A stretch of 63,986 nt of DNA, filler included, from Thelocarpon superellum (Eukaryota), in assembly GCA_026025795.1 (NCBI GenBank). It is 10 parts of 10 records of this genome, joined end to end, with 100 filler letters (N's around TTAATTAATTAA, not from the genome) between each part and the next. Parts side by side here need not be neighbours in the genome. Positions count along the whole stretch, not along the records: positions 1 to 6,372 come from JAPEUG010000677.1; 9 more parts are not named here. One strand, 5' to 3'. Below the pieces are notes generated by a model, which had not been told where the DNA came from, made no database searches, and saw only the letters and a program-made list of their open reading frames with translations. Positions 1 to 63,986 of the stretch are shown here, piece after piece. The position numbers and the translations under genes were made by a program. How positions within the stretch are numbered: position 1 is the stretch's first letter; every line of letters begins with the position of its first letter.

Positions 1-39
1 GAAAACAACGCAACGCCCATGTCCACCGACAGCGTCCCA

Positions 40-975
40 TCATCGGCCGCCGTTGTCTGGAGGCCCTCCCATCGGGAAGGGCGGTGACCCCGCCGGAAAG
101 CCTCCAGGCGCGCCATTCGGGGGAATAGGGAGCCCTCCCGGCGGAGGCACAAAGCCAGGCGGAGGAAACTGGAAGTTTGGGGGAAGCCCTCCTGGAGGGG
201 GAAAAGGAAGTCCGCCGGGCAATAGTGGAGGAGGCCCGTTCACACCGCCAGGGGGAAAGGGTGGGAAAGGCATGCCACGTCCTCCGGGTGCTGTGTCAAC
301 TGTCAGGGTATCTCATCGTCGCGGGGGTTGAGAGATCCAGATAGCACGTACGAGGTGGTAGCCCGGGCCCGTTAGGACCAGGCATACCAAAAGGCGGGGG
401 AGGGAGGCCACCAGGACCACCTAGACGGGGCAATGTCAGCGAACGCGGAGATCGTGAAGATGTCATGGATCGTACCCGCAAAGGGAAATGGCGGAGGCGG
501 AAAAGGCTGTCCGGGTCCAGGCTGCTGAGCAAGCATGGGGTTCTGGCTTGACTGGCCTTCTGCCGCGTACGAGTTCGTAATGGAGTCGATAACAGACTGA
601 GCCTTTTCATGCCCAATCTCTGTTGCATCGTACGTTAGCTCAACGGACCTGTGACTGATCTCTGCCTGCATCCTCGCCGGCTGCCGACGACGGTGGAGGC
701 GAAGACTCGGCAGGTATTCGACTCACGTTGATAGTAATCTACCACATTCCGTAAATGATTTCGCCCGCTATTGTGCGCTTTGCGGACGCTCATGGAGTCG
801 TGGGTCAAGTAGACATCGCAGTAATCGCCTGCAACGATTAGTGGCAAGATTCAGGACGGGCAAGGGCGCCGGGGGAGTTGCCCTTGGTGACATGGGAAGT
901 CCCTACAGAAGAGTGCTGCGCGGTCAGCAAAGTCACCAAAGGAGAGACAGTTAGGGGAGACTTATATTTCGGCAT
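40..975 (-). CDS. YHC1: U1 snRNP protein C (U1-C), 6 exons including a 6-nt microexon and an AT-AC first intron
   Basis: Spliced product reads [57 protein letters not shown] (matrin-type zinc finger), then a Pro/Gly-rich tail ending DNGGR*. ATG at 975; first exons 975-966, 912-907 and 828-727. Confidence 0.95.
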
Positions 976-1429
976 CTTGCAGGTGGTTGATCAAAGACCT
1001 CTCAGCTGCTTGATTTTGGTGAAGTTCATAATCTTTGGAATGACTGACATGTCTGCGTCGGCGTGAGGCCTTCCCTAAAATGTTCGCGGATTTCGGTTGC
1101 GGTCACGTGCCATGTAAATAATCGTGCGAGGGCCCAACCTCCTACGCCCAAGTACTAGTACTACTAGATTCTACAACCACGTTCATCGGACCACATTAAA
1201 GCCCTTGGGTTCTTCGGGAAGTATCGTGAACTCTTCGCTCACGATATATCATATGTATACAAAAGAGAAGACCTGTCAGGTATCGCATGGCATGAATGAG
1301 GAGCTGATCAACCCATCAGTGGCGAGACGCCTCAACATGGTACAAAAAGTCGGTGGTAGCATGCCCCCTCATGATATCCAAGTCCAGATATTGTTCCAGG
1401 AGCCATCCGGAATTGCCAAGAGACACGCC

Positions 1430-2898
1430 CTATTCTTTCTTAAATACCTCGGGCTCGAGGCCGCCGTAGATCTGCGAGTTGGATTAGCGCCGCGCGGGCA
1501 CGGCTGCGGAAGATCTCATGCATGACTGACCGTCTCCACCATGATGCCGGTGATCTGATACGGATCGGCATTGCTCGCGGGCCGGCGATCCTCAAAGTAG
1601 CCGCAGCCTTCCTTAGCCACGGCCGCGCCGATGCGGATGCTTGCGCCGCGGTTGGCGATGCCGTAGCTGAAGGTGTCGATGGAACCCGTTTCATGGTTGC
1701 CCGTGAGTCGCAAGGCGTTGTCGGCCCCATAGACGGCGATGTGCTCCTCGTGGCGGGATTCAAGGCGCTTAATGGCCGCCTCGATGTGCTTCATGCCGCC
1801 CGGCTGCCGCATCTCCTCGGACGAGACATTGGTGTGAAGGCCCGCACCGTTCCAGTCACCTGGAATGGGCTTCGGGTGGAAGGAGATCTTGGCCCCAAAC
1901 TCCTCTGCCACACGGTGGAGGAGGAAACGCGCCATCCAGAGCTCGTCGCCCACTGGGCCCACGTCAGTCGGCCTTGGTCACAGAGGCAGACAGGGTAGCG
2001 GGGCCACATACGGCTGATGCCTTCACAAGGTCCCACCTGGAATTCCCATTGGCCCGGCATGACCTCGGCGTTGACACCCGAGATGCGAATGCCGGCGAAC
2101 AAGCATGCCTTGTAGTGGGCCTCGACAATGTCACGGCAGAAGACCTTGCCGGTACCGACACCGCAGTAGTACGGACCCTGGGGCCCCGGGAACCCACCCT
2201 TGGGCCAGCCGTAGACGTTGTCGAGCTCGTCAAATAGCGTGTATTCCTGCTCGAGTCCGAACCAGGTCTTGTGCTTGGCATGGGCCTCCATCAGTCGTGC
2301 GGCGTCGTGTCGGTGGTTGTACTTGTTGGGCGATCCGTCATTGTCCCAGCATTCGGTGAGGACGAGGACGTTGGGAGCACCGCGGAAGGGGTCAGGATAC
2401 ATAGCGACGGGACGGATGTAGACGTCCGAGTTATCGCCGCCAGCCTGGCCCGTAGACGAGCCGTCAAAGTTCCACTCGGGGAGATCTTCGACGCTCTTGG
2501 GCTCCGCCTTGAGCGTCTGCACCATGACTCTTTGTCAGCCTGGTCCAGCGGTCGGCGGGTGCGGTAAGCGTGGGTGGAGGCGGAAGGAAGAAAGAGATCC
2601 AGAAATCAGATAGGAGGGAACAAGATTCAACGCGTTATCGACGCGACGCAGGCCGGACGAACCTTGGTCTTTGAGCGGACTCCGTTGCTGCTATCGATCC
2701 AGATGTACTCCGCCATCACACTCCCCTTCTGGTCGAGGCTCATGAACTTCATGAGCTGCAAAGAGGGTCAGCAAGAGCCGTCATCGATCGAGACGAGCAC
2801 ACTCACGTTCTCGGTATTGGAGACAAACTTGCTTTCGGCCTGCTTATGGTGAGCGAACGCCTCCATCGGAGCTGCCGCCGGAAGACAACACTCACCAT
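1430..2898 (-). CDS. glnA: Glutamine synthetase type II
   Basis: ATG-only first exon (ATG|GTGAGT). Spliced [33 protein letters not shown]...[11 protein letters not shown]...FGLEQEY...[15 protein letters not shown]...[10 protein letters not shown]...RLTGNHET...[14 protein letters not shown]; last exon [13 protein letters not shown] with TAG at 1432-1430. Confidence 0.96.
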
Positions 2899-3705
2899 GG
2901 CTGCGATGAGAGCGAGGGATCAATGTGCGAGATTCGGTAGGGTCCAAGAAATAGAGAGGATGAGGGTGCAATGAAGCTCAGTGGCGATGCGGCGGATGAT
3001 AAACGTATGGAAGTGTTGAGGGCTGAGTGAGGTCAGGAGGCGTGGGTGATCCGTGCGGAGAAAGTGGCGGCGAAAGGATCTATTTAGGTGTGGCCAGGGA
3101 TCATCCACACAGTGACGGCTGTTGCATTTCGCGAGCTTTTGCTGGTTTGCTGCTGGGCGACGAGAATGGCGGGCCCGACTAGGTCAGTCTGGGCAGTTGA
3201 GCGGGGCTAGTCCGCGTGTCACCGCGTCTGCAACAGACCGACGACACCTACCACGCCGAATCACCACCCATCTCCTCCGCCCTCAGCTCTCGTATCCTGT
3301 TTGTCCGCCACCGCACGCAGGGGTGTGGGGTGACGAGTAAGGACGTCTCGCCGATAGTGGAACGCCCGCGTGTGGCGTCCGGTTGCCCCACGCTTGAGGG
3401 CACGACCATCGCGCGAAGCAATAAATTACTCAACCGCCGCTGTCCCCGCGAGCATTACGTCGGCCCGCCGTGCAGTGGCAGGCCTTTGAATGTTGACGAC
3501 GCTAGCTTCATGGACATAATAGATGGGTGGAGTGTGTTCCATCGTTGACACATCTCGGGTTCAGGCTTCATACACCATGTGGCGATGGATGCTGTTTGGA
3601 GACATGTCCATGCTCTCCGCGCCACTGGGAGCGCCCTTCTACCGGCAAGAACGTGGCGCTCGTAAGGAGTTGCGGAGCTACGGATAGTTCTGAGTATCGT
3701 AGTAT

Positions 3706-3812
3706 GATAAGCCAGATTGAATTGGACTGCGCATACCATACCGCCACCATCACTGACGACCTGACTCACCCGTGCCAGGCCTCGTCACTCGCTGCCGGGA
3801 CGTTCCCTTATC
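3706..3812. promoter_or_regulatory. Candidate AreA-type GATA sites and a CpcA/Gcn4 site upstream of glutamine synthetase
   Basis: GATAAG at 3706-3711, perfect TGACTCA at 3762-3768 and CTTATC at 3807-3812, clustered about 0.8-0.9 kb upstream of the GS start. These are short motifs and could occur by chance. Confidence 0.3.
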
Positions 3813-6372
3813 GCGACTACTGGGCTCTGGCATTTTACCCACCGACAGACATCCTCCGCGTCTCGTCGGTTTGAGAAGCGACCTCTGCGCGATGTTGAGG
3901 TCCATTCAATGCATACACCTACTGACGGAGCTCCCTTCCCCACCTCCCCACTCTTCCGCCCACCAACACGACCACGGCCCCGATTTAGCGTCGGAGACGA
4001 TCCGCCTAGAAAACGACGGTGCGGAAGGCCGCGGCTCGCCAGCAAACGAAAGTTCTGTCCCTGCTGGACCACCGATCCCGGCGCGCCGCCCTTGTCCGCA
4101 ATGTAGCGCGTCGGTCCTAGTCCGGCCGCGCACCAACCCCCATACTCCATGACCCAAGCAAAATGCTCGCTCTTTCGCTCCTGTGCAAGGCGATAAGGCC
4201 TGTGCCCATGATTCGTTACGGTCCCCACCAAAGCCCACGCGATCAGTTAATGGGTCAAGCCATGCCAGACTCTGTGCACACCAGCACACCACGTAATTCC
4301 TCACGGCGCTCGGTCGAAGCGAAGGTCGGCGAACCTCTACGCGAGCCTCCACCGCCACTGACCCTGGCATGGGGAAGATCAGCCGTCAGTTGAAGTGCTG
4401 TTGAAGAAGCCGGTTTCGGCTACCGCCGGTCTAGTACCAGAGTGCAAATCCATTACAACATCGCCGTCACCTTTCAATCTCGACGTGGCTCAAACCATTG
4501 CGTTTGGCCTGCTGACGTCCTACCTCGGGAGTAAAGGGGACGTCAGCAACCACAACTCACCAGCATTTTCTTCCCGGAAAATTTCGGGCAGGATAGCACT
4601 GCCAGTGTTTCGCGGATTGGGCCCGGATATCCCGAGGGGGTTTCGCTCACGGAAAATCTGGCAGGGATCGCTCGTGGCTTCGGGAAGGGTTCCGCTAGAT
4701 TACATAAGCAACATCAATGCTTCTTTTTAGGGAAATCCTTGATGACTCTTCAACGCCAGTCCAACCGCGAAGTATGCGTCAGGAGGTGGGCACAGAGTCT
4801 CTTGTCCTGGCAGTACCTGGAAAAGGATCGGGCTACATTCCCGGTTCCTCTCCCCCGGTCGATTGCTCCCGAATTCACCGACGCACCGGCACATGTGTAT
4901 TGTTCCCCACGAGGCTACAGACAGACCGGCAGAAACGAGGTCTGCCACGGGCTCTCGATGCTTTTTGGTGAAATCTGCAGACGAAACAGTCATGAGAAAG
5001 TAGCGAATGTCTTTACTACCAGTAGTTTCATTTGACACCAATTGAATGGCACATGACTTTGACGTGTAAAGCAACACGTGATATTCGGGTGCTCAACTGT
5101 TTGTCTGGAGCTCATCAGCGGTGCCTCGGTGCGATGGACAGAAATTACCTCGTCTCTGCCGTTGGCAGCTCTTGGTGGCGGTAGTGGTGGTTTGCTCGAG
5201 GCAGCTGAAGCCCGACCTGACGCCGTATTTTCCACGAGGTCGCACTTCGGACCGTCTTCCGTCGACCCACGTTGTCCACATGGCTGTTGGGCCGACCGGG
5301 ATCGAGGGGGATCGGCTCCCTTGCCGGAAACCATGCAGTCAACCTTATCACGATGACGACGGAAGTGTTGTACCGGTTGGAGCCCCGATTGGCCTGCCCT
5401 GATGGGGCCCAACGGATTGCTTCGATGATGTCTGCGTAGCACAGAGAGCGATACATGTAGCGGGATCCAATCATGCAGTGCCACAACCAGCAGAGATCCA
5501 GGGCGATCACTTCCAAGGCGTGACCGGGGAAGAGTTCCTCTTTCCATGGCAAACGCCGAAGCGTACTTGGAGAGGATGAGAAGAGCTTGATCGAGTCAAC
5601 GCTTGATCCACCCCACGCAAACGGATCGAGAGACCGGCGAGGAGTCATTTAAGAGAGCGAACGTCCTGTAGACCTCGATCGCATGCAGCAACTTGCTCGA
5701 TATTGTTCATGATGATGATGTATTCCTCCCTGTACATATCGGTCACACCGTGTTAAACTGACCCACAATGACACAGGCATCGATGGGTGATGCCTCCGAA
5801 TGACACGACGACACAACAACGCACACCAGTACCGCCAGTACCGCCAGTACTGCCAGTAACGCGCACCAGCGCGCGAGTCTGCGACGTCTCCGGGCCCGAG
5901 ATGGATCATCGTCTTCACGTTCCTGGTCCCAGCATCCGAGAAATCTTTTGCCCGCGAAGGAAGAGCCGCGATAACCGTTGACAGCCTGGGTGGCGACGGG
6001 GAGATTCTCGAGGCGCCGGAATGTGCTGGGTGGAGAGTGTTTTTCATCGCACCTGTCAGCACTGGGGCCGAAATCGCAACACCCAGCCCTGTGTGCGCGT
6101 CGATGGCGTCTCGCCATGCGGAGATCAGCAGTCCATGGGGACCGTCAGCGTGGACAGCAAATGTCCCGCGTGCTGCCGTCGAGAGCAAATCGGCGGCGGA
6201 TCACCCTTTGCGCACCTTTGGGGGGAAGGTCGCCGGCCTGTGAGTAGAAGATACAGTTGCCGGATGATGGTGTGGCCGACGAGCTCCCAAGATATTGATG
6301 GACGGTGGAGGCTCTAAATGAGGCCGACAAAGCCGCTGGATCGCGAGATATGAAGAGGAAGAAGGTGCAGCG

Positions 6373-6472
6373 NNNNNNNNNNNNNNNNNNNNNNNNNNNN
6401 NNNNNNNNNNNNNNNNTTAATTAATTAANNNNNNNNNNNNNNNNNNNNNNNNNNNNNNNNNNNNNNNNNNNN
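6373..6472. other. Artificial contig spacer
   Basis: N44-TTAATTAATTAA-N44; the linker has stops in all six frames. Confidence 0.99.
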
Positions 6473-6918
6473 AAGTGACAGGCAATTCCATGTGTTGCAA
6501 TGCGCGATACATCGTAGAGCGAGTATTCTGACACTGACAGTGCGCGACCCACCATCTCCACACATGATTCTTCCTGACGGGGTCCATGCGGGTCTTTCAT
6601 CATTGCCGCAAGGCATGGCCTTCCTTTGTCTGCTTGACTTGAAAAGTCACACCAACTACCACGAGATTGGATGTTGAACTGGACAGTCATCTTGTTGCTC
6701 TGCGCCAATGAAGCGTTGGGAAACATGAAGCTGGATGAAACATTTCGATGATCTTGCTATTTGGACCCTCAATGATCCGGCAACGCACGAAGCAGCCACG
6801 AAGTATCGAGAAACATTCTGGTTCCTCATCAGACCCCAGCGGTATCTCTAACACTTCATTGGATTTCCCGACCACTCCTTCGAGCCTATCCTTCGCTTCT
6901 CAGTACGATCCGTTCAGC

Positions 6919-8118
6919 ATGTACTCCTTTCGTCCGCCTGTGTTCCCTTCCTTCCTCTAGCAACAGCCTACGCATGGCCAGATTACCAAGGCGCGAGACA
7001 AGGAAGTCTCATGAGGGTACGTGCAGCCCCTTCCACACGACATGTCGACGGCGACAGAGACGCTCGTTGCCGCGTTCGAAGCAGTCGTGCTGATGCTAGA
7101 AACAAAGATGTCTCGCGCACGGCCTACATCGGACGCCATAGTGGCGGCCGCGAAGTCCTGGTCGGCGAATTCTTGGATTCCACCCAGCGCTGAGGGATTC
7201 TTTAGCTCCGTCCATACTGGAGGTCAGGAGGTTCCGTTGCTCATGGACACGGGCTCCTGGATGACGTGCGATCTCCGCAAGTCTCATCCAGCTTGACGTG
7301 AAGATGCTAATCTTTCGCCTCTACAGTTGTCATCACCAAAAAGGTTCCTTCAGACAAATCTGGAAATAATCTGACCGGCTTCGATCCGACCAAGAGTCCC
7401 ACTCTTGACATCACGGATACTCCGTGCGAATATGACTATGGCAGTGGGCCACTGGATCAAGCAACGTCGGGCGTAGTGGGCGTGGGCGTGGGCGTGGGCG
7501 GGGCAGGACATGGCAACATGCTCGCCAGCCAGGTCTGGATCTATCTCATCGACAAGGTTTCGCGCCCATGAGAATGAGCGAACGCGACTGACCCAGCCCG
7601 GGCGGTAGTGCCGTGACTGACGCAGCTTGGTCTACAGACTCAGGAACCACGGAACTCGAGCTCAGCGCCTCATGGTACCAGACGTACGCCCAAGATGTGA
7701 CGGGCGCTTCCAGGGACGGCTCGCCCTACGCAGTTCCGTCTGACGGAGCCATTCCAGATATCTCCTTCACATCGGCTCAACCCAGATCACCATCCCGAGG
7801 CTTCTGGCAGCCTGGCGCAACCTGGATCCCAGTGGGACGGATGAAATCTTCTCACTCTTCCTCCTCTTTCCTCCTTCAGGGTCTTCCACTTATCTGCCCC
7901 CCCCCCTTTTGCGCGTTCCAGAATTACCCCTGACATTTGCGTCGTCACCAGACACCGATTGCCTCGGCGCGGTCGTGTGGAATACAGACAGCGGCTTGAA
8001 TCCCCCCAATAAAATCTTCGGCCGACCTTTCTTCATGTCTCATTTCGTGGTCTTTGATCACACCGGCGCTCGCGTCGGTATTGCGCCCAAGACACCGACG
8101 GGCCTGGTCCCCCCATGA
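6919..8118 (+). pseudogene. Degenerate pepsin-like (A1) aspartic protease
   Basis: LLMDTGS (7246), GFDPTKSPT...YDYGSG, TDSGTT (7637), and the C-terminal IFGRPFFMSHFVVFDHTGARVGIA. Only about 110 codons separate the two catalytic motifs, and the signal-peptide-like segment is out of frame with the ATG at 6919, implying deletion and frameshift. Confidence 0.65.
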
Positions 8119-8473
8119 TCTACTGACGTCACGCCCGAGATTTAGCTTTCTTGCTTCGCTTGACATGCTGCCGGCAGGCTTGGGATGTGCCCTCTTGCCC
8201 CGCGTGGGCTGCCGCCCTCGTCAAGGGCCTCAAGCCACTAATTGAGCCCGGGACGAGGAATAACCCTAATGAAGAGGCGAGCCCTCGAACGACAGGAACG
8301 CAAGGGACACGAGCCCTCCAAGAGCCACGCTGCGAGGGATCCGAGCCTCCTACAGAACGATCAGGGGAACCCTCCCCTTACCGGATGCGCCGACACCTAC
8401 ACTCAGATTACAAAGATTAGGAGGAGTAGTAATAGTAGAGAGTAGTAGAACTAGAAGTGATAGAGGTCCGCGC

Positions 8474-11400
8474 CTAGTCGCTCGCAAGCCACTCAGGCTC
8501 CGCATCGTCATCTTCAGGGTCGTGCGAGATGAGGGATTGGTCGTCTTCTTGGTCCGCTCTGTTCCCTGCTTCCTTTCCATCCCCTTCGTCGTTGGCCTCC
8601 TCGTTGGCCTCCTTGTTGGCCTCCTCGTTGGCCTCCTCGTTGGCCTCCTCGTTGGCCTCCTCGTTGGCCTCGTCGTTGGCCTCGTCTCTCTCACCTCCAC
8701 CTTCCTTTCCGTTGCCCACTCCCTCTCCTTCACCTCCTTGTACATTTGCCTCCTCCGTCCCTCCGCCCACGGTCTGATCTGGGGTAGGCTGCGGCTGGGG
8801 AGATGGTGGGAAAGGTCCGAGCGCCGGAGCTGTAGGTGGATTCGGATGCGGACTCGGGGCCGGGACTGGGGTCAGATGCTCGCGTCCTGCGACCGGCCCG
8901 GTAGGTAGATCCTGCCGTGTAGCTGAGCCAGGTGGTTTTGGAGATACGGCACCTGGGGATGAATCACTTGCTGCGGCTGCCGTCGTCGCGTCATGGCCTT
9001 GATCCGGAAAAGCGATCGAGCGTCGTTGTACAACCCCGCCATCTGGTCTTACAGTGAGGGCAAGTATCGGTGGAGATTCGTCTTCCGCTGGTGACGATCT
9101 GGCCTGGCGCGCTCGACGAGCTGGCGTGGTGGCTATCATCGCGGGATGGATTCGACTCCTTGAAGGGGTCGAAGGTCGTCGTACAGCTGAGCCGCGCGGT
9201 ACTTCAGAGGCGGCAGGTGGCAATGGAGATGCGTCATCTGGAGTGGACGATCGGGCCCGGCGGGGTCGACGAGCTGGCGTGGTGGCTATCATCGTGGGAT
9301 GGATTCGACTTCTCGAAGCCGTCGAACCTCGGGGGCCTGAACCTTGTGCTGGAGGTGCGCTTGGTGCCGATGGAGATGCGGCATCTCGCAAGAGAGGTGC
9401 GATCTGTTGCAGTGGAAAGGTGGCAGCTCGCAAGGGAGGTGCGATCGGTTCCCGTGGAGATGTGGCACCTCGCAAGGGAGATGCGATTTTTCGCGGTGGA
9501 CGAACTGCCGGTTTTCCTGTCAGCACGGCACGTTTGAGAGCCAGACGAGCGCGCCGCTCGTTCGCACGCGCGCGGATACAAGAATGGGGATGCAGCCTTC
9601 CTGGCGCCGGGAGCGAGCGGTAAGGGAGTGGGTGAATGATCTGCTCGACCTCGTCGACGATCAGACGCCAGCGAGGGGGCTTGCCCGCGGCTTTACTCGA
9701 GGACTTACACCCTGGAGACGGCGTGCGTGGCTGCGCTGCGACTGTGGATCCAGGATTCAATGGACCTGAGCCCGTTCCAGTCATCTCTGCGTCCCTCGTT
9801 GCGTCTTGTGCATCTTCCACTCCCTCATCTCCACCGTGAGCCGTGTGTTCTGGTTGTCCGGCTTGAGCAACGGGCCGCTCGAGGCGCGCTATCGTCGGTT
9901 CGGCCGTTTCTTCTCCTCCATCGGGGAAGAATCCACCGCCTTCGGTCTCTGGAAGGAATCCTCCGTCTCCCATCTCTGCATCTGGCATCTCTTCATCTGC
10001 CTGCTCGTCGTTGTCCACGTCCATCGCATTTTTCTCGCGTTCGCCGCTCTCTCCTTCAATCTGGTATCCATCGATGCGCTTTTTGATGCGGAGCGCTGCC
10101 ATGAAACGTCTCCACAAGCGGAGGGCAGCAATACTGGTCTTCCTGGCTTCGGCCTCAGCTCGCTCTTGTTGAAGTCCAAGCAGGACTGCTTCGACTGCCT
10201 CGTGATACTCGGTCGCGATGACGATGCCCTTGACCACGGCCGTGCCCTGGCGACCTTTGAACTCGAATCCAGTGACGGCGTCCGCGTAGTCGATTCCAAG
10301 TAGACGCGCTGCTGGCTTTGCCGCGGAATCTGGCCCGCGTCAGTGAGGTCAGTGATCACCGAAGACGCTGGGCATACCCGTCAGATGGACGCCACCCGAT
10401 GGCACCATACTTGGCACATAGACGTCCAAGTTGCCATACACGTTCCTCGGGACACGTCCGCCCACCACGGGTGGCGGTCGGTACGCCTCGGTCTGGAACT
10501 CGGCGTAGAGAGCCGTGCCGGCTGAAGCGTCATCCGAATCACCCTCATCCTGGCCCGGCCCACAGCTGGCTCTCCGCCGCCGGGTGACCGCTCGCTTCAA
10601 CGGCTGCTCACCAATCTAATAGGGGTCAGAAGTGCATCACTTTGCTATCGGAGAACTCACCTTGACCTCTCGCCCAAGCCGATACCACGCACCCCCACTC
10701 TTCACGGTCTTCACGTCGCGTCGTCGATAGACCGGCTCCAGCATCTTCCTCCCCTTGTTGGTGGGCGACTTGCCAGCCGCGACCTTGCCGACCTCTGTCT
10801 TTGGATGTAGTACCTCGTGCCGCCTGAGGTGACGCTCCAGGGCATAGATGGGATGATCCTTGAAGTCCTGCACGTTTCGTGGCATCGGCTCTTGGGCCTC
10901 TCGCGTCGCCAGTTCCGTGTCTTCGACCTGATCACGCTCCTGACCATGTCTTCAGTCAGCGCGAAGCTCCCAAAACATCAGCCGACAACGTACCAGAGAC
11001 CAGCCCCTGCTGTAGAATTCCAAGCATTTGTGCCACCACTCTGGGCCACCCTTGGTCGCCTCCACCCTTGTTTTGCGCGTCTTGGCGTTGAAGGCTTTGA
11101 CATATCGCCGCGTGACGTCTCGAGCATGTCCGTCTTCTTCAAAGGCGATGACATAGCTCATTCGATTTTCCGGATCACTGCCCGGAGGCTCAAACTTGGA
11201 CGGCTTGGCGATCGTTTTGGTGACCAGCGGATCCACAGGAATCCATTTCTGAAGTGCGGTGCTTAGCACCTCGACCCAGTAAATCGGGTAGCGTGACTCT
11301 CGGATCGGCTTTCGTCTCGGGGGCTCTGTGATTGACGATTGACGTCAGAACTCGAATCGCCAATGCACTGCGCACCGTGCTGCGCAGTGCGCACTTCACC

Positions 11401-12833
11401 CTGCCTGATGGACCGAGACGGGCTCACCTTGAACTGCGTGCGCGATACCCAGGTCAGGCGTGTCGTTCGCCGAGCCACCTGCACCCCCAAGGCGTCGCGC
11501 GACCCGGGGGATGGCGTGCTGAGGTGAGCCGGTGGTTCCAGCTCTCGTCGCGCCGGAATCCTTTGCCACCCGGGCGACGTCTCCGCCGGAATCCGGCCCA
11601 CTACATGCTTCCGAGTCACTCCGCTCGGCCACGACGACCCGAGACGCCGTTCGCTGGGGCATGGGGGGGTTCGAGGCTTCCGGCACAAATGGCAACGGCT
11701 GTAGCGAGCAAACCAGTCGGGCGTCGACCCCGACGGCGCGTAGCAAGGCGCAGAATAACTGAGCGCCGATATCTCTCGATGCCTCTAACTTCCGGATGAC
11801 TTTTCGAAAGTCTTTCTTCTCCAACGGTGGATCAATATCCTTGGGTAGCTGGAACTAAAATCATCCAGGTCAGACGAGTCGTATCAGCATAGACCATGTA
11901 CATACCTGCTCCAACTCATCCACCCAAGATGCTTTCCGTACACCTCTTGCCGTGATGCGAAAATGCTTCTGCCACACCTCACTCGCCTGCTCCAAGCCAT
12001 CCATGAAAGATCTTGATCGCTGAAATTGAGACAAACTGGACTTGGGATTGAGGTATGAGACGTTGCGGTCCGTAAGGAGAGGAGCTAGGGCCGTCTTCCA
12101 GGGGCCAAGTTGTCAATTGGGTTCAAGAGGGTGGAGAGTGGAGAATGGAGAATGGAGAATGGAACAGGAGATCACACCTGAATGACTTGATCGTTGCACC
12201 ATGAGTTTCGTAGATTGACATGAGCGAACCAGCAGAGCAAATGCATCTTGTGAAGGTCGAGGCGTCGTTTTCGTTCCGGGGCCGTCAATGGCTTGCGTCG
12301 AAGAACGGAGGGAGAGCTCTTTCGGAGAGAGTGACTTGGATCGAGGACGAGCTGCAGGTTCTGAACCTCATCATGATCCTCACCCTGCTCCGCCTCATGG
12401 TCCGAAGCGGAAGTGGCATGGTCCTCTGCCGGTGCGAGACCAACTTCTTCCCAGTCGACGTCGCTTCCTTCGGAGTCAGAATCAGAATCAGAGTCAGAGT
12501 CGGACAGATCTATCACTGGGCGAACAGCCACTGATTGAGCTTCGGCTGCTGTTTCCACAGTGGCATCCACGGCGGCGGGGGAGGCAGTCTGAACATCATC
12601 GGGCCCGGCTGTGTCCTGAACCTTCTTTGACTGCAGCCGGGTAGCTCTCTTTCGTTTTGGAGGCCGTTCGTCCTCGCCACTCAGCGTCGGGTTCGAGCGG
12701 GTGGCCTCTTGAAGCATCTCATCGTAGACATTGGCATTGGGAATCGAGTCGTCTCCGCCGGCGCCGGCTCTCCGCCGCTTGCTCCTCGAAGAAGCCGCTC
12801 TGCCCGCCATGACCAAGAATGCCACATCGTCTG
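8474..12833 (-). CDS. RAD4: DNA repair protein Rad4/XPC, multi-exon, 5' end at or near the contig edge
   Basis: RRLDLHKMHLLC, SRDIGAQLFCALLRAVG, YPIYWVEV, WIPVDP, ARDVTRRY, FKDHPIYALERHLRRHE, VPRNVYGNLDVYVPSMVP, IDYADAVTGFEFKG, ALRLWRRF; acidic end HDPEDDDAEPEWLASD*. Canonical GT-AG introns keep the frame. Confidence 0.93.
8587..8684 (-). repeat. Coding 12-nt tandem repeat, 8 copies, encoding (D/E/K)EAN in the Rad4 tail
   Basis: GTTGGCCT core recurs every 12 nt from 8591 to 8675 on the + strand. Confidence 0.9.
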
Positions 12834-12933
12834 NNNNNNNNNNNNNNNNNNNNNNNNNNNNNNNNNNNNNNNNNNNNTTAATTAATTAANNNNNNNNNNN
12901 NNNNNNNNNNNNNNNNNNNNNNNNNNNNNNNNN
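12834..12933. other. Artificial contig spacer
   Basis: N44-TTAATTAATTAA-N44. Confidence 0.99.
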
Positions 12934-14676
12934 AAGAAGAAGAAGAAGAAGAAGAAGAGAAAACGACACACCCTTCCATCGCATCAGGATCCATTGTTTG
13001 GAGATGTGTTCGGATAGCCATCGCTTCGACACGAGATGCTCGGCGATACGACCCTCGTCAGAATCACGGAACGGCATCAATTTCCGCCAATAGGTACCAT
13101 CGACTCGAGAAGTGGATCGGAAGCTCTTCGTTTCCAGCGTGTAGGTGTTCAGGTCGATGATCTCGCCCTCCAAGTAGGTGGTGATGCTGCTCTTTCCGTC
13201 CGGGGAGGTCCGGTCGGGGACGTCAAAGGCCTCCATCTCGCCCGAGAGTTGCATCGTGTCGTAGTCGACCGATTGGATGGTCACTTTGACTGGCCATCGG
13301 TCGTCTCGTCCCATGTCCTCGCCCTCCTCCGCGGGCGCTAGACGATCCGCCGATGGCCGTGCGCTCGAGATTGTTGGGAGCGTGTCGGGATGAGGACCGT
13401 AGTGCGCCCCCAGCGGCGACAGCACCGACTCCAGCACTGGCGTGGACGAGAGACGGCGCGTGATGGTGTTGGGACCGCCCGAGGCGTGCTGCGACCCTTC
13501 AAACACGGCGCCCACGCGCAGCCATGACGTCTCGGGTGGTGGCTCGATACTCCTCGTCTCCAAGGTGAAGTCTTGCCGGTCTTTGGTGTGGATGACCTCA
13601 CGCGGGACGAAGCGTGCCGCCAGCATGAGCCCCTCTTCCTCGGAGTTGCAAAACCGGAGCCGTTCCAGGTATTTGATGGCGTCCTCAAAGGGACCGCCAC
13701 CGCCCGACGGACTGCCCGATCGACCGCCTGGTGGCGCACTCGAGGGATTCTGCAGGTACCGCTGGCGCTGGTCGTCGATGGTCGCGCGGAGATCGCTGGG
13801 CGTGATTCGTGGCCGGCGCTCGCTCGGGTTGACCATGCTGGGGGGTCGGACCAGGCGCGAGGACGACCTCGAGGATTCCGTCTCTTCGTGGGTTAGGCTC
13901 AGGCCTGGGTTCAGACCCGGTCGTCCCGGGCCATCGATAAGGTTCATCAAGTCGTATCGTGCGTGGACACCGTGAGAGCCGCGCGGGTGACGGCGCAAGG
14001 CTTGTGCGAGCGCCAGGTTTCGGAGCTCGGGTGCCTGCGAGGGACGACTCAACTCCGGGATCCGGGACGAGGACGACAGCGGCCGCCGCCGAGATGACGT
14101 CGAGGAATTGACGTCGTCGGCGGGCGGGAGCCAATCAGCCGAATCTTCTTCGCTCACATCCTCCTCGCTGGCCGGCGCCCAGTCGTACAAGGACTGCCGT
14201 TGTGGCACGCGATGTCCGTAGGATCTCTGACCCAGGTCCGGCAGCGCCGCGGCACGACGGTAGTCTTCGCTGCTCAGGCGCTCCGGAGGGCCGTGGGTCC
14301 GGGCCAGTCGCTCTCGCCGCATCCGCTCCGTTGCGCGGGCCAATCGCAGCGTGTTCCGTCGTCGCGCGTTGACATCGGCATCCGTCTCCTCCAGGATGGG
14401 CGGGTGAAAGCGTGGCGAATCGCTCGAGCCTTCCTCCGCCGCCGTCGTGAGCGTCGCCGCGAGATCAGGCACCGGCGTGTCCAGCTCGTGGAGTTGGGGG
14501 AGGTAGGACTCTCGCACTGCAGATGCCACAACCGATGCGTCCTGCAGCGGCCGTCAGTGAGGTGACAGGTCAATGTGATGGCGCCTCGGGACTTCGGGCT
14601 TCGGGCCTTCCGGGCTCGGGCGAACGGGAGCCTGCAATGCTCACTCACGACTTACCGGAGAGTTGGCGGGAGGCAT
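12934..14676 (-). CDS. Gid4/Vid24-family (vacuolar import and degradation) protein with a long N-terminal extension, 3'-truncated
   Basis: SWLRVGAVFEGSQ, WPVKVTIQSVD, LSGEMEAFDVPD, ITTYLEGEIID, YWRKLMPF, WILMRWK. First exon MPPANSP|GTAAGT (14676-14656) joins in frame at 14541. Confidence 0.82.
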
Positions 14677-17600
14677 CGAGATCACGGCGGCGCGGCGGCG
14701 TGCAAGCGGCTGCAATGCCAGAGGTCGACTGACCGATGCTCATTCAAGGCCGCGGAGCCAGAGGCGGAAGGGACGGCTGAGGGGGGAGGTGAGGATGCTG
14801 TCGCTTGTGCACGCCGTCGCCGATGGATGTCACCAAGTTGCGCCGTGCGTGGTCCACAGTCTGCGGCGCACAAGGGCGCAGTCGAGGTGTCACATCCGCC
14901 TAGGCACGGTAGGCACGGTAGGCACCCTACAAGTACGAGTATCGTGGGCGATCCTCCGTAGGCTATCGTCGGTAGTTTAGGGTGGCGCTGGGGCTGGCGT
15001 CTCCGCTCGACCTGGCCTCACGGATAACACACGGTTGGGCCTCCTCCGTGCAAACACAGAGTAACATACTCATTCTGATACGAAGTACGAAGTACATATG
15101 ATACATGCACTCGCTACCGAGTACGGGGAGGCAGCGACGATGCACCCGTACGGAGGCCTTCGTACTGTCGATGCGTCCGGGGATGGCATAGACAGATAGG
15201 ACCCTTACCCGTACCTGCACCGCACAAGCCCAGTCTCTTCCCACAGGTGATGTGCAGGTGTTGTGGGGATAAACTTGCTATACTTAGGACTCCCAGGCAC
15301 GGCACTCGGCAATGGTAACGGTAACGGTCACGCTTCCCGAGGACTTGCTTGCATCGACTTGCTCGCCTCGTCGGCCGGAAGCCTTTCCCACAGCGTGGCG
15401 CTGCCGCCACCGCCCAACTGCCCGATTGCCCCCTTCCACGGCCCACTGTTCCAGTTGGCGCTGCGTCTGCTCTGGGCTGTTTGCCGCCGATGCAGTGGTC
15501 GTTGTCGCCAACAATTCAGCCTCCAGAGCCACTGGCCCAAGCTACACGCAGACCAGGTGTCGAAGCATCGGTGATGGGTCCATGACGGATCCCCGGGGTC
15601 TAGTGACCGGGGCAGGCGATCAGTCATTCCGCAGCGTTCGACGCACCTTCGTTGTATATGATGTAGGATGCGGTGAGAGGCCATAGCCAGTGCAGTTATG
15701 TACGTGCCAACGACCGGTCCGGGACGAAGATAGGCGGGAGAACCTGCTCTAGTGACGCTGCCACTCGACGAATGTGGCTTCGGTCGACGATCGTCAGGAG
15801 TCGGTCGCGGCTGCACAGAGTGGCCCGACGTCCCTAGAATCTCCCGCATCGAGGCCGCGTTGCTGCCAGCCTGCTGGTAGCGTCATACGACCTGTCCGGA
15901 AGACTGGAGACGACTTCCTTGTCCTACGCTGCATCACAGTGACGGACTGGGCCTGACGATCCGATCGTCTCCACAGTGAGCGGAGCGATCGGGCCCAGCA
16001 CGGGTTCGAAGATTGTCTGGGCGAGCTACGATGAGCCACGCCGAGCTACGAATGCGCTGCGCGACGCGGACCGTTGAACGGCAGGGTGGAGGGAGGTTCT
16101 GGCTCGAGGCCGAGGAAGATCGAGATGGGCGGACCCCCGTCGCACTCGTCTAATCGCTTGCCACAGGTCCCGAAGATGCTCCGCGCACGTTGCTCCCAAA
16201 CGCTGAAATGGCGGCGATCCGAAGGACTGCGACAACAAAGTTCAGCCAGCTCGGAGCCCTCGGCAAGACGAGGCATGATGAAGATACCGGTGTGATGGAT
16301 CAGATCTGCGGTTAGGAACGGTTACGCCCACGGTACTTTGTAAGTTATTGATCATGGAACTTTGTACTCCAACGTCCGCTTTCGTACCAGGACCAGTCCG
16401 AGTACGCGGAAGCAAGGACGAGGGCCGCTGCGAGCCTGCCGGTAGCCTTGCAATTTCCGCTGGACTGGCACGCCGTCGCTGCACGGGGCCGCTGACAAAC
16501 GACGCCGGGGGTCGTAATTCCGGCGCCGTAGGTCGTGGGTCGAAGGTCGATCCGTCTTTCTCACGATGCGATCCCAGGGGTGGCGCGGTCGGTGGCCGGT
16601 AGAAATGCGAGGGCCCCCTTCGCGACGCTCCTAACCGCGGAGAACGCTGGGAGGAGCGGCGTCAGATCCGGGTCCTGCATCTCAAAACCCACCGGCGGTC
16701 GTTGCAGCTGCATGAAAAGCTGCAAGCTGCAGACGTAGCTTGCATCGGCCTGTGCATCTGCAGCTGCATCCTGGCAGGAAACGGCGGGGCGACATTGCAC
16801 CCGAGCGATCGTAGGACCTCGTCGTGCTCCGGCGCTCGGCGTCCCTCTCCGGACCGCAGCGCGCCGTACTCCTACGTGTGAGGATGCCATCGGCCCGGTA
16901 CTTGTACTCCTACGAGGGCCCGGGGCTCCGTACGTCGGCGTGACGACGTCCCATCGGGCCCAGCGCGCGCGCCCACGACCACCTAGCTCGGCAATATAGC
17001 GTCACCACCCGCTAAGGGCGCAACAATACCGCCTCCCGACATCGCCATGGCGCCAGCCGGCTACGACGCGAGGGCCGGTGAGTCTAATTAACGATCCCTG
17101 GAAGCCCTGGGCGGTGCGTGACGGCTGCCGGCACTTGGACACCTAGGCACTTGGATGGTAGAGGGGCGGGCGCGAGCGCGGGCGCCGGCGTCGCCCATCA
17201 TCCAGCCCAACCTTTTGATCGCAACCGCTTCCCCGCCCTGCTGGACCGGCCCAAAAGTGTGTGCTGCGTGGGTGCGAGAGCGTCCTCGGCGTGAACCGTG
17301 TGCACGGGAATGGCCTGGCCGGGCATCGTACCAAGTAGCGGAGTCTCCCGTCGGGCCTCCCTCCCTCCCTCCCTCTGTCCCTGCTCGCTGTTGCGATCCG
17401 TCATTCTCTCTCGCGCTCGTGTACAATGGATACCCAGGTGCAAATGCCCCATTGCGCGTGCAGCCGGTGCCCTCTCCACCTCACAACATGACCATCGCCG
17501 CCGCCGTCCTTCGGCCCTATTAATACCCGCCCGCGCACCTGCTCCCTTGACACTGGAAAAGGGAAATTTCCAGCCCCTCTGCCCCTTCGACGCCCTGTCT

Positions 17601-17696
17601 CCCACCGTGCCTACCGTGACCGTGCCCGTGCCCGTGCCCGTGCCCGCGCTCGACCGTGCCCCGCGTGCCTTTGGCCGGTGACCTCCGCAATCGGCC

Positions 17697-19092
17697 ATGA
17701 CCAAGATCACGAGCATCGAGTACTTTCGCGTCCTGCCGCGCTGGCTCTTTGTCAAGGTGTGCGACGACACCGGCCATTCTGGCTGGGGCGAGTCCACGCT
17801 CGAAGGACACACCGAGGCCGTGGAGGGCACCCTCGACGCCCTGATTCGGCGCTTCGTGGGCTACGAGGCCGAGTAGGTCTCGCCGGCTCTCGCCGTCGCG
17901 CGCACTGCTGCCCTACCGCCGTGCTGACGTGCCGCCCAGCGATATCGAACACATCTGGCAGACGGCATGGCGATTGGGTTTCTACCGCGGTGGGCCCGTC
18001 TTCATGTCGGCCATCTCCGGCATCGACATTGCCCTGTGGGATATGAAAGGTTGGTCGACTCCTGGCGACGTGACCGGCAGCCCGACCCGCTTGACATCTG
18101 GTGTGACCTCGTCGGGAGGCGGTGCACCTCGTCCCGAACAAGATCCAGCGCGCGGACTGACGGAGACCAGCTCGCAAGCTCGGCGTGCCCGTCTATCAAT
18201 TATTGGGGGGAAAGGTGCGGAGTAAGATAAAGGTCTACGCCTGGATTGGAGGAGACCGACCCTCGGACGTCGAGACGGCCGCGTAGGTATTCCTCCCTCC
18301 AACGCTGCCTACGAGACGCTGAGTCGGTGGTGCGCCAGGAAACTCCGCATCGCGCAAGGCTTCAAGACGATCAAGATGAATGCAACCGAGGACGTGGACT
18401 GGCTCGACTCCCCGAGCGCGCTCGCCTCGTCCGTGGAGCGGATCAAGCTGGTCAAGGGCCTGGGATTGGATGCGGCCCTGGATTTCCACGGCCGGCTGCA
18501 CAAGCCCATGTCGAAGCAACTGGCCAAGGCCGTGGAGCCCTATCAACCACTCTTCATCGAGGAGCCCTTGCTCTCGGAGCATCCCGAGGGCATCCTCCAA
18601 CTCTCCCATCTGACCACCTGCCCCATCGCCCTCGGCGAGCGCCTGTACAGCCGGTGGGACGTCAAGCGCTTCCTGCAGGATGCCTCCATCGACGTGCTCC
18701 AACCCGACATCTCGCACGTCGGCGGCATCTCGGAAATCAAGAAGGTGGCGTCCATGGCCGAGGCCTTTGACGTCGCCATCGCCCCTCACTGTCCGCTGGG
18801 GCCCATCGCGCTCGCGGCGTCGATGCAGGTGGCCGTGTCGACGCCCAACTTCGTGATCCAGGAGATGTCGCAGGGCATCCACTACAACACCGAGGCGGGC
18901 GAGCACGACCTCACCAGCTATCTCAAGGACGGCAGCGTCTTTGACGTCAAAGACGGCTTCGTCGCCGCCCTGACCGGCGTCGGGCTGGGCATCGAGGTCG
19001 ACGAGGAGGAAGTGCGCAAGGTGGCCCAGACGGCGCAACCGTGGGAACCGAAGCAATTTCACGGTCTCGACGGCAGCATCCGCGAATGGTAA
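17697..19092 (+). CDS. dgoD: D-galactonate dehydratase-like enzyme (mandelate racemase/enolase superfamily), 3 introns
   Basis: [20 protein letters not shown]...[10 protein letters not shown]...[21 protein letters not shown]...YQLLGG...KMNATE...DFHGR...FIEEP...LGERLY...APHCPLGP...[10 protein letters not shown]...DGSIREW*. Confidence 0.9.
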
Positions 19093-19286
19093 TGTTGACC
19101 GTGAGAGGCGATGTCGGGGCACGCCGTCCGCGCCGCCTGGAGTGCTGGCGAGGGGTAGAAGGCGGTGAAGGTTGGGGCGTGGCGCGCCTAGCCGACCCGA
19201 CCGCGTCCCGACTCGACCCCGGCTGCGCGACTGCCCGACTAACAACCTCTGAGTCGACGACCTGACGGCATCATCCTCGCCCATCG

Positions 19287-19386
19287 NNNNNNNNNNNNNN
19301 NNNNNNNNNNNNNNNNNNNNNNNNNNNNNNTTAATTAATTAANNNNNNNNNNNNNNNNNNNNNNNNNNNNNNNNNNNNNNNNNNNN
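19287..19386. other. Artificial contig spacer
   Basis: N44-TTAATTAATTAA-N44. Confidence 0.99.
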
Positions 19387-22369
19387 TGACAAGAAGCACA
19401 AGCAAAAGGCCCACACGAGCGAGCCAGAACAGCGATACCCGTGGCTCGCCGACGTGAGAGACGCAGACAGGAACCCCCCGGGCCATGCTGACTACGACCC
19501 GCGCACCGTGTACATCCCACCCCTGGCATTTGACCGCTTCTCACCCTTTGAGAAGCAGTACTGGGAGATCAAGCGGAAATACTGGGACACCATCGTCTTC
19601 TTCAAGAAGGGCAAGTTCTATGAGCTGTACGAGCATGATGCCACCATCGGCCACCAGCTCTTCGATCTCAAGCTGACCGATCGCGTCAACATGCGCATGG
19701 TCGGCGTCCCCGAGATGTCGCTTGACCACTGGGCCAATCAGTTCGTCGCCAAGGGCTACAAGATCGCCCGCGTCGACCAGTGCGAGTCGGCGCTGGGCAA
19801 AGAGATGCGCGAGCGCGACGTGAACACGGGCGCCAAGCCGGCCAAGGAGGACAAGGTCATCCGACGGGAGTTGGCCCAAGTCCTCACCGCAGGGACGCTG
19901 GTGGAGGGCGGGATGCTCCAGGACGACATGTCCACCTACTGTGTCGCCATCAAAGAGGATCTCGTGGAGGGCCTTCCGGCCTTTGGGATCTGCTTCGTCG
20001 ACACTGCCACGGCGCAGTTCAGTCTCACGGAGTTCGTGGATGACGTCGACATGACCAAGTTCGAGACGTTTGTGGCCCAGAACCGGCCCCAGGAGCTTCT
20101 GCTGGAGAAGGTAGAACATCTTCCTGATCATCGACCGACAAAGGCTGACCATGACTAGTCTGCCATCTCCGTGAAAGCCTTGCGCATCTTGAAGAACAAC
20201 ACGGGATCGACGACCATTTGGAACTACTTGAAGCCGGGCAAGGAGTTCTGGACGGCCAACATCACTTGTCGCGAGATCGACGCCAGTGGATACTTTGTCT
20301 CGGAGGAGCATGACAACCTCGAGGCGTGGCCGACCGTCCTGCGGGAATCGCGGGAGAAGGAGCTGGTCATGTCGGCGTTCGGGGCGCTGGTGCAATATCT
20401 GCGCACGCTCAAGATTGAGCGAGAGCTGGTGACGCTGGGAAACTTCACGTGGTATGATCCGATCCGCAAGGCGACGACGCTGGTGCTCGACGGACAGACC
20501 TTGATCAACCTTGAGATCTTTGCCAACACCTTTGATGGAAGTGCCACCGGCACGCTCCTTGCCCTGCTGAACCGATGCATCACACCATTTGGAAAACGAA
20601 CGTTCCGCCAATGGGTCTGCCATCCGTTGGCGGATGCGGCCAAGATCAACGCGCGGCTCGATGCGGTGGAGGCGTTGAATGCCGACACGACGATCCGCGA
20701 TCGCTTCACGTCGCAGCTGACGAAGCTCCCGGACCTCGAACGGCTCATCTCGCGCATCCACGCCGGCAGCTGCCGTCCCCAAGACTTTGTCCGCGTGCTC
20801 GAAGGCTTCGAGCAGATCGAGTACACCGTGAGCTTGCTCAAAGCCGCCGGCGGTGGCGAAGGCGTCATTGGCCAATTGGTCGCGGCCATGCCGAATCTGT
20901 CCGAGGTCCTGACTCCCTGGACGACGGCGTTCGACCGCACCAAGGCGCGACAGAACGACCTCTTGGTGCCGGAGCGTGGGGTCGAGGAGGACTTTGACGA
21001 GAGCCAAGATCGGATCGAGCAGGTCCTGGCGGATCTCGAGAGCCTCTTGAAGAAATACCGACGTGAGCTGGGGTCGACGGCCATCATCTACCGCGACAAC
21101 GGCAAGGAGATCTATCAGCTCGAGGTGCCCGTCAAGGTCAAGGGGATCCCTAAGAACTGGGATCAGATGTCCGCGACGCAAAAGGCGAAACGCTACTACA
21201 GCCCGGAGCTTCGGAGTCTGGTGCGTCAGCTGCAAGAGGCGCAAGAGACACACGGTCAGATCGTCAAGGAAGTGGCGGGCCGCTTCTTCGCCCGCTTCGA
21301 CCGTGACTATGCCACATGGCTTGCCACGGTGAAGATCATCGCGCAGCTCGATTGCTTGATCAGCCTTGCCCTGGCTTCGAGTTCCCTCGGCGAACCCAGC
21401 TGCCGACCGGAGTTTGTGGACGCGCAGCGAAGCGTGGTGGAGTTTGGAGAGCTCCGGCATCCGTGCATGCTACCGACCGTGTCCGACTTCATCCCCAACG
21501 ACGTCATGCTGGGCGGTGATGCGGCCAAAATCAACCTCTTGACGGGCGCCAACGCGGCTGGCAAGTCCACCATCCTCCGCATGGTCAGTGTCCCTTCTTC
21601 CCTCCCCGAGGAAGGGGGCTTGATACTGACACCTCATAGACGTGTATCGCAGTCATCATGGCCCAGCTGGGATGCTATGTCCCATGTCGTCAGGCTCGAC
21701 TGACCCCAGTCGACCGCATCATGTCGAGGCTCGGGGCCAACGACAACATCTTCGCTGCCCAAAGCACCTTCTTCGTCGAGTTGTCCGAGACGAAGAAGAT
21801 CTTGTCGGAGGCGACGCCTCGCTCGCTGGTGATCTTGGACGAACTAGGCCGTGGCACGAGCTCCTACGATGGGTATGTCTGCGTCTGCCACACGGGTATT
21901 CCGATGCTAATTCCGCGGTGCCAGTGTCGCCGTCGCGCAAGCAGTACTTCACCACGTGGCAACTCACGTCGGCTGCACCGGGTTCTTTGCGACGCACTAC
22001 CACTCGCTAGCCGCCGAGTTTGCCGGCCATCCGGAGATTGTTGCCAAACGGATGCAGATCCACGTCGACGACGACAACCGACGCGTGACCTTCCTCTACC
22101 GACTGGAGGACGGGGTAGCCGAGGGCTCATTCGGGATGCACTGCGCCGCCATGTGCGGCATCCCGTCCAAGGTGATCGACCGCGCCGAGGTGGCCGCACA
22201 AGACTGGGAGCACACGGGCCGGATCAAGGAGAGCCTGGAGAAGGCCAAGAGCGGGTGTTATATCCCGTTGGGGATCCAGAGCGATGTGGCCTGGGCCATG
22301 CGTGGGCCGCTCCAGGACGTGGACGAGGCCGGGCTGCAGGTTCTACTGAAGGCGATTGACGCCATTTAG
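19387..22369 (+). CDS. MSH6: DNA mismatch repair protein MSH6, 5'-truncated, 3 introns
   Basis: [30 protein letters not shown] (Phe-X-Glu mismatch motif), [17 protein letters not shown] (Walker A), [35 protein letters not shown]; stop at 22367-22369. Confidence 0.96.
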
Positions 22370-22490
22370 GCGCCACTTTGTACCCAAGGAAGAGCCGGCC
22401 GCGGATCACGAGATAGAGAGCTAGCGAGACAGATTGTCAGCGCAGTGGAGGCCTTTTCAACGAGGGAGCTTCTACTAGAGACGTGAGGGA

Positions 22491-23587
22491 CTATGGAGAC
22501 TCCCGAATCTTTCCACACAGCACCTCCCATATCCCCTTTTCCCGCGCCCCGACGCCGCTGTTCCCCTCGACGTAGAAGTAGCGTGTATCCCTACCACTAC
22601 CGCCTCCACCTACTCTCCACCACGCACGCGTGCGCGTAGGACGATCACGCAGACCAGGCCGCACCCAGACAAGATTCGCGACCGCGAAGCTCCTCCGCGC
22701 CTTCTCTGCCGCCCCGCTCTTATCCGCGCCACCCCATCGACGCCTCAGCTCCGGCAGCCGCAGGCGCACGACGCGCGATCGGCCCGTGGCGCGCATGGTA
22801 GTGAAGTCGAGCTCGGTGGCGGCAGAGGCTGTGCCCGATGCGGGATCTAACGTCCGTACGTACCGCAGGAGGGCCGTGTGGGAGCGTCGTGCGAAAATGG
22901 GCAGGCGCAGGTGGATGTAGGTCACGAAGGGCGAGGTGATGCGTGTGATCAGTAGCAAGGGAATCAGCCCGACGGCGGGTGCTGTGCTTGTTAGCACCAT
23001 GCTGCGGAATGAAGCCCGGAGTGTTGGTGGGGTGGTAGACAAGCAGGAGAATAGAACGGAGGGATGCACGGTAGGCACAAACGGTAAGGAGAAGCGAGTG
23101 ATGTATGAATGGATGGACGGAGGAACGAATGGAGAGCCCAGATGATACGGGCCGTGAACAAAGACTGGAAGACGAAGGAGTCGGGACCTACCCAGTCCCG
23201 CCATCCATCTCAACCGGCCCTTGGCTTGATAGTACGACGGCGCCAGCACCAGACACGAGAAGCCAAAGAGGAAAATGGTGGTGAGTTTCAAGCAGCCCAG
23301 AAAGACAATCTTGCCCGTGCCGGCATGGTAGATTAAGAGACGCTCAGGGTAGACTGGGCGTGAATATTAGAAACACAGTCGACCCCTGGACAACGGTTGG
23401 GAGTGGGGAGAAGAGACGTGCCTGAGTTAATAGACGCGGGGAGCCTACTCTGCATGCGAAGATCCAGGCGCGCGATGCGAGGAGGGAGGCGCCGAAGGCT
23501 CGGACATGGTCTGCAAGTGCCAAGATTGGAAGTGAATGGGGATTTGGAGAAAGAGCGCCATGGGATGTGTCTCGGAAATGACTGCAT
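22491..23587 (-). CDS. Hypothetical membrane protein, possibly mitochondrial
   Basis: Basic Ser/Arg-rich N-terminus, intron acceptor at 23354, then YPERLLIYHAGTGKIVFLGCLKLTTIFLFG with hydrophobic segments and PFVTYIHLRLPIFARRS. A second intron is likely around 22980-23190. Confidence 0.6.
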
Positions 23588-24160
23588 GGTGGGACTGATG
23601 TAGTTTGGTCATTTGGTCGGAGATGTACGAATTCGTCTAGGTGCCCCCTTGTTAAGGTCGCGGGCTCGAATGTCCGAAGCTTCAGCCGGGAAGCTTGGAT
23701 CGCGAATATACGGAGCACTCGAACGAGTAGGGAGAGCTTTCGAGTTGGATTTGCCGCGCGCCTGACGAAGTGGCGCGGCACTTGGCCGATTAGCCGACGT
23801 CTGACAGCTGCGGACCAGGGAGCTAATCCGGTTCGGATCTCGAGTTGGCGGGGAGCCCTCCAGCTCTCCAAACGGCGGAGCATGGCAAGGCTCGGAGCAC
23901 TTGAGGATCCCCGTGACCGTTGACAACCACTTCTCTGCGCTAAGTGTTGCAGCGGATTATAGTACGAGCTGCTCGCAGCAGCCGCAACAAACATGGCATG
24001 TGTCACCCCCATGATCGCCGACGAGTGCTCCCACCTGGCCCCCGGGGCGCAGCAGGTGTATGCCTCCTCCGTTGCGAGAGGGAGCCCCAATTCTTTCTGC
24101 ATCCACACTGACTCACGCTGCAGGATCCCGTTTGGCGCATCGGCCCCTTTCATACCTTAA

Positions 24161-25733
24161 GTGAGAAATGGTGGCATCATCGTCGCTGGTTCAGCACCCC
24201 TTTCCAGACGCAATGATGTCGTGTTGAGTGCATGCAATGGGCCCCAGAAAGGGCCAGCGCGACATGTATACCATGCACACTGTTGGAAGATGATTCCCAC
24301 AGTAGACGACGCAGCGCGCCAGGCACAGGTCATGAGACCAAGCTACCCTACCCCTCCCCACGTCACTCGCCAGCGCCGGCGAGCCCTTCTTCCCGCCGTC
24401 GGTCCGTCCGCATACGAGCGAATTCCATAGAGTTCAATCGATGATTGCGAGTTGCTTCAGTGCCGCCGAGACGGAGCACTGTTTATCGCGTCGTGGTATG
24501 CCTGGCTTCAGCGAACAGGCCGGGCCCCAAGCCCGTCAGAGAAGGTTGACCTAGGATTTCGAGTCAAGCACCAACTGGTGGCGTTTCACGGAACCTGGTA
24601 TGTGCATTCAATCTACCACGCAGACTACAGCGTACAGGACGATGGGCGTGACGGCGTCACGATCTATCGAATCGATATTGGCGAAGACGACTTGGGCATC
24701 CGATATCTCCTCTTCTCAAGCGGGGTGCGGTCGACGCGGAAAAGTCGGGCATTGAGCAATATGTGGTGGAGGACCGTCATATCCGACGATCCGATTCGCC
24801 ACGTAAACATTAGACGTGATGTTCGCCAACCCTGGCTGTGTCTGTCTTGACTTGACTGATGGGAGCGACAGGGCTTGCAACTACGTGATCTCATCACCGT
24901 CGATGCACATGGCTCACGCACGTTGTCTTTCCGAGGGGAGATACTTAATGAGACATTTCCGGTCCAGCTGTTGTGGAGCGCTATCGTCGAGCCCATTGGT
25001 TCGGCCGGGCAGAGGGATATGACCAGTACACGCTTGGACTCGTCAATCACTGGCATTTCGGCTGCCTGCTGCTTGGGGAAGGTCGTGATGCTCCACGCGC
25101 ATGGCCCAAGGGAGGATATCCATTCTCACGAAACGCTCGCAAAGTCCACCTCGCTCCCGATTGACTGGTTCTCCTTTCCGCTGGCTCCTGATGAGATGAT
25201 TGTCCAAGTAAGCGGGCGGTGGGAACCGCCCAGGCCAGATTCGGTCCCATGGTATCAGGCGCTTCTTGTGCGTAGGCCAGACTGCCTCTTTACGAGGCAC
25301 CTGCCGCGGTTCCCACGGTATCAGGCGCTTCTTGTGCGTAGACCAGACTGCCTCTTTACGAGGCACCTGACGCTGACTTGGTTCGATGACCACCAGCCGG
25401 GGTCGGACAGTAGCCTTTGGCAACGATTGTCCGCCCCGCTGCCGCGAGGTCGTCACGATCAAAGGATTGATCCGTGTTCCATCGGGAATCCGGTCGCGCG
25501 TCTACTTTAACACCTGGCAATCTTCCGAAAGCATGCACATCGACGCGATTGCAAGCAACTTGACGGGCTCCGAGCGGCCGCTGCCGATAGAGGAGCCGGT
25601 ATGGCCGTTGGAATTGCCGAGCTGGAGATACCTAGGTGGAATGTCTTCAGCGCGTCTCTCTCCGGTGTGGTGGGTGTTCGACTTTGCAAAGCCAACGGGA
25701 GAGGGGAAGTCACCGGGGTGCTACTGCGCTATG
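24161..25733 (+). pseudogene. Fragmented hypothetical gene or relic with an internal 66-nt duplication
   Basis: Successive short + strand ORFs (24161, 24452, 24875, 25386) with protein-like segments (IGEDDLGIRYLLF, MWWRTVI, TSRGRTVAFG) interrupted by stops and frame changes; family not identified. Confidence 0.3.
25245..25369 (+). repeat. Tandem duplication of a 59-nt unit, period 66 nt
   Basis: tcccaYggtatcaggcgcttcttgtgcgtagRccagactgcctctttacgaggcacctg at 25245-25303 and 25311-25369, with 2 mismatches. Confidence 0.9.
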
Positions 25734-25833
25734 NNNNNNNNNNNNNNNNNNNNNNNNNNNNNNNNNNNNNNNNNNNNTTAATTAATTAANNNNNNNNNNN
25801 NNNNNNNNNNNNNNNNNNNNNNNNNNNNNNNNN
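25734..25833. other. Artificial contig spacer
   Basis: N44-TTAATTAATTAA-N44. Confidence 0.99.
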
Positions 25834-26036
25834 ATGATGAGCGGCTTCGACGAGAGGAAGAAAAATGTACAGGCCAGATGTAAGGAGTAAAAGAGAGGAC
25901 GATGACTGGTCCTTGACGGCATCCCTTCTGCTCATTCGTCCCATCAAAGGCGGACGTCGAATGTTTGGGGGCCGGCCGACCCAGCAACACCACCAAGGCC
26001 AATGCACATCCCTCACGTCAATCATGCTCACGAGAC

Positions 26037-28482
26037 TCAGATCGGATTGGGAGTCGGGTATCTTCCACCGCCACCACCACGCCGACCGAGTGGGGGAATC
26101 TGTCCGGGGACTCGCCCGCCTCGCGCCCCACCACGACCACGGCCGGCGCTGGGGAGAGCAAAGTCGCTGTTGTCGGTCAACAAGAGATCTTGTCGCGCGT
26201 TCGGCACCGGTCGTCGCGGCGTGATGTCAGCACCGGGTCCGGGCATCGGGTGCCAATTGGGGTTGACCCCACGCTGCGACACGGACGTGTAGTGGCTGGC
26301 GTCACTGGCGGCGGGAGATCGAGCGTCGTCTAGATCATCCCACTCCTCATGCTCGGTGCGGAGGGGGGCGAGGAAACGCGGGTCATGCCGTTGTGGGGTC
26401 AGCGGTGGCGGATATGCGGACGAGGAGGCCGGGGGCATCTCCGACACGGCGTGTGGTGGCATCGGATCGGTGAAGCGGGGATCGGCGTCTTCGTAGTAAT
26501 GATCGCCCGAGCCGTTGCGGCCGTGAGTGGGGCCTCGTGGCGACTGCAGCACGGCGGGGAGCTCAGCGGGCGAAAGCTCCGATCCCGTGTCCGGCTCATG
26601 CACAGTGTTCAGCGCGCCCGGACGACCGGCATCCGCCCACACAGCTCGGGCCGGCACAAAGGGTCTGATGGACGTCAGTCTTGGGAGAGCCACGCGGCAG
26701 ACACGCGGACCAAAAGCTTACTCTTGAGCGCTGTAAATGCTGGTCGGGCTTACCAGTCCCGGGTTGTATCGGGTCGGAGGCGGATTGCGTGGCGGCGTCC
26801 GTCCCGTGCCACCCGATGGATTGCCCTCTCCGTTCCGAAAGGCGGGGAATCCAGCCGGCGGGTGGGTGGGCGAGAGGTCGTGCGACGGAGAAGGACTGCC
26901 CGTCGTCGCGTCCATCTCGATGGCTTGACCCACGCCGACAACGTCCTCATGCGGATGGAACGGCCGCGGGGGCCCCGGTGACGGCTGTCGTGGCCCGTAC
27001 GGACTGTAGCCACCAAACTCCCCAGGTGGCCCAGGAGACGGTCGCCGTCCGTATCCTGGTGCGGGCCCCAAGCCTGGCGGACCCGGCGACGGTCGCCTTC
27101 CATAGCCGCCAGGTCCCGAGGGGGGTCCCGGTGACGGCCCGCGTCCGTAGCCACCGCGGTAAGGAGACGGATCGCGGCCGTACGGCGCGCCGCGTCCACC
27201 AGGCGCGCCTCCGTAGGCCGGAGGGTGTCCACGAGGATACCCGCGACCCATCGGGTCGGGCCCTGGACCACCCCCGCGGGCATAACCGGGCGGCGGTGCT
27301 GGACCAGGCCACGCCCCCGGCGGCGGCCCGGCGCCATACCCGCCTCGTCCACTCGGGGGAAAGCCGCCGCGACCGCGTGCTCCAAAGCCAGGGCCCCCGC
27401 GTCCGGGTGCGTCGTTGACATAGCCCGCTGGGCCCGGCCGTGGCCCTGATGGGAGACCAAAAGCCCCCGAAGGAGGGAGTGGATTCCCGTACTCATCACG
27501 CGGGCCAGTATATCCTCGTCCGCGGTTGGATCCAGTACCCGGCGCCCCCCGCGGCGGACCGCCATAGCGCTCGGAGCCATCATCGGACGAAGCAAGGCCG
27601 CCTTGGGCGCTCCCGCTACCATGACGGTCGCCGCTGGGCGGAGAGCGGGAGTTGAGCGGGATGCGGTCGTCGTTGCTGAAGAGCGCGTCCTCCTTCCGTG
27701 CCGAGTCGAAGGTGGCAAAGCCCGGTAACTTATCGGCGCCGCTCGCCCCATTGACCACGGGCGCGGAGGGCTCGCGGCTCAGCGGCGGCGATGAAATGCC
27801 CTCGCGGTTGTAGTAATTCTCCCCACTCATCTCGGCATTCTCGGCGATGCGTTTCTTCCGTGCCTTGCGGCTGACCAAGGTGCGGCGCATGGCGCAGGTG
27901 ATGACGCTGCTACCCGCGAGCAGCAGTGTGGCCGCGAGCACGATCCAGCCGGGCCAGTTCAGATGCGGCAAGAACATCAACAGATCAACGAGGAAGGCGA
28001 GTAATGAAAGCACCAGAGTAGGAACGCTAAGGATGAGAAGCGCGAGTAGATATCGCTGCGAGTGCGATGGAGAGTGGAGGTGGGCCGCTAGGGCTAGGAA
28101 GAGCATGATGAGGGTAAAGAGCGCGGCGATCGGGTGGACGATGAGCAGGGGTGAGAGCGAATGTCGAGTGGTCTGGCCCAGGGTGAAGTCGGCATTGGTG
28201 GCGGAGCCTAGATCATGACCCCGTCAGTCTTGCGTCGACCATCTCGTTGATCCTTGGAGCGAGGCTCGCCGAGGAGAGAGACAGGTGCCACATACCGACA
28301 TTGTAGCCAATGGTCGGCGCGCTACATTTGGTGCCCTCGCAGAAGCCAAAGACACCATAGTCGACCCCCCCGCCGCTGGCGAGCTTGATGCCGGTGATGA
28401 TGGGGGTGGAGAGAACGGAGAGGAGCAGCAGCACAAAGGCGAGAAAGAGCACGACGGACAGCGGTGTGGCCGGCCGAAGCAT
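26037..28482 (-). CDS. palI: pH-response regulator PalI/Rim9 (SUR7/PalI family)
   Basis: MLRPATPLSVVLFLAFVLLLLSVLSTP...YGVFGFC...IVHPIAA...AFLVDLLMFLPHLNWPGWIVLAAT...CAMRRTLVSRKARKKRIAENAEMSGENYY; long Pro/Gly cytosolic tail with SDASHYTSVSQRGVNPNW. Confidence 0.9.
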
Positions 28483-31011
28483 GTCGACTTCGCAGACGGT
28501 GCTCGCCCCCACGGGCGGGCTCCAGAGGGAAGTAACGTATCAGGGTCCACGGTGCAGGCCCACTTGAATCACTGGTACAGGGTGTTGATGACTCGAGTAG
28601 CCCCGAGCCCAGCAGATGGCGGCCGGGCAGGCAGTTATGGCGAGCGGAGCGTTGTCGGCGCGCCCATTGGCGATGCCGAGCAGCCAACACCTGGCTGCGT
28701 GCAGGGTGAAGCAGGCCGCCTTGACCGTCCGACGCCCGGTCTGAATGACGTTGCGGACGATTGACGGACGAGGGCTTCGTCGCACGGGCGACAACAGGTG
28801 GTCGTCTGGGGCGATGGTGGAATGCCGGTTCAAGGGGCGCTGCCGCACGAGTGGTGGAGTGAGGAGCGCGGAGCGTGGAGCTTGGAGCGTGGCGTTGCCT
28901 CGACCGATCGTGGAGCCGTTGACTCCAACGCCTGCGGGCCACGGAATTGATCGTCTATGGCGGAGCGGCCGACCGCTACTGGCACCACGGGCACCACTGA
29001 CACCATCTACGACCGTCCCAGTTTCTGCTGCTTTACGGCAAGTTGGCAGCGCGACTCCTCGGTCGGCTAGGCCTATCGCCGCCTAGTCCCCCGCGCACCT
29101 TGCGGCTGCCCGTCGGTCACCTTTGTCTCCTCGGTGTGGCTCGTCTCGCTTCAGCTGGCGACTGCGAGGGACGACCGTAGCGAGAAAACGGCGGGCCACG
29201 GGGATCGTCCCCCCTTCGTATCCGAGCGATCGACGGCTCTCGAACGGCAGCGACCAAGACCCGGAAGCTTCGTGGAGAGCCGACGCATGAATGAGGCGTC
29301 AGGCTGCTTCGTCGCCCTGACAGACGAAGGCAGGTGCTTTCGATGTTTGATGGCTGAAGGATAGATGAAGCCTCCCTCTTGCCATCCTCGCAACCGATCT
29401 GCCGGCAGATGGCAGGTGTAGGCGATGCCGGCTCTGGCGTCGCCCGGGACATGGGTGTCCCCTTAACCAGCCGCACACGGACCTTCTCGGCCACCGCACC
29501 ATGGGACATCTGTTCTGGCACGGGTGGTGAAACGCTTGGGGCATCCGGACAGAACGTTGTCTCAGGCCCAGCCGACCTCCTGCGTTCCGACGTAATCTCC
29601 CCTGTACCCTATTCGTATCGTAACGCAACTCGCCTTGTTCCTGGATCGCGTCCCGCACGGCAGCTGCTTGCCATCGTACGCGTCGCTTGATCTCACGGTC
29701 CTGATGGGCGGCGCTGGTGGAGTCGCGCACCATACTTGCCCCCAAAATCCGTTTGGGTTGTACTGACGCGATGCTGGTATTTGTCGTTTACCGTACCGGC
29801 AGCATTCCATTTTCGTCGCCGTGATGAAACCCGCGCCCGACGAATCTGTCCCCTACCTACCTGTCTGGGTTATCCCGCCGTAGCTGGTGCTGCCGTCGAG
29901 CGATGTGGCGCGGTGAGGAAAGCTCCCAACGGCCGCGTGGGTCGGGCACAAGGAGCCGATCCTTCGCCGTCGAATCTCGACAGCGCTCCTCGCCACAGGC
30001 GCGCAGGCGCGTCCTCGTAGGCGACGACGCGAGCCCGGAGGGAGAGCGAGAGCGTGGATTTGACCTTGGCGCACCACGAGACGGCGTCCTACCAAGTCGC
30101 ATACGACGTGTCTCGTCTGCGCGCGCGGCACCTCATGCGGGGCATGACCATGGCCGCATGATTAGCATCGCCAGGCAGGTCGAAATTTTGGGGTCATCTT
30201 GCCCGGCAAATCGGTCGGCGACCATGACCACTTTGCTGTTGCATCGCTTCTCTCGCTCGCTTGGCCAGTGGACCGAACCCATCCACGACACCACTCTCCG
30301 GTCGTTTCATCGGCCGGTGGGTTGAAGCAAGCAACGCGTGGTGGAATCACCACTGTTCCGCCCAAGAGCCTTCGTTTAGGCTACCCATTCCACTTCCCTT
30401 TGGCCCTTTGGGCTGTTGCGGTGTATCACCGGAAGAGCCGGTGGCCGGATGGAGCCAGCCCTCTGACGGCGGTGGACCAACTCGGTTAGATGGTGATCGG
30501 GTCATTGCCGACGGCCATCTCGGAGGGGAAAGGCAGCGCCACGTTGCGTCTAGCTGCGTCGCTCACCAGCGTGCACCAGCACCGCGGTCGGCCCCCGCCC
30601 TCCCCACCGCCAATCCAGTGTGCTCCAGCCGACCGCGGTGCATGCTCTGGCCCGTGGCCCGCGGCCACTTATGTCTGCGGTCCGGCCATCGCTGCGTCAT
30701 CCTGCTTCCCCCGCGCATCGTGGCGGACGATGGCCAGAGGTCTAGACCCCTGCGCCGTAAACATGCCCAATGACCAGGCCATGGACGTCGTAATCCGTCC
30801 ATGTCTGACGGCCGCCCTGCCCCCCATTCACCGAGGGCGAGGGCGAGGGCGAGGGCCCAGATGGTGAATGGCATGGCGCTCTGCATGGCGCTCTGTCGTC
30901 TTTAAGAGATCCTCTGTGCGCTGTAGCATCCACTCTTCCTGGCATTCCGCACCTCTTTGAACCCATCCTCCTGTGATCCGTGGATCAAGTGATTGCACCA
31001 CACCTGTCAGG

Positions 31012-31855
31012 ATGCCCAAACAAAGCACCATCGGAGCACCGAGCGAGGGCAACCACAAGATCGGTGGCGTGCCGACGGTCCATTATCTGGACTTCCAGTC
31101 CAAGGGCCGTGGCCAAGTCGTGCGCTTGTTCTTCGAGGTGCCTGTCCCTTACCTGTTTCCCTACTCTCACCTCCCCAGGTCATGGATCCTGACAGTCCTG
31201 GTATCAGGACGCCGGCATCTCATACCACGATGTGCGATATGACAACGATGAGCTGCCCGCGGCGAAGAAGGGCAAGCTCGGCGCCATGAACCCCCTCTGC
31301 ACCCTGCCCGTGTTGGAGCTCAACGGCCGCACCTTGATGCAGAGCTACGCCATGCTCCGTCATTTCGCCCGTCTCCTGAACGAGTATGACGGCACGACGG
31401 AAGAGGAGCGCTACTGGGTCGATGCCATGTGCGACATTGCCACCGACTGTACGTGGTGGCACCTAGTGCCCCTCTCTCCTCCCCTCTTCCCCCCTCCAGA
31501 GCCACGTCGCTGACTTGCGCTCGTCGCAGGGCGCACACTCTTCGTGCAAGCCTTCTTGCACCCCAACCACGCCGTGACCTACCCGGCACATACCGCAGGC
31601 GACCGCGTCCGCTTCCTCCGTGGCCTAGAGACGCACCTGACCAGCCACGAGCTCTCGCGCGCCGGGCCCTTTGTCATCGGCTCACGCATCACCTATGCGG
31701 ATCTGGTCATCTACCAGGTCTGCCACGATGAGGGGCTCTCCAAGGACCAGTGCGAGGGTCTGGCGTCGTATCCACGCCTGGCGCAGCTGGTGACGGCCGT
31801 CGAGGCCCGTCCAAATGTCAAAGCCTTCTTGGACAGCTCGCGTTACCTTGGATAG
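31012..31855 (+). CDS. Glutathione S-transferase, Tyr-type N-terminal motif, 2 introns
   Basis: HYLDFQSKGRGQVVRLFFE|DAGISY...NPLCTLPVLELNGRTLMQSYAMLRHFA...FVIGSRITYADLVIYQ...YPRLAQLVTAVEARPNVKAFL. Confidence 0.88.
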
Positions 31856-32173
31856 GGAGGCGGTTGGCGTATCGATAAATCGACCTCGATGGATGCCGAC
31901 ATGCAATTGGCTATAATCGCAGTGGTCTGACCAACCGAGCGTTCATCGTCGGCAGTAGGGCTAGGCAGACGTGCACGGCCATGCTATTGATGAATGAGAC
32001 AGCTAGATATGATCATGATGATGACTCTCGGAGCCGCGCTGACATGACATGGGTGACTGTTGAATCACGCGGAGGGCGTCTCGTCGTAACTCGTAATGGA
32101 AACGAAGCCTTGATCCTGATCGACCCACCGTCCACCCACCTGTCGAAGACCAGAGCTGAATGCATGGAGACTG

Positions 32174-32273
32174 NNNNNNNNNNNNNNNNNNNNNNNNNNN
32201 NNNNNNNNNNNNNNNNNTTAATTAATTAANNNNNNNNNNNNNNNNNNNNNNNNNNNNNNNNNNNNNNNNNNNN
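32174..32273. other. Artificial contig spacer
   Basis: N44-TTAATTAATTAA-N44. Confidence 0.99.
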
Positions 32274-33894
32274 CCTCCTTCTTCCCTCCCCACCCTTTCT
32301 GCGTCGCTCCCCGCGTGTTCCAGCGTAGAGTGCGACTGATGCTGTCGAACCAGTCGGTCGGCTGGGCCAGAACAGTGGGAAACGGGTACCGCGACGCGGC
32401 GATGGTGACGTAGTCGCCCTGCCGCAGCTCCACGCGCCCCTTGCCGTCGAAAGAGCAATACGCGGTCGCGCGAGATGCTTTGGGGATCGCGACGCGCAGG
32501 AGCATCGTGTCGTTTAGGAGCATCGGCCGGAAGGAGAGCGTGTGCGGGCAGATCGGCGTCAGAAGGATGGCGGGTATGTCCGGGTGCACGAGCGAGCCGC
32601 CGGCGGAGAGCGAGTAGGCTGTTGAGCCTGTAAGAGAGGCGGGGTTAGATGTGTGTGTGAGTCAAAGGAAAAGGGCTGAGTGGAATAACATACCAGTTGG
32701 TGTGGAGAAGATACATCCGTCGGCTTGGACGACGGTGAGGAGCTCGTTGTCCCCGAACAACTCGAGATTCGACACGTAGGGTGATGGACCTCGGTCGATG
32801 ACAAGTTCGTTGAGGACCTCGAATTGCTCTGCCTCCTCGGCGCCTCCCAGGCGACCGTTCCGGTACAAGGTGCAGGTGAAGCGCATGCGGAGGTTCACTC
32901 GCATCCCCGAGTCACCCATGACACTGTGCAGGTGCTCCTTGTACTGATGGAATTGGAAGTTGGTCAAGAAGCCCAGGCTACCCAGGCTGAAGCTCAAGAT
33001 GGGGGGCACGATGCGCTGGAAGAGCCAGCTGGTGAAGAGGACGGTGCCGTCGCCACCAAGGGTCAAGACGAGATCGAACGTCTCGGGCGAGCTCCAGCAG
33101 AGGTCGGGTGTCCAATATCGGAGCATATCCTGAAAACGGGGGTTTCGCTCGACCAGGCCCGCGGCGTTGAATCGCTTTGACATCCTCAGCTTGGCGTCCA
33201 CGTAGACGTTGATGCCAAGGTCCGATCCATATCGCGGGGTGCTGAGCAGCCAGCCGGCCAACTCGCGCGTGAGCGTGACCAACTGGTTGTCTCTGGCCTT
33301 GGTCACGATCATGACACTTCGAACAGCTTGTCGGATGGGCCGCCGTTGCAGTTGTCTTGATACCTCTCGGACTCCCGTCGCCGTCTGCATGAGCCTCGAA
33401 TGCGATATGTACTCATCGTCGACGATCTCTTCTAGCACCTTGTCGATGTTCACCGCGTCGCCGAAGCGTTGATGGAAGAAGCACGGCGATGGCAATGCCG
33501 CATTGCGCAGACCTGAGGCGCCCCCGTCGGACGATGGATCAAGCTCAAGACCCTCAAGGGCATCTAATACCGACTGGCTGGGCATGGGGCCTGTGAGTGG
33601 TGCGCGGATCTGGTTCGAAATCGAAGATGCGACGGAAAGAGGTCGGAGATCTGCTCGTCCCAGTGGTGACCCAAGTGCTTGGAGCATGCTGTGACAGGGA
33701 GCCCCATTGAGCGAAAGCGTCCTCGCTCGGTTCGATGGCGGTGGGACAATGGAGAGAGGGCTGGCGGTCTTTTGGACAACCGTCGGAGTGTCGTTGGGCG
33801 TGTCTGTGGCTCCGTCCGGCTCGACCACAGGACTGGCGGGAGTGAACACTTGGGATACCGCGGAGCCAACAGAGGGCATGGTGGGAGATGACAT
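32274..33894 (-). CDS. ATP-NAD kinase (Utr1/Yef1-like), 3'-truncated
   Basis: TLGGDGTVL, FSLGSLGFLT, VLNELVIDRG, QADGCIFSTPT|GSTAYSLSAGGSLVHP, TPICPHTLSFRP. Confidence 0.93.
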
Positions 33895-35351
33895 GGCAGC
33901 GAATGGGCTTGAGAATGCAACGGTACCAGGGACTTTGATAGAGTCTTGAGCACGGAACGCAAGCCAGCGACAGCTATGCGTCGAAGCCCAAGATGGGCTT
34001 GGACGAATACGACTTCATGGCCCCGTTGGAAAGAGGGATGGCAAGCGATGAGCCTGATCCGTCTCCGTCAAGCTTGTTCGATCCCATGGGTCAAATATAA
34101 ATAAACGCGGCCTGAAAGCGACGATGGAGGAGCATTCGCGGCCCTCTGCTGGCCGTCCGGCCGGCCGGGCATCCGATAGCTCCGGGGTGCGGTGCACTAG
34201 CTGCTAGCGAGGACCACACCAGCAAAGAGCAGCCAGCCCCTCCCCCTGCCGGCACTTGGTGTACCCTAGTGGAGCACACCACGTAGTCTACCTAGTCAGA
34301 TCATGCAAGCCACCTGCGATTTGGAACGGGGGCAGATTGACCGGGCACCAATAATCGTGGGCCCTCGAGATCGTGCCTTGCCGGAATGAGCGAGGACCGC
34401 GTTCAGGGCCATCATGTACCCGCAACGGGGCACGTCGCGCAATGCTTTTTGGATTTGTGTGAGAGCGAGACCTCTCCCTTGGAAGAGATACATCGGCACC
34501 GCTAACGTGGCGAGACTGTTCATCCGTTCCCCGTACGTGGCTCATCTCGCCGCACCCCGATCGCTTCCTCGGTCGGCCCCGATCGCCTTCCGACGAGATC
34601 TGTCGCAGCTCCCACGAGACTTTCACCCTGCATTTCGTCCCCCACGTCTCCCACGCGTGGACGATCAAACTGAGCCGCGAGGCAGTGCCCTTTCCGTCAT
34701 ATACGCAGGTGCCATCATCAGCCAAGACCGACACCCACTTGCGCGATGCATAATATGTGGCGTGGCCGTGGTGCCCCTCCTTTAGTGCTCGCGCCGCATC
34801 CACCCTAAGCGGATGCCCGCCCTGGTTGCAGCGTCGTGTGAAGGGCACCACCACCCCCCGATGGAGCAGACCGATGCTCACGCTGTGCCACGCGCATAGC
34901 AGTAGCACGTCGTGATCGTGCCAGTGATTACGCACGCATCGGTATGACTGCATAAATCCTGTTGTTGATCGCGACCAGATACGAGGTCGACGAGAGGTCG
35001 GAGACGAGCCTGTAGCCGCTGTGGCGGAAGCACGGCTCGACCCACCACCCTTATGCGTGGGGAGAGCCTTAGGGCATCGATAAGTGCCAGCCACAACACC
35101 ATCACCAGGGCATGGAGGCTCCGTCGTGTCCGCTCCCCCGTATGGGAGACACGGCACAACATCGCATGGCGACTCTTTCCTCGCCAATGACCTTTCTCAT
35201 CACAAAGTGCTGCCATGGACCGACGACCTCTGATATGACTCGCTGGACTACTGCCACCATCTGTCCAATAGCGGCCGAAGGAAATGGTACACCTACTTAC
35301 AGTTCCATGTTTCGCCCGATGGAAACATGGCGCCATGAGATGAATGCTGCG

Positions 35352-36259
35352 CTATCCGTCTACCGCGACATGTTGTAAGCTCTCCTTCCAGCTTTGATCT
35401 CGGGCCACCTTGGCCCGCATGACATCCCGAAGCATCTGCTGCCTTGGCATCGGGTCAGGAGACTCATCCTCCATCAGCGCATCCTCATCACCCTTCGCAT
35501 TCGATGGGCCGCAGCATGCCGACTTGGCCCGGTCGAATACTTCTTCCCATTGGTCGAGGTCAAAGTCGCCCTCGCTCTCCGCTAGCAACAATGCCCCCTG
35601 TGACGTGAAGGCCAGGACATGGGCGGAGCTGGCTTCTTCACATTGCTTCGAGGACGGGTCGAGGATGTAGCTTCCTTGAGGCATAGGCGCTACCAAGACC
35701 GCGGTGCACGTCGTCGCGAGAGGGACAGACGCCGACAGCAAGGCGAGCACGGAGGCTTGTAGCAGGGCTGGCAGTATTGGCAGGACCTGGGGAAATCAGT
35801 TCGGCCTTGGCCTAGCCCTTTCATGGTTTAAGGCGCACCGAGCGACTTTGTGAGAGGCCACTAGAAGAAGAGTCCTCGTCTGGCGCTGCTGCGACTTGTA
35901 AGACGATCTGAAGGAGCATCCGGGGGTGGTTGTGAACTAGAATAATTTGACGGAGGGTCGATTGGAGGAGCATCTCAATATGGCGTTCTCTTGGCCCTAC
36001 CCTCAACCCTTCAGCAGAAGTTCCATTGCATTTCTTCCATCTCTCTCAGATTGCAGGGCGACATACCTCCCGCGCCGGACGCCGGGCGTAACATGACATC
36101 GACGACCGCCTCCTCCGGGAGCTCATCTCGTCGGAGAGCTTCGACGGGCCCATTGACGGCCGCAATGATGGAATAGCCTCCTTGAGAGAACGTCGCCGAC
36201 CCATCTGCTCTGGACAGATGGGAGATGGCAGTCTCTGCATGGTCGTTCGTTTCCGTCAT
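35352..36259 (-). CDS. RRP46: Exosome subunit Rrp46 (RNase PH-like), 2 introns
   Basis: LSRADGSATFSQGGYSIIAAVNGPVEALRRDELPEEAVVDVMLRP...RERHIEMLLQSTLRQII...HPRMLLQIVLQV...LALLSASVPL...LLLAESEGDFD. Confidence 0.87.
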
Positions 36260-36481
36260 GTCTACAGAACGGACACTAGGAGCGACGGAGGGGTGTCAGG
36301 TACTTGATACAACTATGTTACTCTGCGACAACGGCTGCCGAACCCTGGACGCCGGGGTGGAAAAACAATTGGCCGGGCGACGCTCGACCAGCTTGGTCAT
36401 TACGCCACCACGAGGGGCCATGAACAACCTCCGTCCTAGCTGACCCTTCCCTCTACCAACGACGACCATTTTCATGATTTG

Positions 36482-37856
36482 ATGATGGCGTCGATGGCTA
36501 CATCTCCAAATGATGCCTCGCCGGCTTTGCCTAAACTTTCCCCACGGCGCCGGCGACCAGCGCCAGAGACCAATCAGCCAGTACCTGAGACGCCTCCGCT
36601 CCCATCGCCTCCGGCCTCATCGAGTCTCAAACCAATCCATCCCACGCGCCGAATTCTATCTTCGGTTGACCATGAAGCCTTTCTCGCTTCTCCGACCTAC
36701 CAACTGATTCTCGCGTTCGTGTTCTCCCTGTCCGATTCGGTTCAGGACAAGCCTGTTTCGGCGGTCAAGGCCGAGGATCTCAGTCCCATTGTCAAGACGA
36801 TATTGGAAGTCCTTGACGGTGTGCAAGCCGTGGTAGAGCTCTGTCCACCGGAAGAGCAGCAGGGCTCTCGATTTGGCAACAAAGGGTTCCTCTTATTTGT
36901 TGATGCCGTCGAGCAAAAACATGAAGAATGGCATCGACAGCTGGGCATCCACGACGAAGCGACCATCGATGAAGCATCGACCTATTTCCTACATTCCTTT
37001 GGCAATCGCACGCGGATCGACTACGGATCGGGACACGAACTCAACTTCATCATCTGGCTGCAAGTAGAGCGCCATCCTCCGGGTCAAGCATGAGCTAACG
37101 TCATCCAGCCTTTCCCTCTATCAACTCTCTCTCCTCCCACCTCCCACCTTCCCCTCGGTCGTGCTTTACGTCTTCACGCGCTATCTCAAGCTCATGCGCC
37201 ACGTCCAATCGACATACTACCTCGAGCCGGCGGGGTCGCACGGAGTATGGGGCCTCGACGACTACCAATTCCTACCTTTTCTCTTCGGGTCATCACAGCT
37301 GCTACATCACCCGTTCATCCGGCCGCTCTCAATTCACCAAGAACTGGTCCTGGAAGAGTACGGACCAGAATACCTGTACCTGAGCCAGGTGGGCTTCGTG
37401 AATAGTGTGAAGAACGTGCAGGGGCTACGATGGCACAGTCCCATGCTCGACGACATCTCGGCGGCCAAGAACTGGGCCAAGGTCGAGGCCGGCATGCGCC
37501 GCATGTTCGTCAAGGAGGTCCTGGGCAAGTTGCCCGTGATGCAGCACTTCCTGTTTGGCGGACTGGTGCCCGCCGTGGAGGGCATGAGCCAGGAGCAGCG
37601 CGAGGAGCCGTACGCCGGGGGGACGCGAAGCGGAGGGAACGGCACCGGCACCGGCACCGGCACCGACACAGGCATCGACGAACGGGGCGAAGACGGCGAA
37701 GAAGGCGTGGTGATGCACGACGGCATGAAACACGTACACCAGCAAAGCGCGTGGGGCGATTGCTGTGGCATCAAGGTACCGAGCAGTATCGGAGCGGCGC
37801 AGGAGATGAAGAAGCGAAGGGGCGGGGACGAGCTACGGCGGATTCCGTTTGACTAG
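36482..37856 (+). CDS. RRD2: PP2A activator PTPA, Rrd2/Ypa2 type, with one GC-AG intron
   Basis: [93 protein letters not shown]...IPFD*; intron at 37060-37108. Confidence 0.93.
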
Positions 37857-38111
37857 GCGTAGAACCATGAGGAGAATTGGAGTCAACTTATCCCTCCTGG
37901 ACCGTTGATAGACCCCAAGACATGTAGATCGCTACACACCCAAACGCGAACGAAGAAAGAGCCATGACCGTGCCTCCTGAACCATGCTCCTCCCCAAGAT
38001 ACATTCCATTTCGCCTGCGTGCATGCATGCATACACAAGCACACGCACGCCACGAAGCACCGCCCACAGATCCCAACGCCCTTGCTTCCATTGGCGCACT
38101 CGCTCGCTCGC

Positions 38112-38589
38112 TCAAGCACGCCACCGATGTTCGGCGGTGTAGAACCTGACGAGCGCGGCAGCCGCCACGACATCGCCTGCTCTTAACAAGGCCGCGACAT
38201 CGACGTTCAGCGGGCTCTCGGGCTCCGGATCCGTCAGGAGCATTCGGATTGAATCCAGCGTGCGCTCGATGCTATACGCTGGAGTCCACGAGTCTTTCAG
38301 CAGGTCTAGACATATCTCGCCCGTCTGTTTTTGACACGGTGGTGACGGGTCAGCGGTTCGTTCTTGCAGGTGGGCTTTCGGCCTTGACGGGGACATGGAG
38401 TAGGGGAGCCGAGTAGACGAGGAGTGAAACAACGCAGACCTCCCCCACTGACCTTGAAATGCACGTTCGGATGACAGATGGGGGTGACGAAGCGCACCTC
38501 GGGCGGGGCAAGCGGGTAGTTTGACGGAATCCGAACGTCGAGTTTCCACAGCCCGCCCTCGTATCCCGACGCCGCAGTGGTTGTTCCTC
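38112..38589 (-). CDS. PEX4: Ubiquitin-conjugating enzyme E2, probably peroxin Pex4, 5'-truncated
   Basis: YEGGLWKLDVRIPSNYPLAPPEVRFVTPICHPNVHFK|TGEICLDLLKDSWTPAY...LLTDPEPESPLNVDVAALLRAGD. E2 is certain; the Pex4 assignment is from recall of the C-terminal pattern. Confidence 0.75.
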
Positions 38590-38689
38590 NNNNNNNNNNN
38601 NNNNNNNNNNNNNNNNNNNNNNNNNNNNNNNNNTTAATTAATTAANNNNNNNNNNNNNNNNNNNNNNNNNNNNNNNNNNNNNNNNNNNN
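38590..38689. other. Artificial contig spacer
   Basis: N44-TTAATTAATTAA-N44. Confidence 0.99.
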
Positions 38690-38730
38690 TTTCACTGCTC
38701 TATCCTGGCATGGCCTCTAATATTGCGCAG

Positions 38731-39916
38731 GGAGCAGGACAAAGAGGCAACTGTCTACATCGGCAACCTCGATGAGCGGGTCACTGATAGCCTGGTCTGG
38801 GAGTTGATGCTCCAGGCCGGACGCATTGTCAATGTACATCTCCCCAAAGACCGAGTCTCTCAGATGCATCAGGGCTATGGTTTTGTCGAGTTCATCAGCG
38901 AGGAAGACGCGGAGTATGCCGCGAGAATCATGAATCAGGTCCGGTTATATGGAAAGCCTATCCGAGTCAACAAGGTACGGCCAAGCCCAGCCGCGGTCAC
39001 GTCGATTGCGAAGCTGACTTTGGTGCATTTAGGCATCGGCAGATAAGCAAAAGACCGTCGAAGTGGGAGCGGAGCTTTTCATCGGTAACCTCGACCCCAT
39101 GGTCGACGAGAAGACGCTGTACGACACGTTTGGCCGTTTTGGTAGTCTCGTCGCAGCACCCAAGGTACGTCCTTCCTGGTTCCCCCGAAATCTACCTCCT
39201 GACGACATTAGATTGCGCGCGATGACGCCAGCCTCTCGAAGGGCTACGGATTTGTTTCATTCTCCAACTTTGAGGCCTCGGATGAGGCCATCGCCAATAT
39301 GCACAGCCAATATCTCATGAACAAGGAAATCTCGGTCCAGTACGCCTATAAGAAGGACGGCAAAGGGGAACGGCATGGCGACCAAGCGGAGAGAATGCTC
39401 GCAGCAGAAGCACGCAAACACAACGTACAACCTCAGACTCAGCAACTCCCTCCGCAACTGTTCAACCCGCCAACCGCTGCGGTGCCGAATAACTTGGTGG
39501 ACACCGATCCATCGAGAGCCCTGCATGGTCTGCCAGGCAATGCTGGCGCCGTCTACGCCAATGGACGTGGTGGCCCTCCGAACGGAAATTACCATAGCAT
39601 ACCTCCACCTCAGGCCCCTCGTGCTCCACCGCCTCCGCCCCAACCGCTCCCTGCTCCGCCGTCGGGTCTTCCGGCCCGACCACCGCCGTCAATAGGTGGA
39701 TATAACGGCCCACAAGGATTCCATGCGCCCGGATTTGCCCCTCAGCAACCCATGGCATATCCACCGCCTGGTGGTCCACCATCTGGCGTGCCCGTACCGG
39801 CCGGATTCGGTCCGCCACCTGTCCCCGGACGAGGTGCCCCGCCCGCTCTACCACCAGGATTTGGACCACCGCCGGGGCAATTGCCGCCAGGTTTCCAACC
39901 AGGCTACGGCCGATGA
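38731..39916 (+). CDS. HSH49: Splicing factor SF3B4/SAP49/Hsh49; first exon lies off-contig
   Basis: [30 protein letters not shown]...HQGYGFVEF...[12 protein letters not shown]...[15 protein letters not shown]...[21 protein letters not shown]; two RRMs plus a Pro-rich tail. Confidence 0.95.
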
Positions 39917-40385
39917 ATCCGGCGGACGGGATGCTTCACCGCGGTGGTTAGGACCCACGAGTCTGATTGGACTTACTCGATCCCACGATTTAAAACGGCT
40001 CATGTGAGGTGAGTATCCGCGTGGTCCGGTTCCTTGTCATCGACCCATGGTAATCGTGAATGCACAGCGCGTTTTCACTGCGTTCTGCGATGCCACGGGA
40101 TGGAGTAAGAACGAAAAGGGCCGGATATGATACCTGGTGGATATGATGCATTGATAGGACAATCGACTGGTCAACGGATGTACATGTAAATCATACAGGA
40201 TTGCCCTTGGGTCAACAGACCAAGCGACGATGAATAGCTTCCATATCGGGAATCAAGCCAAACGACTCGAGACTTGCGCGCTCTCAAGAGATAGATCGCT
40301 TCGCGACGAAGGATAACGCATCTGCCCATCATGCCAAAATCGCAACGCCTGTCGCCATCGCCATCACCAAGACTGAGGTCACCCA

Positions 40386-40808
40386 CTAAGAAAAGGAAAC
40401 GAACTTGGGATCCCTCGGCATCCCGTCCGGGCCGATGTTGTTCTTGGCGAATCTCTGCTCCGTATAGAGTCTCCGAGCCTCATCAAAGTCGACGCCCCGC
40501 CTCTTCATGATCTTCTGCACCTCGCGTTTCCCCTGTTCATCCAGACCGGCGCGTTCATCGCCCGACACCACATTCGAGCTCAGATCAAAGGCGCTTGACG
40601 TGAACCCTGCTTCCACATCTCCCATGAAGGAGGTGGGGAGACGCGAGTAGAGGTACTGCGGAGCAGGGAGGAGCGGGAGCCAGCGTGATCGAGTAACATA
40701 GAGCGCTGCTCAAGTCAGACCAGACGGTGAGGGGATAATATGACAGGCTTCCGCACCAGTCGCTGCAATCAGCACGGAGATGGAGATGGAATAGAGAATG
40801 TACCCCAT
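40386..40808 (-). CDS. Small fungal membrane protein, DUF2015/UPF0357-like, 1 intron
   Basis: MGYILYSISISVLIAAT|ALYVTRSRW...SFMGDVEAGFTSSAFDLSSNV...RAGLD...FDEARRLY...NNIGPDGMPRDPKFVSFS*. Confidence 0.8.
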
Positions 40809-41229
40809 GTCTTTGATAGCATGGACCCGAGGTTTGACGAGGGTCGACAGGGGAGGACAGCCTCGCGTGGAAGGAGGGATCCGGTAAGGGCACGCACAAA
40901 GATGACTTCACAGATCCAGAGGCCCGAGGTGAAGGGTGCCCCGGTGATCTTAAATGCAAGAGGCTCCGTATCTTGAGGACCACGAAGCCTGCGACGACGG
41001 CGGAGAGGCGGAGGTTGGTTGCGGATCAGGTCAGATCAGTCTACGTAAGCGGTCCCACGCGCTGAAGCGGGAGCGAGACGACGCTAGACACACTCCTGTC
41101 TAGCGCAAGCCGGCTCTGCCGTTGGCGATCGGGTCAGGGCTCGCCCTTGACTATGAGATAGGCGGGCGTCGAAATTCGCGGAATTACTCCACTCCATCTC
41201 ACACGGCCACGAGCAGCATCACTGTCGAG

Positions 41230-41994
41230 ATGGCCAACAACGTGTCGCCTGATCTCATCTGGGAGATTGTCCGTATGTGACAACGCTGCAACTCTGTGCC
41301 TCCTCGTCTTGGACTAATTTGATCTCACAGGCCCTAATAATGCCTTCCTAGTCAAGCGGAAGTCTGGCGGAGGCGTTCTATTCTCACGGGACCCTCTCAA
41401 CCTTATGAATAAGCATTCCCGAAAGGTCAGTTGGGGCATTGTGATTGCAGATATATCGCCAACAATCTGATGTGTGAGTAGTATGGTGGTTTCCTCAACG
41501 ACAAGGTATGCGTCAAACAAGACGGAGCACGAGACGAGGTCGAAATTCTGTTCCGGAGACTCACAATCTACAGGCCGTTGGGCTCCAACCAGGAGAGAAG
41601 GGCGGTATTACTTTGAAGACGAAGAAGGCCAAAGTCGCGCACAAGCCATCATCGAGCTCAAATGAGGTGACGTGGGGTCAGCATAAGGGTGGACGAAAGT
41701 ATGTATCTAGACATGAACGCGAATGGAAGAGAGACGATCTGACCTAATGATTGCTTGCCGCAGATCCTACAAGGGTATTGTCAACTACACTGCGAAGCAA
41801 GGCTACCGGTATGTGGAAGAAAGGGTGAGCTGTCTTGATTTGGTCAGGTCTGACAACGCGATTGATCCAGATCGGATCTCCGAGCCGAGGCTGTCGCGAG
41901 GGCGAGTGCTATTCGTCAATCTCAACAACCAAAGAAGGATGCTCCCGAAAAGAAGTTGCGAGGCGCAAAGGCCAAGAAGGCAGCCGAGGCCTAG
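41230..41994 (+). CDS. 60S ribosomal protein eL28 (L28e), 5 introns
   Basis: MANNVSPDLIWEIVR...NNAFLVKRKSGGGVLFSRDPLNLMNKHSRK|YGGFLNDK|AVGLQPGEKGG...YRSDLRAEAVARASAIRQSQQPKKDAPEKKLRGAKAKKAAEA*. Confidence 0.92.
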
Positions 41995-42649
41995 GTTTGG
42001 GGGAAGTGTCGTCGGGATGGGGGATGTGTGGGCGGGAACATAAACCTGCCGTCAGAAGTCTCTGAACTCATGAGTGCAATGAACTCTTGCCATCCATCCT
42101 GCCATGTACCGTCTAGGTGGATCCGATGTATTTCCCTCCTCGTACCACGAGCATCACATGTTTGGCGTCGACCAGCTTCTCCACCCTTGATTGACAGGAG
42201 GTCCTTCACACCTACTGTCACGTTACTCCTCCGCGGGTCACTTCCGGAAACTCCCGACCCCGCGCCCGAGGCCATGACCAACCTTGGATGTGTCCGGGTT
42301 GGCCGGGAGTTTCGTTCCTGGAGAAGATATGGTCGGCAAAATGGAGGGTATAGGGACGAGTAGTCGTAAGGGAGCAGCTAAGTGAAAGTTAGTTAGCACG
42401 TCGTCGTAAGTCGTCCCTGTAGTCAGTGCCCTAGCCGTCCGAGCTCTTGACAACGCTGCGTTTCCGCGTTGCCCCGCACTAGCGACTCACCGAAACGACC
42501 AAACACCGACCCCTCGGCAAGTCCCTGTGCAAGGTCGGCCTCCAGTCATCTCCGTCAGCTCTCTGCTTCTTTCTTCTTCTTCCCTCTTCATATTGCACCG
42601 ACACTCTGCTCGACTGTAATCCTTTCATCCAACTATCATCTTGCCCAAC

Positions 42650-44014
42650 ATGGTCAAAGCCGGTATGACGTTGCGGTACGATGTATTGAAGATGACGCAA
42701 ACTAATTCGCGCTGTTAGTTGTCCTCGGTGCCGCTGGTGGCATCGGCCAGGTAGGCGGACGACGTACCGGGTATCCCGCCGCTACTAATTGATCTCGCAG
42801 CCTCTCTCTCTCTTGATGAAGGCTAGTCCTCTCATCGACGAGCTTAGCCTTTACGATGTGGTCAACACCCCTGGCGTGGCGACCGACCTCTCGCACATCT
42901 CCTCCAAAGCGGTACGAGCAGTGCCAAGCTACGATGACGGCACTGAAGCTCACCTCCGGTTAGAAACTCACTGGGTACCTGCCTAAAGATGATGGCTTGA
43001 AGAGCGCTCTTACTGGCGCCGATCTGGTCATCATCCCTGCCGGCATTCCCCGTATGTTGCCGCCGGTCCTCGTTCAAGGCTGATGCTAAGCACGGTTCCA
43101 GGCAAGCCTGGGATGACCCGTGACGACCTGTTCAAGATCAATGCGGGGATTGTACGGGATCTTGCCAAAGGTTGTGCCGAGTTCTGTCCCAAGGCCTTTA
43201 TCCTGATCATCTCGAATCCTGTCAACTCCACCGTCCCGATCGCGGCGGAGGTGCTCAAGGCCCACAAGGTGTTTGATCCCAAGAAGCTCTTTGGCGTGAC
43301 GACTCTCGATGTGGTGCGGGCCGAGACCTTCGTCGCTGAGATCACGGGTGAGACCGATCCTTCGAAGCTGGTGATCCCAGTGGTTGGAGGACATTCGGGC
43401 GAGACGATTGTGCCCTTGTTCAGTCAGGCTAAGCCGAAGGTGACCATCCCTGCCGAGAAGCTGGACGCATTGGTTCACCGTAAGTTATACCCCAGACGCC
43501 GAGGAGCGGAGAAATGTACTAATCTGAGGGTGATGATAGGCGTGCAATTCGGTGGCGACGAGGTCGTCAAGGCCAAGGATGGAGCTGGATCGGCGACCTT
43601 GTCAATGGCCTATGCGGGATTTCGGTGAGCCCGCCTGTCATGATTAGATCTGGTCTTGTCCTGACGAATGCAGCTTCGCCGAAAAGGTGATCAAGGCTCT
43701 CAAGGGCGAGAAGGGCATTGTCGAACCGACCTTTGTCTACCTTCCGGGTGTCGAGGGAGGTGAGGCCATTGCCAAGCTCACGGGAGTTGACTTTTTTTCT
43801 GTTCCGGTCGAGCTAGGGGTAAGTTCTCCTCGTTGATTGCATCATCGCGAGTGAGCTGACACATGACGATCAGCCCTCTGGCGCGCTCAAGGCTACGAAC
43901 CCCCTAACGGCGGCGGACGACAAGGAGAAGAAACTGCTAGAGGCATGTTTTACAGGACTGAAGGGCAATGTGGAAAAAGGAGTGGAATTTGCCCGTAACC
44001 CTCCTCCAAAGTGA
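42650..44014 (+). CDS. mdh: NAD-dependent malate dehydrogenase with no mitochondrial presequence (cytosolic/peroxisomal type), 7 introns
   Basis: [22 protein letters not shown]...[17 protein letters not shown]...[24 protein letters not shown]...[11 protein letters not shown]...VTTLDVVRA...GGHSGETI...[16 protein letters not shown]...FARNPPPK*. Confidence 0.96.
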
Positions 44015-45005
44015 ATTGACCCATTTCTTTATTCCCTTTCTTCCTCTGTCTTTCGTCGTGACCATTTTCTCCTCCTCACAAAATGAAAATCTCACAAAAG
44101 CACATCTCTCTCCCTTACGTCGCTCTCCTCTTCAAGTCTGGGGTCCAAAAAAGCAAATAACAATATATCCGCAATCGACCAATCGAATGAAGATAACGCT
44201 GATTCAGTTTTTTGTACGAGCCAGGCTGTGAATGAGGCTTCGTCCCGCCCTTCGTCTACTCCTCCCTTGTTTCCATCTGTCTGTCCGTTCGTCTCTTCGA
44301 TCTTCGCTCTCCGAGCAAAATTGGGTTACACGACATTTCGTGATCTGAGCACACCCGAGATGGATGAGAAGGGAAGAAAGGAAGGGAGGGAGGACGGGAG
44401 AGAAAGAGAACACGCTACGAGCGGACTGGGAGTACTGAATACATGAGCGTACGGTAGCAGAGAAGCAGCGGAAGAAGAAGTAGCAGATCACTACTAGCAT
44501 TCGGCTGTTCTTGGAAGCCTTTTACACGCGGTACGAGGATACTCGACAGGACTGGATGGATTGTGCGCAAGTAAGTGATGCTTGGGAAGGCAAAGACGAA
44601 GCATAACCATAGATATCCCCCCCCCACCCCGCTTCGAACGCCCACATGATGCAATGGCCCTACTCCACTTCCGTCTCTTCGGGTCAAGATGGCAAAGATA
44701 TCTCCCCCCGCCCTCCGCTAACGTTCACATTCATCTCCTCGACCCCCTCTCCCCACGCCCTCAGACTCCCAGATAGCCCTCTCCCTTCCCTCCCCACCCC
44801 ACCCTTTTGTGAAGGCAAGCGATTCCTCGCTTCATCTTCATCTTGTACGGGCTGGACGAGGAAAATCACGGTCTAGACCCCGCCGTCTTGATCTGAAACG
44901 TAGCACCCGGCAGTTCCGCCGTCTCTGCCTGCACCGTTGCGTGGATGCCGAAACTAACGAGCGCGCCGCGGATGACGCCGCATGGGAACCATAGGAACTG
45001 TATCA

Positions 45006-45105
45006 NNNNNNNNNNNNNNNNNNNNNNNNNNNNNNNNNNNNNNNNNNNNTTAATTAATTAANNNNNNNNNNNNNNNNNNNNNNNNNNNNNNNNNNNNNNN
45101 NNNNN
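45006..45105. other. Artificial contig spacer
   Basis: N44-TTAATTAATTAA-N44. Confidence 0.99.
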
Positions 45106-46355
45106 GTGGTCGTCGCCAGAGAAGACGTGCGCCACGTCGCCCACCTTGTCCACCAGCTCGGCGGAGATCTCCGGCGTCAGCACGTTCTGGTACTGGTATC
45201 CCGCGTGCACCGAGATCGCATTGCGCTCGTCCCTGTCCAGCGGCTCGGTCTGTCCCTTGGGCGGCGCCGTCGGGGGCCAGTGCTCGCGGAGCGGCCCGCA
45301 CGGCGTGCCGCCGGGCCGGTAGAGCGGGACGTGGGTGAGGAGGATGGTGGGGAAGGCCGATCCGTTATAGATCTCGCGCGTGGGTATGGTTTCATTGAGC
45401 TCCGTCATCTTGTGCGGCCATCTTAACCCCTCCATCGTGCCCTGCTGGTGCTCCAGTTCCCGACCGGTCGCGCGAATCTTTTCCGCCTGCACGCCGTCCA
45501 GGAATTCCTCCACCGGTTTCCAGATCTTCTCGCCCGAGCTCTGGCTCGCCGTGGCCGGGTCCGTCTGGCCTTTGGCGCTGAGCGAGACGGTGTCGACGGA
45601 GACCAGGGAGTGATTGCCGATGATATCGACCCGACTCCCCTCGCCAAAATAGGTGTAGAATCGATCTCGCACCGGGAGCTGGATGCCCACGCCCAATCCG
45701 AGATCGTGATTGCCCGGAAGACTCGCCAAGATCTTCCGCCCTCGCTGTCCCACTCCCAGCGCGTGCTCGCCTTTCCGGTAATTGTCGAAGAAGATGCCGC
45801 CGAAGCGACGGTACTCGCGGAGCCAGAACTCCTCGCCGTACTTCTTCCACTGCTTCTCGGGACTCTCGCTGGTCACTGTTGACCACTCGCGCCCGCCATC
45901 GAATAGATCGCCGAGAAAGGCGGTGGTATCGGGGGTCAAGGAGCCCTGCAGGAGGGAGTAGGACCGACCAAGGTAGAGATCGGTGTAGCGGACGGTCAAG
46001 GTGGAGAGCGGCCATGGCCGGCCGGGATAGGTGTGGGGATCCACGAGCTGCGGATCGGCGATGAAAACGAGATGATGGGGAGTCGCACCGGGGGCCTGCG
46101 TCAAGCGTCAGTCAGGGAAGGTATCGTGGCGACGACTCAGCCAAGTCGACATACCCATCGCTCCCATCGATTCCAGTGACACTCATCGATAGCTGATCGG
46201 AACACCGTCCGTTCGCCCCACCACAACAGTAAGATCCAGCACACGGCCAGAGCATTGGGGAGATTCACGACGCTGGCCAGGGACCATCGGCGTGGGCCCC
46301 GGGTCGGATGTGAGCCTACCAGCGCCGTGTATGCGTGGCGCAACAGAAATGCCAT
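45106..46355 (-). CDS. CDC1: Cdc1/MPPE1-like metallophosphoesterase (GPI remodelling), 3'-truncated
   Basis: N-terminal TM segment (WILLLWWGER) and motifs IADPQLVDPHTY, LGDLFDGG, PGNHD, LTHVPLYR, CGPLRE, GYQYQNVL, FSGDDH. Confidence 0.85.
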
Positions 46356-46841
46356 GGCTGGCGGAAAGGAGCGTCTGTCGGAGCTGACGCTCGCAACACC
46401 ATCGCTGATCACGGTGTATCGGGCGACATCATGACGGCAACAAAAGCGTACTCGTACTGGTTGCTGCCATGTCCTCCATGCTTTGATCAGGGGGCGTACG
46501 CGTTCTCGCTGCTTCTGACGAGCCCTGGAGTACGGGAATGTACAGTTAGGAGTCGCAGCCTGTAGCCCCTACTCGAAGGCCGATTACTTCGGTCTAGCGT
46601 GCTGCGTGCGCCGCGGATCACGACAATCCAACTCTATTGGGGGCGCCCCGTCTATTTTAGTCAACCGCTTGGCGTGATTGGCGACGCGTTCCCTCCATTC
46701 CACCTTGTTTGGCGGGGGGCCCAGATGACGAAGAGCCCGGCATGATAATGTCATGGTCATTCACTCGAAGAGAAGGCCAGGAATGAGAATGCAACAATCT
46801 AAATCACACGTGAAATGTAGAAGATTCGGGTCAACGTGAAC

Positions 46842-47579
46842 ATGACCATTGTGAGTAATCCAGAGAAGGTTGTCATGTTTGATCCATCCATAAGCCCGCG
46901 ACATGGACGGACCGCTTCTTTACCCGTGGTCCTGGCCGACGACGACAAAAGATTGGGCGACCGCCACTCCCAACAAAGTTCTCCCTTCCGAGGAGACTCA
47001 CGACTTAAAGCCCGCGAGATGGACTCATCAGAGAGTGGAGGGGATGACAGTGGTCATGAGCGAGAGCGAGAGCAAGAACAGGACGAGGACGAGGATGAGG
47101 ACGTCGACGAAGATCCCAAGGCAAAACTGGATGGATTCGACTGGAGTGCATTCGAGACACGGTACCATCAGGCTATGGCGGACGAAGATGCCGCCGAAAA
47201 AGCGAATGAGGCCGAATTGGCCGAGTTACTCAAGGTCTGTCACCCCGGACCTATCCCTCTCCCCACTTGAAACACTACTAAAGGAAGGAATGATAGTTCT
47301 TCCGGATCTGGGCCGAAACTACTGTAACCCATGAACGAGATCGATCCTACAAACGGTGGGTGGAAGATGACATGACCCTGCTGGCAACGCTCTGATTCCC
47401 TCTCCTGTCCAGGCTCAAAACACGGACGCACTTTGTACAGCAATCGGAGCAAACCTTGGCGGAGAGAAGGGAACACTGTATGCATCGACACCATGCATCG
47501 GGAAGACGGTACGCTGACCCTCGCCACAGATATCAGCGTCGTCAAAGCTTTCGAGAGCGCCCTCGCATTGCTTCAATAG
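46842..47579 (+). CDS. Hypothetical coiled-coil protein, 3 introns (start uncertain)
   Basis: In-frame splicing gives FDWSAFETRYHQAM...ELLK|FFRIWAETTVTHERDRSYKR|LKTRTHFVQQSEQTLAERREH|YISVVKAFESALALLQ*. Confidence 0.65.
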
Positions 47580-47897
47580 GCGTTTGAAATCGTTTCATCG
47601 ATCGTGGTGTTGGGGGAGTCATTGGTAGAAGGGTCCGGGTTGAAGTGATTGTTTTCATGACAGCATGTCATCGAATGAGCGGGAAAATGTGACTGTCGGA
47701 AGGCCGTGGAGTGCAGTAGAATGTAAATTTGGAAGATGGTCGTCCAAGGTCCATCGATGAGGGGCGGGACAGAACCTGAGAGACCGGAACGCGGCTGTGT
47801 TTCGACCACCCGGCAGCAGAAGCGTCCTTCAACTCTCCAGTCTCATGCAACCAGCTCGTCCTCACAGCGATGGAGTGGAGCCTGGAGCAGCGCGAGT

Positions 47898-48887
47898 ATG
47901 GCCGAACCACCGTTGAATAATCAGGACCTTCTGAAGCGCCTCGCCGCGCTCCGATCATCCAGCCGGCTGCCGCCCAGCTGGGCCCATCCGCAATCTACCA
48001 CTACATCTACATTCACTCCCTCCGACAAGGAAACCGTCGACGATATCGACGCCAGCCTCGCCGCACGCTTCCAGAAACTCAGGCCACCAAAGGGGACCCC
48101 TGCCGCCACGACGTCCTCCCAACCGGTGGAGATTCAACATGCCCGGGCGGGACCAGAGTTCGACCGTGACACAAGAGAAGAACGTGGCGAAGATGACGGG
48201 CGAACAGTGGAGGACGTACTGCGGGAGCTGGGACCCGACACGCAATGGACGTTGAATGCCGATGATGAGACCGATGTGCAGAAGCTGCTGGACGAGGCCA
48301 AGAAGAGCCTACCACCGCCTGGAATTCGGTCGAGTCGTACGGAAGATGAACCAGTCGACGGGAGAGCCGAGGCATCGCGGGGTGATGCAGAACGAAAGAT
48401 GCCCGCACTCAACCCTTCCGTCTTTGCCGTACCAGCGAAGGCCGCGAGCCAAAGCACTACGAAGGACGAGGAAAGAGAAGACGAGGAGGAAGCGTCTGCC
48501 TACGTCCGCAAGATCTTGGATGAATTGGAGCTGGAACGGCGCGATGAGGTGATCTCGCCGCCGTCCGAACTCAACGAGGAGCGCGAACACAAACACCCGG
48601 CGGCAGAAGAGCCAAGCCCGTTGCTCTCGCTCCCCTCCGCGCCTACTGCCTTACCGACCCGGGCTTCTACAGCCGGGGCGAAAGGCAAGCATGCTCCAAA
48701 CTCTGCATCAGACGCGGAGGCCATGGTGGATGCGTGGTGCGAGATCTGTAATGCCGACGCTACGGTACGCTGCCTGGGCTGTGATGGGGATTTGTATTGC
48801 GCTCGATGTTGGAAGGAGGGCCACGTCGGCCCTGATGCTGGGTGGGAGGAGAGATGCCATCGGTGGGAGAAGTTTCGGCGTGGATAG
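47898..48887 (+). CDS. ZFYVE19/ANCHR-like protein (C-terminal B-box-like zinc finger, MIM1-like motifs, no FYVE domain)
   Basis: C-terminal [31 protein letters not shown]-terminal [10 protein letters not shown] and [12 protein letters not shown]; single exon. Confidence 0.75.
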
Positions 48888-49310
48888 CAGACACGTTGTA
48901 GCTCGGAAGTTTTGTGATAATCCAATGTGGAGTGCTCTCCACTTTTGTCTTGAGAAACAGGGAGGGCTTCAGATTGCGGACGCAACAAACGAGGCGTGCT
49001 CCAGATCACTCACTTCGTAGACAGGGCCCCCTCCGTGCTACTAGAAACACCGACGCCCACAAAAGGAAGGCGTCCGTCTACCTAGTATGGGGAGATGGAC
49101 CCCTGCATTAGCTGCGGTGTCCGACCCGTAACGACTGCAGTCATTCTAAGGCCCGGGGGCGACGCAGACTAGTGCCCGGCGAGTGTAAGAATGTCTTGCG
49201 ATTGGTATCGACCAGCAAGGCCTAGAGGCTGCCGGCATCATTCCATATTTGAACGGACGCTTCTAATCGCCCACGACACCCGTCCCGCACCGTCCAAGGC
49301 TACCCAGCAT

Positions 49311-49357
49311 CAGCCCGGCCCGGCCCGGCCCGGCCCAGCCCGGCCCAGCCCAGTCCC
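49311..49357 (+). repeat. Imperfect pentanucleotide microsatellite (CCCRG)n
   Basis: cagcccggcccggcccggcccggcccagcccggcccagcccagtccc. Confidence 0.8.
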
Positions 49358-49559
49358 ATCCATCCAGGCGCCCAACCCGGCCAAAACCAAGCGCCGTCGC
49401 CCCGCGGCGTATTGATCCGATCCGAGCGCCGCCAAAATCAAACATCCCTCAAACCCCAGAGTCAAGCTGTGCAAAAGTCAAGGAGGACCATAAGCAAAGA
49501 ATGAAAGAGGGTCGACAGCCTCATTACCGAGGACAAGAAGGAAAGCATTCTGCGTTGAC

Positions 49560-51377
49560 TCAACACGTACCATAATTCCCTCCGGTGTCCAGGTCATTGC
49601 GTGGTAAGGGAAGAGATGAGGGATCCGAGGAGGAGCGCCGACCCGTCACGTCATGCCACGACCTAGGCCTGCGCCCCAGCAGGCTCTCCTCTTCATCGCT
49701 GCGTGCGTCTTCCTCCATCTCATCCCAGTTCACGCGTGGAGCGCGAACCAAGGACATGAAGAACGCGATCAGGAAGACGGCTACCAATTCCGTCAGCCAG
49801 GAGCAGACGGAGTTGCCGGGGAGAGGGAGAGCTTACCCAAAAAAGCAAATTGGGCGAAAAAGTCGAAGACGCCAAAGAAGGAGTAATTCACGGCGATGCG
49901 GTTGAGAAAGGTACTCATCACGCTAGGGAGACACACCTCGGCCGCGGCCGGCGACGTGGACACGTCGGAGCAGGTTAGGATGAATTCGGGATGTTTCGAG
50001 CAGTCACGCGCCGCGCCCGGGCGGGGGGGGTCGAAGTCGCAAAAGGTTTGCGAGCCAAAGGTGGCGTATTGCGGAGCCACGATGGTGGTCATGGCATAAT
50101 TGATGGCCAAGACGATCAGAGCCAAGGTGAAGGTACCAATCAGCATGGCCTGCGGGGAGGTGCGGCCCTTGCGGATGCGGAAGAGGCGGATCCAGACGAA
50201 GCGGATGCCGATGGACGTCAGGCCGCAGACGGAGCTGCAGAAGAAGAAGAGGATGAGCATCGCCACGAGAACGTAGTCGACAGGATAGACGTCAGCGGAC
50301 TTGTAGAGGATCCAGTTGATGGGGTTCAAGACGTTGATCTCGGCCAAGATGTATCCGCAGCGGCCCTTACAGAGGGAGTTGGAGGCCTTGTCGATGCCTG
50401 TCAAGAGCATGGAGCACCAAATGATGAGGGCCAGGACCAGTAGGAGCCCACCAAAGAGCAGAGAGACGGGACGGAAGATGGCGCCGAGCTTGCGCCAGGT
50501 TTTCGACATCCACGAGGTGTTTTCCGCCACCGTCTCAGCGGCGAGACGCTCGCGACGGACGAGGGTGCGTTCTTCGCGGACCAGGGCGTCGAGCTCTCGT
50601 CGCTCTTTGCTGGAGAGACCGTTGGGCAGTCGGCCGGCCCGGCCCTCGAGCTGTCGCTGTCGTTCACGGTTGCCCTCCAGGGCGGAGACCGAGCGCTCGG
50701 CGTCGCTCGGCAGCGACAGAACAGAAGGCGGGCGGAGGAAGGACATTGGAAGGATGGCCATCCCCGCGCCGGTGAAGACGACGTAGAGGAGTGTACCGAG
50801 CGTGATGAGGAAGCCCAGTGCAAAGGTCAGAGCGTGATCGCTATCTTCATCACGTCAGCCCTAGTAGAGATGGCTCGTAGGGGCAGACGGGGCTCACTGT
50901 TATCCGCGAGGAGCTTCTTGGCGTAGTCTGAGTCCCCGTGGTCGCCATGGAGATCACGCGGGACGGGTAAGAAGAAGCCAGTCACGAAGATGATGACGAC
51001 GAGGAGTAGGAAGCTCAGGGAGTATTTGACGGCGCCCCAGCACCGTCGTGTACCGTTCTGCCTCCCCCCCTCCTCCCCCACCTCCCCGCGCTCTTCGCAC
51101 CAAAAGTAGGTGAAGGGCAGCACGAGAAGGCAGAGGAGAGCGTCGAGGGAGTACAGGGCGTAGTAGACTATCTTGAGCACCCTCATGAGGTGCTCGATGC
51201 GCTGAGGCGTCGCCCACGATTTTCGCAGGCCCAGGTGACTCGACGAGGTATTGCCGATCAGGGCCAGGTCGGTCGGCAGCAGCAGGATCGTGGCAAGCAG
51301 GGCCGCGATGGTGACGAGAGATACGGCTGCCACGGCAGCTGACCGGTCTCGCCGGGCCTGGTAGGTGAAGACGAAGA
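49560..51377 (-). CDS. LMBR1-domain membrane protein (LMBRD1, probable lysosomal cobalamin transporter-like), 5'-truncated
   Basis: LATILLLPTDLAL, YSLDALLCLLVLPFTYFW, YTGAGMAIL-type segment, REERTLVRRERL, CKGRCGYIL, PVDY, GIRFVWIRLFRIRKGRTSPQAML, APQYATFGSQTFC; multiple TM segments. Confidence 0.85.
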
Positions 51378-51477
51378 NNNNNNNNNNNNNNNNNNNNNNN
51401 NNNNNNNNNNNNNNNNNNNNNTTAATTAATTAANNNNNNNNNNNNNNNNNNNNNNNNNNNNNNNNNNNNNNNNNNNN
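51378..51477. other. Artificial contig spacer
   Basis: N44-TTAATTAATTAA-N44. Confidence 0.99.
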
Positions 51478-52251
51478 CGAGCCAAACGCATCACCGTCGA
51501 CGAACACATCCAGCACTTCTTCGTCGAAGTGGTCCAGCGACGCAAGGAAGATGACGAAAACGCCGCCTTGTCGCGGCTCAAGACGGACCAGCTCTTCCGC
51601 GACATCGACGAGCGCTATCTCGAGCTCGACTCCGTGCCTCAGCTCATACATGACAGCGAGGACAGCATCGAGGAGGAGGAGGAGGAGGAGGAGGACGACG
51701 ACGACGACAACGACGAGAGCAACATCAAAGGCGGCGGCGTCGTCATCGTCGACGAAAACGGCAACAGCGAGCTCGAGAGACGTGTGATGCAACGCGCCGT
51801 CGAACTGGCCGTCGCGGAAAGGGAGAGACAGCAAGAACTCAAGATGAGTCGATTGGCGGCTACTCTCCTCGCCGCCGTGCTGGAAAAGATCCGCTTTCAC
51901 TTCGCCCCCAAAATTGACAGGTCGAGGTCCGTGAGCGTAAGCGGCGGCTCGAGCGACTCGAGCTGCTCGGGCCTCTTTAGCACCGTGACTGCCTCCACTG
52001 ACGCCAGCGAACCTGGGGACGTCGACCCCACTTGGGAAGAGGTGGAGGCCCTCGAGCACATGGAAGCCACTCAGTCGCACTCCACCCCTTGCTGGATGGT
52101 ACAGTACGCCCACTCGATCACCGAGGACGACTTGATCAAGGTCGGACTCAACGAACACTACCTCCCCCTGTTTCAGGACGTGGAAGGCTTCTTCGTAAGT
52201 ATCGACGCTCCCTCACGAGTAAAGTGGGATTCGATCGGGTTGGTGGGCTGA
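51478..52251 (+). CDS. Hypothetical acidic protein, 5'-truncated
   Basis: Open frame of more than 250 codons from the contig edge, with GC3-rich codon usage and a poly-E/D tract; no family recognised. Confidence 0.5.
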   Translation, partial: RAKRITVDEHIQHFFVEVVQRRKEDDENAALSRLKTDQLFRDIDERYLELDSVPQLIHDSEDSIEEEEEEEEDDDDDNDESNIKGGGVVIVDENGNSELERRVMQRAVELAVAERERQQELKMSRLAATLLAAVLEKIRFHFAPKIDRSRSVSVSGGSSDSSCSGLFSTVTASTDASEPGDVDPTWEEVEALEHMEATQSHSTPCWMVQYAHSITEDDLIKVGLNEHYLPLFQDVEGFFVSIDAPSRVKWDSIGLVG

Positions 52252-52645
52252 CATAGAGGCCTGTAGCATATCGACCTCGTCCTCGAACCGGGTTATCGCT
52301 GGGACATCGAACTCGCGCGGGTCCTGATGGAAGAACTGTACTTTGAGACTTCGGACTATTATTTTTGGGGCGGCCTGATGGGATTCGTCTGCGGGATGGG
52401 ACCGATCGAGGTGGTGGAGAGGTCGCGTGGGTACGTACTTTCCCATTTACAGGAATGGTCGGAAGTTTTGCCCTATATCTTTGGGATGGGGCTGTGATGG
52501 TCGTGGCTCTGGTGCAGGACGGGCGAACTTTTGAATCATGCTTGAATAGTGTTAGATACTCAATCGGAAACCTCTCTAAACGAGTGGGAACGGCGTCCTA
52601 GGGAATGTGTAGTAGCAAAGTGGCAGGCTGAACAGACCGCCGCGA

Positions 52646-53854
52646 CTAATACGTCGCCGCCAGTCGCTGCACGAGATACTGCCCGCTGTTGATCCCGTCA
52701 TATTTCTTCTCTCCCTTGACGCCCACGCCGTGATCGTCATACGTGCCCGGCAAGACCTCGATGAACTTCTCGAAGTTGGGATTGCAGAAATACGCGACGG
52801 AGTAACGCGGCGGGTAGATCCCGTCAGCGCCCGCGGGGATGGGCGGCTCGATGACGCGATGGCGCGTTGATTTGATGGTGTCGTTGGACCAGCGCGCGAG
52901 CAGGTCGCCGGCGTTGATGACGATCGTGCCAGGGATCGGCGTCGCGTCGAGAAAGGTCCCGTTCGGCCCGCATACTTGCAGACCGCCACGCGCATCTTGG
53001 AAGAGGAGCGTGATGGAGCCTGGGGACAGGGGGAAGTCTGTCAATCGTGGTGCAAGGGACAGGGGACAGGGGAGAGGGCGCCAGTCGTGCTCACCGTAAT
53101 CGGAATGTTCACCTGCTCGGACTTGGCCCTTGTTCTTTGCAAAGACCTCTTTTGGCGTGGCGGGGTAATGCAGCAAGCGGAGATTGTTGTCGCCGCCATC
53201 CGTGTATTCATCAAAGTACGATTCGCCGAGTCCCATGCCCAAGGCGAGGGCACGCATGATCTGGATGTTGAGGTCCTTGCAGGTGCGGAAGAATTGCTGC
53301 ATCACGGTCTTGAAGTGCTTGCCTTCGTCATCGAGCTCATCTGGCCAGCGGTTGGGGCGGCCCGGGACGCCGTCTTTCCCAATCTCCATGCTCTCTTTCA
53401 AGTCGGGATTCTGCGACCGGAGCGCTTCCACCTGGTCACGGTCGGCCAGTTGGGAGACCTTCTCCCGTCCATGAGCGACATATCCACGATTGCTCTCTGG
53501 CGTCGTCCATTGGAGGCCATCTTTCTGCTCCTGGGGTCGGGTAAAGAATTTGGCCGACGTGGCAAAGACATCCTCGACAGTGGCGGGAGCGATTCCATGC
53601 TTCGCTAGGTAGATGAAGCCTGAGGTCTGAAAGGCCTTGAGAATCGCCGAGGCCGTGGCTTGCTTCTCCGCCGCCGATCCGTAGAGGAAAGGTGAGAAGT
53701 CAATCACCTATGTGGAGGTTGAAAGGTTAGGCCAAGATGATCAGGTCAAGAGAGGGGTCGGTCAGCGACTGTGCTCGGTGCCTACCGGGATGAGCGAGCG
53801 TGGCGGGAGTTCCGCCTCGGTCGCAGGACTATCGTCAACTCGAGAGGAAGTCAT
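52646..53854 (-). CDS. Thymine 7-hydroxylase (thymine dioxygenase), 2OG-Fe(II) oxygenase, 2 introns
   Basis: IP|VIDFSPFL...FQTSGFIYL...WTTPESNRGY...GREKVSQL...PDLKESMEIG...LRLLHYP...QVRAGEHSDYG|SITLLFQD...WSNDTIKSTRHRV...PRYSVAYFCNPN...YLVQRLAATY*. Has the HxD...H and RxS motifs and is collinear with fungal T7H as recalled. Confidence 0.9.
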
Positions 53855-54127
53855 GGTGTGGGCGTGATTGGTCCGAGAACGCCACCACGCTGGTAGGTCA
53901 GGGTATGGAGTATTGTTGTCGGAGTAGACAGTGGCACTGTCCTTCTTCACACATCCGCCCTGGAAGACAGCACTTCACGCGTAGGAGCGTTGCAAAGGAG
54001 ACGTGAGGGGCTGGCGGCCGAGAGATAAGCTGGGCGTTAGGCTTATCGTGGAGCGTTGCATATGCCTTCTGCGTCGGACAGACACGGGCGAGGAGATTGA
54101 CTCAGCCTCTCTCCAAGGACTGTCAAG

Positions 54128-55259
54128 ATGCCCGTCGTCGACATCCACACGCATGTCTACCCTCCCTCATACATGCGTATCCTCGAGTCGCGCTCCGAGG
54201 TGCCCTACGTCCGATCGTCGCGCTTGATCATTCTTCCGGGCGAAGACGAGCTCTGCAAGAATGGTGCTGCCCAGCCCGGTCGTCCGGTTGGACCCGACTA
54301 CTATGACATCTCCAAGAAGCTGGCCTTTATGGACCAGCACGGTATTGATGTCAGTGTCATCTCTCTGGCCAACCCGTGGCTGGACTTCCTCCCGCCAACT
54401 GAAGCTGGCCCATCCGCCCGGATGATCAACGATGAGATCGAAGGTTTGTGCGCGCGGAGTGATGGCCGGTTGTTCGCCTTTGGAGCGCTGCCACTCAGTG
54501 CGAGCGTGGAAACGATCGTGGCGGAGATTCAGCGGCTGAAGAGGCTGAAGCTTACACGGGGGGTGATCATGGGCACGTCCGGCCTGGGACGGGGCTTGGA
54601 TGATCCGGCGCTGGATCCCATCTGGGCTTCCCTCCAGGCCCAGGAGATGTTGATCTTCCTCCACCCTCACTACGGCTTGCCCACTGAGGTCTTTGGGCCT
54701 CGTGCGGGCGAGTATGGCCACGTGCTCCCGCTGGCCCTGGGCTTCCCGCTAGAAACGACGGTGGCTGTAGCCCGGATGCTCCTGTCGGGTGTGTGGGATC
54801 GATTTCCGGAGCTGAAGGTCCTTCTGGCCCACTCCGGAGGCACTCTGCCCTTTCTCGCCGGTCGCTTGGAGAGCTGCATCCAGCACGATGGCCACTTGAA
54901 GCAGGAGGCCAACTTCTCGCAACGAAGAAGCGTGTGGGATGTTCTCACGAAGAATATCTATCTGGATGCGGTCATTTACTCCCAGGTCGGGCTCGAGGCG
55001 GCGGTGCGTGCCTCGACGGCGGATCGGGTGTTGTTTGGTGGGTCCCCCCGCAAGTTGATCGTGACCCTCGGCTGACCACCTTTCTCCTCTTCCAGGAACG
55101 GATCATCCATTCTTCCCGCCTCTGGATGGGTCGACAGAGCAGTGGATGAGTGTGACCACCAACCGTCAAGCCATCAGCGAGGCCTTTTCGGGCAGCGCAA
55201 AGGCCAACGACGCTATCCTCGGCGGGAATGCCATGCGACTCTTGAATCTTGAATCTTGA
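54128..55259 (+). CDS. Uracil-5-carboxylate (isoorotate) decarboxylase IDCase, amidohydrolase_2 family, 1 intron
   Basis: MPVVDIHTHVYPP, RLIILP, SVISLANPWLDF, FLHPHYGLP, YGHVLPLALGFPLET, AHSGGTLPFLAGRLESC, DAVIY, LFG|TDHPFFPP...GGNAMRLLNLES*. Confidence 0.92.
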
Positions 55260-55344
55260 ATCTTGAATCTTGAATCTTGAATCTTGAATCTTGAATCTTG
55301 AATCTTGAATCTTGAATCTTGCATCTTGAATCTTGAATCTTGAA
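55240..55344 (+). repeat. Heptanucleotide tandem repeat (TCTTGAA)15 overlapping the IDCase stop codon
   Basis: 14 perfect units and one TCTTGCA variant, followed by degenerate GCCTGAA units. Confidence 0.95.
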
Positions 55345-56449
55345 GCCTGAAGCCTGATCCTCGATGCTTAGATGAATTGAGACACGAACGAAATTCCAGG
55401 CCCAAATCCCCAGTACACGACACGCACAGCGAACGGGGCCCTCCCTGTGTGCTGAGTAGACGCTCTGGAGCACTCCCTCTCATCTCAACACCAAAACAGT
55501 TTTAGTGCCCCCCCAGTGCCCCCGTATAGGGAGGCGCCCCTAAGGCGCAGAGTGTTTCCGTTAGTTTATCCCGAGACGGCTTCGTTTCCCCCTGCTGCGC
55601 ATCCGTGAACATTTCGACATAGCGTGCGGACGTATGGAATTGAAGTCTGCTGACCATTCACCGTTTGCTGATCCCCATCTTCTGGGAGCGGCGCCGCCGC
55701 CATACTCGTACTGCCAAGAGACTGATCAGAAAATTGGAGCCGAGCATGGCTCACTGATAGATGTTAAGCAAAGGTCCGACTCTCGAGACGAGTCCGAAGA
55801 CGATTTCCTGCGTCGGATGATGTGGATGATGAATCAGTAGGACACGTCGTTCTCGACTTGAGTCAGAGCGGGGTAGGTCATGCCACCTTCAACAGCGTCG
55901 ACACTGTGGATTCACATCCCGACTCATCTTTGGTAGCGTCAAAGCATCATGTGCCACTACGACAAGCAAACCTCTATCTGGAAAGGCCGCAGGGCCACAC
56001 CAGCGCATATTCAATCAACCAGCTTTTGGGATGAGTGTGAGAAGGCAAAGGCAAAGGGGCGTTATTGCTCCGATGCAACTCCCGCAAAGGGAAGAATTGG
56101 CCAGGTGATTTCGCTGGGTTCCACGCAAAGAGAAGGAGATTGCCCACTGTGGCTCCCAGAGCCTCCAGAGGCTTGATTGTAAGTCACGCAACCAGAATAG
56201 CCAGGAATCCGCTGATATCCCAGACGCCTGAATGTCAGGAAACGGTTCGGCTCTTTAGCAGCCTCGGCGCATGGATCGAGACATCATAAAAGGCACCGGA
56301 GGCAAGACGAGCAACAAGATCGAGACGCCTCGTATGGAATCAGGCATTCGAAATCGGTGGCTGAGAGTCCCAAGGAGGGTCGAGGGCTTTTCGGTTCCCG
56401 CTTCTGCTACTTCAAGTCGTCAGCGTCCTGAGACGGAAGAGGGCTGTGC

Positions 56450-57174
56450 TTGGTACCTTGTGCTCTAACGTCCTGCAACAACGCCTCTACGCTGGTATAT
56501 TGTCAGTGCCAGCATCTGCAGACAAGATCTCCAAAGACAGGAAGCGACTTCAGAGCAGGAAATTGTTCATGCCGATGTGCATCCTTGATCTCCGCGTGGG
56601 AGAGTCCTCTGTAAGGCGGGCCTCCCGTGATGATCTCGCAAATGACGGATCCTCGCGCGAACATCTCGCTCTTGACCGTAATGCTGGTCAGGTCGGGATG
56701 ATCGTGGCTAACTTCGTAGGCGACGAGAGGTCGGGAACCATCAATGGACGAACCTGCAAAGTCGCCCAGCTTGACGTCGAGTTGATCATCGAGGAAGATG
56801 TTGTTGCAGGATATGTCGGCATGAAGGATGCCTTTGGAGTGCACGTACGCGATGGAGTCCCCCACTTGCTCAACCCATCGTATCTGGAGGGCCAGTGGTT
56901 GCGGTCCCTTGTCCATGTGATGTTCTCGACGAGAACCCTTGGATGCACGCTGCATCAGGAAGCCGTTATAGAAGGGGCCGTATTAGCGGAGCACTCGTGT
57001 GTGCTCGTTCGCCAGCCGCTCATAGACCTGCTTCTCCATGTCGATGAAGCACTGGTCTTTCTTCCGCACGGGGATCTTCATGACGGCATCGAGATCGACC
57101 ATCAATCCGGCGTTGCCCGCAGAGATGACATCGCGCCAGCCAAAGCCAGGAGGGAAGCAAACAGTGTCGTTCAT
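56450..57174 (-). pseudogene. Protein kinase pseudogene (small fungal kinase-like family)
   Basis: One frame reads VMKIP...EKQVYERL...VLR*YG...YVHSKGILHADISCNNIFLD...KLGDFAGSSIDG...EIITGGPPY...RCWH*QYTSVEALL, with in-frame TAA at 56985-56983 and TGA at 56505-56503. Confidence 0.8.
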
Positions 57175-57709
57175 CAGGAAGTGAAAGGTGCATGGGTTGT
57201 CATGGATGAGGATAGGAGACCGGCGACTGGTCTCACAACATGCGAGTGGATCGCGAGGTTCGAGGGTCGTTCATGGGGAAGGGCAACGGATATTGCCGCT
57301 CTAAGGGCTGCCACATAACATATGTTACTTCATGAACGAGGGTAGGCCAAGCAGAGTTTTAACGGGGGCCGGCAACAACAATCAATACATTCTACTAAGC
57401 GGCGAACTCGTCGCATGCAGCTGTTCAGATCAGGAGGTCTGTGGATGTATGACGATGACCTAATCTAAACATGCGTGGCAACGCTATTCATATGTTCCAA
57501 GTAGCTTGTCCTCGTACTGCATTCCCCATCACGAATGCGTTCAGTGGCCAAAAACGAAGTGTAATGCCTTCGTGAGCAGGGCACAGACGACTCCCGGCAA
57601 GATGCGGACATCGCGCATCGCCCGAGAAACGTCCAAAGTCAGCCAAACGATCCGCGCTCGAGTGTCTGAGAAATCGGCAACGGCAGGCAAGACGACGCGG
57701 CAGACGCGA

Positions 57710-57809
57710 NNNNNNNNNNNNNNNNNNNNNNNNNNNNNNNNNNNNNNNNNNNNTTAATTAATTAANNNNNNNNNNNNNNNNNNNNNNNNNNNNNNNNNNN
57801 NNNNNNNNN
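57710..57809. other. Artificial contig spacer
   Basis: N44-TTAATTAATTAA-N44. Confidence 0.99.
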
Positions 57810-58651
57810 ATCTTCTCTGTTGCCCTGCTTTACGCTGCTCTTTGCACTACTTTCCACATATGGTGCTGGTGCCGGTGCTGGTGCGGGTGTATTGCAAAGG
57901 GAGGGGGGGCCTTCTTTTCGGGTTTCTGCACTGCACTGCACTGCATTGTTGCGCGCACTACACGCGTTACACTGCCCTACGATGTGCATATACCCACACC
58001 CACACCCTGCGCTCGATGCCTTGAAGCCCCTTTCCTACATGCGGGTTTCACAGGCACCCTTGTCTTTTACTCACTGCGATAAATCGAACGACATCATGAG
58101 AGAAATGCAACAGGAAAGACCAAGTACTGACGAATCATCCACCTCTCCGTGTTCATCCGGGCAGGGGTAGATTCTCCGCTCCAGTCTAGATCGGTGTGAT
58201 TGAAAGGAATATAGATGTGGTTGAAGCGTGGATGCGTGGTAAGAGGTAGGTTAGTTGGTCGGTAGGTAAGTAGGTAGGTACATGTGAATCTTGGAATGGT
58301 AATGCAAGAGCAGGAGGGGGAACGGGATGGGATGGAACAGGGGAGCAGAATAAGAATCCCAGATCCAGATCAAGATCCACACCATCGTCGTCTTCATCGA
58401 ATGATACACCCGTGCCCGCAGCTCAAGACATTACCAGACAGCACGACACATCGACATGGTCCAACAAAAGAGCCCAGACATAACGCCAGCCGCGCACGAT
58501 GTCGTGCGATCATGACCCTTTGCAAAGATGAGACGACGCGGGGGACGGACTGGACGGAGGGACAGGGAACAGAGGGAGGAAGGGAGGAAGGGAGGGCGGG
58601 AGGGAGGGAGAGAAGGGAAAAGTAGGACGGCACTCCATCCACCTTGCCCGC

Positions 58652-59541
58652 CTATATGGCCATCTCGGCTCGTAATTTGGCGAGTTCGGCCTCTTCGTCG
58701 TCTTCTTCTTGTGTTGCTGCATTGCTTCGCACTGTAGTTGAAGTCGTCAGTGCTGGACTCGAAGTAGTAATGGCAAGGCAGGGAGGGGAAACAACTTACG
58801 CTCGCCTTGTGCTGCATTTGGAAGCTTGTGAACCCCATCTGCCACCGGGACCGAACCCGTATCCGTCATGCGTGCGTCTAATGCTTCCTGTTCCATCTGT
58901 CCTAGTTCTGCCTCCAGATCGTCTTGATCGACCGTCTCGCCGATGGGCGAAGACGTGATGGCCGCGGCAATCTCCTCGCCCAGAGCGTGCTGTTCGCGTA
59001 GTTTGTCCCTGTCATCACGAGATTAGACAGACGGCATCAGAGAAAGGGGGGCCGAGCAAGGCGGAAGAAACGGAACGTACATGGTCTTGTCCACCTGGTC
59101 GATGGTGAGACCGCCATGGATCGATGACATGGCCTTGCCCGCCTTCTCCATGGCCTTCAGCGTCTCTTGGTTGATGTTGGCCGCCTCGATCGAGTAGACT
59201 TCTTGTTCGATGGTGGCGATCTGGGCACTGGTTTGGTTGAGAGAGTGCTCGTGTTGCTTCTTGCGCATCAGCGCCTGCTTGGCAGCTGTCTCGCACATGC
59301 CACCATCAGCCCGCATCCATCACCCGATCCGTTCCCGCTGCTCGACGTGACACGTACCGGTTTTGTTCGTGCTGATGTTCTTCTTGGCGATGGCCTGCTG
59401 CTCGTCCATCTGATGTTGTAGATGGACCTCTCGCTTCTGCAGCATCTCCAGATGGGCCCGGAGCGCGACGATGGCATCTTTGGGCGCCGCTTTCCGCTTC
59501 TGCGCGCTGTTGCCCGTGATCCATCCCATGAGGCCCGACAT
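58652..59541 (-). CDS. SNF7: ESCRT-III subunit Snf7/Vps32, 3 introns
   Basis: MSGLMGWITG...PKDAIVALRAHLEMLQKRE...NKT|AAKQALMRKK...SIEAANINQETLKAM...IHGGLTIDQVDKTM|DKLREQHALGEEIA...DLEAELGQMEQE...EEAELAKLRAEMAI*. Confidence 0.94.
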
Positions 59542-60049
59542 GGCTGCGCCTGTCGATGCGTTGACCGCTGCTGAGACACTACCGTCCCCTCGTCGGTGCG
59601 CGGTTGCGGTGGCGGGGGGGTCCCCAGCAAACGCTGGTGGGGGAACGGGGGTTGCCGTCGGGCTTCTTTGAGTGCTGAGGCAACAAGGGCACAAGCGGTG
59701 GCGGGGGACGTCGTCACCCACGACTTCAAGAAGTCTCTCTTCCGAGGGCGCGCGACCGAGATCAACAGATCGCCTCGGATGGCAGACGAAGGGATCTGGC
59801 TCGTCGGTCCGAGTGATGCAAGAGATCTACCGCCGTTATCGTCGCGGGTCTCTTGAGCGTGAGCAGGAGACCGTCGTCATCAAATGACCTCAGGCGCTAG
59901 GCGTCGTTGCTTCAATATCACGTGCGTCGACTTGACCTGGTCCACCTCGTCGTGTCTCTCACCCAGTCCAGGCAAGAGCTCGGTCAGCCCAGTTAGGCCG
60001 TACCCTATCAGCACCATGCTCCCTCCTCCGAGGTGCCACCACCTCGAAG

Positions 60050-60541
60050 ATGAGTGGGGCCAATCTAGGACCAGTCCCGTCTCGATTGGTTTTCCTCTCG
60101 GAAATCGCCCAATTCCCACCAGGAGACAAGCTTCGTTTTCTCGGCTGGTCAGTCTGCCTTCCCTCCTCGTGGCGAGCGTATCTTGATGTTTGGTATAGCG
60201 TGGTGAGCTACGATAATTCCACAGCTACCTTGGTGTTGCGACACCACTCTCCACCCTCTACTACCGTCATCTCCGCTCATGTAAATATACATGCGATCCT
60301 CCCTACCATCAAGCCGTCGGATGTACGCATCGGCGAATGGCTAAATGTGATTGCATATGTCAATGCCCCGCCGGAGACTCACGACGGGATGCCACGCAGC
60401 GGAAGCCGGACCAAGAAGCATACGGAGGTCGATGTCTTCGTCCAAGCCATCGTGACATGGAACGCTGGACCAATCTCATTATCAGAATATGAAAAGGCAC
60501 TCGAGGAGCGGCGTGAGATGCAGCAAGCCTCGACGCGGTGA
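60050..60541 (+). CDS. TEN1: CST complex subunit Ten1 (OB fold), 1 in-frame intron at 60148-60198
   Basis: GPVPSRLVFLS...GDKLRFLGC|VVSYD...LVLRH...VRIGEWLNVIAYV...VQAIVTWNAGPISLSEYEKAL. Confidence 0.8.
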   Translation: MSGANLGPVPSRLVFLSEIAQFPPGDKLRFLGWSVCLPSSWRAYLDVWYSVVSYDNSTATLVLRHHSPPSTTVISAHVNIHAILPTIKPSDVRIGEWLNVIAYVNAPPETHDGMPRSGSRTKKHTEVDVFVQAIVTWNAGPISLSEYEKALEERREMQQASTR

Positions 60542-63500
60542 CACCGACGGCTTGCCCAAGGAAACGGGTGGACGAGATGAGATCAGGATTCTCGTCTCGT
60601 GCACGGCGGGCTCACGTGCGAGGGTTCTATCCCGGCAGTCTTTGAATCACGCTCGGGGGGCGAAGCACTTCCCCCGGGGTGCAAGTCTATCGCTCCAAAG
60701 GATACGGGCAACCGGGCTTCGACACGGGCCTCAGAAACACCTGGCAACGTCTCGGATCAATCAATGGCGATAGGTTGAATCAGGCGCGCGATGGCCGATT
60801 CCAGGAGTGGGTCACACGGGTAGAAAGTGATGAGATCCCTGGGGTCTGGACGGCGTCTTTACGTTGATCGACCCAAAAAACCTCCGATGAATGGGGAGCT
60901 GAAGATTCAGCAGTCACACTGCGCACAAATCCAGGCTGACACATCGCGCGTTCGTTTGCCTTGCTGGGCTCTCCATGATCCTTTGATCCATGCTCGGGGA
61001 AGGACATAACTTTTGCCTATATGTCTGGTCGCGACATGTCCGGATTGTAGTTGATGGCCCCTCCGATCACCACGTGTAATCCTGCGCACCCGCTGCCGCC
61101 GCGACCACCATGTCTTCCACCATGAAGAAATCCGTGTAAAGAACGAGGACGTGGCCGTGAGCGAATCGGCGATGGTGACAAAGACCCTGACGAGCGCGCA
61201 ACGAGACTGTCTGTTGCTGTTCCACGACCATGGAGACGGACTATGGATTCACCAGCGACGTGGTTGAATGGGAATGGGGCGATTGATGTACATGTCGCCG
61301 TCGTCGCACATGTTGGCTGACGCTTGCATCTCCCAGGCCTTGGACATGTTGCAAATATCATCCAGCTGCTCCTGGAGCGGGAGTCGGTCAGTCCTTCGCT
61401 CGCTCGCCGCTGGACGAGAGGCGGCAAGTTTTGCAACAACCGTCGTACCTTGGTCAGGGCAACCCCCCCTGGAGCGGCCACAAGGTAGCCATCTCTCCCC
61501 TGCCACCACTTGCGTCAGCGTCGTTGACGTCTGGCTGCCTCGCAATTGCAGTACCTGATGGACGTAGGGGCGAATGAACGCCTCTGGTCCGAGATAATAT
61601 CCTATGGTGCTTTGAAGGACTGGCCTAGAAATGCCAAAATTGGAGATCCAGAACCATCTGCATGGGGATGGCATGGTACCGGCGATTGCCTGCGAGCTCT
61701 CTTACACGACTGGGTCGGTGAGCGAGCCAGAGAAATGCTGGGGCTTGTTGATACAACGGTCGGGAGGCAGGTGGAGGAGGAAATGCATGATGGACGGACG
61801 GGCACGCCTAATGATATATCTTGATGCATTCCCGGTGGCGAAGATGGATCGTGACTGGGAGAGCCACGCGGGAACTGAGCTCACACCCGGCACGAGATAG
61901 GGTGAGGGCAGCACCGCAATTCCACGATGCATGGCAGGTGTGCCAATGGAACGCTTGTGTGATATAACTTCTTAGCCCTGACGAGGCGGCGGCCGCCTGC
62001 TCCCCTGCCCGATTAGCCGTGTAACCTGGGTGGGCCGCAAAGTAAGCAAGGAGAAGAAGCATCAAACGCCATGTCGAGTGACAAAGTCAAAGCTTCGCAG
62101 GCTCGTCGACTGAACGATAAGATGCCTCCTGAGCAGCGGGAATGCTTCGACGACCTTCCTTTCCATCGTTAATGGGACAAACTTCTTCAGACCTGGCTCA
62201 AGTCACGCTTATTCTCATTATCGTCGTTGCCCGATCAAGACTCCCGTCGCTGTCGTGGGACAAGAGACGACCTGGACATGCACAGCACCCCTCACCGACT
62301 CGTCAAGGCCAATGGTCGACATCTGCAACTAGGCATGGTGCGAAGTCACAGTCGCTCTGATGGCCAATCGATGCCGCCCGCCTTACGAATCACGTTGCCT
62401 GTCCAATTAGGCTGCGAAGCGCCCACCATTTGCAGATTCTGCATTCCTCTTAGCAGTCTATCGCATTTTCGTAGTTCTCCCATCCCGTCGATTCGCCACG
62501 TCATTCGATTAGCATCTTCTGCTTGGTGGTACCTCCTCTTATTAGCCCACGGCAAATCGGAGTTGCGTCATGCCGTGAACATGGATGGTCCCAGCAAACC
62601 TGCCGAAACTGGGATGCGGGACGGAATCAGTGTAATTGCGCGTTACCTGGCAATCTCTTCCGGTCGAGTCGTGGCAAGTCGAAGGGAAAGGTTGATGCCA
62701 GAGGAGGAGATGCAACCAAGCCCTGCCATCAATTGGCGTTCAACTCCTACCTGCTCTGACGTGGTTTTGAAAGTCTCTTGAGGGCTGCGATTGAACCACT
62801 GGCCTTCTTTATCTACCTTAGCCTGCTATCGTTCCGCGAGCTTAGCTTCAGTAGGTCAGAAGTACGTCCTCCATGTTCCACCACGTGCGGTAATGAGGCT
62901 CACCGCTGCCGTCAGACGCGCCTTGATTTCTCTGCTCAAGGTCTGGACCCTAGGCTCTTCGACCACAGGGCGGTGCCGGTGAGTGGCATGGATAAAAGCT
63001 GATGACAATCACCTTCGCCTCGCAGAAGTGCCATCACCCTCTCGTCATCGTGTCCATTCAGGCGCCGCTGCCTCTGGGTGGTCCGCCATTAGCCTGACTC
63101 ATCTCACAGCAGCACACCTTTTCTTTTCATCTCGACGTTCAGCTCTATTTGCATGACTGCGACTTCGAAAGAATCCACCAGGCTGCCCACGCAGCCGGAC
63201 CGTGGACACCTCACCCTGGGTGACCAGGCCCGGCAGTCTTTGGTGCCCCCAATCATAGGCGTAGAGCTATCTGTCATCTGTTCACAGACCCTTGTCCATT
63301 TGGAGCCTCCCGCTTCAAACTCACGCTTTCTCGGTGTATTTCCAAAACATTTTTTTCAACGTCAATTGAAGGCGGGATTTGTCACGGTGTTGATTTGTCA
63401 AAGTTAGTTGAGTGGTGGGGGGCGGAGTCTGGGGTCGCCGGGTGCGGAGTGCGGGGTGCGGCCATGTCGACTACGAGCAACCCAAACCTCCATCGCCCCA

Positions 63501-63986
63501 CCAGCGACGATCTGAGATGGCAGAATGGCTATTTGTCACGAATTGATGCTGCATCAGCTTGCACGACTAGGCCCATTAACCCACCATAACTTGTGATAAA
63601 ATGACAAAGGGATTGAAACTAAGAAGATCTTTTTTAGTGATGGATGGCAGACGAGACGCTTGGCGGTTTCGCGTACGCAAATGTTGGACACCTGTGTAAT
63701 CTCACGCAATCGTGCCGATGAACTCGGCTACAGTAGATCTCCCGAGACGGGGGGGAGGGGGGCGGGAGGGGTCAGCAGCAGGCCGGGACGAACCGTCAGA
63801 GGTGAACGTTTCGGAGTCACTCATCGCCCGGGAGGCGGAGGCAGTACGATACTCGAGCGTCGACCGCGACGATCTGACGCCTTCACCAGCACGGCCCGCC
63901 AGCTTGGCTTCGCACATGCTGGCCCTGTAATTTGACCTGCCCACGATGACGGGTTACACGGCACGAGGTGAAGCACTGGAGGCGAT

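What the first reader, a model, noticed from the sequence alone, without database searches (positions are those of the whole stretch)
913..965. Non-canonical AT-AC intron with U2-type signals in the U1-C gene: candidate splicing autoregulation sensor
Seen: the minus strand reads ATG CCG AAA T|ATAAGT...GCTGAC CGCGCAGCAC|TC TTC T|GTAGGG...CTAAT CGTTGCAG|GC GAT TAC TGC. Only removal of a 53-nt intron with AT and AC ends (965-913) gives MPKFFCDYC, the conserved fungal U1-C start, and no good GT donor exists at this position. Both ends deviate in the compensating way, which argues against a single sequencing error. The 5' end (ATAAGT) and branch site (GCTGAC) follow the major-spliceosome consensus rather than the U12 ATATCC/TCCTTAAC consensus. 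Established: U1-C stabilises and proofreads the U1:5' splice-site duplex, and most ascomycetes lack the minor spliceosome. Seen: retaining this intron shifts the frame to a TGA at about codon 31. Inference: a deliberately suboptimal 5' splice site in the mRNA of the 5' splice-site recognition factor could act as a feedback sensor that sets U1-C levels through intron retention and NMD.
Basis: partly seen in the sequence, partly recalled or inferred. Interest (0 to 1): 0.85.

Follow-up and report, generated by a model that had tools for sequence, protein, structure and literature searches.

The report
Conserved AT-AC intron in fungal U1-C
The first intron of this fungus's U1-C splicing-factor gene really does begin with AT and end with AC instead of GT and AG, and relatives across several fungal classes keep this rare intron type, but nothing yet shows that it regulates the gene.

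Summary
On the minus strand, ATG (975-973) is followed by a 53-nt intron with AT-AC ends (965-913), a 6-nt microexon (912-907), a GT-AG intron (906-829) and the zf-U1 exon. Removing five introns gives a 193-aa U1-C that aligns from residue 1 with orthologues.

Comparative evidence is strong. Including the window, 18 distinct sequences carry an intron at this position (19 of the 47 metagenome loci; 2 duplicates dropped). Eleven are AT-AC, 7 are GT-AG and none is mixed. Read-through gene models give 11 AT/C-type, 7 GT/G-type and none mixed. This rules out sequencing error.

The signals are of the major-spliceosome (U2) type: ATAAGT donor and CTRAY branch site, with no U12 motifs. Named relatives place AT-AC in Dothideomycetes, Lecanoromycetes and probably Penicillium, and GT-AG in Leotiomycetes and Sordariomycetes.

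The autoregulation idea is untested. No RNA data were available. Nothing inside the intron is conserved beyond the splice signals. Some lineages have GT-AG or no intron here. A weak site that needs U1-C would give positive, not homeostatic, feedback.

Verdict: a real, anciently conserved U2-type AT-AC intron, not found described in the open-access library searched, and a new member of a known kind. It also breaks many public U1-C annotations.

The parts
966..975 (-). Coding part of exon 1 (ATG CCG AAA T), ending in phase 1
   Evidence: ATGCCNAAAT is present in all 19 metagenome loci that have intron 1.
913..965 (-). Intron 1: 53 nt, AT-AC ends, U2-type signals. 5' splice site ATAAGT at 965-960. 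Branch motif CTGAC at 927-923, branch A at 924, 11 nt before the intron end. 3' end AC at 914-913. An unused CAG lies at 918-916.
   Evidence: AT, AAGT, CT.A and the terminal AC are the only invariant intron columns in 11 AT-AC sequences.
907..912 (-). 6-nt microexon TCTTCT. It supplies the last two bases of Phe4, all of Phe5 and the first base of Cys6.
   Evidence: A 6-nt exon flanked by both introns occurs in 9 of 11 distinct AT-AC and 5 of 7 distinct GT-AG sequences: TCTTCT in 8 and 2, TCTTTT in 1 and 3.
829..906 (-). Intron 2: 78 nt, GT-AG (GTAGGG .. CTAAT .. TTGCAG), phase 1 in the Cys6 codon
727..828 (-). Exon 3, the U1-C zinc finger ([33 protein letters not shown])
   Evidence: translation; Pfam zf-U1 PF06220, E 2.1e-17
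620..726 (-). Intron 3: 107 nt, GT-AG (GTGAGT .. GCTAAC .. AACAG)
476..619 (-). Exon 4 ([18 protein letters not shown]...)
   Evidence: homologues
421..475 (-). Intron 4: 55 nt, GT-AG
352..420 (-). Exon 5 (Gly/Pro-rich)
291..351 (-). Intron 5: 61 nt, GT-AG
40..290 (-). Exon 6, Pro-rich tail, with stop TGA at 42-40

Best explanation
Intron 1 of this U1-C gene is a genuine AT-AC intron that must be removed to make the protein. It is most likely removed by the major (U2-type) spliceosome.

Proposed mechanism. U1 pairs with positions +2 to +6 of ATAAGT, tolerating an A opposite U1 C8. U2 pairs with the CTGAC branch site, 11 nt from the intron end. In the second step, the usual non-Watson-Crick G(+1)/G(-1) contact between the first and last intron bases is replaced by A(+1)/C(-1). 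This explains why the two ends always change together.

Distribution. The AT-AC state is old. It is shared by Dothideomycetes, Lecanoromycetes, probably Eurotiales, and the window's own lineage, whose closest named relatives are lichen-forming fungi (Thelocarpon, Pycnora). Leotiomycetes and Sordariomycetes have GT-AG at the same position.

Persistence. It most likely persists because going back needs two coordinated substitutions in an essential gene, and each single-step intermediate (AT-AG or GT-AC) is poorly spliced. No demonstrated regulatory role is needed to explain it.

Shown: the sequence, the gene model, the co-variation, the U2-type motifs and the taxonomic spread.
Inferred: actual junction use in RNA, which spliceosome acts, and the 'frozen two-step' reason for persistence.
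For: 1. Only AT-AC removal gives the conserved MPKFFCDYC start and an open 193-aa frame that aligns from residue 1.
2. Co-variation at DNA level: 11 AT-AC, 7 GT-AG and 0 mixed among 18 distinct sequences, the window included.
3. Read-through gene models: 11 AT donors (MPKY..) all have a C or AC-type acceptor, and 7 GT donors (MPKC..) all have a G-type acceptor, with 0 mixed. The acceptor bases are only partly fixed by the amino acids.
4. The donor is ATAAGT in 10 of 11 and ATGAGT in 1 of 11. Branch CTRAY lies 10-12 nt from the 3' end in 11 of 11. /ATAAGT is the stated consensus of metazoan U2-type AT-AC introns, and /ATATCCTT that of U12-type (passage in PMC5029451).
5. U12 splicing is reported missing in Ascomycota and Pezizomycotina (passage in PMC2846911).
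6. After GT-AG, AT-AC is the most efficient terminal combination in a mutated yeast intron (Parker and Siliciano 1993, as cited in PMC6726248).
7. Named taxa. AT-type: Aureobasidium, Rhizodiscina, Saccharata, Clohesyomyces, Lambiella. AC-type acceptor alone: Penicillium sp. GT-type: Gaeumannomyces. AG- or G-type acceptor alone: Glarea, Botrytis, Nemania. Apiospora: L013 is GT-AG at DNA level and matches its protein 100%. Sources; lineages.
8. In the intron interior only the splice signals are invariant, and there is no consensus structure.
Against: - No transcript evidence: no RNA run was available, so junction use is inferred from conservation only.
- No genome is held, so absence of U11/U12 snRNAs in this organism rests on the literature, not on a test.
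- The 'frozen' explanation is an argument from the known A1/C-1 coupling, not a measurement.
- AT-AC intron 1 has a narrow length range (50-56 nt against 45-117 nt for GT-AG) and an invariant +4 to +6. This could equally reflect selection for a tuned, limiting splicing efficiency.
- The location in the gene for the protein that stabilises mismatched 5' splice sites is a striking coincidence under a purely neutral view.
- How an essential gene crossed the two-step valley in the first place is unexplained.
Confidence: 0.65

Rival explanations
1. Autoregulatory sensor. The mismatched AT donor makes removal of intron 1 rate-limiting and sensitive to U1-C or U1 snRNP activity. Retained transcripts carry a stop at codon 31 and are degraded by NMD, and this sets U1-C output.
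For: - Retention gives a premature stop: codon 31 in the window and codons 7-52 in the other 10 distinct AT-AC loci.
- U1-C gives extra stabilisation to mismatched 5' splice sites, +1C included (passages of PMC4383343).
- AT-AC introns show tight length (50-56 nt) and invariant +4 to +6.
- Intron 1 survives where introns 2 and 3 are gone (L011; L024 lacks intron 2).
- Feedback through unproductive isoforms is known for the minor-spliceosome U11-48K and U11/U12-65K mRNAs (abstract start of PMC5473595 in the listing).
Against: - Untested: no RNA data.
- The sign is wrong for homeostasis. If U1-C helps the site, low U1-C lowers productive splicing further.
- No conserved element or structure lies in the intron beyond the core signals.
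- Seven distinct loci use GT-AG here and 13 of 47 loci have no intron here, including Pleosporales-like relatives of AT-AC loci (L030-L033 against L006 and L027). The device is therefore dispensable.
- Intron 1 is also the last intron kept in a GT-AG lineage (L013, Apiospora), so its retention is not specific to AT-AC.
Confidence: 0.15
2. Microexon guard. An AT donor can be ligated only to an AC acceptor. AT-AC ends on intron 1 would therefore stop the spliceosome from joining exon 1 directly to the AG acceptor of intron 2. That join would skip the 6-nt microexon and make an in-frame MPKCDYC protein lacking two residues.
For: - Skipping is in frame.
- Gene predictors make exactly this skipped model in 4 of 298 retrieved proteins, from Hymenoscyphus, Rutstroemia, Geosmithia and Trichoderma harzianum. 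For these four the donor type was not read; related Leotiomycetes and Sordariomycetes are GT-AG.
- 9 of 11 AT-AC sequences have the microexon.
Against: - No enrichment: 5 of 7 GT-AG sequences also have the microexon, so GT-AG lineages manage it.
- 2 of 11 AT-AC loci (L011, L024) have no intron 2 and so nothing to guard.
- There are no RNA data on skipping.
Confidence: 0.08
3. U12-type (minor spliceosome) AT-AC intron.
For: AT-AC ends. Short branch-to-3' distance (10-12 nt), which resembles U12-type spacing (recalled).
Against: - The donor is ATAAGT or ATGAGT, never ATATCC, in 11 of 11.
- The branch motif is CTRAY, not TCCTTAAC.
- U12 splicing is reported absent from Ascomycota and Pezizomycotina (PMC2846911 passage).
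- GT-AG orthologues at the same site have ordinary U2-type donors.
- No snRNA of any kind was found in the 64-kb window. This is weak evidence, because the genome is not held.
Confidence: 0.01
4. Artefact: a sequencing error at 965 and/or 913, a pseudogene, or a different start or first exon.
For: Raw reads for the window could not be inspected.
Against: - The same AT and AC occur in 10 other distinct contigs with otherwise diverged intron sequence.
- The frame stays open through 193 aa and matches orthologues from residue 1.
- ATGCCNAAAT is conserved in all 19 intron-1 loci.
Confidence: 0.01

Closest known systems
Metazoan U2-type ('type II') AT-AC introns, e.g. human SCN4A and SCN5A (Wu and Krainer 1997, seen only as cited; survey by Sheth et al. 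2006, PMC1557818, passages)
   Same: AT-AC ends with an otherwise U2-type donor (/ATAAGT), no U12 motifs, and borders conserved between distant species.
   Different: The host is a filamentous ascomycete in a group reported to lack the minor spliceosome. The intron sits in the U1-C gene itself, is only 50-56 nt long, and lies 6 nt upstream of the next intron. Dependence on U1/U2 snRNAs is not shown here. Sheth et al. mention only that some fungal xylanase genes were hypothesised to have such introns.
Engineered /AT-AC/ double mutant of a yeast intron (Parker and Siliciano 1993; seen only as cited in PMC5029451 and PMC6726248)
   Same: G1-to-A is compensated by changing the last G to C in an organism with the major spliceosome only. 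The natural co-variation found here (0 mixed of 18) is the evolutionary counterpart.
   Different: Here it is a natural, required intron kept across fungal classes, not a reporter mutant.
Natural AT-AC splicing in S. cerevisiae: nested RPL30 junctions (about 1-2% of mRNAs) and the SUT635 protointron (PMC5029451, PMC6726248; passages)
   Same: AT-AC use in a fungus without a U12 spliceosome.
   Different: Those are minor, non-conserved side products with donors unlike ATAAGT. PMC6726248 states that no standard yeast intron normally uses AT-AC. The U1-C intron is obligatory for the protein and conserved.
Feedback circuits of spliceosomal snRNP proteins: U11-48K and U11/U12-65K (PMC5473595, abstract start only); the human U1C to U1-70K cross-regulation (recalled, not seen)
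   Same: A snRNP protein's mRNA could be controlled through a splice site that its own particle recognises, giving an unproductive isoform.
   Different: Those circuits use conserved enhancer or alternative-exon elements and are shown experimentally. Here no conserved element exists beyond the core signals, and no isoform data exist.

Membership tests
U2-type (type II) AT-AC intron | Intron begins with AT and ends with AC | tested here: met
   Window 965-964 and 914-913. The same holds in 10 further distinct loci.
U2-type (type II) AT-AC intron | 5' splice site fits the U2-type consensus apart from +1 (/ATAAGT) | tested here: met
   ATAAGT in 10 of 11 and ATGAGT in 1 of 11. The consensus is as stated in PMC5029451.
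U2-type (type II) AT-AC intron | No U12-type donor (/ATATCCTT) or branch motif (TCCTTAAC); ordinary branch site | tested here: met
   CTRAY branch motif in 11 of 11 and no ATATCC. The TCCTTAAC motif is recalled.
U2-type (type II) AT-AC intron | The junction is actually used in mRNA | not testable with these tools
   No RNA run was listed. Use is inferred from the frame, the N-terminal alignment and the co-variation.
U2-type (type II) AT-AC intron | Splicing requires U1, U2, U4 and U6 and not U11, U12, U4atac and U6atac | not testable with these tools
   Needs biochemistry or genetics. The literature passage says U12 splicing is absent in Pezizomycotina.
U12-type AT-AC intron | ATATCCTT donor and TCCTTAAC branch site | tested here: not met
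U12-type AT-AC intron | The genome encodes U11, U12, U4atac and U6atac | not testable with these tools
   No genome is held. The 64-kb window has no Rfam match at gathering score.
U1-C / Yhc1 (Pfam zf-U1, PF06220) | N-terminal C2H2-type U1 zinc finger | tested here: met
   E 2.1e-17, 63 bits against a cut-off of 22, profile positions 7-38 of 38 from exon 3 alone. The two Cys come from the microexon/exon 3 join and from exon 3.
Autoregulatory unproductive splicing (intron retention plus NMD) of a splicing factor | The alternative isoform carries a premature stop | tested here: met
   In silico only: stop at codon 31 on retention.
Autoregulatory unproductive splicing (intron retention plus NMD) of a splicing factor | A conserved regulatory element or structure beyond the core splice signals | tested here: not met
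   Only the donor, branch and AC columns are invariant. RNAalifold finds 0 pairs.
Autoregulatory unproductive splicing (intron retention plus NMD) of a splicing factor | The isoform ratio responds to the level of the protein, and the isoform is stabilised without NMD | not testable with these tools
   Needs experiments.

The most novel reading that the evidence does not exclude
The AT-AC ends are kept by selection rather than by inertia. Two versions are open.

Version 1: in a large part of the Pezizomycotina, the mRNA for the protein that stabilises mismatched 5' splice sites carries a built-in +1 mismatch. This couples U1-C output to the capacity of U1 snRNP or of second-step factors.

Version 2: the AT/AC against GT/AG incompatibility acts as a lock that forces inclusion of a 6-nt microexon.

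Either would be a new use of terminal-dinucleotide incompatibility within a single spliceosome.
Probability: 0.15. Interest if true: 0.8.

Novelty: new member of a known kind. Interest (0 to 1): 0.55.

Why it matters
1. It is a natural, obligatory AT-AC intron in organisms reported to have only the major spliceosome. The first and last intron bases co-vary perfectly across classes. This is an evolutionary replicate of the classic yeast G1/G-1 to A1/C-1 suppression experiment.

2. It sits in an essential single-copy gene. That raises the question of how the two-step valley was crossed, and whether its position in U1-C, the protein that stabilises mismatched 5' splice sites, is more than coincidence.

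3. It has a practical cost. Gene finders that allow only GT/GC-AG mis-annotate U1-C. Of the 298 predicted relatives retrieved, only 105 have the MPK[FY][FY]C start, and 39 start at the internal Met (MSVR..). Those starting MSVR.. include NCBI models from Thelocarpon, Pycnora, Schaereria, Xylographa, Candelina, Cladonia and Emmonsia. Part of this count comes from intron-blind gene calling on metagenome contigs.

4. Culturable species such as Aureobasidium carry the same architecture. The regulatory hypotheses can therefore be tested directly.

Tried and rejected
- RNA evidence: no RNA holder was listed for window 1-1000, so read laying could not be used.
Rfam on the 64-kb window found nothing at gathering score.
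- Earlier notes of this scan: nothing relevant.
- Synteny with the neighbouring glutamine synthetase gene as a phylogenetic marker: no locus shares it.
- Taxon assignment of loci by summed tblastn scores to named proteins: uninformative, because the Pro-rich tails dominate the scores.
- A tree to count independent AT-AC/GT-AG switches: not built, because the alignable protein part is nearly invariant. L019, L034 and L037 also lacked a findable exon 4. The number of switches is therefore open. Named taxa are compatible with a single switch.
- L011 as a cDNA contig with the AT-AC intron retained: considered, because it keeps intron 1 but lacks introns 2 and 3 while its relatives L012 and L014 have both, at roughly 90% exon identity by eye. 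Rejected as unsupported, because L013 has the same one-intron architecture and matches an annotated Apiospora protein 100% over 87 aa. So one-intron architectures do occur in genomes.
- Search for a transcript-derived protein matching an AT-AC locus at 93% identity or more over 60 aa or more: none for any of the 11 distinct AT-AC sequences or for L014.
- Conserved RNA structure in intron 1: none.
- Literature: five searches found no paper describing an AT-AC intron in a fungal U1-C gene. This covers only the open-access library searched. Supplements such as junction tables of fungal RNA-seq papers were not opened and may list it.

Full report
WHAT IS IN THE WINDOW

One search shows, on the minus strand, ATG at 975-973 followed by CCG AAA T. 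An intron then opens with ATAAGT (965-960) and closes with ..TTGCTGACCGCGCAGCAC (914-913 = AC). Next come TCTTCT (912-907), a second intron GTAGGG..CTAAT..TTGCAG (906-829), and GC GAT TAC TGC.. from 828. The exon from 826 translates to the U1-C zinc finger and matches Pfam zf-U1 with E 2.1e-17.

Splicing six exons by coordinates in a script gives a 582-nt frame of 193 aa, with its only stop at the end and starting MPKFFCDYC. The exons are 975-966, 912-907, 828-727, 619-476, 420-352 and 290-40. The product aligns residue 1 to residue 1 with orthologues, at 94-97% over the first 69-74 residues.

Other readings give different products:
- Keeping intron 1 gives a stop at codon 31.
- Using the CAG three bases upstream of the AC gives MPKSLFC.
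- Skipping the microexon gives MPKCDYC.

The four other introns of the gene are ordinary GT-AG introns with CTRAY branch sites.

IS IT REAL? COMPARATIVE TEST

No RNA run and no genome were available, so I used orthologous DNA. A metagenome scan with the zinc-finger exon returned 47 loci. They fall into these groups:
- 19 have an intron at the same phase-1 position after ATGCCNAAAT.
- 13 have no intron there (MPK[FY]FC is encoded contiguously).
- 3 are cut off upstream.
- 11 have a different, basidiomycete-like first intron after codon 2.
- 1 lacked the search pattern.

With the window that makes 20 sequences: 12 AT-AC and 8 GT-AG. After dropping the identical pairs L027/L028 and L004/L005 this is 11 and 7. 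None is mixed. In every case the AC or the AG sits immediately before TCTT[CT]T, or before ATTTTT in L024, which then encodes MPKYFC.

The interiors of the 11 AT-AC introns are unalignable. The only invariant intron columns are A, T, A, G, T of the donor, C-T-.-A of the branch motif and the terminal AC. This excludes sequencing error and shows purifying selection on both ends together.

Predicted proteins that read through the intron tell the same story. Eleven models starting MPKY[KM] (that is, T|ATAAG or T|ATATG) all continue into a frame that requires a C or AC before the microexon. Seven starting MPKC[KRE] (T|GT..) all require a G. None is mixed. The amino acids fix these bases only partly.

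WHICH SPLICEOSOME?

The donor is ATAAGT in 10 of 11 and ATGAGT in 1 of 11. The branch motif is CTRAY, 10-12 nt from the 3' end. A passage of PMC5029451 gives /ATAAGT as the very strong consensus of metazoan U2-type AT-AC introns and /ATATCCTT as that of U12-type. A passage of PMC2846911 lists Ascomycota and Pezizomycotina among groups lacking U12 splicing.

Passages in PMC5029451 and PMC6726248 cite Parker and Siliciano 1993 for two points: an engineered /AT-AC/ intron splices in yeast, and AT-AC is the most efficient combination after GT-AG. The co-variation seen here is what that first-base/last-base interaction predicts. I therefore read the intron as U2-type. The snRNA dependence itself is inferred.

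WHO HAS IT?

The window's exon 4 is closest to models from Thelocarpon impressellum (91%) and Pycnora praestabilis (92%), followed by other lichen-forming fungi and Geoglossomycetes (lineages).

AT-type read-through occurs in:
- Aureobasidium, Rhizodiscina, Saccharata and Clohesyomyces (Dothideomycetes, four orders);
- Lambiella (Lecanoromycetes).

An AC-type acceptor alone is inferable in a Penicillium model (lineages). L006 and L027 are Pleosporales-like, with Paraphaeosphaeria as top hit at E 3e-64.

GT-AG or G-type evidence comes from Glarea, Botrytis, Nemania and Gaeumannomyces. It also comes from L013, which matches an Apiospora protein 100%. This pattern is compatible with one ancient switch separating Leotiomycetes plus Sordariomycetes from the other classes. 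I could not build a usable tree, so the number of switches and the ancestral state remain open.

THE MICROEXON

The 6-nt exon between the two introns is present in 9 of 11 AT-AC and 5 of 7 GT-AG sequences. It is not tied to AT-AC.

The branch site of intron 1 lies about 17 nt from the donor of intron 2. The two introns are therefore probably removed one after the other (inference).

In all 9 AT-AC sequences with intron 2, its donor is GTAGG. That is true of only 2 of the 5 GT-AG sequences that have the microexon. I have no explanation for this beyond shared ancestry.

DOES IT REGULATE?

- Retention gives an early stop in every AT-AC locus.
- AT-AC introns are tightly sized (50-56 nt against 45-117 nt).
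- Passages of Kondo et al. 2015 (PMC4383343) show that U1-C adds stability to mismatched 5' splice sites, +1C included.

Against it:
- There is no conserved element or structure beyond the core signals.
- Whole lineages have GT-AG or no intron, including intron-free Pleosporales-like loci next to AT-AC ones.
- Intron 1 is also the last survivor in a GT-AG lineage (L013).
- A site that needs U1-C gives positive feedback, which would not hold a level steady.

The simplest account is a frozen two-step state. Once both ends had changed, each single reversion is deleterious. I put this at about 0.65, the sensor at 0.15 and a microexon-guard function at 0.08.

KNOWN OR NEW?

U2-type AT-AC introns are a known, rare class. 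Sheth et al. 2006 counted 24 across five species and noted that fungal xylanase genes had been hypothesised to contain them. Fungal annotations show about 0.03% AT-AC (PMC4084796), and single cases are listed for Fusarium graminearum (PMC3577648). Frey and Pucker 2020 treat AT-AC as a minor class in fungi.

Five searches found no report of this intron in U1-C. The kind is therefore known. This member, its depth of conservation, its clean co-variation and its location are, as far as the searched library shows, new.

It also explains widespread mis-annotation. Only 105 of 298 retrieved models have the proper start, and 39 begin at the internal Met, among them several NCBI lichen-fungus models.

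Noticed in passing
window 1516-2534, minus strand: A glutamine synthetase gene lies directly upstream of U1-C. Two stop-to-stop frames match Gln-synt_N and Gln-synt_C. They overlap in different frames, so at least one intron or frame change lies between them. None of the 47 metagenome loci shares this neighbour.
   Followed up: partly
L035, L036, L038-L043, L045-L047: Eleven loci, basidiomycete-like by my reading, have a different first intron. It comes after ATGCCN (codon 2, phase 0) with GTA/GTG/GTC donors, followed by AAA CAY TAY TGY. This is four bases upstream of the Pezizomycotina intron-1 position. They also carry an extra intron inside the zinc-finger exon.
   Followed up: no
L011 (whole contig, 1045 nt) versus L012 and L014: L011 keeps the AT-AC intron but lacks introns 2 and 3. 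Its close relatives L012 and L014 have both, at roughly 90% exon identity by eye. It is either a genome that lost two adjacent introns or a partly spliced transcript contig. L013 (Apiospora, GT-AG) shows the same one-intron architecture in a genome.
   Followed up: partly
window 906-901 and the intron-2 donors of L006, L008, L010, L012, L019, L022, L025, L027: In all 9 AT-AC sequences that have intron 2, its donor is GTAGG followed by any base. Read with the microexon, this gives TCTTCTGTAG|G, which looks like a pyrimidine tract plus TAG acceptor. Only 2 of the 5 GT-AG sequences with the microexon share it. This is unexplained and may be shared ancestry.
   Followed up: no
P0123, P0126, P0131, P0133, P0134, P0139, P0144, P0184 and others: Many public U1-C models from lichen-forming and related fungi begin at the internal Met (MSVRKAHN..) and so lack the first two zinc-binding cysteines. 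This is probably because gene finders cannot cross the AT-AC intron and the microexon.
   Followed up: partly
window 1-63986: No Rfam family reaches its gathering score anywhere in the window on either strand: no tRNA, snRNA or snoRNA match.
   Followed up: no
L030-L033 versus L006 and L027: Within the Pleosporales-like sequence group (NVQAYYE..ISS[ED]QTQ), some loci have all three introns with AT-AC (L006, L027). Others have none at the three positions examined (L030-L033). The AT-AC intron can therefore be lost together with its neighbours.
   Followed up: partly
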